From positions 103,354,001-103,418,000 of the forward strand of contig OX597821.1 in NCBI GenBank assembly GCA_951406725.2: a DNA stretch of 64,000 nucleotides. Reading direction: 5' to 3'. Below, one piece after another: positions 1 to 64,000 of the stretch. Position 1 is the stretch's first letter. Each line of letters starts with the position of its first letter. This DNA comes from Octopus vulgaris. Its lineage: Eukaryota. Both the position numbers and the translations under genes were made by a program. The notes under the pieces are model-generated. The model searched no databases and was not told where the DNA came from. It saw only the letters and a list, made by a program, of their open reading frames with translations.

Positions 1-267
1 CCTTTAAAACACTCATTTCAACTTGACCCAACATTTGTACTTTATTCAACTGTCATGACACTCTATTAAATATCTCAAACCAGCTACTAGCACATCAAAT
101 ACCACACTCTCCTCTCACACCGACTCGCACATACTCACACTCACACCTACATGTACCCACACACATACACACATATATACGCAGAGGCAGTACCTTTAAC
201 GCTACTGAAATCTGCTCTAAGTTTTACTGATAAAACATTTATTGCCACTGATCATACCCAACTTTTC

Positions 268-322
<55 letters not shown>

Positions 323-466
323 TTATATATGCATGTGTGCATGTGTGTGTGCATGCGTGCATGCGTGTGTGTTTGTGTGCGTGTGTGTATGTATATATAT
401 TTATATATACATATATATGTATTCATATATATATATATATATATATGATACATTAAAAATATACAC

Positions 467-531
<65 letters not shown>

Positions 532-542
532 TATTAATAGAT

Positions 543-916
543 AATAGAACACTCAGAGAGCACAAACGTTCGTTAGGGCAACACCAATGTCCGCTCAACG
601 ATTGGCCGGAGATGATTATGAAAATGAGAATATTTGAAATAAACTCGACTGCTCTCACAAACGAAAATAGTAAAAATGAACCCAATTAAGTAAAAAAAAA
701 AAGAGAAAAAAAAATGAAAAAGAATCCAGAATCCTTCTTCGGGAGCAAATCGATCCCAAAATCTAATCAGTTCGTGCAAGTCACGAGGTCAAACATCCCT
801 GAAAGTTTCATTCGAATCCATCCAGCAGTTCTTGAGACATCTTGTCCTCGGACAAACAAACTAACAAACAGACACGACTAAAAACAATACCCCCGCCTTC
901 GCTAAAGGGGAGGTAA
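543..916. mobile_element. Non-autonomous Helentron/HINE-like element
   Basis: Starts AATAGAACACTCAGAGAGCACAAAC. Has an internal AAAGTTTCATTCGAATCCATCCAG motif and a (CAAA)n run, and ends AAAACAATACCCCCGCCTTCGCTAAAGGGGAGGTAAT with a terminal stem-loop. The layout is typical of DINE/HINE-like elements, recognised from memory. Confidence 0.5.
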
Positions 917-1223
917 TAATAATATAAGCTGTTAGCAAACATAAAATAAACAAAAAGGTAAAATTGTTAATTTATAATCAGAGTACAAGATAGTCCACAA
1001 TATGACCAGAAATTAGAGTCCATACGGCTCAAGAACCGCAGTGAATGTTTTTCGTTCAGCGTGCAAATCAGTAGGTCCCGCGGACCGTACTTTGCCCATT
1101 ACCTTATCTAAATAATATTGCAGAACAAAAACCAAATCGACGGTGATTCGAACTCTGAGGATCATGGAGTTCAACGTGAATCCGGGTTTACTGGGCGTCA
1201 AAAACCCCACCGCCGTAACCACC

Positions 1224-1255
<32 letters not shown>

Positions 1256-1888
1256 CAACAACAATGCCGACGATAAGTAGCCCTATCAAATGGGAGTGGA
1301 CTATGCTTACCTGGTCGATCGATATGCGACAGAAATGACAGTAAAATCTCCCTCAAGATACACGCGGTCATAAAGAAACTATATATCTCATAAACAACAT
1401 GTCAGAATGATTTTGGTGACGGATGGACCGTCTCTGATCGATGTGATTTAACCCCGAGGCTAAAACACGACGTCGAGAACAACAGCCGACACCTCGACCA
1501 CCGCCACCACCAGCATCACCACTACTACCAGCACCACCACAACCACCACCACCACCACCACCACATTGTAAATAAAATATATCTGTAAACTACAACCAAA
1601 ATATCATTATTCTATATCACACTCATAGATTTATCAGTAAAATTACATCGTTACACCACTGGGATGAGAGCCACGCATCGTATATAAACACCATCTATCA
1701 TCGCATATAAAATATACATCACCGGATCTCTCTAACACGGCTACTGATAATACGGTAGCTATCATTCATATCATGCTATTAATATTGTTATCAATATTGC
1801 CAACGATAACTGCAATGTGTTTTCCCTGTACACGAGCAAACTTATAATGGAAATGAAAAACATCGCAGGACGATTATCAGGCAATTAC

Positions 1889-2202
<314 letters not shown>

Positions 2203-2493
2203 TGTATCTATATGTTTATATATATGTATGTAAATACGTACGTATGAGTGTATATAGTAATATTTAGGTATCTATATTATATATATATGTGCCTGCAATA
2301 ACACGTATATGTATGCGAATACACGCCCGTATATTTACCTGTGTATTCAAAAATACACTACAACACAATAACAGACGCCATACATATACATGAATACATA
2401 CACGCACACATATGAATGGATGAACATGTCTTCTGCGTATACATGTTTATGTATGTACCTGTGTTAACGCCTTCTTTCGTATCCTACGACGTC

Positions 2494-2537
<44 letters not shown>

Positions 2538-2644
2538 GATATTTATTACTTGTAGTCAAGTTATATTATATATTCTAACGTTATCTTATTACCTACGAAA
2601 AAAGCGCCTCAAAACCAAGGAGGAAGAAACCATCAAGAGTGACG

Positions 2645-2645
<1 letters not shown>

Positions 2646-2695
<50 letters not shown>

Positions 2696-2805
2696 GTAAT
2701 AACAACAACAACAACAAGAATAATAATAATAATAATAATAATAATATTTATAATGATAATAATAATAATAATAACAACAATAATAATAAAAATAATAATA
2801 TTAAT

Positions 2806-2845
<40 letters not shown>

Positions 2846-2870
2846 GTAACAACAACAACAACAACAACAA

Positions 2871-2915
<45 letters not shown>

Positions 2916-2958
2916 TAATAATAATGATAATAATAACAATAATAATAATAATAATAAT

Positions 2959-3014
<56 letters not shown>

Positions 3015-3040
3015 TAATAATAATAATAATAATAATGATA
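2646..3040. repeat. Long interrupted (AAT)n/(AAC)n microsatellite
   Basis: About 400 bp of AAT with AAC interruptions. It is the source of the poly-N/poly-I ORFs. Confidence 0.95.
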
Positions 3041-3222
3041 AGAAGAAGAAGAAGACGAATGAGGAGAAAGTCATTATTACGACCACTGCTATGGCGGACA
3101 TCCATACTTCCGTCGTGATGTGCAAATCTGTAAATATAAACAGTATTTTCCAGCCAGCAAAAACGCATCGATCAAGTCAACCAACTCGCCGACCAACCAA
3201 TATACAAATATCCGCATTCGTA

Positions 3223-3268
<46 letters not shown>

Positions 3269-3529
3269 GAAAAAGAATGAAAACTCCTTTTACTCCCGTT
3301 AAATCAACAACTCTCTCTCCCTCCCCTCTCTCACTATCTATCTATTTATCTATCTACCTCTATCTCTTATATATGCGCTCGTGTGTGTGAGTCAGTGAGT
3401 GTGTGTGTGTGTGAGTGTATGTGTATCTATAGAAACTATGTATGTATGTCTAATGTATATGCACACACATACACACACACATTTAAGAGTATGTATGTAT
3501 AAATATCTGAATATCTATACCTATATGTT

Positions 3530-3591
<62 letters not shown>

Positions 3592-3686
3592 TGTATATAT
3601 ATATATATGCATGTATATATATACTCATGGCCGCAGTCAAATGATTGAAACGAGAAAAAGAATAAGAAAATGAAAGAATGTGTGTG

Positions 3687-3739
<53 letters not shown>

Positions 3740-4161
3740 CTGTGTATATACATGTACATACGTGTGCGTTTCTGTGTGCGTATAGAATATTTGTACATAT
3801 GCCTATTATGTATGAACCACGTACTCACACACACACATACATACACACACACATAACTTATGTCTGTATAAATATGTGTTTGCCTTTGTGTTTGTGTATA
3901 TATGCATGTAGATATGCGTGCGTGTATGCACTGTCCAAACCATTCCAGTGTAATCGATTCGAAGAAAGGAAATGAAGATATTTTTACTCGATTAAACTAA
4001 AGATTTTGTATATCAACAATAAATAAACTCAGTGATGATGATTTCAAATAAAAAAAAAAAAGAATTGGTAGTTATCGATGCCATCGGATGATTATTCAAA
4101 AATAGAAGAGGATAGGATTTCTAACGCATTTTTGTGTTAACTAGTAAAGTTAGTACAGGAG

Positions 4162-4407
4162 TTAGAAAGATGGCTGTCTGGTGAAGTGTTTACCTTCGCA
4201 TACACATTGATCCTCGTTTATTACGAGGCTTTCGCTCCAAATGAATACAGTAATGAATAAAGCAGCGATAAGTGAATCATCTCCACGCAGTTTGTAAATG
4301 GAATGATTGATAGATCCATGGACACCAAACATGCGACCCACAACAGCAATGCTTCCATCGTCACGTATTTTCTTGATCATTTCTACCTTATTCTGTAGAG
4401 AATACAT
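4162..4407 (-). pseudogene. Decayed Tigger/pogo (CENP-B-like HTH-psq) transposase N-terminus
   Basis: ORF segment SLQNKVEMIKKIRDDGSIAVVGRMFGVHGSINHSIYK matches the xLxxKxxxIxxxxxGxSxxxxGRxFGxxxSTxxxIxK pattern of pogo-family HTH domains. Similarity is lost downstream. Confidence 0.5.
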
Positions 4408-4491
4408 TCATCTGGATTTGCTTGTTAAGATCAGACCCCTTCGTAACATTATTTTGTTAACTGGTCCCCTGTTAAGGTGTACAAGTACGTT

Positions 4492-4884
4492 GGTGGGATG
4501 GAAGCACTCCGTCGGTTACGACGATGAGGGTTCCGGTTGATCCGAATCAACGGAACAGCCTGCTCGTGAATTTAACGTGTAAGTGGCTGAGCACTCCACA
4601 GACACGTGCACCCATAACGTAGTTCTCTGGGATATTCAGCGTGACACAGAGAGTGACAAGGCCGGCCCCTTGAAATACAGGTACAACAGAAACAGGAAGT
4701 AAGAGTGAGAGAAAGTTGTGGTGAAAGAGTACAGCAGGGATCACCACCATCCCCTGCCGGAGCCTCGTGGAGCTTTTAGGTGTTTTCGCTCAATAAACAC
4801 TCACAACGCCCGGTCTGGGAATCGAAACCGCGATCCTATGACCGCGAGTCCGCTGCCCTAACCACTGGGCCATTGCGCCTCCAC
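4492..4884 (-). mobile_element. tRNA-derived SINE, family A (full length, TSD)
   Basis: Minus-strand head GTGGAGGCGCAATGGCCCAGTGG (A box) ... GTTTCGATTCC (B box). Flanked by TACAAGTAC[G/A]TT at 4480-4491 and 4885-4896. Near-identical to copies at 52048 and 61887. Confidence 0.92.
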
Positions 4885-5496
4885 TACAAGTACATTAATC
4901 CATATAAGAAACACTCAGCCTCGTAGCACGTTCATATAAACACAAGCAATAGTCAGTTAGCTCTTGTCAGCTGAGCATTGTGAATTGTAGATGGGAAGCG
5001 TCTACAAGCAATATCTTCCATTAATTAGGAGTTAACCCGTGTTATCAAATACCGATCTCTGATAAACGAAACTTCGTTCGCAGTTGAGTGTATTGTGTTA
5101 TCGCGGATCAGTGAAGAATGTATCAATGATAAACAAGGCTACATGAACATTTTCTGTTATCTTTTATTTGTTTCACTGACTGGACTGCGGTCGTGCTGGA
5201 TCATTTTCTGAAAATGGATCATAGCCTCTACAGAAAGTCAATTATTTATATCTGCTTTTTGTTTTATTTTCTTAATTTTTGGCTTGATCTCTTTACGTGA
5301 TGACATGAACATTTATCTCCTGAGATAGCATCGGGTTGAATAAAGGGCTTTTGAGTAAAATTTGGTTGAGGAAGACTTTCTGAAAGCCTTTTGTGTCCAC
5401 ATGTATCTTGTATCTTTTAATAGGTTTAATTCATCGCTCGTGTCAATACGACATTTTATCCCAGAGCGTTTTTAAGGAACCCACTCCTGTTTATAT

Positions 5497-5905
<409 letters not shown>

Positions 5906-7314
5906 AAAATGAATGGTTATAGCCGAAATAGCTTTGATCATATGCATTCTCGAAAACAGTCATCCTGGAGATAAACTAGAAATATAATTGAGCGACCTAT
6001 TGGAAAATAAAAGTCAAATTGCCATAGAAACACTAAAGTGAAAACCATTTCCTTTTTCACTTTTATGCACAGAATTAAACCTCAGAATCGAAAGTTACTT
6101 TCTCTAAAATTTAATGATTTGATGAGAGAAATCCAATAACAGATTTAGTTCCATTATGTTGGATGTTCCTGTTACCATTTCCCATTCGTCTGTTGTATCT
6201 GCATATCGATCACAGCATATCTCTTTCCTCTATTGCCATGACTGACGTATAACTGTGCTCTTCTGTTTGTGCCTGTGTCCATGAATATATATATGTAGTA
6301 TATATAAATCACAGTATGTGTGTATAATGGCTAACGCATACATTTCCACAATTCTCAACCGATTTTCACCAAATTTACACACGCATTACTTGCAGTATAA
6401 CATTTTCTCCAGGCGTCTCGAGTAAATGGACGTAAAGGACATAGTTTTTTCAGTATGTATGGTCTTCCATACTTTTTAATCTTTTTATAAAAGTGAAAGG
6501 ATTTTCTCTGTTTATACCTGCGACGCTGATTAAATTGACTTGGAACACTGTAAACGATGAATATCCAATAACAAACAATCTTAATCTCCATATTTAAACT
6601 GCATTAAACTTTGGAAAGCTTACTTTTACCTATTCTGAGTTATTTGAAAGGGAATGTTCTTATCCTTCTCTTTGTTTGATACATTTATTTACCTACGAAT
6701 GCATTGTTTCTCTTTAAGGATGTTTATTTACCCATCCATTATTGTATTTCGACTGTTGTCTATTGTTTCAAATACGTTTTAGCATTGTCATTCTAGCCTT
6801 TTTGAAACGATCAAATATGATTCGTCCCACACAATCAACCTTTAAATAAGAGTTTTGCTTCCACTAGCGAAAGCTATACGTATCTTTCAGAAAAGCTCCA
6901 TATCAATTTAACTTTATTTGTTATTCGCTGTTAGTTTATGCGAGGGCTATGTGGGAAGACAGAATAAAGGAGCTTTTGTTGGCTTATCTTTTCGAAAATA
7001 TAGCTCCCTTTGCTGTTGAATAAAATAAACTCAAGGGAGGAAGTTTCAACGTCTTAGTTCAATTTCCTTACACTATTTCTGTGGGTGTTTCTGATAAGAA
7101 ATTTCGCTTTCATGTAAAGCGACTATATTTTGTAGACATTACTCGTAATCTAATCTCAAAACACTTCAGTAGCTCCACTCTTCATCGCTTGCAAACTTAC
7201 CACTAAAGCAAGCAATATATATATATATTTATATATATATATCTGTGTATGAGGGTGGGGTCTTGTGTGTGTGTGTCTGTCTGTCTAGTGTTTATTGTGG
7301 TCTTACAAATGTTT

Positions 7315-7603
7315 CGACTAAAGCTTTGTGAGTGAATTTGGTGGACGGAAACTGAAAGAAGCCCGTCGTGTATGGATGTATGTATTCATGTGTATGAGTC
7401 TCTTTGTATCTGTGTTTGCACTCCAGCCCGCCATCGCTTAACAACCGATGTTGGTGTTCATGTCTCCGTGACTTAGCGGTTCAGCAACAGAACACGATAG
7501 AATAAGTTGTAGACGTAAGAAAAAAGAAGTCTTAGAGTCGATTTGTTCGACTAGAACCCTTCAAGGCGTTGACCGACCATGGCCGAAGGCAAATGACCAA
7601 AAC
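7315..7603 (+). mobile_element. SINE family B, 5'-truncated and diverged
   Basis: Contains GACGGAAACTGAAAGAAGCCCGTCG ... ACTTAGCGGTTC ... GTCGATTTGTTCGACT, shared with the other B copies. Confidence 0.8.
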
Positions 7604-7608
7604 ACACA

Positions 7609-7660
<52 letters not shown>

Positions 7661-7678
7661 TACACAAACACACACAGC

Positions 7679-7720
<42 letters not shown>

Positions 7721-8017
7721 TACACAAACACACACAGCAACACACACACTAACACAGACACGCACTAACACAGGCACAATAGACACAGACATAATACACA
7801 CATACACTAACACACACACAAACACACACAAACAAACACACACAAAAACACACACACTAACACACACACACACACACAGAAGACACACACAAACACACGC
7901 ACACTAACACATTCGCAAACACACACACATACACAAGACACACACATTAACACACAACGCACACACACACACACACACACAAACACCCACACTAGCGCAC
8001 TTGCAAACACACACTCA

Positions 8018-8055
<38 letters not shown>

Positions 8056-8658
8056 TACACATTAACACACGCGCACAAACACACACATACAATTTTCTCT
8101 GTCTGGTAGAAGTGAAAGTGCAAGGCTATTTAGAAACCACGTGATCAAAGGCCAGTGTTACATTAGAATAACCAATCTAAGTCGAACAAAATTTCAAAAT
8201 AAAATTCATGCATGACAAAAAACTAAAATGAAAAGACAAAGAAAAAACCCAACAAAAATCTATCTCCTTCCCAAAATAAAAAGGTGTGTTCGACTTCAAT
8301 CGTTGCACCAACAAAGTTTTCAAGCCCTACTCTCTGTCAAGTTTGTTGATTACAACACCTGGGCCTTGCCGCTCCCTGCTCTTGTTTACAACTACTGTTC
8401 CTATGACTACGACCACGACTATTATCTCTGTTAACTCCAGCACCGTCAGTCGTTGCAACGTCATTATCAACTATGACACCACCGCCATCACCACCACCAC
8501 CACCACCACCTCCACCTCCACCACCTGTACCGCACCGTCGCCAAGACGACCACCGCTATCGTTAACCAGCCCCACTGCGATTATCATCATCATCACTATC
8601 ACGATGATCGCCTATATCGGCGTCATCAGAAACACCACCACCACCACCACCACCATCA

Positions 8659-8987
8659 CCCCAAAAGGATGAAAGGCCAAGTCGACCTCGGCGGAATTTG
8701 AACTCAGAACGTAAAGACAGACGAAATACCGCTAAGCATTTCGCCCGGCGCGCTAACGATTCTTACTTCTTATTTCTTTATTGCCCACAAGGGGCTAAGC
8801 ACAAAGAGGACAAACAAGGACAGACAAAGGGATTAAGTTGATTATATCGATCCCAGTGCGTAACTGGTACTTATTTAACCGACCTCAAAAGGATAAAAGG
8901 CAAAGTCGACCTCGGCGGAATTTGAACTCAGAACGTAAAGACGGACGAAATATAGCTAAGTATTTCGCTCGGCGTTCTAACGTTTCT
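8659..8987 (-). mobile_element. SINE family C dimer (C2-tail unit joined to a second C unit)
   Basis: Two copies of GAGTTCAAATTCCGCCGAGGTCGAC on the minus strand, joined at TAAAGAAATAAGAAGTAAG|AATCGTTAGC (about 8760). Confidence 0.85.
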
Positions 8988-9302
8988 AACAGTTTGCGGT
9001 ATTTAAGAATCACACCATACGCTCTGAGTTCGATTTCGGTCGACGTGATGTTTGTACTTTGCTCTCGTGGGGAACGGGCAGTAAACTACAATATGAAATT
9101 ACTGGTTTCCTTAAGATGACTTACTCGACCGATTTACCCCCGCACACACACACACTCACACACACACACGTGCGAATTCCTTACCTTGGGTTCTTGGTAG
9201 ACACGGTTGCGGGTCACACCGTTTCTTCCAGCCAACCGTCTGTCTGTATGTCTGTGTGTCATACAAATATGAGTATGTGTGTTATGGTTGCTGATGCTGA
9301 AA

Positions 9303-9875
9303 GGTGGTGGTAACGGATGATGACGAGGGTGATGATAATGATGATGGTGATGATGTTGATGATGAAGAAAATTATGATGATGATGGTGATAGCGTGGTGA
9401 TGGTGGTCGTGGTATTGACGACGACGATGATGATAAATGATTATGATGGGGAAGATGATGATGATGATGATGAAGATGGTGGTGATAATGGGGCAGCGAT
9501 GGATGATGATGATGATGATGATGCTGAAGAGGATTGTGGTGGTGGTGGTGGTGATGGTGATGATAACGATGATGATAATGCGGAGGAGGAGGAAGAGGAT
9601 GCGGAGGAGAAAGATGCCGATGATGACAGTTATGTTGATGTTTAGGATAGTGGGGTGGCGGTAAAGAGGGGGATGAAGCTGATTGTGTTGGTGGTGATGG
9701 TGGGGGGTGGGGTAATAAACACCACGACGACTATGGTGTCGACCATGCTTATTGTAGTAGTAGTGATGGTAGTGACTGATGACGACGTCAATGGTGACGA
9801 TCATGATAATGACGATGACGATGATGACGATGATGACGATGATGGTGACGGTGATTATACAGAAGCTGTTGATGA
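9303..9875. repeat. Degenerate (GAT)n/(GGT)n trinucleotide low-complexity tract
   Basis: Mixed GAT/GGT/GAC triplets with open frames on both strands. Confidence 0.85.
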
Positions 9876-10279
9876 CTCATGGCCTTTCTCTATTACGGTC
9901 ATCACCGTCTGATTTTGTCACCTCATCATGCACCCCCACCTGCCACCCCCGCACTTTCTTTTCTTCTTCTTCCAAGACTCCCTAACCCAACCCTTAAACT
10001 TTTTTTTTTTATTCCTCCATTATTTATACTGTTCTGGGCAGTCACTGATATCTTGTGTGGATTGGTTGCCTGGTTGGCAAATGGTTATCTAGGTGGGTGA
10101 GTAGTTGCGTTGGTTGGGTGGAAGCGGGGTATATAATGAGATCATTGCACCCTTTGACCACAGCCGATCCTTTTCTTTTTAACTTTATAAAATTATTTCT
10201 TTAAACTTTCAAAAGAAATTATAACCAACACCGAAAGTCATGACTGGCTGCAATTTCTAAAGAAATATCACTTCTAAAC

Positions 10280-10693
10280 TCTTTTACTCTTTTACTTGTT
10301 TCATTCATTTGACTGTGGCCATGCTGGAGCATCGCCTTTAGTCGAGCAAATCGACCCCCAGGACCTATGCTTTGTAAGCCTAGTACTTATTCTATCGGTC
10401 TCTTTTGCAGAACCGTTAAGATACGGGGACATAAACACACCACCATCTGTTGTCAAGCGATGTTGGGGAGACAAACACAGACAAACAAACGTATACACAC
10501 ACACACACACACAAATACACACACACACACACATATATACGACGGGCTTCTTTCAGTCTCCGTCTACCAAATCCACTCACAAGGCTTTGGTCTGCCCGAG
10601 CCTATAGTAGAAGACACTTGCCACGCAGTAGGACTGAACCCGAAACCATGTGGTTCGTAAGCAAGCTACTTACCATACAGCCACTCCTACGCC
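10280..10693 (-). mobile_element. SINE family B (full length)
   Basis: Head GGCGTAGGAGTGGCTGTATGG with B-box-like GGGTTCAGTCC, an internal (TG)n, and tail GAAACAAGTAAAAGAGTAAAAGAG. Confidence 0.9.
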
Positions 10694-10831
10694 TATAGAA
10701 TAACATTTCATCGTAGAGCTAAGAGTTGGGGCATAATATTGACTTATAAGATTTTAATGCTCATGGTTATATAATATAGTTGCATAACAAAATGTGGTGA
10801 CGAAGCCAGTAATTAATATATATGCACAATA

Positions 10832-11050
10832 AGGCGGCGAGCTGGCAGAACCGTTAGCACGCCAGGCGAAATGCTTAGCGGTATTTCATCTCTCTTTATG
10901 TTTTGAGTTCAAATTCCGCCGAGGTCGACCTTGCTTTTCATCCTTTCGAGGTGGATAAATTAAGTACCAGTTGCGTACTGGGGTCGATATAATCGACTGG
11001 TCCCCTCCACAAAAATTTCAGGCCCTGTGTCTAGAGTAGATAAGAATTAT
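10832..11050 (+). mobile_element. SINE family C (C1 tail)
   Basis: GGCGGCGAGCTGGCAGAACCGTTAGCACG ... GAGTTCAAATTCC ... TTTCATCCTTTCGAGG ... AAAATTTCAGGCCCTGTGTCTAGAGTAGA. Confidence 0.88.
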
Positions 11051-11189
11051 GTTTAATGCTGTAGCAAATCTTCACACCAGCAGTCTGGTCTGAGAAATAC
11101 ATTCTCTTTGCTTTTCATCCTTTCGGGGTCGATAATTTATGTACCAGTTACGCACTGGGGTCGATGTAATCGACTTAGTACTCCATCAA

Positions 11190-11470
11190 TCACAACGATG
11201 ATTATTCCACCTGATCTGATTAATGGAACAGCCAGCTTGTGAAATTAACGTACAAGTGGCTGAGCATTCCACAGACACAAGTTTTCTTATTGTTCTGAGG
11301 GAGATTCAGCGTGACACAGAGTGTGACAAGGCCAGCCCTTTTGAACTACAGCTGAGTAGACTGGAGCAACTTGAAATAAAGTGTCTTGCTCAAGAACGCA
11401 ACGCGTCGCCAGGAATCGAACTCTCGACCTTACAATCGTGAGCCGAATACCCTAACCCTTAAGCCATACG
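11190..11470 (-). mobile_element. Older A-related SINE (CORE-like body, A tail)
   Basis: Shares the A tail (GTGAAATTAACGTACAAGTGGCTGAGC ... CAGCGTGACACAGAG) but has the body TTCTTGAGCAAGACACTTTATTTCAAGTTGCTCCAGTCTACTCAGCTG. Confidence 0.75.
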
Positions 11471-11543
11471 CATCACCAACAACTTCGATAACGAAATACA
11501 CGTCATTATCACCACCGTTGTCTGCATCACTTCCTTCTCCACC

Positions 11544-11575
<32 letters not shown>

Positions 11576-11909
11576 GAGCAAAGTACATATCGTCATTGCC
11601 ACCATCTCCACCATCTCCACCATCTTCATTATAAAAGCCAATTCCGCCACCGCTATCACCACCACCACCACCACCTCCACCACCACCACCACCGCCACCG
11701 CCGCCGCCGCCACCGCCACCATCAGCAGCAGCGCACTGAACAAGAAACCAAGTGTGCAACAGACGTTGCAGCGACCATCCTTCAAATACCTTGAAAAAAA
11801 AAAACAACCCCAACACTTATGACAATGATTGCAATGTACATACATAGGTTTATATGTATGTGTTTGTACGTGTTTGACTGAGTGCGTGTTTGTGTGTACG
11901 TACGTGTAT

Positions 11910-11942
<33 letters not shown>

Positions 11943-12489
11943 TTAGCTGATGTAATATTTGCTTTCGACAGTGAATGGTTAAAAGTAAATACATGTGACT
12001 GAGAGCAGCTTGGTTTGTATGAGACAAGATGAAAGCGAATGATGTTTGGAGAATAAAGAAAAGAGAAATAGGATAGAGTAGAACTAAAAGAAGAGAAAGA
12101 GAGAGAGAGAGAGAGGGGGGGGCACTGATGGAAAGAGAGCGAGAGGGCATGCAGAGAGGTGAAGGTGTGGTGTATGTTGTGTGTGTGGAGTGTAATAGGA
12201 AAAGACATGAATATAAAACAAAACGCGAAAGAAGAGAATAGAGACGCTGCACAACGGAGGATTGACTAAATAGACACAGACATGACTGTGTGGGTAAAGA
12301 AGTTCGTTCTGAAATTACGAGGATTCGTGTTCGATCCCACCACACCTCAAATTATGGTAAATGACTTTCTGTCATAGCTCCCGGGGAGGTGGAGTTGGTG
12401 GGTGCCTTAAAAGTTTAACCCTAACCCTAACTTAAAAGTTAAACCCTTGTTAAGGCCGAAATGATGAGAAATGAATTGGAGAAGTGAAT

Positions 12490-12710
12490 TACAAGGGGAT
12501 GCTGCGAGTTCCTGGCTTTGGGTAAAAGAAAAAAACAGTAGCATCAGTTAATTATGATTTTATTCAACATATTCTTCTCTCGCATTCACACACAATTTTG
12601 CAGTGGTCCTTCAGTTTTCAAAGCCCTGTAAAAGAACTTGGAAGGTTGAGCTTCCAGCTAGGTCTTTCGTGATAACCTTAAAGCCAGGAACATTTCAGCA
12701 CCTCGTCGTA
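12490..12710. mobile_element. Tc1/mariner-type MITE
   Basis: Imperfect TIRs TACAAGGGGATGCTGCGAGTTCCTGGCTTT and AAAGCCAGGAACATTTCAGCACCTCGTCGTA, with TA at both ends. Confidence 0.7.
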
Positions 12711-12921
12711 CAAGGGTGAAAAGAAAAGAACAGTTTAGGTTTTATCTTGTGTTTCATCGGTATTTCGGGGTTAGGACCTCTTCATCAGGAATTGTGGAGA
12801 AATAAGAAATGGAATGAACAAATTATCGTTGTTCAGATATGTGAGAGATGTTATTGATATACGCAGACTGGTGTTGTTATTGTGACTAGTCTTCTAGCCA
12901 TTGTTCCATTAACAACTTAAA

Positions 12922-13221
12922 ATGTTTTCGAGGGCCTACATATTACATAAAGTCGTCTGGAGTAAGTGTGGTGCAGCTTACATCGAGAGGACCATCCGGA
13001 AACTACATATTCACATCAAGGATCATATATGCAGATACATTTCAGGCCGTAAATATTTGCAGAAATGCCCTCCTAGGGACTTTGCTGTATCCATCAGGGC
13101 AACAAAATGTAACACAAGCAATCTTCGAATCAAAGAGGCTAAACTAATTATGAAGCTGATCCAAGCAAAAATCATCGAAAAATATAACGATGCAATGGCA
13201 ATCATGGAATGTGTACATTGA
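12922..13221 (+). pseudogene. Penelope-like GIY-YIG endonuclease remnant
   Basis: YILHKVVWSKCGAAYIERTIRKLHIHIKDH ... LRIKEAKLI resembles the PLE EN pattern VYxxxCxxCxxxYIGxTxRxLxxRxxEH ... ExxLI. An inverted hammerhead-like motif lies upstream at 12755-12792. Confidence 0.7.
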
Positions 13222-13451
13222 AAATATATACGCTGCATTGTAGGTATGATGCCAAGAAGAAAATGTGAGAGTGTTGTGAAATTCAGCAAAAGTAAAGAAA
13301 CGATTCAATGATATTATGTTCCTTTAAAAGTTTGGACTGTGTAAAGTTTCGTTTTTCAGCTCTCAGGTAACTATTCCTAACTCAAAATGGTTTTATACAA
13401 ACAGTATAATGGTGTGTTTGGACTCTTGAAGTATTTATTACAGTTGGATTG

Positions 13452-13985
13452 TAGAGACGCTCTCTTATCACTCTAGAGTCACTCTCTTATCACTCTAAAG
13501 ACACGTCGGCTGCGGGGTCATTCCGAAAAGCTCTACCTGCGACGATTTCATCTCAATCGAAGGAGAGGAGCTTTCTCCGTCCGGGTTGCGGATCCGTGGA
13601 ACAAGCTGCCAGACGAGATGGTGAAGATGCCGACGACCGCTTTGTTCAAAGCCTCCCTGGATCTCAAGTGGCCTGAACTCTTTACATGAACACCACCCTG
13701 TACTTAACTCCATGTCCCCCTACATGGCCTTGCTATTTGATTTTGAGCCAAATTAACTAACTAACTAACTAACTCTCTTATCACTCTAGAGACACACTCT
13801 TATCATTCTAGAGTCACTATCTTATCACTCTAAAGACACTCTTTTATCACCCTAGAGACACTTTCTTATCACTCTAGAGTCACTCACTTATCACTTTAGA
13901 GACACTCTCTTATCTCTCTAGAGTCACTCTCTTATCACTCTAAAGACACTCTCTTATCACTCTAGAGACACTCTCTTATCACTCA
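13452..13985. repeat. 22-bp minisatellite (CTCTCTTATCACTCTAGAG[A/T]CA)n, about 12 units, split by a CR1 insertion
   Basis: Units visible at 13452-13504 and 13773-13985. Confidence 0.9.
13505..13773 (+). mobile_element. CR1-clade LINE, 5'-truncated 3' end
   Basis: Near-identical to 26039-26308 in reverse. Encodes RLRGHSEKLYLRRFHLNRRRGAFSVRVADPWNKLP and ends in an (ACTA)n tail. Confidence 0.9.
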
Positions 13986-14659
13986 CACCATTTTTACAGT
14001 GAAAGAGTGTTTGGTCCGTTGGAAATCTCCAACGACCGAGGTTCGTAATTTCAAACTGTGATATGAAATATACAAGTGTATATTTCATATACAAATGTAT
14101 ATTTCATATCTTTGAAGGAAAACAGATGAGATTTGTCCAGTGTATCAGTAATTCAGTAACGTTGCCAAGAAAACACAGGATTGTTTTGAACTGAATCGTC
14201 CTGAGAAAACACTGGGTTGTATTAACTTGAATAATGCTAAGAAAACACCGGATTAGGATTTGCTATAAAACCAATGATAATTTAGTAACCTCGCTAAGAA
14301 AGCAATGAACTAGATTAACCTAAAGCTAACAATACTTCAGTAATCCTGATAAGAAAACGCTGGAATGGATTAGCTATGATCAGGAGCTGGGTTCGCAAAC
14401 GAAATTTTATGAAGAAGATTTCTCACATAAATCAGAGACTCACTGGTGGTTGGGTAACTAGTTCAAATCGCGATATGGGCTCACGACCCAAACAGCTGCA
14501 GTGGTATCAGTGGTATTCTGGTATCAGTGGTGCTGTGTCACGATTCTTCTTCAGTTTTCTTTTGTCATCGAATACTGCCCGTGTGCATTCTTGCAGTGGG
14601 GTGCAGACTTTAGTCATATTGGTTTCAAATTTTGGCACAAGGCCAGCAATTTTGGAATA

Positions 14660-14750
14660 GGACCTACGTATTACATGAAGTCGTCTAGAGTAAGTGTGGG
14701 ACAACTTACATCGAGAGGACCATCAGGAAACTACATATCCACATCAAGGC
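14660..14750 (+). mobile_element. Second fragment of the Penelope EN region
   Basis: CCTACGTATTACATGAAGTCGTCTAGAGTAAGTGTGG ... TACATCGAGAGGACCATC ... CACATCAAGG parallels 12934-13020. Confidence 0.7.
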
Positions 14751-15747
14751 TCATTACATCAACTTCACATAATACTTATTTAATCGACGGAGAAAAAGTA
14801 ATGTCGACCCCGGCGGCATTTGAACTCAGAACGTAAACATGAACAACATGTAGCAAAGCATTTCGCCCGTTTTACTAACTATTCTGCCGCCTCACCGTCT
14901 TAGAATTCAGTAATAGTATCAAGAAGACAGCGTTGGAATAACCAGATGAAAGAAGCCAACAGAAATTTAGAAATTTTGCTAAGAAAATAAATGGATTCGA
15001 TCAGCCTTAACTTGTGGCAATTTATTTATCGTTTATTTACTGATATTTCTTTACAAATCCTGTTTTAGTTTGTTATAACATTTCCCCAAATTGTATTACG
15101 TTCCCTATAGGATTCTCTACTCAAAACTAATTGTGTAGCTGAGAGGTGTATTCGCTGATATTACACCTATGTATGATACTAGTATATATTCAAGCTATTC
15201 ACAGAAGATATATGTGGTGGTCAGACCTGCTAGAAATAATAACCAAATACTTATCAAATCGTTTTCTGTTGTCTTAGAAAACAAAAGACATATTGAATAG
15301 TATAGCCTTGCTTGCAATTTGCCTGTCTGGAAACATATAAAATAGCCATGGTTTGGAACGGCTTTGATCTTAAGTGTGATTGTTGAAAGCTAAGCTGAAG
15401 CTGAGACCAAGTTACACCACTAAAAGACTGCAAGTGATTATCCACGTCAAGGCGGAAAGGATAAAGTGGTTCTGTGTGGTTTCATGACCAACTAAACATA
15501 GCAACCAAATTCCCTTCAAATCATACGCTACAGAGCCATGGAACCATACAATTATGTGTGTGTGTACATATAGTCAATTATGTGGATAAACAGATTAAAT
15601 ATTACAGAAAAATCTCTCTGTCGCTTGTTACTTTGTGTAAGTTTGATCTTTCAGTATGGAAATATATGTATATTTATACTTAAATATTCATCGTCTGAAA
15701 ATCTTCAGCTACTGTTTTATTTCTCTTTGCATATAAATTTATATATG

Positions 15748-15869
15748 CAGAAGTACCTCGGTTTTCGATCAATTCTGATCGCGAATAAATCGTGGTTTAT
15801 GTATATGTATAGACAGATATAGATATATATAAAGCACAATTTATTCGTTCGTAAACCGAGGTACTATTG
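15748..15869. mobile_element. Small Tigger/pogo-type MITE
   Basis: TIRs CAGAAGTACCTCGGTTTTCGA and TCGTAAACCGAGGTACTATTG followed by TA. An extra degenerate right end occurs at about 15931-15957. Confidence 0.55.
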
Positions 15870-16024
15870 TATTGAATGAATATGAGAAAGACAGGAGATA
15901 AAGTACGACTTATTCGTGATAAAGTACGATTTATTCGAAAAACGAAGTTCTACTGTATTCGCCATGATAGATCACCAGCCACTTAACCATTTTCTATTTC
16001 TTCTCCCTGTTTATTTTTGTGCCC

Positions 16025-16060
16025 CTTTCTGTCGAAGAGCGTAGGCTCGAAACGTAAAAA
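16025..16060 (+). ncRNA. Minimal hammerhead-like motif, CUGUNGA variant (copy 1)
   Basis: TTT-CTGTCGA-A-GAGC-GTAG-GCTC-GAAA-CGTA-AAA, in a repeat at about 15970-16150. Confidence 0.6.
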
Positions 16061-16161
16061 AACTTCTCACTTCCCGAGCGTTAAACTAATTACATCTGTT
16101 TGTTGTTTACACACCCGTCTTCGTCTTTTGTTATTTTGTAAATTCTCACTATATCTATATA

Positions 16162-16285
<124 letters not shown>

Positions 16286-17117
16286 CTAAATTTGTTCATC
16301 GAGGCTCAATTGCCTCCATATCTGCTTAACTGGTTTCCTCTTATAGCTATTCTTTATCGCGCAGAATTCGTCCCTCGTAAAGACTTCTGAGTCGAATTTC
16401 GAATCATTTGAGCGCTACTAAGTGTTTTCTATACCGAGCATCTCTGGATCTCATCTGTTGACCATACACAGACACGCACACACACAAACACACACACATA
16501 ATACATACATACATACATACATACATACATACATACATACATACATGCATGCATACATACAAACATGCATACATACATACATTGCTTAGAGCTGTCTTGA
16601 TAGATTCTAAAAAAACATGTAACCAATGATCACGGATTGGAATTGCAATGATGTATCCACACAATCCGCACTGACCTAAAATAAAACAAAATCAGCACCG
16701 CCACCACCAGCACCACCACCACCAGCACCGCCACCAACAGCTATAGCAGTAGCAGTAGAAATGTCCGTTTATTTGAACTACTCAAGGGGAAAATTAAATT
16801 AAAAATAAAATAATGACTTCACTTAAACCAGCAAAGAAAACTATGTTAACAAACCAAAAAGCGAAGTTCATTTTGTCTGAGACAACGTAATTGTTTCTGG
16901 CAGCCAGTTTTACCGATTATTTATTAAATATGATATGGCATTTTCGTGAGAAGGAATTACACTACTCTGAGTTTACGAAAGTGAAAGTACTTCTTCATTG
17001 ACCTACACGTATTTCAAAGTGCAGCTAAATAATCGGATGGTCTTAATTTCCATAACCTCTGTTTCTTTCTGCTATAATCGATCACTTTTCATTTGCAATA
17101 TCTATAGGCTTCGGAAA

Positions 17118-17880
17118 GCGGCGATCTGGCAGAAACGTTATCACGCCGGGCGAAATGCTTAGCAGTATTTCGTCTGTCTTTATGTTCTGAGTTCAAATTC
17201 CGCCGAAATCAACTTTGCCTTTCATCCTTTCGGGATCGATTAAATAAGTACCAGTTATGCACTGGGTTCGATGTAATCGACTTAATCCGTTTGTCTGTCC
17301 TTGTTTGTCCTCTCTGTGTTTAGCCCCTTGTGGGTAATAAAGAAATAGGTATTTCGCCTACCGCTGCGTTCTGAGTTCAAATTCCGCCGAGGTCGACTTT
17401 GCCTTTCATCCTTTCGGGATCGATTAAATAAGTACCAGTTATGCACTGGGTTCGATGTAATCGACTTAATCCGTTTGTCTGTCCTTGTTTGTCCTCTCTG
17501 TGTTTAGCCCCTTGTGGGTAGTAAAGAAATAGGTATTTCGCCTACCGCTGCGTTCTGAGTTCAAATTCCGCCGAGGTCGACTTTGCCTTTCATCCTTTCG
17601 GAATCGATTAAATAAGTACCAGTTATGCACTGGGTTCGATATAATTGACTTAATCTGTTTGTCTGTCCTTGTTTTTCCCCTCTGTGTTTAGCCCCTTGTG
17701 GGTAGTAAAGAAATAAGGAACGTTAGCACGCCGGGCGAAATGCTTAGCGGTATTTCGTCTGTTTTTATGCTCTGAGTTCAAATTCCACCGAGGTCGACTT
17801 TGCCTTTCATCCTTTTGGAGTCGATGAATTTAGTTTCAGTTGCGTATATTTCAACCCTTGTGCCTAGATTAGAAAAGAAT
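17118..17880 (+). mobile_element. SINE family C head-to-tail array (three 184-bp C2 units plus a terminal C unit)
   Basis: GTATTTCG starts recur at 17165, 17349 and 17533 (period 184). A fourth unit restarts at AACGTTAGCACG (about 17719). Confidence 0.92.
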
Positions 17881-18169
17881 ATATATAAGCGTCGGTAATC
17901 ATGGATTTGCATCCCAATGTCCAAAGGCTTCTGAATTTAAAGTTCAAGTGGCTGAGCATTCTGCTGACTCGCGTACACTTAACATGGCAGTTGCACGGTC
18001 GCGAAAGCTATGTTGTTATCCTCATTCCGTAAACGGTGGCTTTTAACGGGTGGAGAGCTGAACCATCCTGGGGTAGAGAGGATTCACAATCTAGACTAGG
18101 GTCTTAAAGTTTACTACACCATAGTGTGCTACACCATGGTTCCTTTGTTTTGTGGCAGAAGTAGGACGA

Positions 18170-18353
18170 AAGAGTGAGAGAAAGTTGTAGTGAAAGAGTA
18201 CAGCGGGGGTTCACCCACACACCACCGCCGTAGCCTCGTGGAACTTAGGTGTTTTTACTCAATAAACACTCACAATACCCGGTCTGGGAATCGAAACCGC
18301 GTTCTTAAGACCGCGAGTCCGCTGCCCTAACCACTGGGCCATTGCGTCTCCAC
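18170..18353 (-). mobile_element. SINE family A, 5' half
   Basis: Same tRNA-like head as 4884. A further A-body fragment lies at about 17935-17985. Confidence 0.85.
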
Positions 18354-18923
18354 CACTTGCTGTTGTTGATGTTGTGGCTGTTGATGTTACTGTTTTTGTT
18401 GTTGGTGATGGTGTTGGTGAGGATGGTATTTAAACTCATGCCGATCCATTTAGAAAAGTGCCTCTTTTATGGCATTTCAAACTACTGCAAGTTACATTAA
18501 TCAATCAGACATATGTAACCGTAAAAACAATAGAATCATATTTCCTCACACTAAAACAACACAATACAATTCGCTTTAGGAAGCGTTTGTGCATAGATAC
18601 ATTTGACGACGAGTATATCGTTACTCTAAAGTGTTGATTTCACAACTCGTAGAAGATGAATGGTCTGTAGCAGTCCGATATTCCATTACATTTATAAATA
18701 ATCCTCTGAAGAGTTTCTAGAACCAAACTCATTTTTCACTCCTTTCTGCAATAATTCAAATGCTTGCTTGATTCGGTATTATATTCTAAATAATTTTCTT
18801 AAGCTTCATTCCAGAAATAATAATCAGGTCACAGAATTGCCGAGAAGAAAGTTAACCATTCCACTTATGCGCGAACCACTATTATTATTATTATTATCAT
18901 TATTATTATTATTATTATTATTA

Positions 18924-18974
<51 letters not shown>

Positions 18975-18975
<1 letters not shown>

Positions 18976-19139
18976 GCCGGAGAAAATGCTTAGCGGCATC
19001 TCATATGTCTTTACGTCCTGAGATCAAATTCCGTTGAGGTCGAATTTCCCTCTCATTATTTAGGGGACGATAAAATAAGTACAAGTGGAGCCCTGGGATC
19101 GATGTAACCAACTTACTATCCCACTCCGAAATTTGAAAC

Positions 19140-19140
<1 letters not shown>
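18975..19140 (+). mobile_element. Diverged SINE family C embedded in (ATT)n
   Basis: AAATGCTTAGCGG ... GATCAAATTCCG ... GATAAAATAAGTAC, with (ATT)n on both sides. Confidence 0.7.
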
Positions 19141-19186
<46 letters not shown>

Positions 19187-19187
<1 letters not shown>

Positions 19188-20302
19188 TTTTGTTTTTTCT
19201 TCTTTCAAATTTTCTTCCATTTCTTGCCGAGTGTCTTCCCGACTCCTAGGGCAAAGAAACTCATAGTGTATATTGGTAGGCCATTAAACCAAACTCAGTA
19301 GTTCGTTCATTTTTTTTTTTTTTTTTTTGTTAAAGTTAAATTAAAATGCATGAGCAGCAACAGTTCTCACATCGACAATGCTCTTCTCAATACGTGTGAT
19401 GTACCAGTTAAGACAATCTTTTGCACTTCTTGCAGGGATGGTAAGCCAGGGATCATTCTCATATAATTTTCGATTCCCTTCTTGATCATTCCTAGTGCTC
19501 CTACGATCACTGGTATTGTAACCGCCTTGAGATGCCACATTTTCTCAATTTCAATGAGTAGGTCTTTATATTTTCTGAGCTTGTCAAACTCTTTCGCTGA
19601 GATATTATGATCACAGGGGATGCTCATGTCGATCAATAAGCAAACTTTAATGTTTTGGTCTTTCACAACAATATCTGGTTTATTGGCCTTGATGGTTCGG
19701 TCTGTATGTACTGGAAAGTCCCACAGAATGGTTACATTTTCTCCTTCAGTTACAGCCTCAGGGTGGTGATTATACCACTTGTCGGCAGTTTTGATATTGT
19801 AATGCCGACTTATTAGCCAGTGGAGATATTGGCCAACTCTGTCATGTCTTAATTTATACTCCACTGGTGCTAAGACTTTACATCCAGAGATTAGGTGGTC
19901 CACTGTTTCAATCATGTCGTTGCAGAATCGGCATTTTGGGTCTGCTCCATTTTTCATCACATTGGCCTGGTAGTTCCGGGTTGATAGGCTTTGGTCTTGA
20001 GCAGCGAGGATGAAACCTTCGCTCTCTGCTTTTAGCCCTGAGCTCCGCAGCCACTGATGGGTTTGCTTCTGGTCAACATCAGCTTGTTTGCTGCGGGTCA
20101 CATATTTGCCGTGCAGAGGTTTCTCCTCCCACCTATCAGCCAATTGCTCGTGCGCTTTTTTCATTGCCATCATTTTCACCTTCTTTGCAGCAATAGTTGC
20201 CGTACTTCCCTCGGGTTGTTCAGTTTGGGTATCCTGCACGAGATCAATAGCAAATTTTTTGCTTTCCTTGATGATAGAATGAAGCTTCTTTCGTCTCTCG
20301 TG
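19187..20302 (-). mobile_element. Non-LTR retrotransposon, RLE type (R4/Dong-like), 5'-truncated with intact zinc knuckle and endonuclease
   Basis: ORF 19367-20239 has CRFC...ETVDHLISGC (CCHC), RHD and KPDIVVKD...LLIDMSIP...KLRKYKDL (PD..D/ExK). 3' UTR runs to about 19187, with (AAT)n at both ends in element sense. Confidence 0.92.
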
Positions 20303-20380
<78 letters not shown>

Positions 20381-21018
20381 GTTATGACTATGTTTGCTTT
20401 ACATTTGCACAAGCTGGCTCCAAGTCTCACCCAGAGACCTCAAGAGACAACAAGTTGGAAGTTCATGTTGGTGTTATGCCTAGGGTGCCATATATTTGGT
20501 TTTGTACTTAGTGTTGTACTAGTGAATGCCTAAAAAACCATACGAAAATTATGTTTGTATTAAAACTTGAGATTACATAGAAAGTATTTTGCGTAGGATA
20601 TGTGCAGTTCCTATGAGCACTATCTTTTGAATTTCTGCCATTTTTGGGTTTCCTGGTATCTGAGTTAGGTAGCAATCGGCCCCATTTGTTATCATTCCCA
20701 GGGCACCTATGACAACAGGTATTGCTTTAGTCTTCAGGTTCCACATTTTGCTGATTTCTATTTCAAGATCTTTATATTTGCTCATTTTCTGGTAGGTCTT
20801 GACAGATATGTTTATATCGATTAGGACAGTCATATCAATGAGGAGGCATGTTTTTTGTCTGAAGTCTTTTACTATGATGTCTGGCCTATTCGCGTCTATC
20901 TTTCTGTCAGTTTGAATGGTGAAGTTCCAGAGGAATGAGATGTGGTCATTTCCAAGAACTGGAGGTGGTTTGTGTTCCCACCAGTTTTTATCATGAAGCA
21001 AGTCCAGGCTTTTGCAAA
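20381..21018 (-). mobile_element. Second RLE-type LINE 3' end (distinct subfamily)
   Basis: WEHKPPPV ... LWNFTIQTDRKIDANRPDIIVKD ... LLIDMTV ... KYKDLEIEISKMW ... VVIGALG (20573-21018). Has a different 3' UTR and (AAT)n on both sides. Confidence 0.9.
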
Positions 21019-21075
21019 TTATTATTATTATTATTATTGTTGTTGTTATTGTTGTTGTTGTTGTTGTTGTCGTCG

Positions 21076-21112
<37 letters not shown>

Positions 21113-21139
21113 TATTATTATGATTATGATTATTAAAGA

Positions 21140-22350
21140 TCGAGTAGAGGTCGCGAGTGCGAACATCACCTTCTTAATCACGCCCGTTGAACGGGACTGT
21201 TTACATTTCTGCCTCCTGTGGAAAGACCGCATTCTACTGGTCAGGCGGTCCGTAAATCGTCAGCGTGCTCTGGGAGACTGGCTTGCCATGTCATAGCTGC
21301 TAATCACCGACAGGTGTTGCGACTACGCAAATTCGTGAACCGGTATGGTCTCCGTTAGTAAGGCTCGCTTTTCCCCTGCTCATTTCTTTCACAGAGATGC
21401 AATCCTGGGTCTAGAAAAGACGAAGATTAGGCGCCTGGGATCAAGAATTTTGTCATGCGCTCAGTGCTTTCTGTAAGTCAGGGAATACGGTCAGTGGAAG
21501 TTCTACAGTAGCAGTACATAGTAATATAGTGGTGGGTAAGCGCCGTAACGTTCTCAGTGAAACTCTAGGAATTTGAGGCATTCAGAATCGGTACTACCAT
21601 GTATAACTTCCAGAAATCTCTAGCCTGGTAGTGCTGCTGAGGAATAGTGACAGTTTAAGATAAATTTTACAGGCACGTAAGCACTGTCAGGCGGGGCTGT
21701 TCGAGGTGCGCACAGAACGACGAAACCGTTCTGCATGCACTCGTGCAGTGTCCAAGTATTTTGGGTTTGTGGAGTTATGTCGAACAGCTGTTATCATGAG
21801 TGGGACTAATCCGAATATCGACCGAATCCACCGTGAGAATCGATGAACCTTTAACAAGGCAGAGCAATCGGTGTTCCTCTGTCCAGTGGCTATGGCGAAA
21901 GAGGTTGTGTGATGGACGAGAAAGGACTGAGAAAAGACATACTCCTCTTCAGTGAAGCTCTCACCGACTTTTGCAAGTTCCACCTGGAAAGGTAAGTGAG
22001 GGTGGAGAGATAAGTGCTACCTCGGAGTGAATTTATGAAAATATTGGTGACTGGCAAAATGGTTAGAGTGATTCACCACACTTTACGTATTCGCCTGTAG
22101 GGGAGCAAGAGGAGAGGGGGCCCGTACCATTGGTGGTCATGTTAATCCATGGTCTGTGGGCTTCCTTGATTGGCCCTTGTTGAGGTTTCTCCTGCTTTCG
22201 GAGGGTTGCATCTTTCATGTTATCACATTCTTTGTATACCATGTGCACATTTATCACATTTCATTGTCTTTTCCATTTGTTTCTCACCATCCTTTCTGTA
22301 AATCTCCACACAAATTGTTGCCTGTCCTTGTGATGTTCCCTTGTGGCTAA
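21140..22350 (+). pseudogene. Decayed L1/Tx1-clade ORF2 C-terminus plus 3' UTR
   Basis: Manual translation: NFQKSLAW*..VTV*DKFYRH..CSRCAQNDETVLHALVQC (zinc knuckle 21698-21751)..FLCPVAMAKEVV*WTR..FCKFHLER*VRVER. Multiple stops; boundaries approximate. Confidence 0.75.
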
Positions 22351-23037
22351 TAACAGAAATTAGCAGCACCGTCTATAACTCTTGGTCCAATAAGGCTTCC
22401 ACAACACCTCATAAACCTACTCGATATGATTCAGATACAAGCAACGTCAAACACTTCGTGCTAATATAGGTCGCAGGTTAAAGGTTGGGTGAGTGCTATG
22501 ACTTCAAGAGTAAGCAAAAGGCTAACCAAATGTCTCATGTTATTCTCTGTATATCCGGTTTTATATCGGAGCAACCTTCTCTTGGACACTACGTTGACTG
22601 AGATACATGTTGACCGGCGGCTGATATCAAATAAAGCGCTAAATACTTATAATATGCAAATTAGTTGCTCCAGGTCTCTGGCGCTACTGAATTTGTTGTG
22701 TTTATAAACAGATTGGCTGCGTGTTTCCCTTGGATTTGTTAAGTGGTGCAAACCTTTCTGATGATAAACCCAATTAGTTCCGAAAATCGATTAAGGCTGT
22801 TTGTCATTTCTTTTTCAATCTAAGTTGAGATACAAGCATTTGCCATGATGGTATGATTACTACGTAGCTGCATACGTATTTGCATATATTTTAACATTTC
22901 GCTTAGGCATTGATAATAACCTGGTGTTAAAACTCAATATACACATGCATTAGAGAAAGCGTAAGTCGAATACAGAGAATAATAAAAGATTATATAAGAG
23001 ACGAGAGAACAAGAAATTCTGTAATGATCTTCATTAG

Positions 23038-23090
<53 letters not shown>

Positions 23091-23932
23091 TCGTATCATT
23101 TTGCATCAGAAGTTAGAAACGAACACGAAGATATCCATATATGCGTGTATGTGTGTTTTAGTGCACCGGAACGCCAGTGTAACCAGTGCCAAAAGATTAA
23201 AAATGACGAAAACATAAATGTGTATGTATGTATATATGCCTCTCTTCCTCTGTCTCTGTCTGTCTTTCTCCCCCCCCCCTCTCTCTATATATATATTCTT
23301 ATAGTCTTTCTATATGTTTGATATAACTTTAAACATGTCAACATAAGAATAACAGTAGCGTCTGTGTTTCTTTTACTCTTGTTTTACTTTCTTGCAAAAT
23401 GTCGTCTGCAAGTTAAGAAAGAAAGATGTAAACTTAATCGATCTCTACGTACAAAATGAATAAACATAAACCATTATATGGAGCTAATCGTCGCTGTTAA
23501 AGTATGTCGAGATCGATTTACATGGTTAACTGACCTTAGCGACGGTATCTTGACGTAACGGAAATGTCTGCAAGAATACGCTCATTCAAACATCAGGTAT
23601 TCTTTTTAAGTAGCTGGAACCAAGCGTGGCACTTCACAAGCTTAGAATTCTGATCACGCAGACTCAACAGTCTCAAACGTATACATGTACACACACACAC
23701 GCACACACACATTCATACATGCATATATATATATATACACACACATGCATATACGCACACCGACACATACACACACACATATAAATGCCCATGAATACAC
23801 TGTCATACATATACATATACATATACATATATATGTGTGTTCACATACTCATATATATATATATACACATACCTATATAGAAGTATACACATGCATACTT
23901 ACAGATATAAACATATATATGCACATAGATTG

Positions 23933-23964
<32 letters not shown>

Positions 23965-24036
23965 GGCACTTATGCAAATATACATAGAAAATCAAACATA
24001 TTTATCTATATGCACACATACACATACATATATATG

Positions 24037-24080
<44 letters not shown>

Positions 24081-24744
24081 CACATTCGTACACACATTCG
24101 TACGTACACACCAAGCCTCATTTCGCATATACACTTGTACATACAGGAATGCTTTCACATACTTATTCACCAACAACCTACGTGCACACGCAAATACGTA
24201 CATAGACAATCGTACACTTGCAAAACTATGTACACAGACACACACACACACACGAGTCACATATATGTACACACACGCACGCACATACACACAGATAAAT
24301 GGATGGAAATACGAGTAGACACAAGTGCAATCATATACAGAGTCACATATGTAGATCTACGTACAGAGAAATACATAAACACATACATACAAAATGACGT
24401 AGAGCAATTTATACATACCTGCAAACACACAAGCAGACATACATATAAACACATACACAAAGGCACACACGCAAGCTTAAACATATATATATCCACATAC
24501 ACAGGCATAGATATACACACACATGCATAAACTTTTTCAAACCAGACTCGTACACGCTCACGTACCACGTGCGGGAAACACTACATGTTCATATAATCTG
24601 CTAGAAATAACCAAATTTCCCTTGGATCACAGCCTAACGTTTAAGAAAAAGCCACGTTGGGTAACATGGTCTTAAGTGTTCTTTGCATTTAAGGGTTTAA
24701 TGAATTGGTCACGGTTGGAATGTCTTTCATTCATCAGCGCTATT

Positions 24745-25045
24745 ACGACGACAAGCGTTCCAGTTGTTCCGATCAACGGAACAGCTTGCTCGTGAAATTA
24801 ACATGCAAGTGGCTGAGAGCTCCTCAGACACACGTACACTAGCGCAATTCTCAGGTAGATTCAGAATGTCACAGAATGTAACAAAGCCGTTCATTTGAAT
24901 TACAGGTACATCTCAATTTTGTCAGCTCAATGGACTGATGCAACGTGACGTAAAGTATATTGCTCAAAGACACAGGGCATTGCCGGGTATTGAACTCACG
25001 GCATACGCTCTTAGGCCGAATACACTGACAACGAATCCACACGTC
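24745..25045 (-). mobile_element. Older A-related SINE (CORE-like body)
   Basis: TTACGACGAC ... ATCAACGGAACAGCTTGCTCGTGAAATTAAC tail with a diverged head, as at 11190. Confidence 0.7.
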
Positions 25046-26038
25046 TTCCCCCTTGGACTAAACAACGACAATTAAGACGTAATCCCAAAGCAAACGAAAG
25101 ACTGAAAGTGAACGTGTATGAGATCAATAAATCTGTTCGAACCGAATTTTGATAAATTTAAACAAGGGAGAGGAATGGGTTAATAATTTCGCTCTGTAAC
25201 TGGGAGAGAGGCGGGGAGAAAGAAGGGATAGAGAGGGACAGAAGGGAGAGAGAAGAGAAGAGAGAGATGAGGGAGAATATGGGAGAGGTAAGAGAGAGAG
25301 AGAGAGGGGGGACAGAGGGAGTGAACGATAGAAACATTAAAATGTCTGATGCCTAATAAGCCAACGTCGAATGAGCTACGCCAGAACAGCTGCGTCAAAA
25401 CGTCTCAAAGTCGCAAATAACTACTTGAAGTAATGAAGGCTATTAATTATTATAAGCAATAAACAAAAACACAAAGAAAACCAAAACCAAAATAGAAGCA
25501 AAACAAATAACTAAACATTACGGCTTTGACTTAAAAGTTTATGAATTTTATGTAAAAAAGTTTTGATCAATAACTAAATCCTTAATGCTGATTCATCAAC
25601 GAATAACATACGACTGTTTGGTATTGTTGACAGCAGCTATCAATTAATCACATGATTTTCGATGTAGATTGTCATCTACTGCTTAAAATCATAAAAAAAA
25701 GTAAATCTCTCTTTCACAGAAATCGCTTCATTAGAAATTTAAAAGTAGATGACAGCCCATTAAATATTCTTAAACGCTGAAATGAGGTGTTTGTTTACTC
25801 TTACGACGTTGCGAGATCTAATACAACAATGAAAAGGAGAAAAGAAAAAAATTGTGAATCAACCAGTGTATTGTGGTTCACAAGCTTGTTATTTAACAAC
25901 ACGGTTTCAAGTTTTGTCCGACTATGCGGGGGTACCTTGGACAAGCGGTCTTCTTGAGTCTGGGATTATGTCGTATGCTTTGTCGGTGTGACGGAGAGGT
26001 AGATTGTGAGTCAAAACCCACCTTGTATATATATATAT

Positions 26039-26770
26039 GTTAGTTAGTTAGTTAGTTAATTTGGCTCAAAAGCAAATAACAAGGCCATGTAGGGGGACAT
26101 GGAGTTAAGTACAGAGTGGTGTTCATGTAAAGAGTTCAGGCCACTTGAGGTCAAGGGAGGCTTTGAACAAAGCGGTCGTCGGCATCTTCACCATCTCGTC
26201 TGGCAGCTTGTTCCACGGATCCGCAACCCGTACGGAGAAAGCTCCTCTCCTTCGATTGAGATGAAATCGTCGCAGGTAGAGCTTTTCGGAATTACCCCGC
26301 AGCCGACGCTCTGGAGCAGGAGTGAAGAACAGCTCTTTCGAGAGGTCACACTTTCCGCTTATGATGTTGTGGGCGAGAATGAGATCCCCATGGCGGCGGC
26401 GTTTTTCAAGAGAATAAAGGTCGAGCGTCCTCAGCCTTTCTTCATAGGACAAATTTTTGAGACCATGAACCAGGCGGGTAGCCAGCTTCTGGACTCTTTC
26501 GAGATGCTGTATGTCTTTGAGGAGATAAGGAGAAGAGGCTTGAATCCCGTACTCCAATATGGGTCTCACCAGCGTGACATAGAGTGGTAGGAATATGGCT
26601 GCTGTGAGCATTCCGAATGACCGTCGAATCAAGAACAGAATTCCGCGTGCTTTGTTGGCAGCATGGACGCACTGGGCCGAAGGCGAAAAGGAGGAATCCA
26701 CCAAGATACCCAGGTCCTTTACCTGATCGGTCCTCTCCAGCAGCAGACGACCCGGCTCGGAGCACAGCAT
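26039..26770 (-). mobile_element. CR1-clade LINE, 3' end of ORF2 and (ACTA)n tail
   Basis: ORF 26123-26770 reads KDLGILVD ... LYVTLVRPILEYG ... LERVQKLATR ... SYEERLRTLDLYSLEKRR ... GDLI, a typical CR1 RT C-terminus. Confidence 0.93.
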
Positions 26771-26877
26771 AGTTGAAGAACTCGACTCTATTGGAGCCCC
26801 GACTATTTTGAGTTCAAATTCCGTAGGGGTTTACCTAGATGTAGACTTGATTCTTCTCTAGCTTGTCGTCGAGGGTT

Positions 26878-27005
26878 AAGGTGTATGGCTGAGTGGTTAG
26901 CGTGTTGAACTCAAGACTGTAAGATTATGGTTTCGATTCCTGGACTTATTATTCTTGAGCAAAACACTTCATTTCACGTTGATACAGTCTACTCAGCTGT
27001 AAAAT
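26878..27005 (+). mobile_element. A-related SINE head plus CORE-like body
   Basis: TGGCTGAGTGG A box, GTTTCGATTCC B box and TTCTTGAGCAAAACACTTCATTTCACGTTG. Confidence 0.65.
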
Positions 27006-27377
27006 GTCTGTCTGTCAGTCTATGTGTCTGTCTCTGTGTCTATCTGTCTGTCTATAAAATATATGTAAAAATATTCGTAGGAACCGCTCATAAACCTCAC
27101 GGAACCTACTGATTGGTGTAAACTAGCAAATATTCCTTCGGTGAACATTCGATATAGTCAGAAAACTAATGCAATTTTTTGCCTAAAGAAACAAACAGAT
27201 GTATTAATGTTTCTCCATAAAATCCACGGATATTTCAAATCATATGTGTAATGGCCTATGGATTGTAAATGCAGCAACAAAAACATGTGATATGTGGAAA
27301 CGTGCGTAGCAATATAATAAAGGATTTACGAATTTTCATTCATGAGTTCTCGTTATTACTAGACACACACACACACA

Positions 27378-27415
<38 letters not shown>

Positions 27416-27938
27416 GCATGTAGCCGAAGGAGTTCCACGTAGTTTTCGCCAACCAAATTCATTCACAATGCATCAATTGTCCAAAGTACCGAGCAGTAGA
27501 ACTGAACCCGAAGCCACGAGTTTGCAAAGCGAACTTGTTAACCATACAGACATGTCTGCGCTTAAAATTGTATGATATCAAATATGGCATCAAAATAATA
27601 TTAAAAAGATTTATACGAAAGAAACCTAGAATCGAACTCGCATCGCTTCCGTGAACGTAACGAATCATAACCACTAACCAACATACAAATGCTATAGAAC
27701 GAATGAGTAACATAACATAAACGGTATTTTATTCGATATTTCTCCATAATCGAGATGTCGTCGCTACCTTAAGAGACTTATATTAAACAGCTTAAACCCT
27801 GCGGTATCTAACGGAATTTTCGAAAGTTAATAACAAATGAATTTATAACGTAAAAATTAACTTAGCAGAAATAAATAATATTGAAAGATATTAAAAATAA
27901 AAGTCATTAGTTAATATGACATACTTATCAACTTAGAA

Positions 27939-28005
<67 letters not shown>

Positions 28006-29057
28006 GTGTTTATTAAATGCGAGACATTAAGTTAATTCAATTTAAGAAATATTCATTCGCAAAAGATGCCTAATATGTATGTATGTATGTGTGTGTGTGC
28101 GTGTGTCTAAGTGTGTGTATGCATGTATATATATACGCGTGCGTGTACATAAGTGCATGTATGTATACTTTTGTATGAATAAGGATATATTCACATAAAT
28201 ATATACGTATATAGATATAACTATATATATATATATGTATGTATGTATATATATATATATATATACACATATACATACATATATATACATATGTTTGTGC
28301 TAATACATTTATGGCGGTGTGTGTGTATGTGCGTGCGTGTGTGTAAATATCTACATATATTCATATATTTAGACGTACGTCTCTGCTGTTTAGCAGTAGA
28401 TACGACTCTAGCCTCTAATACATTAATAACTAAACAATGAAAGCTGCTCCGTTATTGCTTGTTGCTTAATGGTAAAACCATAATTACCAAGTATTGGTTA
28501 AATTCTCTGATGTACTATTGCAGTAGAATTACTCGTTGTGCTTCATATACAACACCATACGCCACAGACACGTATCTGCTCGCCAAGGAATTCACTAGAT
28601 ATTGTTATATTTTCTACATTAATTCATTGCAAAATTAGCTATTTTTCTTTTATAGAAGACAGAATCAAAATAGCTTTACAGATGTAATTTACTTCTTGTC
28701 ATTATATCGGTTCTTTTAAAAGTATTTTAGCTCAATAATTGCTTGCAAAGTTAAATCTTAATCTGGGACGCGTATTAGGTTCGTTTTATTTCGATTATTA
28801 AAGCCCTCCCACTGAGGAAAATATGAAAGTAAATGTTGGCCTCCCCCTAGGAAATATATGACCTCATGTCAGGCCTATGCAAGAACCAAATATTAGCACT
28901 TAACGCTTATAACAGCGTTTAGCTCTCAATTCAACTAATTTCACGGCACTTTTGCTCCTAATATCCTTCAGGCATTAGAAAATATACACGACTCGCACAT
29001 CGCGTGCTTATGTAATAGCTAAAAGAAAATTGAAGAAAATAATATAAATATTGGAGA

Positions 29058-29244
29058 GGCGCAGCTATGGCTGTGTGGATAAAAACCTCGATTTCTATCT
29101 ACGTAGCCCCCGGTTCAGTTTTACTGTGCGGCTCCTTAAGCAAGTATCTTCTTCTGTATTCTCGGGCCGACTAGCGTTTTGTGAGTAAATTCGTTAGAAG
29201 GAAACTGTGTGGAAGCTCATCATACATATATACATACATACATG

Positions 29245-29294
<50 letters not shown>

Positions 29295-29295
29295 C

Positions 29296-29333
<38 letters not shown>

Positions 29334-29690
29334 CAAATATATATATAAATGATCAATTTACAAAGAAAGGCCCAGAGAAACAGTTACAAGATAGACTGAT
29401 ATTACATAAGCGTCTAATTAGAAACTAGTAATCACACTTGCGTTGGTGTTAATTTCGATGAGAAGTGAGACGTATTTTGGAGAACATAAGAACAATGGGT
29501 AATGGAGACAAACGCTCAAGATGTTATTTAAATCATTTATATCACCATATCACCTACATACGTTTCGATTGATGCATTAAAATAAATCCGAGAGGAAGAG
29601 CAATGTGGAAAAATACATCAATCTCATCAGAGAAGATGTTATAAACATCAGTGGCGAAATGTATTATTTAAATACCATGTTGTGCATTTG

Positions 29691-29756
<66 letters not shown>

Positions 29757-29972
29757 CTTTGTTTCTCTGTTTATATTTATGTTTGTCCTCCTTCACGGCT
29801 TGAGAACCGTTGTTAGTTTGTTTACGTTCCCTTAAATTAGCGCTTCGGACAAACAGAGCGACAGAATAAATGACACACTTAAAAATATTTATTGGGGTTG
29901 ATTTGGTCGGTTAAACACTTCCAGGCACTGTCTCATTATGGCGGCACTTAGATGACAGAAACAAGTATAAAA
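29058..29972 (+). mobile_element. Diverged SINE B with about 350 bp inserted in its (TA)n tract
   Basis: Head 29058-29220 and tail 29750-29972. The insert at about 29340-29690 carries a minus-strand hammerhead-like motif. Confidence 0.7.
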
Positions 29973-30135
29973 CACACACACACACACACACACGCACACA
30001 CACATGCACGCACACACACACATACACACAGATAGAAACACACGTGTATGTATTCCGCCGAGGTCGACTTTGCCTTTCATCCTTTCGTGGTCGATAAAAT
30101 AAGTACCAGTTGAGTACTGGGGTCGAGAGTAATTG

Positions 30136-30226
<91 letters not shown>

Positions 30227-31154
30227 CATATCATAGAAATCCATATAATATATGTAACTGTGTGTGTCTTTGTCATCTCTTTAAATAATTTGAGTTATCG
30301 GAAGATAGGCAGAATAGGGCACCAAAGAGGGCGTGTCAACCCGTCAGCGGTCAAGCAGAGAAAGGATGGTCACGAGGTACAGAACAGGGAGTTGTGAAGG
30401 GCAGAACGTGTAATGAAGGGTTGAGAGAAAGGCAGAGAGTCAGGGAGAAAGAAAGGATCGTGTAATGAGGAGGAAGAGTATGGAAATACGAAAGGAAAGG
30501 AGTGGAAAATGTTAGGGAAAAACGAATATGAAGAAAGATATGAATGGGGAGAGAGAGAGGGGAATGAAAGGGAAAATGGTAAATAATAGATCGAGGTGGA
30601 CAGACGAAGAAATGGAGGGTAAGTGCAGAGAGAAATTGGACAGATAGATAGAAAGAAATGCAGGTAGATATAGAAGGAATTGTAGAGAGAGAAAAAAAGA
30701 GAATGCAGGTGGGATGTTCAAAAGAAAAAAAAAAGAAAAGGATGGGGAATTGGTAAAGTGAAATGGTGAAGTGAAAAGGAAAACAGAAAAAGCAATAGAG
30801 AAGTAAAGTGATATGAAAGGAAAAACAGAGCGGAAGGAGAGAGGGAAAGATAGAGAAAGATAGAGAAAGAGAGAGAGGATGTCACATCAAATTTTGTCCC
30901 CTCTATCAGGTGTCACGGACATTGGGTGAAAACGAAAAAAAGAAGATGCGTGGTGTTACATTAAATAATACTTTCTACTAAAGGCACAAGGCCTGAAATT
31001 TTGGGAGAGGGGGTAGTCGATTACATCGACCCCAGTGTTTCACTGGTCCTTAATTTATGAAATAATGCTAGTAAGAAGTTACACTGGAAGGCAACAACTG
31101 AGACAGGGACAAACAGACTAGACGTGGATGACCTCATCCATCATCAGTTATTAA

Positions 31155-31247
<93 letters not shown>

Positions 31248-32100
31248 CTGTGTATGTTTATGAATAACCGTTTCTATGTATGTAGTGTCGTTAGATATAT
31301 GTGTAACGCCATCGGGGAAATATACGGGTTCGGACTTTCGTTCTTAGCTCGACTTTCTACAGCATTAAACAGAAGATATCAATCTTAATGTGGATAGGTC
31401 GCTAGTTTATTACAAGCAAACTTACTCAGTATGTCTGTCTATATATTATATTCTCAGCAACCACATCAAGACAGAATATAACATATAAAAGTTAGTTTAT
31501 TTCTAAGATACAGCTAACTGACAGTAATGGCTATAGGAAATGTGACCCGACAACTGATAGCCCATACCTTATTTCTTCCTCGTTTATCCTGTCACAAGCT
31601 TATAAATCTGACACAAATAGACACCAGAAGCATGAACACTCACAAACACGCCGCGCTTATACGTAATGTCATAAGCTATAAACAGCCATTTTCTAACACC
31701 TAAACGTGCTTACGTACACAATCATAGTTCTATATCTACCCACGTATCCTGGCTTTATTGCAAGATTTGTCATCGTTATTGTAATGGTTATATTGAGACT
31801 TTGCAAAATAAAATATAAAAATGAAAATGTATAATATATAATATCTTTAATCATTATCTAAGACGTCAGCATTAAGATTTATTAAATGCTACGACTCCTC
31901 TAGCTTACGGGGATCATACCTATAGACATACATATACCCATACATACACACATATCTATGTATGTATATACATACATATATATACACATGTATGTATATA
32001 TATATATATATATATATGTATACATATATATACATATATATGTATATATATATATATAAATATATATATATCTATAAATATGTATGTATATATGTATGTA

Positions 32101-32174
<74 letters not shown>

Positions 32175-32317
32175 GACACACAGTCATTATTCTCTCTGAC
32201 ATTGACTCTGTAAATAATTTATCATTATAACGATTTATCATTTTAAAGACACTATCTCATTGATGTGAAGAATCGATTTGAAATGTAATGAAGATTCACA
32301 AATTTATCTTTGTAAAA

Positions 32318-32393
<76 letters not shown>

Positions 32394-32735
32394 ACGCACA
32401 CTAAATTATCTATCTATATCTCTGTATTCTGTATACACCTACATATATACATGTAGCAGCTGGAATATAAAATCTCCTTTCCTACATGCAAACAACCACA
32501 GTCATATCTAATGTTATACATGAAAAAAAAATATCCTGCAGGCAGGCAAGTTAGTTTTTACCTTTGTTAAACCGATTACGCTATGAATAGGTATGTTGTC
32601 GGTCAAAATATTTTGCCGTATTTATATCCAAGATTTCATTAATCCCTACAAGGGGTGAAAATCAATACCAGTCATACGTCGGTGATATATATATGTTTGT
32701 GTTTATGCTTTAAACATTATCATAAACTTCCTGCT

Positions 32736-33162
32736 GGATCTTTTCGGTTTGAACGGCAGTTTTTGACATAATTTCTAGGTAACTAAAAAATTTTAAACTT
32801 CGTATACTGGTAGAATGTGTTTATAAAAAAACTTTTTCTCTTGGCTTTATTGAGAAAATTCTATAGTTTGTAAGATATTTGTTGTTCTTTTTCTGCAATT
32901 TCTGCAATTTCAACCAATCAAATAATTCTATTGAGGTAAAAACATTCTGTGCCGTATGAATATGTCCCTCGTTTAAGAAACAGACTGGGTTTATTTACAT
33001 TTGTGAAGAAAAATAGATACCCTTCCCCCACCCCTAACCCTAACTCTAACCCTAACCCTAAAACAGATTGAAATGCAATACATCGATACTAGGGTCATAA
33101 TTATGGGTGACAATTTCATATGACACCGCTAGAAAAAACTGCCGTTCAAACTGAAACGATCC
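32736..33162. mobile_element. MITE with about 29-bp TIRs carrying (CCCTAA)n
   Basis: TIRs GGATCTTTTCGGTTTGAACGGCAGTTTTT and AAAAACTGCCGTTCAAACTGAAACGATCC. Telomere-like units at 33032-33061. Confidence 0.85.
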
Positions 33163-33821
33163 CTCAGTGCCTGCCAATAGAAAGCGTTGTGGTCAAGCGC
33201 ATTTGTTATTAAACTAACAGCTGACGAGTCTTGAGTTTGAATCCCCAAAAGGCCAAATAGTTCTGTGTGTGTGTGAAAAATGGTCTCATAGCCAATTCTG
33301 CGTAAATAGGCTCATCTGCTATTGGTAAACCATATCACGCCATTTAGAAACGGTACGTGAGAAAAATTTGTATCTTATCAAAAATGAGATTTATATCACA
33401 ACAGATTTTACTTCTATCGCTGTTTCGTGATTATTTTACAGTAGTGATATTTTATTTAAGATTTTATTTACTTTTTAATCTAGTGACATAGATGCCAGCG
33501 TGTCTACCAGTTTCTCCTTCTTGCTGTTTTTCTGTATGTATGTCTTTCTCTCTCTCTCTCTCTCTCTTGGTGTCTCTTACTTTCCCTGTCAGTCAGTCTA
33601 TTTGCTTTCGTATCTACGTCTGGATAATGTTTTCCTCTCTCTCTCTTTCTGTTCACCGGAATCGATATATATACCATTCAGAATAGAAAATAGTAACGGT
33701 TGACAGAAAAAAGTAGCGACAAAAAAAAAAGTAAAACAAAAGACCGCAAAAAAAAAAAAACAGGAAAATCAGTTTTCTTTTTGGAGTTTCGGTGCATTTC
33801 AAGTCCCAAAAACTTCAAATG

Positions 33822-33889
<68 letters not shown>

Positions 33890-33890
33890 G

Positions 33891-33972
<82 letters not shown>

Positions 33973-34164
33973 CATCACATACATACATACATAAATACAT
34001 ACATACATACATACATAAATACATACATACATATATACGCCGATAACTATATGGAACACCGATTTCTCTTTGTTGACAGGTACCCATAACTGCCTTGATA
34101 GCATTTCTAACATGGGCATTCCTGTGACAGATTACCTGAGATCTCTTTGACAAAGCACGAATAC

Positions 34165-34615
34165 CACAGATTTTCTTGTCAGTTGTTTGACCGTAAACAG
34201 TTGACCATGTGTTTTGGGGGCTGACGATATGTGCATCTCTGATCATGAGCAGAAGGATTGGGGGAGCATCATGGCCATGTGTTAAAAGGAATTCTCAGAA
34301 GTTTGAATAATTCACCTTTGGAAACATGGGTTGTTCATTCAATATCCGTAAACAATCCTTATTCTGCGACCTTTTGAGCGGGATGGGCTACTCGACAGAA
34401 GAAAATTCTAACTGGGCCCCACCCGTAAGTTCATACGCTGTTTATCTTGATATGAGATCACCATGTCGCACACATATGGTTGTGATGCATGTGCCTGGTG
34501 TACCCTTATCAGACGGGTAGTCATGATGGGTATACTGGGCTTTGTATATTTTACCCCAGTGTCACTTTGACGGCATGCACTGCTCTCTCACTAAATAATA
34601 ATGATGATGATGATG

Positions 34616-34688
<73 letters not shown>

Positions 34689-34695
34689 TAATAAA
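34165..34695 (+). mobile_element. Interspersed repeat D (probable LINE 3' UTR) ending in (AAT)n
   Basis: Matches 37190-37518 over about 330 bp and ends ...CTCTCTCACTAAATAATAAT(AAT)n. Confidence 0.65.
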
Positions 34696-34838
34696 AAATT
34701 GAAAAAATCTATTCGAATCGATATGACAATTTAAACGAGTAGAATTCACGAGAAATTGTTAAGTCGGCAAGTAGTATGACAAGTAAAAGTTATACTGGGC
34801 TGAGCAAGAAAAGTTGAAAGTTATGAACCTGTCTCTAC

Positions 34839-34900
<62 letters not shown>

Positions 34901-35517
34901 GAGATAGAGGGGGATATAGAGAGGGGGAGGGAGGGAGAGAGTCGAAATGTCAACTGATGTTATGTAATATTTATCTCGAAGCATTTCCAGACGATGTCTT
35001 ATATATCAGAATATTTTCTTTGAACGTACCTACTGATATCTGTGGTTATTGAACCTGAAAACAAAACACAGCGATCGATAATCTGGCACTGCTGCTGCTC
35101 TCAAACTTGGCTAAATGTTATTTATTTTATACGCAAACAACGTGCACAACGCACGCATGTGTGTACGTGTGCGTGTACGTGTGCGTGTACGTGTGTGTGC
35201 ATAGGCACACGCATACAAACATACACACATACATATACACATATATGCATACATATACGTATACACATATATACATACATTTACGTATACACATATATAC
35301 ACATATACATACATACATATACACATATATACATATATACATATATACATACATACATATACACATATATACATACATGCATAAATATACGTATACAAAC
35401 ATATATATAATTTAACAGATATATATATGTGTAATGTTCTATATCTTTAGGTGCGTATATGTGCTCTTAGGCACATATACGCGCATAAGAATACAAAAAT
35501 AGAAATATATATATCCA

Positions 35518-35594
35518 CAGTAATCTCTCGCCTTATCGTGGTTCACCTATCGCGGTGAGGTTTTGGAACGTAACACCCGCGATAGTCGAGGGAT

Positions 35595-35599
<5 letters not shown>
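35518..35599. mobile_element. Tiny Tigger-type MITE
   Basis: TIRs CAGTAATCTCTCGCCTTATCGTGG and CCGCGATAGTCGAGGGATTTCTG followed by TA. Confidence 0.55.
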
Positions 35600-35652
<53 letters not shown>

Positions 35653-35817
35653 TTATACTTCTTCTCTTCACTCCTACTCTCCTTCTCTTTTCTCTTCACT
35701 CCTACCCAACTTTTCTTTCCCACCTTCATCATCACCTCTCTCTCGTAATCCCACCCCATCCCTACACATTCCAACCCCACCTTCCCTACCTATCTTTCCC
35801 CACTCCTTTCTGTGTTC

Positions 35818-35853
35818 CTTTCTGTGGAAGAGCGCAGGCTCGAAACGTTAAAG
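35818..35853 (+). ncRNA. Minimal hammerhead-like motif, CUGUNGA variant (copy 2)
   Basis: CTTT-CTGTGGA-A-GAGC-GCAG-GCTC-GAAA-CGTT-AAAG, in an element at about 35655-35945 between (TA)n runs. Confidence 0.65.
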
Positions 35854-35961
35854 ACTTTTTCACTTCCCGAGCGTTATACTAATATATCCGTTTGCTGTCT
35901 ACACCACGTGTCTTCGTCTTTTGTTTTTTTGTGAATTCTCCCTATACACAGACACACACAC

Positions 35962-36029
<68 letters not shown>

Positions 36030-36062
36030 GCGCGCGGGTGTGTGTGTCTGTGTGTGTGTGTG

Positions 36063-36204
36063 TGCATGTGTCTGAAAACGTACCTTATTTCTTTATCTCC
36101 CAAATTTTAAGCGAGGAATATATGTGTATGTGAGAGAAAGAACATGTGAATGTGTGTGATAGCATAATGAGTGTGTATACATATGTGAGAGTATGCGTGA
36201 GTGC

Positions 36205-36240
<36 letters not shown>

Positions 36241-36321
36241 GTTATTTCTCTCACATACACATATATTCCTCGCATAAAATTTGGGAGATAAAGAAATAAG
36301 GTACGTTTTCAGACACATGCA
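36063..36321. repeat. Near-perfect local inverted repeat (about 80-bp arms, 97-bp spacer)
   Basis: 36063-36143 is the reverse complement of 36241-36321 with two mismatches. The arms extend into flanking (TG)n/(CA)n. Confidence 0.92.
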
Positions 36322-36444
36322 CACACACACACACACACAGACAGACAGACACACACACCTACACACAAACGTGCGCGCACATACACACGCAGGGCTACCA
36401 TGTTATGTTGGGCAAACAATCCTTACATTTATCATGTTTACCGA

Positions 36445-36725
36445 TTAAAATGTTTTTGGAATTACATAGTAATATTCGTGGGCTATGACCGGTTCGCATG
36501 AGTATCCTTTCATTTCTCCAATTTTTGGATTTCCTGGAATTTGATACAGCAAACAACTAGTTCCTTTATCTAGCATTCCTAGGACACCTATGACAACATA
36601 TTGTTCAAACCATGAGGTTCCACATTTTGGCAATTTCTACTTCAAGATCTTTATACTTACTCAGTTTTTACTAAGTTTTGACAGATACATTTATATCGAT
36701 GAAGACAGTCATGTCGATTAGTATT
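36445..36725 (-). pseudogene. Decayed RLE-type LINE C-terminus (like 20573 element)
   Basis: LIDMTVFIDINVSVKT ... YKDLEVEIAKMW ... VVIGVLGM ... QIPGNPKIGE. Confidence 0.8.
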
Positions 36726-37050
36726 GCTTTACTTCTCAGAGCGTTCGGTCTTCTTTGTCCTGTGAGAGCGGACAGCAATCTGTCCTCACAGGTCTCAGAG
36801 GGTCTCTTTCCGCATATTATTTTCTTTGATAATTGGTTGTTAACTTTCGTGCAAGTCATTCTACGCTCAGGTACCAGTCTCAAAAGCCTAGCTGTCACCA
36901 GGTTTTTGGGTCTTGATCTGTACACATGTCAATTCCGATTTCTCTGACATATTTCACGAACTTATTTGTTAGTGCTACGTGTCCACCAGCAACTACTGGA
37001 ATGACAGACTCTCCTCATAGTCCACATTCTTGCAATTTCAGTAGTCTATA
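36726..37050 (-). pseudogene. Third-subfamily RLE-type LINE C-terminus plus 3' UTR
   Basis: Manual translation with frameshifts: EIARMWTMRRV..VIPVVAGG..KFVKYVREIGIDM..TARLLRLV. The 3' end runs directly into the neighbouring RLE fragment. Confidence 0.7.
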
Positions 37051-37054
37051 ATTT

Positions 37055-37112
<58 letters not shown>

Positions 37113-37162
37113 TAATAATAATAAAAATAAAATTAATAATAATAATAATGATAATAATAAAG

Positions 37163-37518
37163 AAGGTGGGCTACAGCATATATTCTGCTCAATACCACAG
37201 ATTTGCTTGTCAGTTGTTTGACCTTAAACAGTTGAGCATGGCCCTTAGTGGCTGACGATATATGCATCTCTGATCACAAGAAGTAGTGGGGGAGCATCAT
37301 AGCCATGTGTTGAGAGGGATTCCTTGGGGTTTGAATAATTCACCTCTGGAAACATGGGTGGTTCTTTCAACATCCTTAAACAACCCTTATTCAGGGACCT
37401 TTTGAGCAGGATGGGCTACTCGACCTGAAGAAAATTCTAACTGGGCCCCACCTGCAAGGTCATGTGCTGTTTATCTTGATATGAGATCACCATGTCACGC
37501 ACATATGGTTGTGATGCA
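37163..37518 (+). mobile_element. Interspersed repeat D, second copy
   Basis: Follows (AAT)n at 37057-37160, matches 34165-34490, and is truncated at 37518. Confidence 0.65.
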
Positions 37519-37618
37519 GGGCTATTTTCTGTATGTTATATATATATTTTTAAGTCCTGGTGTCTTTGTTATGTATTTGTTTGAATATTTTTTATCATAC
37601 CTAATGCTCCTACTATTA
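37517..37618 (-). pseudogene. Short RLE-type LINE fragment
   Basis: IIVGALGMIK..KYITKTPGL..YNIQKIAL. The 5' end merges with (AAT)n at ATA ATA GTA. Confidence 0.7.
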
Positions 37619-37658
37619 TTATTATTATCATTATCATTATGATTATTATTATTATTAA

Positions 37659-37872
37659 GGCGGCGAGCTGGCATAAACTTTAGCACGGCGGGCGAAATGC
37701 TTAGCGGTATTTCGTCTGCCGCTCCGTTCTGAGTTCAAATTCCGCCGAGGTTGACTTCGCCTTTAATCATTTCGGGTCGATAAATTAAGTACCAGTTGCG
37801 TACTAAGGTCGGTCTAATCGACTGCCCCCCTCCCCCCAAATTTTGTGCCTTGTGCCTCGAAGAGTAGAAAAG
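37659..37872 (+). mobile_element. SINE family C (C1 tail)
   Basis: GGCGGCGAGCTGGC head, GAGTTCAAATTCC, and a tail running into (ACT)n. Confidence 0.88.
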
Positions 37873-37935
<63 letters not shown>

Positions 37936-38049
37936 GCTACTACTAATACTTCTGCTTTCATAGCAGCAGTTAAAGAGGCGATGAAGGAACTTTACTGTTT
38001 AGGTATGTCAGTATAGGAAACATGACTACAGTAGACCTAGCAATAATGT

Positions 38050-38405
38050 CTGACAACAAGAGCAATTCTAAAAGTTGCTTGCAACAAAGCGAGAGATGCA
38101 CTAGCAAAAATTACTGCGGCAAAAGTATTCACGAACCACAGCGACTGGAAATATGCTAGCAACAGAGTGAGGGCAACGCTAGCAACATTTAGAACAAAAA
38201 AATGTGTCCAACAACCATAGCAACTGGAAAAATTGCTAGCAACAAAGTGGGAGCAACGCTAGCAACATTAGGACAACAAATTTGCCCAACAACCAAAGCA
38301 GCTGTAAAAATTGCTAGCAACAAATTAAGAGCAACGCCAGCAACATTTGCTACTGGAAGTGTATCTAGGACAAGAGCAACAGTAAAATTTGCTTGTAACA
38401 AATGA
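38050..38405. repeat. Diverged 78-bp tandem repeat (about 4.5 units)
   Basis: GCT(A/T)G(C/T)AACA anchors at 38077, 38155, 38235, 38313 and 38391. Confidence 0.75.
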
Positions 38406-39235
38406 AATAATATCGCCATATTTTATTTGGTACTCTAGTGAGTCCGCCATGTCATCGCCTTTCTTTTGAATATGCTCTAAATATTTACGTCTTAGGTATG
38501 GAAATCAAAGACGTGGTGAAATGCAATTACTGAGGTTAGTAGCAGCTTAAGATATGGACACATAATTTTATCTGGAAGCCAGAAGCACATTGCAATGAGG
38601 ACAATAGAAATCATCATTGATATTTATAACTGAGGCCTCTGGAGTGTTCAGAGGAAACTTGGTGTGGTTGCACTGCTTAAAATTTCTAGTTGGCGAGGAT
38701 AAAAAGAAAAAAAAAAATTATGTCTCTAAACATTAAACATAACATTAAATGTTTTTAAAGATGTTTGATCGAAAAAAAAAAACTTTGTAAGTACACTTCA
38801 TAAATTATATACTAAACACTATCAATAAAAACGATAACAAATATAGTGCTCACACCTAGTTTAGCGTTTGTTTACTACAGAGATCTGTTAGACATATTAC
38901 ATCATTGTCTGCACGCAAAAACGAATTTGTAATGACATATTTTTACACTTCATTATTCATGATACGTATATAAAAACTCTTGTGGGATATATAGGTTTCA
39001 AAACTCCATATATACTATTTTGATGACGATTATCACCGTTGTAATTCACTTAAGCTGAACTTCCTTGGTTTGGCAGAAACTCAAGAGCCAAGTGGTTTAC
39101 ACTTCAATATTTATTGCTATTGTTGTTGTTATTGCTCGTTGTGTTTGTCCCATTTTCTCTTCCCCCCTGTTGCCCTCTTCTCCGGGGAAACTTCGTAGAA
39201 CGAATTGTTACTTGAAGAAATTACTGTCGTAGGAG

Positions 39236-39399
39236 GCTTAGGAGTGGCTGTGTGTTAAGTAGCTTGCTTATGAATCGCATGGTTCCGGGTTCAGTCTCAC
39301 TGCGTGGCACCCTGGGCAAGTGTCTTCTACTAAAGTCTAGGGCCGACCAAAGCCTTGTGAGTGGATTTGGTAGACGGAAACTGAAAGAAACCCGTCGTA

Positions 39400-39441
<42 letters not shown>

Positions 39442-39668
39442 CGTGTGTGTGTATATGTTTGTGTGACTGTTTGTCTCCCCAACATCGCTTGACAGCCGAT
39501 GCTGGTGTGTTTACGTCCCCGTAACTTAGCGGTTCGGCAAAAAGTGACCGATAGAATAAGTACTAGGTTTCCAAAGAATAAGTCCTGGGGTTGATTTGCA
39601 CGACTAAAGGCGGTGCTCCAGCATGGCCACAGTCAAATGACTGAAACAAGTAAAAGAGTAAAAGAGTA
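39236..39668 (+). mobile_element. SINE family B (full length)
   Basis: tRNA-like head, internal (TA)n(TG)n, and tail GAAACAAGTAAAAGAGTAAAAGAG. Confidence 0.9.
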
Positions 39669-39949
39669 GTAGCACCACCCCATCATTATAAGATTCAGTG
39701 AAGTATTATTGTACTATTTTCTTCTACTATAGTCACAGTATGTAAAATGTTACTAAAGGAGTCGTAAGTCGAGTACAATGACCTCAGTACTCAATTGGTA
39801 TTTATTTTATCAACCTCCGCTCCTCAAGGATGAACAGCAAATTCTACCTCGGCGTAATTCGAACACAAAACATAAATCCTCAAGAAATCCTGCAAAGCAT
39901 TTTGTCCGGAGTGCTAACGATTCCACCAGCTCACCTTTACTTTATTTAA

Positions 39950-40342
39950 TCTTTTCTTCTCTGCTCTAGGCACAAGGCTCGAAATTTCGGGAGGGAGCCA
40001 GACGATTAGTTCTACCCCAGTGCGCAAGTGGTACTTAATTTATTGACCTCGAAAAGGCGAAGTCGACCTCGGCGGAATTTCAATTCAGAACGTAAAGACG
40101 GACGAAATACCTATTTCTTTACTACCCACAAGGGGCTAAACACAGAGAGGACAAAAAAAGGACAGACAAACGGATTAAGTCGATTATATCGACCCCAGTG
40201 CGTAACTGGTACTTATTTAATCGACCCCGAAAGGGTGAAAGGCAAAGTCGACCCCGGCGGAATTTGAACTCAGAACATAAAGACGGACGAAATACCGCTA
40301 AGCATTTCGCCCGGCGCGCTAACGTTTCTGCCAACTCGTCGC
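39950..40342 (-). mobile_element. SINE family C dimer (C2 unit joined to a C1 unit)
   Basis: Junction TAAAGAAATA|GGTATTTCG at about 40111, identical to the junctions at 17348 and 17532. Confidence 0.88.
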
Positions 40343-40643
40343 ATTCTTTGCTTTATTTAATGCGTCAGAATGCTTACAGTGGAGGGAGATTTTGTCAGCA
40401 ATTACTTGAAGGTCTAGTGACCAGATGCAGACCTCCATTTTTGTCGTTTTAACTTCATTCATATTAATTCTACGTTTTTGTTTAGAAACTCTGTCCGGGT
40501 CGACTTTAAATCATTCATGAGTTGCGGGCGATTAAAAGTAAATTATTCATAAGAAATTGCGCTTTCCCAGTGCAACAAAATGTTCCTTATATTCAAATAC
40601 GTCACTAAAGTATCTTTGAAGAAGAAATGAAAATTCAACTAAT

Positions 40644-40853
40644 CTCTTTTACTCTTTTACTTGTTTCAGTCATATGACTGTGGCCATGCGGTAGCACTAC
40701 CTTTAGTCGAGCAAATCGACGCCAGGACTTATTCTTTGTAAGCCTATTACATATTCTATCGGGCTGTTTTGTCGAACCGCTAAGTTACGGGGACATAAAC
40801 ACACCAGCATCGGTTGTCAAGCGATGTTGGGAAGACAAACACAGACACACAAG

Positions 40854-40944
<91 letters not shown>

Positions 40945-41257
40945 GACGGGCTTCTTTCAGCTTTCGTCTACCAAATCCACTCACAAGGCTTTGGTTGGTC
41001 CGAGGCTATAGAAGAAGACACTTGCCCAAGGTGCCACGCAGATTTGGTAGATATAGACTGAAAGAAGTCTCTGTGTGTTTATGAGTGTAAGTGTGTGTTT
41101 GTATGCCTTTGTGTGTGTTTGTAGGAGCGGCTGTGTGGTAAGTAGCTTGCTTACGAACCACATGGTTCCGGGTTCAGTTCCACTGCGTAGCACCTTGGGC
41201 AAGTGTCTTCTTCTATAGCATTGGACCAACCAAAGCCTTGTGAGTGGATTTGGTAGA
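40644..41257. mobile_element. Opposed SINE B copies (minus 40644-41040; plus head 41121-41257)
   Basis: Both carry the GGCAAGTGTCTTCTTCTATAGC ... AAAGCCTTGTGAGTGGATTTGGTAGA segment, in opposite orientations. Confidence 0.85.
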
Positions 41258-41976
41258 TCAAAAGGAAATATACCCTGAGAACCAAATATTTGTCATATTT
41301 CGAAATTGTGAGACGTTTCTCTACATTGTTTATGATGAGATAAAACCCAAAACAAATTCTTTGTTCCTACTGTTGACAAGATCTTATCTCCTAAATCTCC
41401 ATCTCATTGGCCTGCTTGCTGCTGCTACTGTTGCTGCTGCTATCATTACTACTGCTGCCATTACTACTGCTGCCATTACTACTGCCACTGCTGCTGTTTA
41501 GTTACCATAGTTACATATACAGTTGGCATGCTTTTCCTGTTGTTGACGTATCTGCATGTATTTTGTATGCCTAAGAGTGACGGGGATATAATCACTGATG
41601 ACTGATGAAGTTAATAAAGGGAGATAATATAACAGACACTAACAACTGAACACATACATATATATATATGTGTGTGTGTGTGTTGTGTGTGTGTGTGTGT
41701 GTGTGTGTGTAAGTGTGTGAGTGTATATATATAAATATTTAAATACTGGGTGGTGGCGAAATGAGCTAAAACATTTGTAGGTTTTCTTTCTTTTTTTTTT
41801 AAATTCTAACCTCTATTTCGCTTTATCAAACATACATATGTGACATATCATTTCGCCCCAACCTATATATATATATATATATATATATATGTAGGTCCCG
41901 GGTTGATTCGGGGTTAACCACAGTAAATAAGGTACTCAATACATAGCAGAGTAAAATTAATTTATTATATAGAAGG

Positions 41977-42027
41977 AGCTTCTACAGGACTAGAACTGTT
42001 TCATTCAAGAGAAATCATCAGGAAGCT
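41977..42027 (-). ncRNA. Type I hammerhead ribozyme candidate
   Basis: AGCTTC-CTGATGA-TTTC-TCTT-GAAT-GAAA-CAG-TTCTAGTC-CTG-TA-GAAGCT: 6-bp stem I, 4-bp stem III and a GUA site. The first pair of stem II is mismatched. Confidence 0.7.
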
Positions 42028-42139
42028 AGTTAACAAGAATTGTATTGGCATTTATACATTTAGGCAGGTTTAAAGGGACTTTTTGGGGGTAGGCATAGCG
42101 CAAAAATATCATACTTGGGGGAGTGGTCAAGGAGTCAGT

Positions 42140-42175
<36 letters not shown>

Positions 42176-42363
42176 ACTGTGTATGTGTGGTGTGTGTTTG
42201 TGTGTGTGTCTGTGGTATGTATTAGATGGAACGGGAACCAAAATGCAAGGCATGGTGAGAATCTCAAGTCGTTGAGAATATTTAAAGTAAGGTGAATTTG
42301 ATGACCAGTTATACCACATACACAGCGTACACATTCGTTTTGATCATAAGTCTAAACCTTCCA

Positions 42364-42404
<41 letters not shown>

Positions 42405-42411
<7 letters not shown>

Positions 42412-42783
42412 GGCAGTTTGTCTGTGTGTGCGTGTTTCTGTGTGTCTGTTTTCTGTACCCTCACCCTGACCACGGCTTTCAACCGATTCTGATGAAACTT
42501 GACACACACACATAGCCCAATGTCATAATTCAAAACTAACGCAGCGAAAATTTTGAAAAGTTCCCCCAGTTCTGAAAAAAAATCGATAAATTCGACATGG
42601 GGTCGAGAATCAGAAACCCAAACCACAGACCGTCTATGGGGACGCAACTCCACCTTTTTTAACTCTAAAAAAATTTACCATCATTTTTTTTCCATTTTTT
42701 TGCTATTTTTTGGCTATAACTCTCTAAAAATGCTTTATAGTTATTTCCCTTACAAACCTGAGCAACGCCGGGCGATACTGCTA

Positions 42784-42784
<1 letters not shown>
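42405..42784 (+). mobile_element. Non-autonomous Helitron
   Basis: 5' (TA)n then a GTCTGT-rich tract and the AACCGATTCTGATGAAACTT motif. 3' hairpin CCTGAGCAACGCCGGG followed by terminal CTAG at 42781-42784, then T. Confidence 0.75.
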
Positions 42785-42856
<72 letters not shown>

Positions 42857-42949
42857 TATATGTATATATGTATAACATATTAAAAAGATACGACACGAAA
42901 AATAGTTCATAAATTTATGTATTTATGTATTTATGAAATATTGGCGTGT

Positions 42950-42991
42950 ATTCCACTGATGAGGCAAAGTCAGAAATCTGTGATCTGGAAT
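42950..42991 (+). ncRNA. Type I hammerhead ribozyme candidate
   Basis: ATTCCA-CTGATGA-GGC-AAA-GTC-A-GAAA-TC-TGT-GA-TC-TGGAAT: 6-bp stem I, 3-bp stem III and an AUC site. Confidence 0.7.
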
Positions 42992-43160
42992 TATCCATTA
43001 ATTTTTTTGCTAGTTTATTTTGTCTCTTTGTATTCTCTACTGGTGCTGTATGGACATTAAATGTGGTTTTAGAGTCAAGTTTTGGCTGCTATATCTAGCA
43101 GTAAATGAAAGTACGATTGAGGAACGGTAAATATATATATATACATATATATATAGTATA

Positions 43161-43229
<69 letters not shown>

Positions 43230-43391
43230 ATGTGTGTGCATGTATGCCAACATACATACTTGCATATATGCATTCACAGCAAACATTTATTATGAGTGGA
43301 GAACACCATCAGTAAAAGGGAGCATATGTAAACAAGTAGTGTGGATAGTATACTGAAAATAGTATTATCATCATCATCATTATCATTATTA

Positions 43392-43426
<35 letters not shown>

Positions 43427-43619
43427 GGTAGTATTATTAATAGCAGTAGTGGTGGTGCCTTTGCATGATGAGGGGGGCGGGTGCAATGTCGTGAAACAAA
43501 GATGAGAAGAAATGAAATGAAGAAAGCCAAAGGCAAGATGTAAGGATAGAACAAAAGGCAGAATAGTAGGAGAGCGGGAGCTATGATAACAGAACACAAA
43601 TACAAGCTTTATGTATATA

Positions 43620-43656
<37 letters not shown>

Positions 43657-43886
43657 ATATATATATACATATATACACACACATATACATATATATATAT
43701 ATACATACATATACATATAAGTATATATATATATATGTACACAAACATGCCTATATATGTAAGCATGTACAATGTACATATATAAATAAGAATGTATATA
43801 CACACTCAACTATATATGCACATACACACACACAAACACACACACACACACACATATATATAGCTATATATAACATACATATATAA

Positions 43887-43921
<35 letters not shown>

Positions 43922-43942
43922 ATGCATACGTGCATACATACT

Positions 43943-43989
<47 letters not shown>

Positions 43990-44101
43990 ATATAATATAT
44001 ATATAATGTATATAAATATGGTAAGGCTGATGTAAGAAACAATTGAAGTCTCTTGAAGTACGAAAAGAATGGAAAACAAAGAGTAAACGCGAAAGACACA
44101 T

Positions 44102-44136
<35 letters not shown>

Positions 44137-44165
44137 TAGATAGATATATAGATAGATAGACAGAC

Positions 44166-44245
<80 letters not shown>

Positions 44246-44673
44246 TGATTGATAGATATATAGATAGATAGATCGAGAGAGGGAGGGATAGAGAGAGACT
44301 GAGAGAGACAGAGAGGGAAATATATAGAAAGGCTCACGGAACAGAGTGAGAAATAGAGAGAGTGAGAGAGAGCGTGAGAGAGAGCGTGAGAGAGAGAAAG
44401 AAAGAGCGAAATGAAGTGGGAGAGATCAGGTGTAGCCTACAGAAGAGTAAAAATTGACTGTGAGTGGCAAAGGAAAGGAAAACGAAAGTGAAGTAATAAA
44501 TATGAGGACGGAACTAAAAGGTAAATGAGGAAAGAAGTCGAAAACTAAGGAAGAAAAAGAAGAACAAAGAAGAAAGAAGAAAATGAAGAAATAGGAGAAA
44601 TGGGAATGGAGATATAAGATAATTATGAAAAGAGCGAGGAATGAAATATGCAACGAAAACGAAGAAGAATGGT

Positions 44674-44848
44674 GAACGAAATAGGAGAACGAATTACAAG
44701 AGGAACGAAGGAAATTGGAAGGAAAAGGAGAAAGAAATGAAAGAAAAAGTTACAGAAGAACGAAATAGGAGAACGAATTACAAGAGGAACGAAGGAAATT
44801 GGAAGGAAAAGGAGAAAGAAATGAAAGAAAAAATTACAGAAGAACGAA
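44674..44848. repeat. 84-bp tandem duplication within a long purine-rich tract
   Basis: GAACGAAATAGGAGAACGAATTACAAG occurs at 44674 and 44758. Confidence 0.9.
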
Positions 44849-45241
44849 AGAGGGATGAAGAATGAAATCGATGAACAAAAGTGAACGAAGAGTGAAAAAT
44901 CTATGGAGGAAATGATAAGTAAATAAAAGGAACGGAAAAATAAACAAAACACCAAAAATAATAATAAATAGAACGAAAGCGAAGAGAGAAGAACGTAAAA
45001 ATGAAAGCGAAAAATAGAAAGGAGAAAGATAATGAAGGAAGAAAAGAAAACGATGAAAAGAAACGAAGGCGATGAAGAAACTATAGCAATGATATGAAAA
45101 TGGAATAGCGCGTTTGAAGGAGAGAAAAGAAGAGTAACAAGAAGAGGCGGAAGTAAAGAAGAGAAAAAAACTAAAGATGAACAAATGGAAAGAGCATATA
45201 TATATATATCTTTCGTTATATATATGAAAATATTTATATAG

Positions 45242-45306
<65 letters not shown>

Positions 45307-45452
45307 ATGTATATATATTGATATATATATATATGAAAATATTGATATATATATATGCATTATATATATATATATAATGTATATATATATATAATATATA
45401 TATATATAATGCATATATATATATCAATATTTTCATATATATATATATACAT

Positions 45453-45503
<51 letters not shown>

Positions 45504-45683
45504 ATGGATAGAGGGAGGGACAGGAATATGGGTGGGGGTAAGAAACAATTGAGTCAGTTTTTGGACTTGGAATTCCTGGGCTGTGTGCTGAGTCACTGCT
45601 GTAATTATTGATTGGAGTTATTATACCAAGCCACGAAGACCATTGGCAAGCCACGATGTCCTTGATGTTAATAACTGCTGTTG

Positions 45684-45715
<32 letters not shown>

Positions 45716-46065
45716 GGCAGTGGTGGTGTAGCAGTTGTTGCTCCTGGTGTTGTTGTTGTTGTGTTGCACCTAGGTCAGTTACGTTCAGACAAGATCTATG
45801 ATAAAAACGTTACTTCCCAACCGTCACTATTATGTTTGTTTCGTTTTGCTCTGTATAAGGTTGGGGAATACATGATATGACGTTTTCCTGTGATTTTCAA
45901 GGTGTTGTCGTGTCATTTAAGGGAGGCAGGTCTACTGGTATTTCTAGACCTGTCTCCCTTAAATGACTAAAGGCGGTGCTCCAGCATGGCCACAATCAAA
46001 TGACTGAAACAAGTAAAATAATAAAAGAGTAATAGAGAGGGAGAATAAAGAGAAAGAGAGAAATT

Positions 46066-46474
46066 TTTTACTCTTTTACTTGTTTCAGTCATTTGATTGT
46101 GGCAATGCTGGAGTACCGCCTTTAGTCGAGCAAATCGACCCCAGGACTTATTCTTTGGAAGCCTAGTACTTACTCTATCGGTCTTTTTTTGCCGAACCGC
46201 CAAGTTACGGGGACGTAAACACACCAGCATCGGCTGTCAAGCGATATTGGGGAGACAAACACAGACACACAAACATATGCACACACACGCATATATAGAT
46301 ATACATATATACGACGGGCTTCTTTCAGTTTCCGTCTACCAAATACACTCGCAAGGCTTTGATCAGCCCGAGGCTATAGTAGAAGACACTTGCCCAAGGT
46401 GCCACGCAGTGGGACTGAACCCGGAACCATATGGCTGGTAAGCAAGCTACTTAACACACAGCCACTCCTGCGCC
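46066..46474 (-). mobile_element. SINE family B (full length), tail-to-tail with a B tail at 45963-46030
   Basis: Head GGCGCAGGAGTGGCTGTGTG with standard body and tail. Confidence 0.9.
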
Positions 46475-47061
46475 TAAAGAGAGAAAGCGAGAGATTGAGT
46501 GAGAGAGTAAGTGAGAGAAAATGAAAGAAAGAGAAAAAAGAGAGAAGAAAGTGAGGAAGCGAAAGCGATAGAGAGGTAAGGAGGGAAAGAGAGAAAGGGA
46601 GAGAAAGAGAGTGAGAGTGGGAGAGATTGAGAAAGAGGGAGAGAGATGGAGAAAGAGAGAAAGTGAGAGGGAGAGAGAGAGAGACAAATTGAGAGAGGGA
46701 GAGAGACAGGGAGAGGGAGAGAGAGAAGGGGTGTGAGAGGGAGATAGAGAGGGATAGAGAGAATGAGAGAGAGAGAGAGAGAGAGGGAGCGAGAAATAAC
46801 TTGAGCGACATGGAGAACTGTAAACAAATGCTGCAATAACTTCAAATAAAAACTAGAGCAATTAAAAATAAACTCTAAAATGAATTCTTAATTAATTGAA
46901 ATATCGATGGTTGTTGCGTTCTATCTATCATGCCCAGTATTGATCATTAAGTAAACACTTTTCTCTCCTAACTATGGCTCTAATTTTTACTAATTAATGT
47001 TTCTGGGAGCAAGCACTGTGGTGAGTAATACAGTTCTATATTTAGGAGATGAATTATGCAC

Positions 47062-47668
<607 letters not shown>

Positions 47669-50034
47669 GTACACTGCGTTGAGTATTTTAGTGCGGACTT
47701 TACTACGAGATTTTCATGCAGATGGTGTCCCTATTTATATATCTCACATACCTTTGTATACAGATAGGCGGTACACATTTTCAATTGAGTGGAACACTGT
47801 TTTGCTGAAAGTCACAACGCATTGCCCAGTCCAGAAATTGCACCTGCCACACCCTAATCAATATTAAACCACGTGCTTTTAGCTATCTCTATAAAAAGAG
47901 AAAATGAAATTAGAGAATATAGTTCTAGAGTAAATTTAATCTGAATGAGGAAGAAAAACGAGGTTACGGATGGAATTTATCTTTGACAATAGGTGTGCCT
48001 GCTCACAGACTGTCTTGGGGGATAAACAGCAACAATAACGAAATTGTCTTCCGGCAAACTGACTTCTCGAAAAGCGATTCTCTAGGTTTAGTGTTTTTTC
48101 AATCTCTTTGACTCCGTGATTTATTGGAGATGAAACGGAAGATTTTACTGGCGCCCTTCATGTGAAACGCCAAAGAAATATAAACTATTTTAAAGCAAGA
48201 AGTTGAGAGAAGATAATACAGAAAACAATTATTTTTACAACACGGATGCAGTACGGAAGTTTGTCAGCGAACAGGTCGCGGTCTCCAAGCGAGGAAAATA
48301 TTTTGACATATTAAATTTAAATGTTGAAGTGAATCTAACGGTTTTTGTGTTTCTTAAATGGCTTATAAACACCTGCAATTGTTTTCGTTCCAGCACACTA
48401 TCTCAGATCATGTCACTTGCTATGCAAGTACATCTCCGTAATTATTTTTACGCTGTTTTATTAATGATACTTCTCTTGTGTATTGCAAAATTATGATAAA
48501 ACCATGTTTTTTTCAAAAGATAGTCAGGTGTCGGGAAAACAGATAGAACACGGCCAGATATCCGAGTAGTAATGCTCAATTTTTCGATTAAATAAACGTA
48601 AAAGTATTTTCACGTGTTGCCTTGCGTATTACATGATAAAATCTACGATTAGATTAATTCTACGATAATATATTATGGTTAGCAAACCATAAGGCGAGAG
48701 ACAATTCTGTGTGACTGTTCAGAATATGACAATATCTAGCAGGAATAGAATAAAAGATATTAAATCCTTTTTAAAGATGAGAACTAGGATGTTGAGGAAA
48801 AAGTTGAATGCTATTTATATTTCTCAAGATATTGTAAATCTATCGAAATTGGTTAAGGCATGGTTGTGTGGTAAGAAGTTTGCTATTAGAATTGGAGGAT
48901 TCGGATCTAGTCCTATTGCGTGGCACCTTAAACAAGAATCTTCTACTACAGCTCCACGCCGACCAAAGCCTTGGGAGTGGATTTAGCAAATGGAAATTGA
49001 AAGAAACCCATCGTGTGCGCGTGTTTTGACACCCCACCCACATATATATGCAGATATGTGTGAGCATGCATCCTTTTGTCTTTTAGACTCCCCACAGCGT
49101 GACAACCGGTGTTAATTTGTTTACGTCCCCGTAACGGTGAGGTAAAAGAGACTGGTAGAATAAGTACAAAAAGGTACTGTGGTCTTGAAATCTTTCAAAC
49201 TGGTGCTGAGGTATGACCGCAGTCTAATGACTGCAATAACTAAAAGATTACATATACAATATGTTGCTGGCAATATCATTAGAACGTCAGACAAGATACC
49301 TTTTTTCATTTGTCCTGGTGTTTTGCGTCCTGAAATGAAATTCTTTTAAGATTGTATTTGCTTTTCATCCCTCCTGGCTTGTTAAAATAAACTACAAGAA
49401 ATGAAGTGAAGTCAATAATTCAACCACGTCCGTGACCTTAAATTTGAGGGCTTTATTTTAATGTTAGTATTTAATATTTAATCAGAAGTGTATGAGGTTC
49501 TTTTTGCTTCTTACAGCCTATATAAGTAATGCTTAACTACCTTCTAAGTTCGTGACGCTTAAATATAGAACGAAATCAAAGACTTCTCTACGCACCACGT
49601 ATTTAGTGTCCATATGCGTAGAAACAATGGAGCTCAAAGAATCTGGCTTTCGGACAGTGTTTTCGATTTCATTCCCACTGTGCAAAACTTTGAGTGACTC
49701 CTACTGTTGCCCCGGGCCGACCAAAGTCCTGTGAGTAAATTTCATAGACGGAAACTGCGTGGAAGCTACTTATATATGGGCGTGTATCTTTTTGTTGGTG
49801 TTTACTCCCGCCCGTTGGACAACCAATGTTGGTTTGTTTACGTCCTCGTAATTTTGCGTATTAGTAAAAAGATTCGGTAAAATAAATACCAGACTTAAAA
49901 GCAAATACAGGAGTCGATTTGTTTGACTGAAACCCTTCAAAGCTGTGCCCCAGCATGGCCGCAATTCAATGACAGAAAAAAATGTAAAACATGAAATATT
50001 AAAGAGACTGTTTGAAGTGTTTGTTCAGTATATT

Positions 50035-50603
50035 TTGGGTTGTCCGGAAAGTTCGCACCGATTTTTAAGGAAAGAAAAAGGTCAATAAATACTTGCCATT
50101 ACATTTTTAATCAACCAAATATGAACCATTTTGTTGCACAATGCGTCTCCATCTTTCCTTTAACTTGAAAATACTCTCTTCCTAGAATTGAAGTGGTTTC
50201 ATGGCAAAGAATTCATTCATCAAGGTATCTTTTCACGTCATCCAAGGAATTGAAATTTTTACTATTAAGACTATTCTGCAGAGACCTGTATAAGTGGAAA
50301 TCCGAAGGAGCAATATCTAGTGAATACGGAGGGTGGGGTAACACATCCCAGCCGAGCTGCAGTAATTTTTGTCCGGTTCCCAAAACATCAAGTGCCGAAA
50401 ATGAACTTTCTTACCTTCTATTTTAAAGGGTTACAGAATTAACACAGGTTAAAAGAATATAAATCTTCTTCCACGAAAAGATAGCTTAAACTATGCTCTA
50501 AATGGAGGTGTAGTCAAATCCTATTTTATGGACTCAACCATGTTCTAAAATAAGTCGAAATGTAAGCTACTATAAATCGGCACGAAGTTTCCGGACAACT
50601 CAA
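50035..50603 (-). mobile_element. Internally deleted mariner transposon
   Basis: TIRs TTGGGTTGTCCGGAAAGTTCGCACCGATTT and AAATCGGCACGAAGTTTCCGGACAACTCAA followed by TA. Minus strand reads GWDVLPHPPYSLDIAPSDFHLYRSL ... ERWRRIVQQNGSY. Confidence 0.9.
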
Positions 50604-51444
50604 TATTTTAATAACTTTTCGAACATTCTAAACATGCAGGGCTTATAAAACGTGAACCAGTATTTTCTGACATGTAGCTGTACGTAGATCTTTCAAGAGC
50701 ACATTCAAATGTTGATGCAAAGACATAAAAATTTTTAGATAACAATTCTCAATATAGAGAAGCTGATAAATCGCTAATAAAAAATATACTTTTCAAAAAT
50801 ATTCTCTCTGAATACAGTACTTCAGAGTTGCATGTGTGAACCATCTCAAGAAACGAGCTCTTCGGAAAAGAACCTAAATTCAATAGAAATAATTTATTCC
50901 ATAATTGTATATAAATTTCCAACAATTTAAAAATTTTCGAAATAAATGTAGAATTTGAAGAAGGAATTAAAGGATGGAAAAAAATTCCAACTCATAATGT
51001 TAAGAACCTGTAATTGAAATTAAATAGACTGAACTTAAAGCGGATAGGGATGTGCTGCTGTAAGCTGTAAACAATTTATCGAAATGATAGTAAAGCTATT
51101 AAATGGAGAAGAGATGAGGTAATGAAACAAAACAAATTATAGATATACAGTACAAAAATAAAATAACAAACCAGAGTATTGGATTATCAAATAAGCAAAA
51201 GATAATTACAACCCTAATTACAGTGCCTATTTATCAAATGTGATTTAATTGAGGATATGAAATTAAGTGGAATATCAATACAAATGTTTATAAAAGGTTT
51301 CTTCTTTCTCAGCAACTTACAAACAATTAACTGCTATGAGCACCGACAATGATTAATAGAATTATTCTTTTCATTAAACCTCATTGAAGATTCAGTCGCA
51401 AAGGCTACATGGTGATAACATTATATACACATGCATACATACAT

Positions 51445-51680
51445 TACATACATATATATATATGTATGCTTGTATACATATGTGCATGCATATATATACA
51501 TGCATGTATCTGTATGAATATGCATACATACATATATATATGTATGCTTCTATACATATGTGCATGCATATATATACATGCATGTATCTGTATGAATATG
51601 CATACATACATATATATATGTATGCTTGTATACATATGTGCATGCATATATATACATGCATGTATCTGCATGCATATACA
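51445..51680. repeat. 78-bp purine/pyrimidine-alternating tandem repeat, three units
   Basis: GCTT(G/C)TATACATATGTGCATGC occurs at 51468, 51546 and 51624. Confidence 0.88.
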
Positions 51681-51739
51681 TACATACATACACATGCATA
51701 CATACATACATACATATACACACATACACACACACATAT

Positions 51740-51781
<42 letters not shown>

Positions 51782-52047
51782 TAACGTAATTTCACACATA
51801 ACTGTTAAAAGCGAATTAACACGTTCAAGACCAATTCTGCCGAAAGCATTTTGCAATTGTAATTACTACTACACCAGTCAATTAATTCATGCACGCTTCG
51901 AGCCAACAAAGAAAGATCGAGGTCAGCCATTTTCAACCTTTTTCAATCCATGATATATTGCCAAATCGGTTGAAAGCTTTACGTTCTACGCTGAGTTTCA
52001 GAACAGTTACGACACAGAGTAACTGCACGAATTGCAATTTGCTGTAT

Positions 52048-52433
52048 GGATGGAAGCACTCCGTCGGTTACGACGACGAGGGTTCCGGTTGATCCGAATC
52101 AACGAAACAGCCTGCTCGTGAAATTAACGTGTAAGTGGCTGAGCACTCCACAGACACGTGTACCCTTAACGTAGTTCTCGGGGATATTCAGCGTGACACA
52201 GAGAGTGACAAGCCCGGCCCTTTGAAATACAGGTACAACAGAAACAGGAAGTAAGAGTGAGAGAAAGTTGTGGTGAAAGAGTACAGCAGGGATCACCACC
52301 CCCTACCGGAGCCTCGTGGAGCTTTAGGTGTTTTCGCTCAATAAACACTCACAACGCCCGGTCTGGGAATCGAAACCGCGATCCTATGACCGCGAGTCCG
52401 CTGCCCTAACCACTGGGACATTGCGCCTCCACT
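52048..52433 (-). mobile_element. SINE family A (full length, TSD)
   Basis: TSD ATTTGCTGTAT at 52037-52047 and 52434-52444. Confidence 0.93.
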
Positions 52434-52679
52434 ATTTGCTGTATATAAAATAAACAAAGTGTAGACAGAGTTGGGAATTCAAGTGGTCTCGTGTTCAATC
52501 TCATTGCGTGTTGCCTTGGACAATTGTTTTCTATAATAGCTTTGGGCCAACTAATGTCATGTGGATGAATTTGATGCACAGAAACTTACAGTTGCCCGTC
52601 GTCTATTTTTCTTCGTGGGTAATTTCATCAGGCTTACATAACGCTTAGATGTTGGTATCTAGTTTTAGGAGGTCCTGTG

Positions 52680-52729
<50 letters not shown>

Positions 52730-52783
52730 GCAAATACACACACACACACACATAATATATATATACATATATATATAAAATAT

Positions 52784-53249
52784 TCTTTTATTGTTTAATT
52801 TATTTCAGTCATGTGACTGTGGCCATATGGAAACAGCGTCTTTAGTCGAACAAATCGACCCCAGCACTTATTCGTTGTAAGCCTAGTACTTATTCTATCG
52901 GTATCTTTTGCCGAACCGCTAAGTTACAGGGATGTAAACACACCACCATCGGTTGTCAAGCGCTGGTTGGAGGACAAGCACAGACACACGAACATATATA
53001 CACACACATATATGTATATATATACGCAGATATACATAAACATTTACATACGTATATGTATATTTATACACACACACGCACAGACATGACTAGCTTTTTT
53101 CAATTTCAACCTACAAAATCTACTCACATAACTGTGTTCGATCTGTAGGTATAGTAATAAACACTTACCCGGGATGCCACGCGTTGAGATTGAACTCGGA
53201 ACCATATGGTTGAGAATCTAACCACTTACCACACAGCCACGCCTGTGCC
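52784..53249 (-). mobile_element. SINE family B (diverged head)
   Basis: The standard B tail and body are visible, with a more diverged head. Confidence 0.8.
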
Positions 53250-53383
53250 GAAGGAACTAAAGATTTGTCAGTTGAATCAAAGTTTAGATATATCCAAAAT
53301 ATTTTTCTTTTTTCGAGGAGGCATTCTTTATTCTTGTATTTACTTATATCGTCAAAATCACACGGTGACATACCTCACCACGT

Positions 53384-53415
<32 letters not shown>

Positions 53416-53942
53416 TATGTGTGTTCAAGACGACACATGATCGCAAGCGCACGCAGACACAGACACACAGAGGGACATACGTACGCACATACATAGACAC
53501 AGAGTTACAAATCAACTTTAGTACATCATAAAATATGACGACGTTTTTCCCGTCTTACGTGCACAACCTACGTCTTTCTTAGCTAATCGGCAGCCACAAC
53601 CGCCGCCATTACTATAAGACATTAATCGACTTCAAACAACCGAAGAAAGAATTTGGCGAAAAGAAAGAAGTGATACTAGACACGAAGCAGCATAGAAAGT
53701 ATGTAATTACTGTGCAGTAAATGTTATAAAATATATAGTTCTGTGTTTTATTGTTAGTTTCAAGTGATGTTGAATTAATCAACAAATAAGTAACATAGAA
53801 ACAGCGCAGAGACCATCACACCTGCTTCAAGAGAAAACTGTTATGTCTGCAACTATTTACTTCAATACTAGAACGAAGTGAGATTTTTCCATGTGTTAGT
53901 AGAAAATGTATGAATGACTATAAGCATTCGACACTTCTATTT

Positions 53943-54037
<95 letters not shown>

Positions 54038-55639
54038 GTTATTTATTTATTTATTTATTTATTTATTTTGCTTGCAGACTGTATTGGGAGCTGAATAGAT
54101 TTTTATAACTTCAGCCAATTGATTCTGTTACTATGAGGAGTTGCGTTGAGTGTATGCATGTTAACGTGTGAAATAGTGTGTGTATGTGTGTGTGTGAGTG
54201 TGTGTGCGTGTGTGTGTGTGCGTGAGTGTGTGTGTGTGTATGTGTGTATATTTACCTAGGTACGATTATGTAATATACGTGGATTCAGATACATTTATAT
54301 GCTTGTGTACATACGCGCTTACAAATATATTTATGGATACATATCTATTTATACATGTATATGTATGTATGTGTGCGTATGTGTGTGTGTAAGTGAGTGC
54401 GTCTGTGTATATATACATGCATAGATATATATTCATATATATATATATTTATATATACGCACACACGCACACAAACACACACAAATATATACATATGAAT
54501 ATAAACATGAACATATATATATATATATATATGCATATATATTTCTACAAATATATACACAATACAAATATGTACTCAAATATATAAATATACATAAATG
54601 TGCAAATATATATATACAAACATACACAGGCATCCATGCTTTCATATACACACGTAATTACGCGCACATATACATACACATACATATAAATGTGAGCATA
54701 TGCACACAGATATACATGTACACACATACATACACATATACATACACACATACACATACAAACACACAGAGACACGAAATCTCAGAGTGTCTTCCATCAT
54801 ACAATATTATAGATATGTGATACACACACACATTCTCATAAAAGCATGCGCATACATACACATACATCTACACACACACACACACACGTCGCACACGCAC
54901 ACTCACAGACCTACGCAGACAGTGGTATACTTGATATGATATTCTACATTTAAAACTCTTGGTTGGCAAGAACATTTTTTAAATAGGCGGGTATTTAATA
55001 AGTAAATGAATGCTTTTCGTCGTGAATTAAAAGCTTAACAATGCATATATATATAGGGAGCTTCTATGGAGTGAATAATAAATACCACTACCTCTATTCA
55101 AACACGCATGATTCTATGCAACGTATATTACACTCACGCGCACGCGCGCATGCAGGTATTGGTATAAATATGCAGATACCTTTATATGCATGTGTGCACA
55201 GACAGTTTTTTTTAGGATTATTAGACGATGAATTATAGTGAATGTCAAGTGGTGTAAGAGCTGAATAATGAACGTAGTGTAAGATTCCTTACAAAAGAAA
55301 ATGCTAAACCATGACTTTCAGTTGTTCCTATCTTTAGGTTTAATCCAGATTCCGGGGCTAACTACATCAAGTATTAAGAAGCATCAAGGATCGCCTTGGG
55401 TGAGCAAACACACTGTAGCTCTTCTGATGGGTAAATCTTGGTTAGCTCCACTGGATTATGAATATTTTCGGCAGTTTAATTCCAAGATACTTACTGTAGT
55501 GTGATGATGAGTTAGCTGGCCGAAACTTCGAAGTCACTGACGGCAACATTCTCGTATAATAATATCAGATTAATAAATTTGTACTCTACAAAAGTTTAGA
55601 GTAACTCATCAGATTAATGTAAAATTCTTTTTATCTGAA

Positions 55640-55796
55640 CATAGTGGTTGTGTGGTAAGTAGCTTGCTTACCAACCACATGGTTCCGGGTTCAGTCCCAC
55701 TGCGTGGCATCTTGGGCAAGTTTAATCTACTATAGCCTTGGGCCGTCCAAAGCCTTGTGCGTGGATTTGGTAGACGGAAGCTAAAAGAAGCCCGTC

Positions 55797-55841
<45 letters not shown>

Positions 55842-56056
55842 TATATGTTTCTGTGTCTGTGTTTGTCCCCCAACATCGTTTGACAGCCGATGGTGGTGTG
55901 TTTGCGTCCCCATAACTTAGGGTTCGGCAAAAGAGTCCGATATAATAAGTACTAGGCTTAAAAAGAATAAGTCCTCGAGTCGATTTGCTAGACTAAAGGC
56001 GGTGCTCCAGCATGGCCGCAGTCAAATGACTGAAACAAGTAAAAGATTAAAAGAGT
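55640..56056 (+). mobile_element. SINE family B
   Basis: GTGTGGTAAGTAGCTTGCTTACCAACCACATGGTTCCGGGTTCAGTCCC ... (TA)n ... GAAACAAGTAAAAG. Confidence 0.9.
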
Positions 56057-56733
56057 ATGAAAACAAACAAAAACTCACACACATGCACACACGCACACTC
56101 ACACATACAAACTCATACACAAAAACGGACAGACACTCACACAATACACCCACACATATATACACACACACACATATATATATAGGCATTCGATGTGTGT
56201 TATATAATGCAATAAAGTGTTCCGCTGGTGTTCTGATCTGGTTGAGTAATAAACGCAAATTGCCACAGCGGTGAAACGTTCGTAGGGAATGACTAATACA
56301 GACTTGTGTTTATCCCGATTTCTCCGACATTTGCTCCGTATATCATAAGTAGTAATACAGCTGCGTAGATTAGTAACGAATACACGATCCTGGAAATACA
56401 CTAAATAATGATATCCTGCCTGGAGCACTAAAACCATCTGTAGTATTCATGCATCTAACAGAATACACGATCTATCTATCTGTCTATATGCATTTTACAT
56501 ATATACCCTCACACACGCGCACGCACACACATATATTACAGAAATGGTGGCTAGCTTAATACTCTGTGGATTGTTTATATATATTCCATAGTAGAATCTT
56601 ATGTCAACGACATAGGCGAATGAATAAACTATGATCATCGCTTTGCATGGGGGCATGTGGAATAAATTATGATCATCGAATAAATGATTATCATGAACGA
56701 ATAAATTATGATCATCGTTTAGTATGGGGGCAT

Positions 56734-56965
56734 GTGGAAGGGCGTGGCTTAGTGGTTAAGGCGTTGGACTCATGATCGTAAGATTGTGGTTTCGATTTTT
56801 GGACCAGGCGATGCGTTGTGTGATCTTCAGCAAAACTCTTTATTTCACGTTGATTCAGTTTGCTCAGCTGAGTAACCCTACCATGGACTGGCGTATCCTC
56901 GGGTTTGTATATATTACACCTCAGAAACCGGGAAATCGGCCCTATGAGTATATATGACTCGTAAA
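56734..56965 (+). mobile_element. A-related SINE, CORE-like body with alternative tail X
   Basis: TGGCTTAGTGG A box and tail GAAACCGGGAAATCGGCCCTATGAG, shared with 61595-61854. Confidence 0.7.
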
Positions 56966-57010
56966 GTAGCGTTTATTTATCCTCAATGTGGTGGCTATTT
57001 ATCCTGAAAA

Positions 57011-57208
57011 GGGCGACGATTTGGCAGAAACTTTAGGACGCCGGGTGAAATGCTTAGCAGTAGTTCGTCTGCCATTATCTTCTGAGGTCAAATTCCGCCG
57101 AAGTCGACTTTGCCTTTTATGCTTTCGGGGTCGATTAAATAAGAACCAGTTATACACTGTCCTTGTTTGCCGCCTCAGTGTTTAGCCCCTGTGGGCAATA
57201 AAGAAATA
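57011..57208 (+). mobile_element. Solo SINE C with C2 tail (internal deletion)
   Basis: C head with tail TTTAGCCCCTGTGGGCAATAAAGAAATAA. Confidence 0.8.
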
Positions 57209-57569
57209 AATATGGTGGCTGAGAAATCTTAAAATATCTGGGCGATTTTATTTGAATCCTTCCACATTTTAACTGGAACTTTCCACTTAAAGTGACGTTG
57301 TCATTCATGGCTTCAAGATCAATAAAACCCCTTGAGAAAGAGTTCTAATTGACAGAATCTTCCTCTACAAGTTGTGATGCTGTTTTGCAACGTGTAAGAA
57401 TTTGATAAAAACTTGAACAAAAATGGCTTCCTAATATCGTCTGATATGAATTTTAGATTAAGTTGTTTTTGATGTCGTTATATAGAAGATAGCAAATATA
57501 CTGAAAATGTCTCTCTATATTTTTATAGGTAAAGAAAAAAGAGTTGTGTGATTATTTCGTTAGGTTTTT

Positions 57570-57736
57570 GTAGGTTCAGGTGTAGCCGTGTGCGTAGGCA
57601 ACGCACTTTATAACCATGCGATTTCAGGTTCAAATCCATAGCGCAGTATATTAGGCAAACGGTTTTTAACGTGACCATGGACTGGCAAATACTTTGTGAA
57701 TGAATGTGGCACCTGGAAACTCTGTGGAAACCTATC

Positions 57737-57776
<40 letters not shown>

Positions 57777-58333
57777 CTATTATATAGAATCCGTTCTGTC
57801 TGTCTGGATGTGTGTCTTCTAGGATCTCGGGCATCTTCCATCCGATTGCGCTCAAATTTGATATGTAGATACCGACGGTATCAGAGCGTCTTGAAAAAAA
57901 TTACAAAAATCGATTCCAGGTGAGAATGCGATCGATAAAGCCGAGGGAACATGCATTTGTACGCGCATATACATCAGCTGATGCGACCGATACTACGCGT
58001 ACGCGAGAAAAATGCGCGTGCAGTTTGCGCAAAAAAAGCCGGCTGGCTTGAAATAATCTCACAAAATACAGTACATTTAAGAGACCAAAAAAGTTAGATA
58101 CAAAAGAGATATTTTCTTCAAACTTGGCATGAAGGAAGGAAAGACTATTTGGTTTCTCAAGAAGTTTTATTGCCTTAATTTAGCTTAAATCAGTGTTTCT
58201 CAAAGGGGACGCCTATGGGACGGTCTGACAAGTTGTGTTGAGAAAATTTAGTTGAAATGTTTGACAACTCAGCACCGTCCATTGGACGGGGGTAGTTTTG
58301 CTCGTATATATATATATATATATATGTTTGGAT

Positions 58334-58427
<94 letters not shown>

Positions 58428-58640
58428 GCTACATTTGTGTGTGTGTGGATGTGTCTGTGTTTGTTGCTCTTCACCACTTGACAAACCTTGCGGTTCGGCA
58501 ACGAATGAAATATTTACTAGACTCAAAATAAATAAATACTGAAGTACGAAATTTGATCTGTTCGACCAGCAGAGAACTCCGCAATGCGGTGCTCCATCAT
58601 GGCCACACGCCGACAATACCTCAAAAAGATAGAAAGAAAA
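57570..58640 (+). mobile_element. Old SINE B split by about 550 bp inserted in its (TA)n (Helitron-like 5' end at 57775)
   Basis: Head 57570-57740 and tail 58430-58640. The insert begins TCTATTATATAG ... CTGTCTGTCTG ... ATCCGATTGCGCTCAAATTTG. Confidence 0.6.
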
Positions 58641-59225
58641 AAGGCACAAAATATATTGTGTAACTTTATAATACGTTAGGGAGTGTTACGGAAGGGATTT
58701 AAGCTGCTATTTCTTGCTGGTCAATAGAGTGACCACATAGACCCTTCTTGTATTAAATGAGTGAAATCGGAAGGGGTTGGATATAAGAGATTGTAATTAA
58801 AAAGAAAGAGATAAGGAAAGGAAGAATGAAAGAAGGGAAGATAAAAATTTAGGTAGACATTGGAACCATGAGAGAACTATAAGAACATACAAACACATAC
58901 ACATACATAAAGAAAAAATGTACACAGATCTTTATATTTATACACGTACACACACAGTCATACACACACACACACACACACACACATATGGATTGTATAT
59001 GAAGTCGGTCGTTGAACGTGTTATCTACATTAATGTTTCCAGAAGGTGTGATCACTATTACTTGGAATGTATGTATGTATGTATGTATGTATGTATTTAT
59101 GTATGTATGTATGTATGTATGTATGTATTTATGTATGTATTTATGTATGTATGTATGTATGGATGGATGTGTGTGTATGTGTGTGTATGTATGCATGTAC
59201 GTATGTGTGTGTGCATATGTATGTA

Positions 59226-59272
<47 letters not shown>

Positions 59273-60056
59273 CTATGGAGAGACAGATAGAGAACAAACG
59301 GATAGAACTATATATATGTGTGTGTGTGTGTGTGTGTGAGACACATATTACAAAATCGATAAATCCATTTCAAAACGCATTTGCTTCACATTAATGGTTC
59401 TGGAAGGTGTGATTTCGGTCTCTCCCCACCTCTCCCTTTCTCTCTCTGTATGTAGGTATATATATATCAGTGTTGGTGTATGTGTGCATACTTGTGTAAG
59501 TACGGTGGTTAGCTGCCTGCAACCATAACATTACGCTCGTTTTATATACACACAAACGACATCTACCCTCTAAATTAACAAGCTTACAAGCGTTCACAAC
59601 CACACATTAGTACTAAATTATGTGAAACGGTTACTCTCTTACATCAAAACAACATAAGCATCATTCCTTCAATATCTACTTCAGTTTGTCAACCTAAAGT
59701 AATATTTATTTCTACATCACACGTACTTTAACACCTAAACATAACCATAAACCACGATCAGTCTAATTTCTATAATGCTCATCTACTTAACTCCAATGTA
59801 CCAACACAAATGTAATAGCATGCAATACATAATATAATGATATTGTAAACATAAATATCACAGGAATCTTCACAGCTATTGTCAGAACGTAGTCTCTTCT
59901 CATTTTCTGCAATGGCAGAATTAAGAAATTCCCCCGTTAATATTATGACAAGCTGTTCAGATGTGGAGTTGACACACTGTACAGTCATTTACCTCAATTG
60001 ACAACCGTTTTCCTCAAAGAATTCATGAATGAAAAACCCGAAGCCTATGGACATGG

Positions 60057-60188
<132 letters not shown>

Positions 60189-60189
60189 C

Positions 60190-60242
<53 letters not shown>

Positions 60243-61220
60243 TATTTATATATGTGTGGGTTGTGGATTAAATAGCCAAGCTTTAAGTGTACGCATTACT
60301 TTCTCTTCCATTTTCGTTTTCCCTTCTTCTTCCTCCTTCCCTTTCACCATACACGCATAATGCCTCTTTCGTATGTAATAAACCTAATATCATTTCTCAC
60401 AGTGTATATATATATATATATATATATAGATATATATTGGATGCCTTACGTGATAAACATTATTCTATGGGGATGTGATATTCTTTGAATGTAACAATAT
60501 ATGAAAAAAAGGAGCTGTGCAGGACTTACCGAAATCCCTTGAAAAAATGTTAAACCTAAACCATTTATATATTGTAACATCCAGAAGACGCCTTGCAACA
60601 TCACTATCCTAATATATCTGCATAACTGAAGTGTAAAGCTTAACAATATTGGTCCCAATTTTTGCGCATGGCCAGCTGATGTGTATGTATGTATGTATGT
60701 ATCTATGTATGTATGTATGTAAAATAGAAAATACACAGTTATATCTTGAGATAGCTATTGATAACAATACTCAAAATATAATACAGACTGGAGTTGTGGT
60801 GCTCCAAATGAACTATATTCTACTTCTTAATTTGAGCGGAGGCAATGCGAGCAGGAACTAAAGGAACATTACTAAGATCCACACACAAAGATCAAATATA
60901 TACAAATATTCATATATTCATTTATATCTACAGAAAGGATATAAAATCCGACATATATAAATATAATAATATATATATAAATAGATAAAAATCATATAAT
61001 ATATATAAATATATAAGAATCAGTGTCATATACAAAACACAGTGAATTTACGCTTAAAGGATGTATGTATGTATGTATAACAGTGTGGCTAGGTGTAAAA
61101 TACACTTAAGGGATATTAAATATCCGAAGAATTTACTGGTTTATATTTGTTTGTATATAATATTCAAATTGAATTGAATTTATAACTTCAATTTATTGTT
61201 TTGTTTTTCCATTTCTGATC

Positions 61221-61435
<215 letters not shown>

Positions 61436-61594
61436 GGATAGACAGATGGATAGATGGATAGGTAGATAGAAAGATGGATAGATAGATAGATAGAAACATG
61501 GATGGATAGAATGGATAGATAGATAGTAAGCAACAGCACGAAATAGGGGTACGTAACATATACCATATATAATATCTTAGATATTGTAAGTGGG

Positions 61595-61854
61595 GTGGAG
61601 GCACAGGGCGTAGTATTTAGAGCAGCGGACTCGGGGTCGAGGAATCGCGTGTTCGAATCTCAGACCGGGCGAAGTGTGTGTTTATGAGCGAAACACCTTA
61701 GCTTCATGCGGTTCCAGCAGAAGGTAATTGCGAACTTCTCCCGACTCCTTCGCATCTCTTTCCTCCTGCATCAAGGAGCTCACCTCTATACGCCAAGGAA
61801 ACCGGGAAACCGGCCCCCTTATGAGTCAGGCGTGGCTCGAGAAGGGATAAACAA
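61595..61854 (+). mobile_element. A-related SINE with young-type body and tail X
   Basis: Head GTGGAGGCACAGGGCGTAGT ... GCAGCGGACTCG and tail GGAAACCGGGAAACCGGCCCCCTTATGAG. Confidence 0.75.
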
Positions 61855-61886
61855 TTGTGTGTGAGTGTATTTCTGTGTATATACAT

Positions 61887-62270
61887 GGAAGCACTCTGTC
61901 GGTTACGACGACGAGGGTTCCGGTTGATCCGAATCAACGGAACAGCCTGTTCGTGAAATTAACGTGTAAGTGGCTGAGCACTCCACAGACACGTGTACCC
62001 TTAACGTAGTTCTCGGGGATATTCAGCGTGACACAGAGAGTGACAAGGCCGGCCCTTTGAAATACAGGTACAACAGAAACAGGAAATAAGAGTGAGAGAA
62101 AGTTGTGGTGAAAGAGTACAGCAGGGATCACCACCATCCCCTGCCGGAGCCTCGTGGAGCTTTAGGTGTTTTCGCTCAATAAACACTCACAACGCCCGGT
62201 CTGGGAATCGAAACCGTGATCCTATGACCGCGAGTCCGCTGCCCTAACCACTGGGCCATTGCGCCTCCAC
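61887..62270 (-). mobile_element. SINE family A (full length, TSD)
   Basis: TSD GTATATACAT at 61877-61886 and 62271-62280. Confidence 0.93.
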
Positions 62271-62782
62271 GTATATACATACACACACACACACGCTCAT
62301 ACACATACGTGCACACGCACACACACACACATGTACACATGTAAGAGTGTGCTTATACGTTCAAGACGAGTCTCAGTCTCCAAATAACGTCATAATAGCT
62401 ACATTTTTGTATGACAGCGTAGAACAATGAAAGTTAAACGATATTTTGTGTAACACCTTGACAAACGCGGGAAAATAATAGTTTCCGTCATATTGATAAT
62501 ATAAGTTTAAACGCTTCTTCTCCGCCACTTCCCTAATAAAATAAATATCGAAATGTGTTACATTTTATTTTGCTGAAGTAAATCATCATATTATATTTAT
62601 TCCTAGATGGATTGTAGATTGGTTTAAAACTATCAACGTATTTTCCCGGTGTTCATTACTGCCAATACACAGTTATAACATTTAGCACTTGCGCATTCTC
62701 TCTTCAATTTCCCTAAACACATCAGCTTAGTTTCAATATGTATATATATATGCGTGTATTTATATATGTGCCCGTGTGCATT

Positions 62783-62945
62783 GGCGCAGGCGTGGCTGTG
62801 TGGTAAGAAGCTTGCTTCCCAGCCTACATGGTTCTGGGTTCAGTGCCACTGCTCGGTACCTTGGGTAAAGTGTCTTCTACTATAGACTCGAGCCGACCAA
62901 AATCCTTGTGAGTGGATTTAGTAGATGGAAACTGAAAGAAGCCCG

Positions 62946-62992
<47 letters not shown>

Positions 62993-63393
62993 CATATATC
63001 TGCACGCATTTTTTTCTCTCCTTGTTTCTTTTCTGTGTATCTTTCTGTTGAAGAGCGTAGGCTCGAAACGTAAAAGACTTGTTTTATTTATATTCCTGAG
63101 CGCCATACTAATACAATTGTTTGTTTGTATTCCACCTGCTTTCCTCTTTTGTTTATTTTCATAAAGCTTCCCGTTATCTATATATATGTATGTATTTGTG
63201 TGTCTGTGTTTGTACTCCCAGCATAGTCTCTCAACCGAGGTTGCTATGTTTATATACCCGTAGCTTAGCGGTTCGGCAAGAGAGACCGAATGAATAAGTA
63301 ATAGGCTTACAAAGAATATGTCCTGGGGTCGATATCTTCTACTAAAATCGGTGCTTCAGCATGGTCACAGTCAAATGATTGAAAGAAGTAAGA
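62783..63393 (+). mobile_element. SINE family B with a hammerhead element nested in its (TA)n
   Basis: Head GGCGCAGGCGTGGCTGTGTGG, insert at about 63000-63178, and tail to 63393. Confidence 0.85.
63040..63077 (+). ncRNA. Minimal hammerhead-like motif, CUGUNGA variant (copy 3)
   Basis: TCTTT-CTGTTGA-A-GAGC-GTAG-GCTC-GAAA-CGTA-AAAGA, with a 5-bp stem I. Confidence 0.68.
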
Positions 63394-63660
63394 ATATATA
63401 TTATTCAATATTCCTAAGTGAGGGAGATTCTACCATTTTCTTGCCAATGTAAATACATATATATACTTATATAGCACCATACACATGATAATCTCTCTCG
63501 TTAAAATGTCACCCCGTTATTTTTGTTTTCCTTTTCATTTGGGATAATGTAATTTTCCAGTTCCATATAATATAGGTTCTTTACAAATAAATGTAATCAG
63601 TAGATTAGCCGACCAATCTTTCTACTTTTTCCTTCATCTCTTTTGAACACCCTGTTATTC

Positions 63661-63692
<32 letters not shown>

Positions 63693-63810
63693 GTCTTTCT
63701 CTTTCTCTCTCTCTATCCCTCTCTCTTTCTCTTTCACCAATGCATTTTTCTCTCTCATCCATTAACCAATATTTACAAAAGATATCATCAACTTCCTCGA
63801 TAAAAACGTT

Positions 63811-64000
<190 letters not shown>

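Follow-up and report, generated by a model that had tools for sequence, protein, structure and literature searches.

Fixed tail-to-head joints in a SINE family fit the fusion, copying and reshuffling of composite SINEs better than a new self-targeting mechanism

SINEBase defines a SINE as a short interspersed repeat with at least 100 copies and at least 60% identity to tRNA, 5S or 7SL RNA over 60 nt (available text of PMC3531059). In complex SINEs such as Alu, B1-dID and Urop, fused monomers move as a unit, with an A-rich tail linking monomers that are largely complete, and the head-to-tail multimers of B2 and Dip make up as much as 40-49% of copies, with nested insertions or dimeric templates left open as their origin (PMC3531059, PMC13023118 and PMC8466645, in their accessible parts). 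In the blood clam Scapharca broughtonii, tRNA-type SINEs form TSD-(SINE)n-TSD arrays: one target-site duplication (TSD) surrounds the chain, the first head is complete, later units have the same head truncation, the tails of inner units are incomplete as well, and ~3% of the SINEs are involved (PMC11481361, as far as its available text goes). Squamate sSat repeat one fixed SINE segment in tandem at many loci; the terminal unit is longer, and variants differ by fixed 5' truncations. Their arrays are long and homogenised, and the accessible part of PMC10702118 reports no true dimeric SINE. R2 is an autonomous element that inserts site-specifically and has its 5' end made by a ribozyme; its template jumps onto U12 snRNA and tRNA connect this fixed 5' end with a small RNA's 3' end, and one such jump can found a subfamily (PMC3414825, accessible text). 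Whether SINE multimers originate by nested insertion, from a composite template or by a template jump is left open in the available parts of PMC10702118, PMC8466645 and PMC11481361.

The repeat family described here (family C) suits counting in one assembly, as it combines very many copies, two base-exact joints, two tails and several head subtypes. It was analysed in a window of 64 kb, the whole stretch of DNA under study, which is animal DNA rich in microsatellites. A profile search found ~20 family C pieces at E<1e-3, equal to 5% of the window. All copies have a common head and core (positions 1-165), followed by either a C1 or a C2 tail. The abundance is that of a SINE: besides the ~20 window pieces, 171,529-205,755 contig records per run from three related organisms (C, D and E) were aligned to positions 39780-40520. 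TSDs at three of six loci, together with the absence of a family protein, agree with non-coding, LINE-dependent insertion. A box-A-like word stands at position 10 in 5/5 heads; the strict box B pattern occurs in 0/5, where the candidate is one base longer. No tRNA match to family C was found in Rfam at E up to 5-10 or by ARAGORN, and no LINE end sharing the C1 or C2 tail lies within the window. The ribozyme that would mark a retrozyme was not found in family C either, with no Rfam model at threshold and no hammerhead core motif. The core is putatively a 'Meta-domain', the central domain common to a superfamily such as MetaSINE or CORE-SINE, and the window and the repeat presumably resemble octopus sequence; octopus OK/OR1/OR2 SINEs were reportedly described by Ohshima and Okada in 1994.

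The features of the arrays and of the solo copy are given below in window positions, where J1 and J2 denote joints at head positions 47 and 14.

17098..17117, plus strand: left TSD copy of the four-unit array, 16/20 identical to the right copy
17118..17347, plus strand: unit 1, full-length C2 (head, shared core, C2 tail)
17348..17531, plus strand: unit 2, C2 from head position 47 (J1), a local mosaic
17532..17715, plus strand: unit 3, C2 from head position 47 (J1), GCCGC-type head variant
17716..17878, plus strand: unit 4, from head position 14 (J2), with C1 tail and an internal core deletion
17879..17898, plus strand: right TSD copy of the four-unit array
40346..40361, minus strand: upstream TSD copy of the dimer, 15/16 identical to the downstream copy
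40112..40342, minus strand: full-length C2 unit of the dimer
39955..40111, minus strand: C1-tailed partner in the dimer, from head position 47 (J1), GTCTTT-type head variant
39935..39950, minus strand: downstream TSD copy of the dimer, which shares bases with the start of older copy D (39936-39726)
8771..8987, minus strand: C2 unit without the first 13 nt of the head
8658..8770, minus strand: 7-nt linker and unit from head position 14 (J2), its 3' end lost in a microsatellite
57013..57208, plus strand: solo C2 with an internal deletion
56985-56996 / 57209-57220: candidate TSD of the solo C2, offset 16 nt from the head, 11/12 identical
40284..40313, minus strand: predicted 13-bp head hairpin, head positions 30-59, loop 43-46

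Six copies of the C2 tail motif lie in the window, ending at 17347, 17531, 17715 and 57208 on the plus strand and at 40112 and 8771 on the minus strand. Five of these six are followed immediately on the 3' side by a 5'-truncated family C head, at three loci, just as the original prediction had described. The sixth, predicted as a solo copy near 57011, is indeed solo at 57013..57208, and its tail leads into unique DNA. The two fixed joint points were also confirmed: J1 occurs in three cases (17348, 17532 and 40111) and J2 in two, directly at 17716 and, at 8763, after a 7-nt linker similar to the last heptamer of the C2 tail. As predicted, the last unit bears a C1 tail in both arrays in which it is complete (17716-17878 and 40111-39955). 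The last unit of the 8987 array (from 8770 on) runs into a TGG microsatellite at ~8658.

Several other family copies adjoin the arrays or lie apart from them. The 8987 C2 unit itself begins at head position 14, the J2 position, and a decayed family head (8993-9047, plus strand) lies inverted and head-to-head with it. The dimer is inserted exactly at the 5' end of the older family copy D (39726-39950, minus strand; 72-77% similar). Two C1-type copies, at 18968-19140 and 37659-37875, lie within trinucleotide microsatellites, with TAT repeats ahead of the copies and ATT or ACT repeats behind them, which suggests a target habit different from that of the arrays.

Set beside the described systems, the arrays appear to work like complex SINEs. 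Two of the three are a multi-unit copy within one TSD, and their fused monomers would have moved as a unit. They differ from complex SINEs in that the joint lies inside the head, at two positions, and in that the right unit keeps the candidate box B but loses all or part of the box-A-like word. The likeness to the S. broughtonii arrays extends to the single TSD around the chain, the complete first head and the recurrent head truncation of later units, and the clam elements being tRNA-type SINEs of a mollusc was counted as a further likeness; unlike in the clam, the C2 tail of inner units is complete here, the last unit bears the other tail type, and five of the six C2 tails in the window are joined. 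With squamate sSat the arrays have in common tandem units of a fixed SINE segment at different loci, a longer terminal unit and variants by fixed 5' truncation, but they have only 2-4 units of mixed subtypes per locus, bounded by TSDs, and the window holds no long homogenised arrays. The arrays recall R2 in that a small RNA's 3' end is attached to a fixed 5' end; family C differs from R2 in having no detected ribozyme. The open literature yielded no description of the J1 and J2 joints, and the available parts of PMC4824008, PMC4758252, PMC5786205 and PMC13282606 contain none; an earlier description in closed papers, Repbase, figures or supplements is possible.

The joining of C2 tails to family heads is far above chance. 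Random insertion at position 14 or 47 of a head has a probability of ~1.4e-4, if ~9 intact heads per position are assumed. At most 18 of the 389 AGAAA words in the window lie within family copies, so microhomology alone is not enough to produce J2 twice. The five joints are not all independent. Unit 2 of the 17118 array (17348) shows no difference from unit 1 in positions 101-219 and none from unit 3 in positions 47-116, and unit 1 differs from units 2-3 at 11/54 sites in positions 47-100. Judged from these identities, unit 2 is the product of a recent local unequal crossover between its neighbours. Because this mosaic makes the joints at 17348 and 17532 non-independent, J1 and J2 each count two independent loci. 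Units 1 and 3 also have three changes in common (118, 141 and 150) that do not occur together in other window copies.

A single TSD encloses the whole array in two of the three arrays, which makes each of these two one insertion footprint; this enclosure is a new addition to the earlier observation. The TSD copies of the 17118-17878 array match at 16/20 positions, 0 nt from both ends of the array, with 3/1500 random partners as good, and those of the 40342 dimer match at 15/16, with 2/1500 as good. The candidate TSD of the solo C2 is weaker (14/1500). Among the six loci at which a TSD was sought, three have one, and none was found at 8987, 10834 and 37660. A reading with T as the first base is possible for all three TSDs, and in two of them a run of 3-4 T precedes the TSD by 5-15 nt, the start being ambiguous by one base and the T reading having been chosen (n=3). 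The RTE signature is a TSD that starts with T ~10 nt after a T stretch (PMC6007223; cf. PMC13295347; available parts). With the start ambiguous by one base, two of the three TSDs match it, and an RTE-type enzyme would be a fitting partner.

The joined arrays fit the known fusion, copying and reshuffling of composite SINEs better than a new self-targeting mechanism. On the reading we favour, which we hold to be somewhat more probable than all else, the arrays are copies of composite multi-unit SINE sources, transcribed by Pol III read-through, moved as a unit and altered by core-to-core recombination. J1 and J2 would each have formed rarely, when a C2 copy was joined into a family head, and J2 would have formed via the AGAA microhomology between the tail and head position 14. 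Pol III would start at the first intact head (position 1), so that any upstream remnant is dropped and first heads come out clean, and would read through the C2 tail into the next unit. The chain would then be reverse-transcribed from the tail of its last unit and land as one insertion with one TSD. Recombination in the shared core, either by unequal crossover or by template switching between family RNAs, could add, remove or swap units, leaving the joints fixed and changing the content between them. A C2-J1-C2-J2-C1 chain could give rise to the other observed forms in this way, by the process seen locally in unit 2. T runs of at least 4 stand at different places in different copies; none is common to all C2 units, and thus no common terminator was seen. 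Position 218 is T in all three J1 tails and C in the solo copy; contigs that break at 40154 also have C as their consensus in each of the three organisms. If the composite reading is right, family C adds a well-marked example to the evolution of composite SINEs, and repeat annotation calls for caution, as the units would not be independent insertions.

The weak point of the composite model is the variety of heads behind J1. At least two head subtypes occur after the joint, their diagnostic sites beginning only 9 nt past it, and the bodies that follow are of both the C2 and the C1 kind. One master is therefore insufficient, and several origins, or switches within the 9-nt window, are needed. 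The original prediction had named descent of all arrays from one dimeric master copy as one case that would overturn it, and this case is borne out in part, as descent from composite masters. The single TSD around whole arrays and the amplified haplotypes linked to J1 speak for such descent, and the several head subtypes after J1 speak against it.

Contigs of the related organisms provide further evidence on the joints. In each of organisms C, D and E, J2 ranks within the 15 joints with the best support, on 4, 5 and 3 contigs. Derived head haplotypes 7-11 nt past J1 reach 25, 30, 47, 79 and 105x the single-copy flank depth in organisms C and D, where summed contig depth is neither a copy number nor a measure of the joined fraction. 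At least five rows of such J1-linked haplotypes are present among the rows listed, and to judge from the shortest sides listed (21 nt), these pieces would extend into the C2 tail. In at least some cases, J1 appears to have been passed on and amplified, and the high-depth haplotypes may be local arrays instead of dispersed copies. In organism E, the C1 tail, copy D and the upstream flank of the 40342 locus are present at 7-12% divergence, so the insertion is old; 18 nt over the downstream TSD copy are missing there, and as a result the C1 tail adjoins the D head. Six contigs in E and one in D join the core end to head position 36, with undefined letters between, which hints that heads also lie 3' of tails other than C2. 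A two-fold depth step at the 5' end of the head is similar in organisms C, D and E and was dropped. The alignments covered four of 24 listed runs, of which the raw-read run X22 gave 10 aligned reads among 12.9 million records and is uninformative.

Recurrent template jumping within one insertion is a possible though improbable source of the joints. Reverse transcriptase copying a family RNA cut in a head loop (at 14 or 47) would run off its 5' end and jump, once or several times, to the 3' end of a C2 RNA, a process for which jumps of R2 from its RNA 5' end to another RNA offer a precedent (PMC3414825, in its available part). One TSD per array would again result, no insertion signature would be expected at the joints, as is observed, and several head subtypes after J1 are well accounted for. 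The predicted fold of the head RNA consists of two hairpins, in which J1 lies just 3' of the second loop (43-46) and J2 opens the loop of the first hairpin (14-19), so that both joints stand at loop edges. At J2 there is AGAA(A) microhomology between the C2 tail and head position 14; J1 has no microhomology, but the tail's final 6 nt are the complement of head positions 49-54. When the joint is folded, however, this tail-head stem is not the best structure, and covariation in the hairpins, 84-87% of whose cells are paired across copies, is not above shuffles among the family copies. The three changes common to units 1 and 3 are also unlike independent RNAs, and the amplified derived haplotypes beside J1 suggest that the joint was inherited in at least some cases. 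Template jumping, which the original prediction had offered as one mechanism, keeps a place as a candidate, but jumping alone does not explain the amplified J1 haplotypes. Composite sources and recurrent template jumping may both be at work.

An extension of this idea, which we consider just as doubtful, is that C2 hitchhikes on the insertions of its relatives. Family RNAs would be cut in the two head loops, reverse transcriptase would jump repeatedly, and the joints would be remade and then copied. With the same low probability, the C2 3' end could be held at the cut by microhomology (at 14) or by mimicry of the 5' arm of the hairpin (at 47). The cuts in the head loops are likened to the cleavage of tRNA in the D-loop and the anticodon loop. 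If true, hitchhiking would link the cleavage of tRNA-like RNA to in-vivo template jumping between SINE RNAs.

Homing at the DNA level, the mechanism put first in the original prediction, is unlikely and was not upheld. A later C2 insertion would enter a C head at 14 or 47, its 5' end resolved by homology and the old TSD kept. On this model the joints should be targets of an endonuclease, C2 units should be the younger ones, and head stubs or inner TSDs should turn up now and then. No internal TSD and no upstream stub or target remnant was found in any of the three arrays. In two intact heads, the first base at the J1 and J2 sites is G or A, the DNA there is GC-rich (60-65%), and no T run is present; the sites thus lack the T-rich signature of the outer TSDs. 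Unit ages were compared from divergence counts in which three ragged end columns were dropped and diagnostic columns excluded. The 40342 dimer gives the one divergence result in favour of homing: its C2 unit has fewer changes (2/96) than the C1 partner (7/89; p=0.09), and the changes of that partner look locus-private. First and last units are equal in the 17118 array (7/96 vs 7/82), and the order is reversed in the 8987 array (5/96 vs 1/60); the pooled counts are 14/288 vs 15/231 (p=0.45). On these counts the C2 units do not appear to be consistently younger than their partners. In favour of homing, organism E has the C1 tail, copy D and the upstream flank, and its C2-tail share of summed depth is, as a rough figure, 0.14 vs 0.56-0.58 in organisms C and D.

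All explanations other than those named here are, even together, rather unlikely. Purely local tandem duplication at each locus, a seed for a SINE-derived satellite, is very improbable. Duplication of this kind is seen in unit 2 (17348), where the mosaic explains one of the five joints, but it cannot make the C2-to-C1 joints at 40111 and 17716, nor does it explain why unlinked loci, and three organisms, have a joint in common. As a full explanation it is ruled out by the C2-C1 dimer at 40342. The earlier argument that local duplication is insufficient is thus sound for identical joints at unlinked loci, with the mosaic unit as the exception. Least probable is retrozyme-like rolling-circle reverse transcription of circular C2 RNA, a further mechanism of the original prediction, which would suit the 184-nt repeat length and the three changes shared in units 1-3 of the 17118 array but is contradicted, since it predicts identical units with one tail, by the different head subtypes (11/54 sites between unit 1 and units 2-3 in positions 47-100), by the C1 tail on last units, and by the lack of any Rfam family at threshold and of a hammerhead core motif on either strand.

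Remnants of non-LTR retrotransposons lie in the same window. Two adjacent 3' fragments of the restriction-like-endonuclease (REL) type, at 19367-20398 and 20573-21259 (both minus strand), have CCHC and PD..D motifs by eye and a weak zf-RVT match below the cut-off. Both end at an AAT microsatellite, as Dong/R4-type elements do, and no SINE tail is shared with the fragments over 19367-21259. At 26123-26830 (minus strand), a 235-codon open frame resembles, by eye and with no Pfam match, the C-terminal part of a LINE reverse-transcriptase protein.

Searches for the family elsewhere returned mostly unrelated sequence. Protein databases gave 1, 0 and 15 matches to antisense translations across J1, which are spurious translations; the 15 matches were considered as sources of joints, but tblastn across the joints was too ambiguous for typing and was not used. 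One protein, P0003, predicted to be aminopeptidase-like, has ~43 residues from the antisense strand of the family repeat, either an annotation artefact or an exonisation. In prokaryote genomes, 122 loci (L001-L122) proved to be unrelated bacterial palindromes, none of them a family copy. A 17-nt segment of the C2 tail happens to match a palindromic repeat that starts with GTAG and is abundant in Anaerolineae and other bacteria, and which we take to be REP-like. Pattern scans for the family gave 0 and 0 matches in viral contigs and 0 and 6 in metagenomes, where five of the six are chance matches of 20-22 nt. The sixth is a 50-nt relative of the family core with 86% identity, located behind a different tRNA-like head (metagenome contig L128:792-842), which suggests that the core may be common to another animal SINE.

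What the first reader, a model, noticed from the sequence alone, without database searches (positions are those of the whole stretch)
63040..63077. Three-copy mobile family with a non-canonical hammerhead core (CUGUNGA, A6->U)
Seen: copies at 16025, 35818 and 63040 read (C)TTT-CTGT[C/G/T]GA-A-GAGC-G[T/C]AG-GCTC-GAAA-CGT[A/T]-AAA(G). Inside the core, variation falls only where a hammerhead tolerates it (position 7, loop II, cleavage base H17), while stem II, GAAA and the palindromic ACGT stem III are fixed. All three have U where canonical hammerheads have A6, plus an extra A after A9. Each sits in a 180-290-bp element ending at TA-rich repeats. Known: Penelope-like pLTRs carry minimal type I hammerheads with palindromic stem III that cleave as dimers. 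Inference: this is a PLE-derived or retrozyme-like family using a variant catalytic core.
Basis: partly seen in the sequence, partly recalled or inferred. Interest (0 to 1): 0.82.

Follow-up and report, generated by a model that had tools for sequence, protein, structure and literature searches.

The report
Jumping-gene ribozyme with rewritten core
These three short repeats are the cut-off ends of a recently active Penelope-like jumping gene whose hammerhead self-cutting RNA motif, present in about 19,000 copies, carries U at a core position that is normally A, and the pattern of conservation suggests it likely still cuts, slowly.

Summary
Observation confirmed. The three copies are 5'-truncated 3' ends of an autonomous Penelope-like element: about 4.5 kb, RT plus CX4CX2C finger plus GIY-YIG, inserted at (TA)n. 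They are not retrozymes. The exact motif occurs 19,868 times in the genome, 18,928 with U6. Every young full-length copy examined carries U6; four have an intact ORF and the motif in both pLTRs. The extra A after A9 and the ACGT palindrome are published features of PLE minimal hammerheads. U6 was not found in the papers searched.

Across six successive subfamilies, 51 of 109 flank columns changed, against 0 of 11 core and 1 of 32 constrained hammerhead columns. Positions 7 and 17 changed repeatedly, and G17 never amplified. The motif is therefore under selection with a hammerhead's signature.

Against this: published mutagenesis finds CUGA changes slow, U6 favours a predicted inactive rod, most insertions read through the cut site, and no cleavage was shown. 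A sister family carries C4 instead. The scan earlier noted a different PLE core variant (U3-A8) in another genome.

The parts
63000..63174 (+). 5'-truncated 3' end (pLTR) of the PLE, young lineage, inside (TA)n within another repeat
   Evidence: (95% identity to a full-length copy over 138 nt)
63040..63077 (+). Minimal type I hammerhead: helix I 63040-44/63073-77, C3 63045, U6 63048, N7 63049, extra A 63052, stem II 63053-56/63061-64, G12 63065, ACGT 63068-71, H17 63072 (predicted cut after it)
   Evidence: numbering from PMC4209133
15957..16149 (+). 5'-truncated 3' end of the PLE, C7 subfamily
16025..16061 (+). Hammerhead copy with U6, C7, A17; G of the helix I 3' arm lost
35656..35942 (+). 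3' end of the PLE, G7 subfamily; 35656-35808 matches the upstream spacer, joined across a deletion of about 400 nt to the hammerhead end
35818..35854 (+). Hammerhead copy with U6, G7, U17; private change in loop II

Best explanation
The motif is the minimal type I hammerhead in the pseudo-LTR of a recently active, likely Neptune-clade Penelope-like retrotransposon, and its U6 core is likely still a slow, gated self-cleaving ribozyme. SHOWN: (1) the 4.5-kb unit has one motif per unit, about 750 nt upstream of the ATG of a 1,064-1,080 aa RT/GIY-YIG ORF. (2) Insertions end 104 nt downstream of the predicted cut site, at an internal TATATA that abuts genomic (TA)n. (3) U6 is carried by the young copies examined and by the majority of all six subfamilies. 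(4) The core and stems did not change between subfamilies, while positions 7 and 17 did. INFERRED: reverse transcription starts at that TATATA and runs through the motif, so most templates must be uncut or re-ligated. A monomer is predicted to fold into an inactive rod in which U4-G5-U6 pairs with ACG of the palindrome. Cleavage would need two motifs of a tandem transcript to pair through ACGU, probably helped by the element's protein, and would occasionally trim multi-unit transcripts. Position 6 became tolerant in this lineage, so U6 would lower the rate without abolishing it.
For: Family: intact ORFs in 6 of the 20 long-ORF stretches fetched; the motif at both ends of a unit in 12 of 20, all U6; a head-to-tail array at C6:117.39 Mb. 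Pfam RVT_1 E 5.7e-8 and GIY-YIG E 0.008, below its cut-off. U6 in all 27 of 30 protein-picked loci where a motif was found and in 76 of 78 ungapped motifs among 100 flank-picked copies. Selection: between six U6 subfamily majorities, flank 51 of 109 columns changed (35 of 66 in gap-free columns), constrained hammerhead 1 of 32, core 0 of 11; Fisher p about 2e-6 and 2e-3, indicative only; positions 7 and 17 took at least 5 steps. G17, which hammerheads do not cut after (established knowledge), is in 172 of 18,928 copies and scattered over subfamilies. Helix I shows a C-G to G-C swap in the sister family. Contigs of other subfamilies from four runs lay only over the motif and go loose on both sides. 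Precedents: a natural A6C hammerhead cleaves slowly in Mg2+ and well in Mn2+ (PMC3088659; PMC7151607); the PAc PLE hammerhead cuts only with protein added and is dispensable for insertion in vitro (PMC11167929).
Against: No cleavage was observed. In a full pairwise scan, all single and double changes in the CUGA region except the C-G pair swap gave low activity (PMC9901934). U6 raises the predicted pairing of G5 with C15.2 to 0.98 in the youngest subfamily, against about 0.1 in natural A6/U7 copies; this could mean a dead fold. 5' pLTRs extend 382-1,413 nt upstream of the 5' motif in 11 of 11 copies checked, and 5' truncations show no clear peak at the cut site (hand count). U6 itself is not shown to be selected: about half of flank columns also stayed unchanged. 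Position 6 varies more among copies (940 non-U against 18,928 U) than U4 (406) or U16.1 (296). Loop II, free in a plain hammerhead, is also fixed (0 of 4 columns). The flanks hold conserved motifs too. The subfamilies are a ladder, not independent samples.
Confidence: 0.52

Rival explanations
1. The ribozyme is catalytically dead and is kept as a folded RNA element, a rod or a protein-binding site needed for the RNP or for starting reverse transcription.
For: The U6 rod is predicted at 0.8-0.98 in the U7 and A7 subfamilies. A rod would also constrain U4, G5, C15.2, G16.2, the G-A pairs and both helices. Loop II is fixed. Two sister lineages each altered the CUGA turn (U6 here, C4 in 117 exact copies). 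Templates are mostly uncut. HHR cleavage is not needed for insertion in vitro, and Naiad PLEs spread without canonical HHRs (PMC8557442).
Against: The rod is not constant: 0.05-0.3 in G7 copies, about 0.5 in C7 copies and 0.07 in the C4 sister, whereas the hammerhead consensus is. C3 and U16.1, unpaired in the rod, never changed. G17 could extend the rod by pairing with C3, yet it never amplified. The sites that do vary are exactly 7 and 17.
Confidence: 0.3
2. The conservation is at DNA level: the 38 bp are part of the pLTR promoter or of the endonuclease recognition site.
For: pLTRs are described as promoters (PMC6765202 passages). The motif lies about 750 nt upstream of the ATG. Loop II is conserved.
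Against: A DNA site gives no reason for freedom at exactly 7 and 17, for avoiding G17, or for a compensatory helix I swap. Three CpGs in the motif are held in 6 of 6 subfamilies although they decay in copies.
Confidence: 0.1
3. A6U killed the ribozyme, and the motif is a neutral relic carried along in a few successful masters.
For: Mutagenesis predicts low activity. Position 6 is loose among the oldest copies: 23 of 100 non-U against a median of 8% at other T columns.
Against: About 18 changes would be expected in 32 constrained columns at the flank rate, and 1 was seen. Subfamily flanks differ by 10-36%, and the EN beside older U6 copies is only about 73% identical to the youngest.
Confidence: 0.08

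Closest known systems
Minimal type I hammerheads of metazoan Penelope-like elements (Cervera & De la Pena 2014, PMC4209133), especially the Acropora digitifera Neptune motif
   Same: Located in pLTRs; short helix I; extra nucleotide between A9 and G10.1; G10.1-C11.1 pair; palindromic 15.2-16.2 with no stem III; mostly solitary truncated copies. The coral motif has the same 4-bp stem II layout with a G-U where this one has A-U.
   Different: All 56 representatives in their Fig. S3 have A6. Here U6 is fixed in about 19,000 copies and in intact elements. No cephalopod is in their list.
Neptune-clade PLEs (Craig et al. 2021, PMC8557442)
   Same: Single ORF with RT, DKG motif, CX2-5CXXC finger, then a C-terminal GIY-YIG; partial tandems; inverted 5' ends; microsatellite targeting.
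   Different: Neptune versus Nematis was not resolved by a tree. Long low-complexity stretches in and after the ORF. Variant core.
Natural A6C hammerhead of phage Bcep176 (PMC3088659; PMC7151607)
   Same: A natural pyrimidine at position 6; slow but active.
   Different: A single phage sequence with C, not U; assayed. Here a high-copy eukaryotic retroelement family; unassayed.
PAc (Poseidon) hammerhead of Anolis (Frangieh et al. 2024, PMC11167929)
   Same: pLTR hammerhead with reverse transcription starting downstream of it; uncut RNA is the main template.
   Different: Another clade; canonical C3-G8 core tested; it overlaps the start codon, whereas this motif lies about 750 nt upstream of it.
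Non-LTR retrozymes (bioRxiv 10.64898/2026.07.22.740005, first part read)
   Same: Type I hammerhead of PLE origin.
   Different: Those are short non-coding tandem repeats. These copies are truncated ends of a coding 4.5-kb element.

Membership tests
EN+ Penelope-like element | Single ORF with RT and C-terminal GIY-YIG endonuclease | tested here: met
   1,064-1,080 aa ORF in 6 of 20 stretches; DKGG 376, YIDD 618, YIGQTG 887; Pfam RVT_1 above cut-off, GIY-YIG below
EN+ Penelope-like element | Partial tandem or tandem arrangement forming pseudo-LTRs | tested here: met
   Motif at both ends in 12 of 20 stretches; 5' repeats of 420-1,475 nt at 96-99.8% identity; head-to-tail array L139/L140
EN+ Penelope-like element | RT groups with PLE and telomerase RTs in a phylogeny | not tested
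   No named reference set; 644 homologues at E<=1e-30, mostly unnamed
Neptune clade | CX2-5CXXC finger upstream of GIY-YIG | tested here: met
   C-X4-C-X2-C at residue 836; shared with Nematis
Neptune clade | Placement within Neptune rather than Nematis | tested here: inconclusive
   EN is 35-52% identical to metagenome loci whose motif matches the A. digitifera element labelled Neptune; no tree with references
Minimal type I hammerhead (PLE type) | Helix I, stem II with G10.1-C11.1, extra nucleotide after A9, palindromic 15.1-16.1 | tested here: met
   helix I compensatory swap in the sister family
Minimal type I hammerhead (PLE type) | Canonical core C3U4G5A6N7G8A9 ... G12A13A14 | tested here: not met
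   U at position 6 in 18,928 of 19,868 exact copies; all other core bases canonical
Minimal type I hammerhead (PLE type) | NUH cleavage triplet, H not G | tested here: met
   A, U or C in subfamily majorities; G in 172 of 18,928 copies
Minimal type I hammerhead (PLE type) | Site-specific self-cleavage as a dimer or with protein | not testable with these tools
   No raw RNA reads were served; truncation points are inconclusive
Non-LTR retrozyme | Short non-coding monomers in tandem, each with a hammerhead | tested here: not met
   Window copies are solitary; the one same-element tandem array found has a 4.47-kb coding unit; no genome-wide search for short tandems was run
Rfam hammerhead families | Match to a covariance model | tested here: not met
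   No hammerhead model at E<=10 on 62990-63180, and none on the canonical-core control at 47530-47680, so the test is uninformative

The most novel reading that the evidence does not exclude
A natural A6U hammerhead that is active and self-locking: U6 clamps the core onto the palindrome in the monomer, keeping the template uncut for reverse transcription, and the element's protein or a second copy opens it to cut. With the C4 sister family, this would show that the CUGA turn can be rewritten in thriving retroelements, and that CUGANGA-based searches miss whole high-copy ribozyme families.
Probability: 0.27. Interest if true: 0.72.

Novelty: new variant of a known kind. Interest (0 to 1): 0.52.

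Why it matters
What PLE hammerheads do is unresolved: they cut poorly in vitro, and in one system cutting was dispensable. Here a lineage that is still producing near-identical copies has carried a core change expected to be crippling through about 19,000 insertions while keeping the rest of the hammerhead signature. A canonical-core PLE-type family and a C4 sister family in the same genome give natural controls. If it cuts, A6 is not invariant and descriptor searches undercount ribozymes. If it does not cut, the hammerhead fold has a non-catalytic role in PLE transposition. A simple assay decides between these.

Tried and rejected
Rfam: the listed matches on the whole window (150 of 365 shown) were microsatellite noise, and short stretches gave no hammerhead for this motif or the control.

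Expression: no RNA holder listed. The four runs laid were contigs only and cannot show ends.

Stem II covariation within the family: 38 copies have both bases of pair 10.2/11.2 changed. The repaired pairs are mostly A-U to G-C, the likeliest double transition, and the neighbours of one such copy have the ordinary stem. Not counted as evidence.

Basal A6 clade: suggested by a FastTree tree on downstream flanks but not supported by IQ-TREE on 155 columns, where A6, C6 and U6 copies of the old subfamily intermix. That A was ancestral rests on the sister family and the published motifs only.

The idea that C4 also stabilises the rod is not borne out (pair probability 0.07).

U6 in other animals: 19 of 49 metagenome matches belong to a coral-type PLE, 5 with EN hits, but neighbouring inverted copies carry A6 in several, so they look sporadic.

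L059's two motifs were first read as a partial tandem; they are separate insertions.

5'-truncation peak at the cut site, by hand from the first 100 rows of each search: 6-7 of 28 and 11-13 of 46 distinct loci are compatible with the cut site, against 4 and 6 at the TA in loop II. The cut-site class pools two microhomology registers, so this is inconclusive.

Pfam on the EN fragment alone found nothing. No EN of this family was found beside sister-family motifs in 95 loci.

Literature: searches found no A6U natural hammerhead and no cephalopod PLE hammerhead. Lunse et al. 2016 on PLE hammerhead variants is not held and could contain U6 variants; bioRxiv supplements were not seen.

Full report
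Observation. The motif is present as described, with C3 at 16029, 35822 and 63045. It gives 3 matches against 0.01 expected, and 0 of 100 shuffles reach 3. In copy 3, helix I is 63040-44 with 63073-77, U6 is 63048, the extra A is 63052, stem II is 63053-64 and position 17 is 63072. The elements span about 15957-16149, 35656-35942 and 63000-63174 and end at TA-rich repeats. The host is a 2.8-Gb animal genome; its size and repeats look like an octopus, which is my inference and was not tested.

Copy number. With positions 6, 7 and loop II free, the exact pattern occurs 19,868 times and the reversed control 0 times. Position 6 is U in 18,928, C in 518, A in 356 and G in 66 by subtraction. Freeing the 5' or 3' half of the core gives 22,524 and 24,472 matches; the listed rows show scattered single changes and CpG decay. 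A second family in the same window and genome has a canonical core: 2,328 exact copies, 97 of the first 100 with A6.

The element. Longer copies extend upstream into a GIY-YIG endonuclease and an RT. A search with that protein gave 23,883 candidates; 115 were scored, all 93% or more identical to the query. A motif was found in 27 of the 30 loci returned, and all have U6. I fetched 20 stretches around the longest frames. Twelve have the motif at both ends of a 4.44-4.58-kb unit, and six have an intact 1,064-1,080 aa ORF, four of them with both motifs. The copies are 95-99.9% identical to each other, and L139/L140 hold a head-to-tail array. The ORF has DKGG, YIDD, a C-X4-C-X2-C finger and YIGQTG. 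Pfam gives RVT_1 at E 5.7e-8 and GIY-YIG at E 0.008, below its cut-off. The finger marks the Neptune and Nematis clades (PMC8557442, passages). Every intact 3' end lies at an internal TATATA 104 nt after position 17 and continues into genomic (TA)n. The window copies are therefore 5'-truncated ends of an autonomous PLE, and copy 3 is 95% identical to a full-length copy over 138 nt.

Selection on the motif. Inserted copies decay, so I tested between subfamilies. I picked 100 copies by a downstream flank motif, blind to the core. Nineteen lacked a recognisable motif (most truncated), 3 were gapped and 78 were ungapped. Of the 78, 76 have U6; position 7 is A 23, U 32, G 9, C 14; position 17 is A 60, U 16, C 1, G 1. 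Adding flank-picked old copies, sister copies and protein-picked copies gave 174 rows from 218 profile hits; 34 were dropped for lacking an ungapped motif and 10 as duplicates or edge cases. Clustering on flanks alone gave six U6 subfamilies and one sister family, with 31 rows unclustered. Between the six majorities, 51 of 109 flank columns differ (35 of 66 in gap-free columns), against 1 of 32 constrained hammerhead columns and 0 of 11 core columns. Positions 7 and 17 need at least five changes, and loop II shows none. Fisher p values are about 2e-6 and 2e-3, but the subfamilies form a ladder, so these are indicative. Singleton rates are of the same order in core and flank (non-CpG 0.75% and 1.35%; CpG 2.8% and 2.0%). 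G17 occurs in 172 of 18,928 copies, and the 30 examined are spread over many subfamilies. The sister family swaps a helix I pair from C-G to G-C and has C4 with A6 (117 exact copies). Contigs from four public runs of four coded organisms lay most deeply on the motif and go loose at its edges. Positions 7 and 17 are the top variants, and none is listed at position 6 among the 40 rows shown of 57.

Position 6 itself. It looks relaxed rather than newly required. Non-U copies number 940, against 406 for U4 and 296 for U16.1. In an old subfamily, 23 of the first 100 of 745 copies are non-U (14 C, 8 A, 1 G), against a median of 8% at other T columns. Of 30 A6 copies examined, 7 belong to the sister family, 22 sit nearest to U6-lineage copies and 1 was unplaced. 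A basal A6 group seen was not supported.

Mechanism. In 11 of 11 two-motif copies the 5' repeat runs 382-1,413 nt upstream of the motif, and about four in five flank-picked copies read through it. The templates were therefore mostly uncut or re-ligated. Truncation points show no clear peak at the cut site. RNAfold predicts that U6 lets U4-G5-U6 pair with ACG of the palindrome. The G5-C15.2 probability is 0.98 in U7 copies, 0.86 in A7, about 0.5 in C7 and 0.05-0.3 in G7, against 0.0-0.45 in natural A6 copies. A two-copy fold with four ACGU pairs is geometrically available. I favour a slow, gated ribozyme (0.52) over a dead structural element (0.30), a DNA-level site (0.10) and a neutral relic (0.08).

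What is known. Cervera and De la Pena (PMC4209133; parts 1-2 of 4 and supplement parts 1-2 of 3 read) describe the extra nucleotide, the palindrome and low dimer activity. All 56 of their representative motifs have A6, and the A. digitifera Neptune motif is the nearest. Perreault et al. (PMC3088659, passages) report a natural A6C at under 0.1 per minute and a viroid U4C. Naghdi et al. (PMC7151607, part 1 of 4) find that A6C cuts well in Mn2+. The pairwise mutagenesis study PMC9901934 (passages) finds low activity for CUGA-region changes. Frangieh et al. (PMC11167929, parts 1-2 of 4) find a PLE hammerhead protein-assisted and dispensable for insertion in vitro. Passages of PMC6765202, PMC6155905 and PMC11014351, and the first part of bioRxiv 2026.07.22.740005, added no A6U case. 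Eight literature searches found no natural A6U. Lunse et al. 2016 could not be read.

Verdict. The feature is real, and it is a new variant of a known kind: a PLE minimal hammerhead with U6 fixed in a large, recently active family and conserved like a working hammerhead elsewhere. Catalysis is untested. Interest 0.52.

Noticed in passing
window 5589 (-), 47147 (-), 47574 (+): A second family with a canonical minimal hammerhead (A6, longer stem II); 2,328 exact copies genome-wide; no coding partner identified. A useful positive control.
   Followed up: partly
L234:1422, L236, L547-L576: Sister family with C at position 4 and A6, loop GTCT and a swapped helix I pair; 117 exact copies. Some U4 copies may be CpG decay of C4.
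   Followed up: partly
L079, L085, L087 at 1400-1540: An unrelated small family with a U6-like motif preceded by further hammerhead-like words; its helix I does not pair and no EN hit was seen.
   Followed up: no
L139:2031, L140:1080, L141, L143, L144, L148, L151: 7 of 16 near-full-length copies differ in a T/A homopolymer run near codon 40, and the frame ends early; either slippage or assembly error.
   Followed up: partly
L013/L014, L065, L071, L072; L059:7456-7490: Inverted pairs of copies and a short inverted 3'-end piece at a 5' junction, as described for PLE insertions.
   Followed up: partly
L244-L288 (19 metagenome loci): Coral-type PLE whose motif matches the published A. digitifera Neptune hammerhead; the U6 copies found look sporadic.
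   Followed up: partly
window 19367-20398 (-) and 20573-21259 (-): Fragments resembling the C-terminal part of a non-LTR retroelement ORF (recalled resemblance, not tested).
   Followed up: no
window 26123-26830 (-); 4498-4884, 52050-52432, 61885-62270: A LINE-like C-terminal fragment (recalled resemblance), and a 387-bp repeat in three copies that are 96-97% identical.
   Followed up: no
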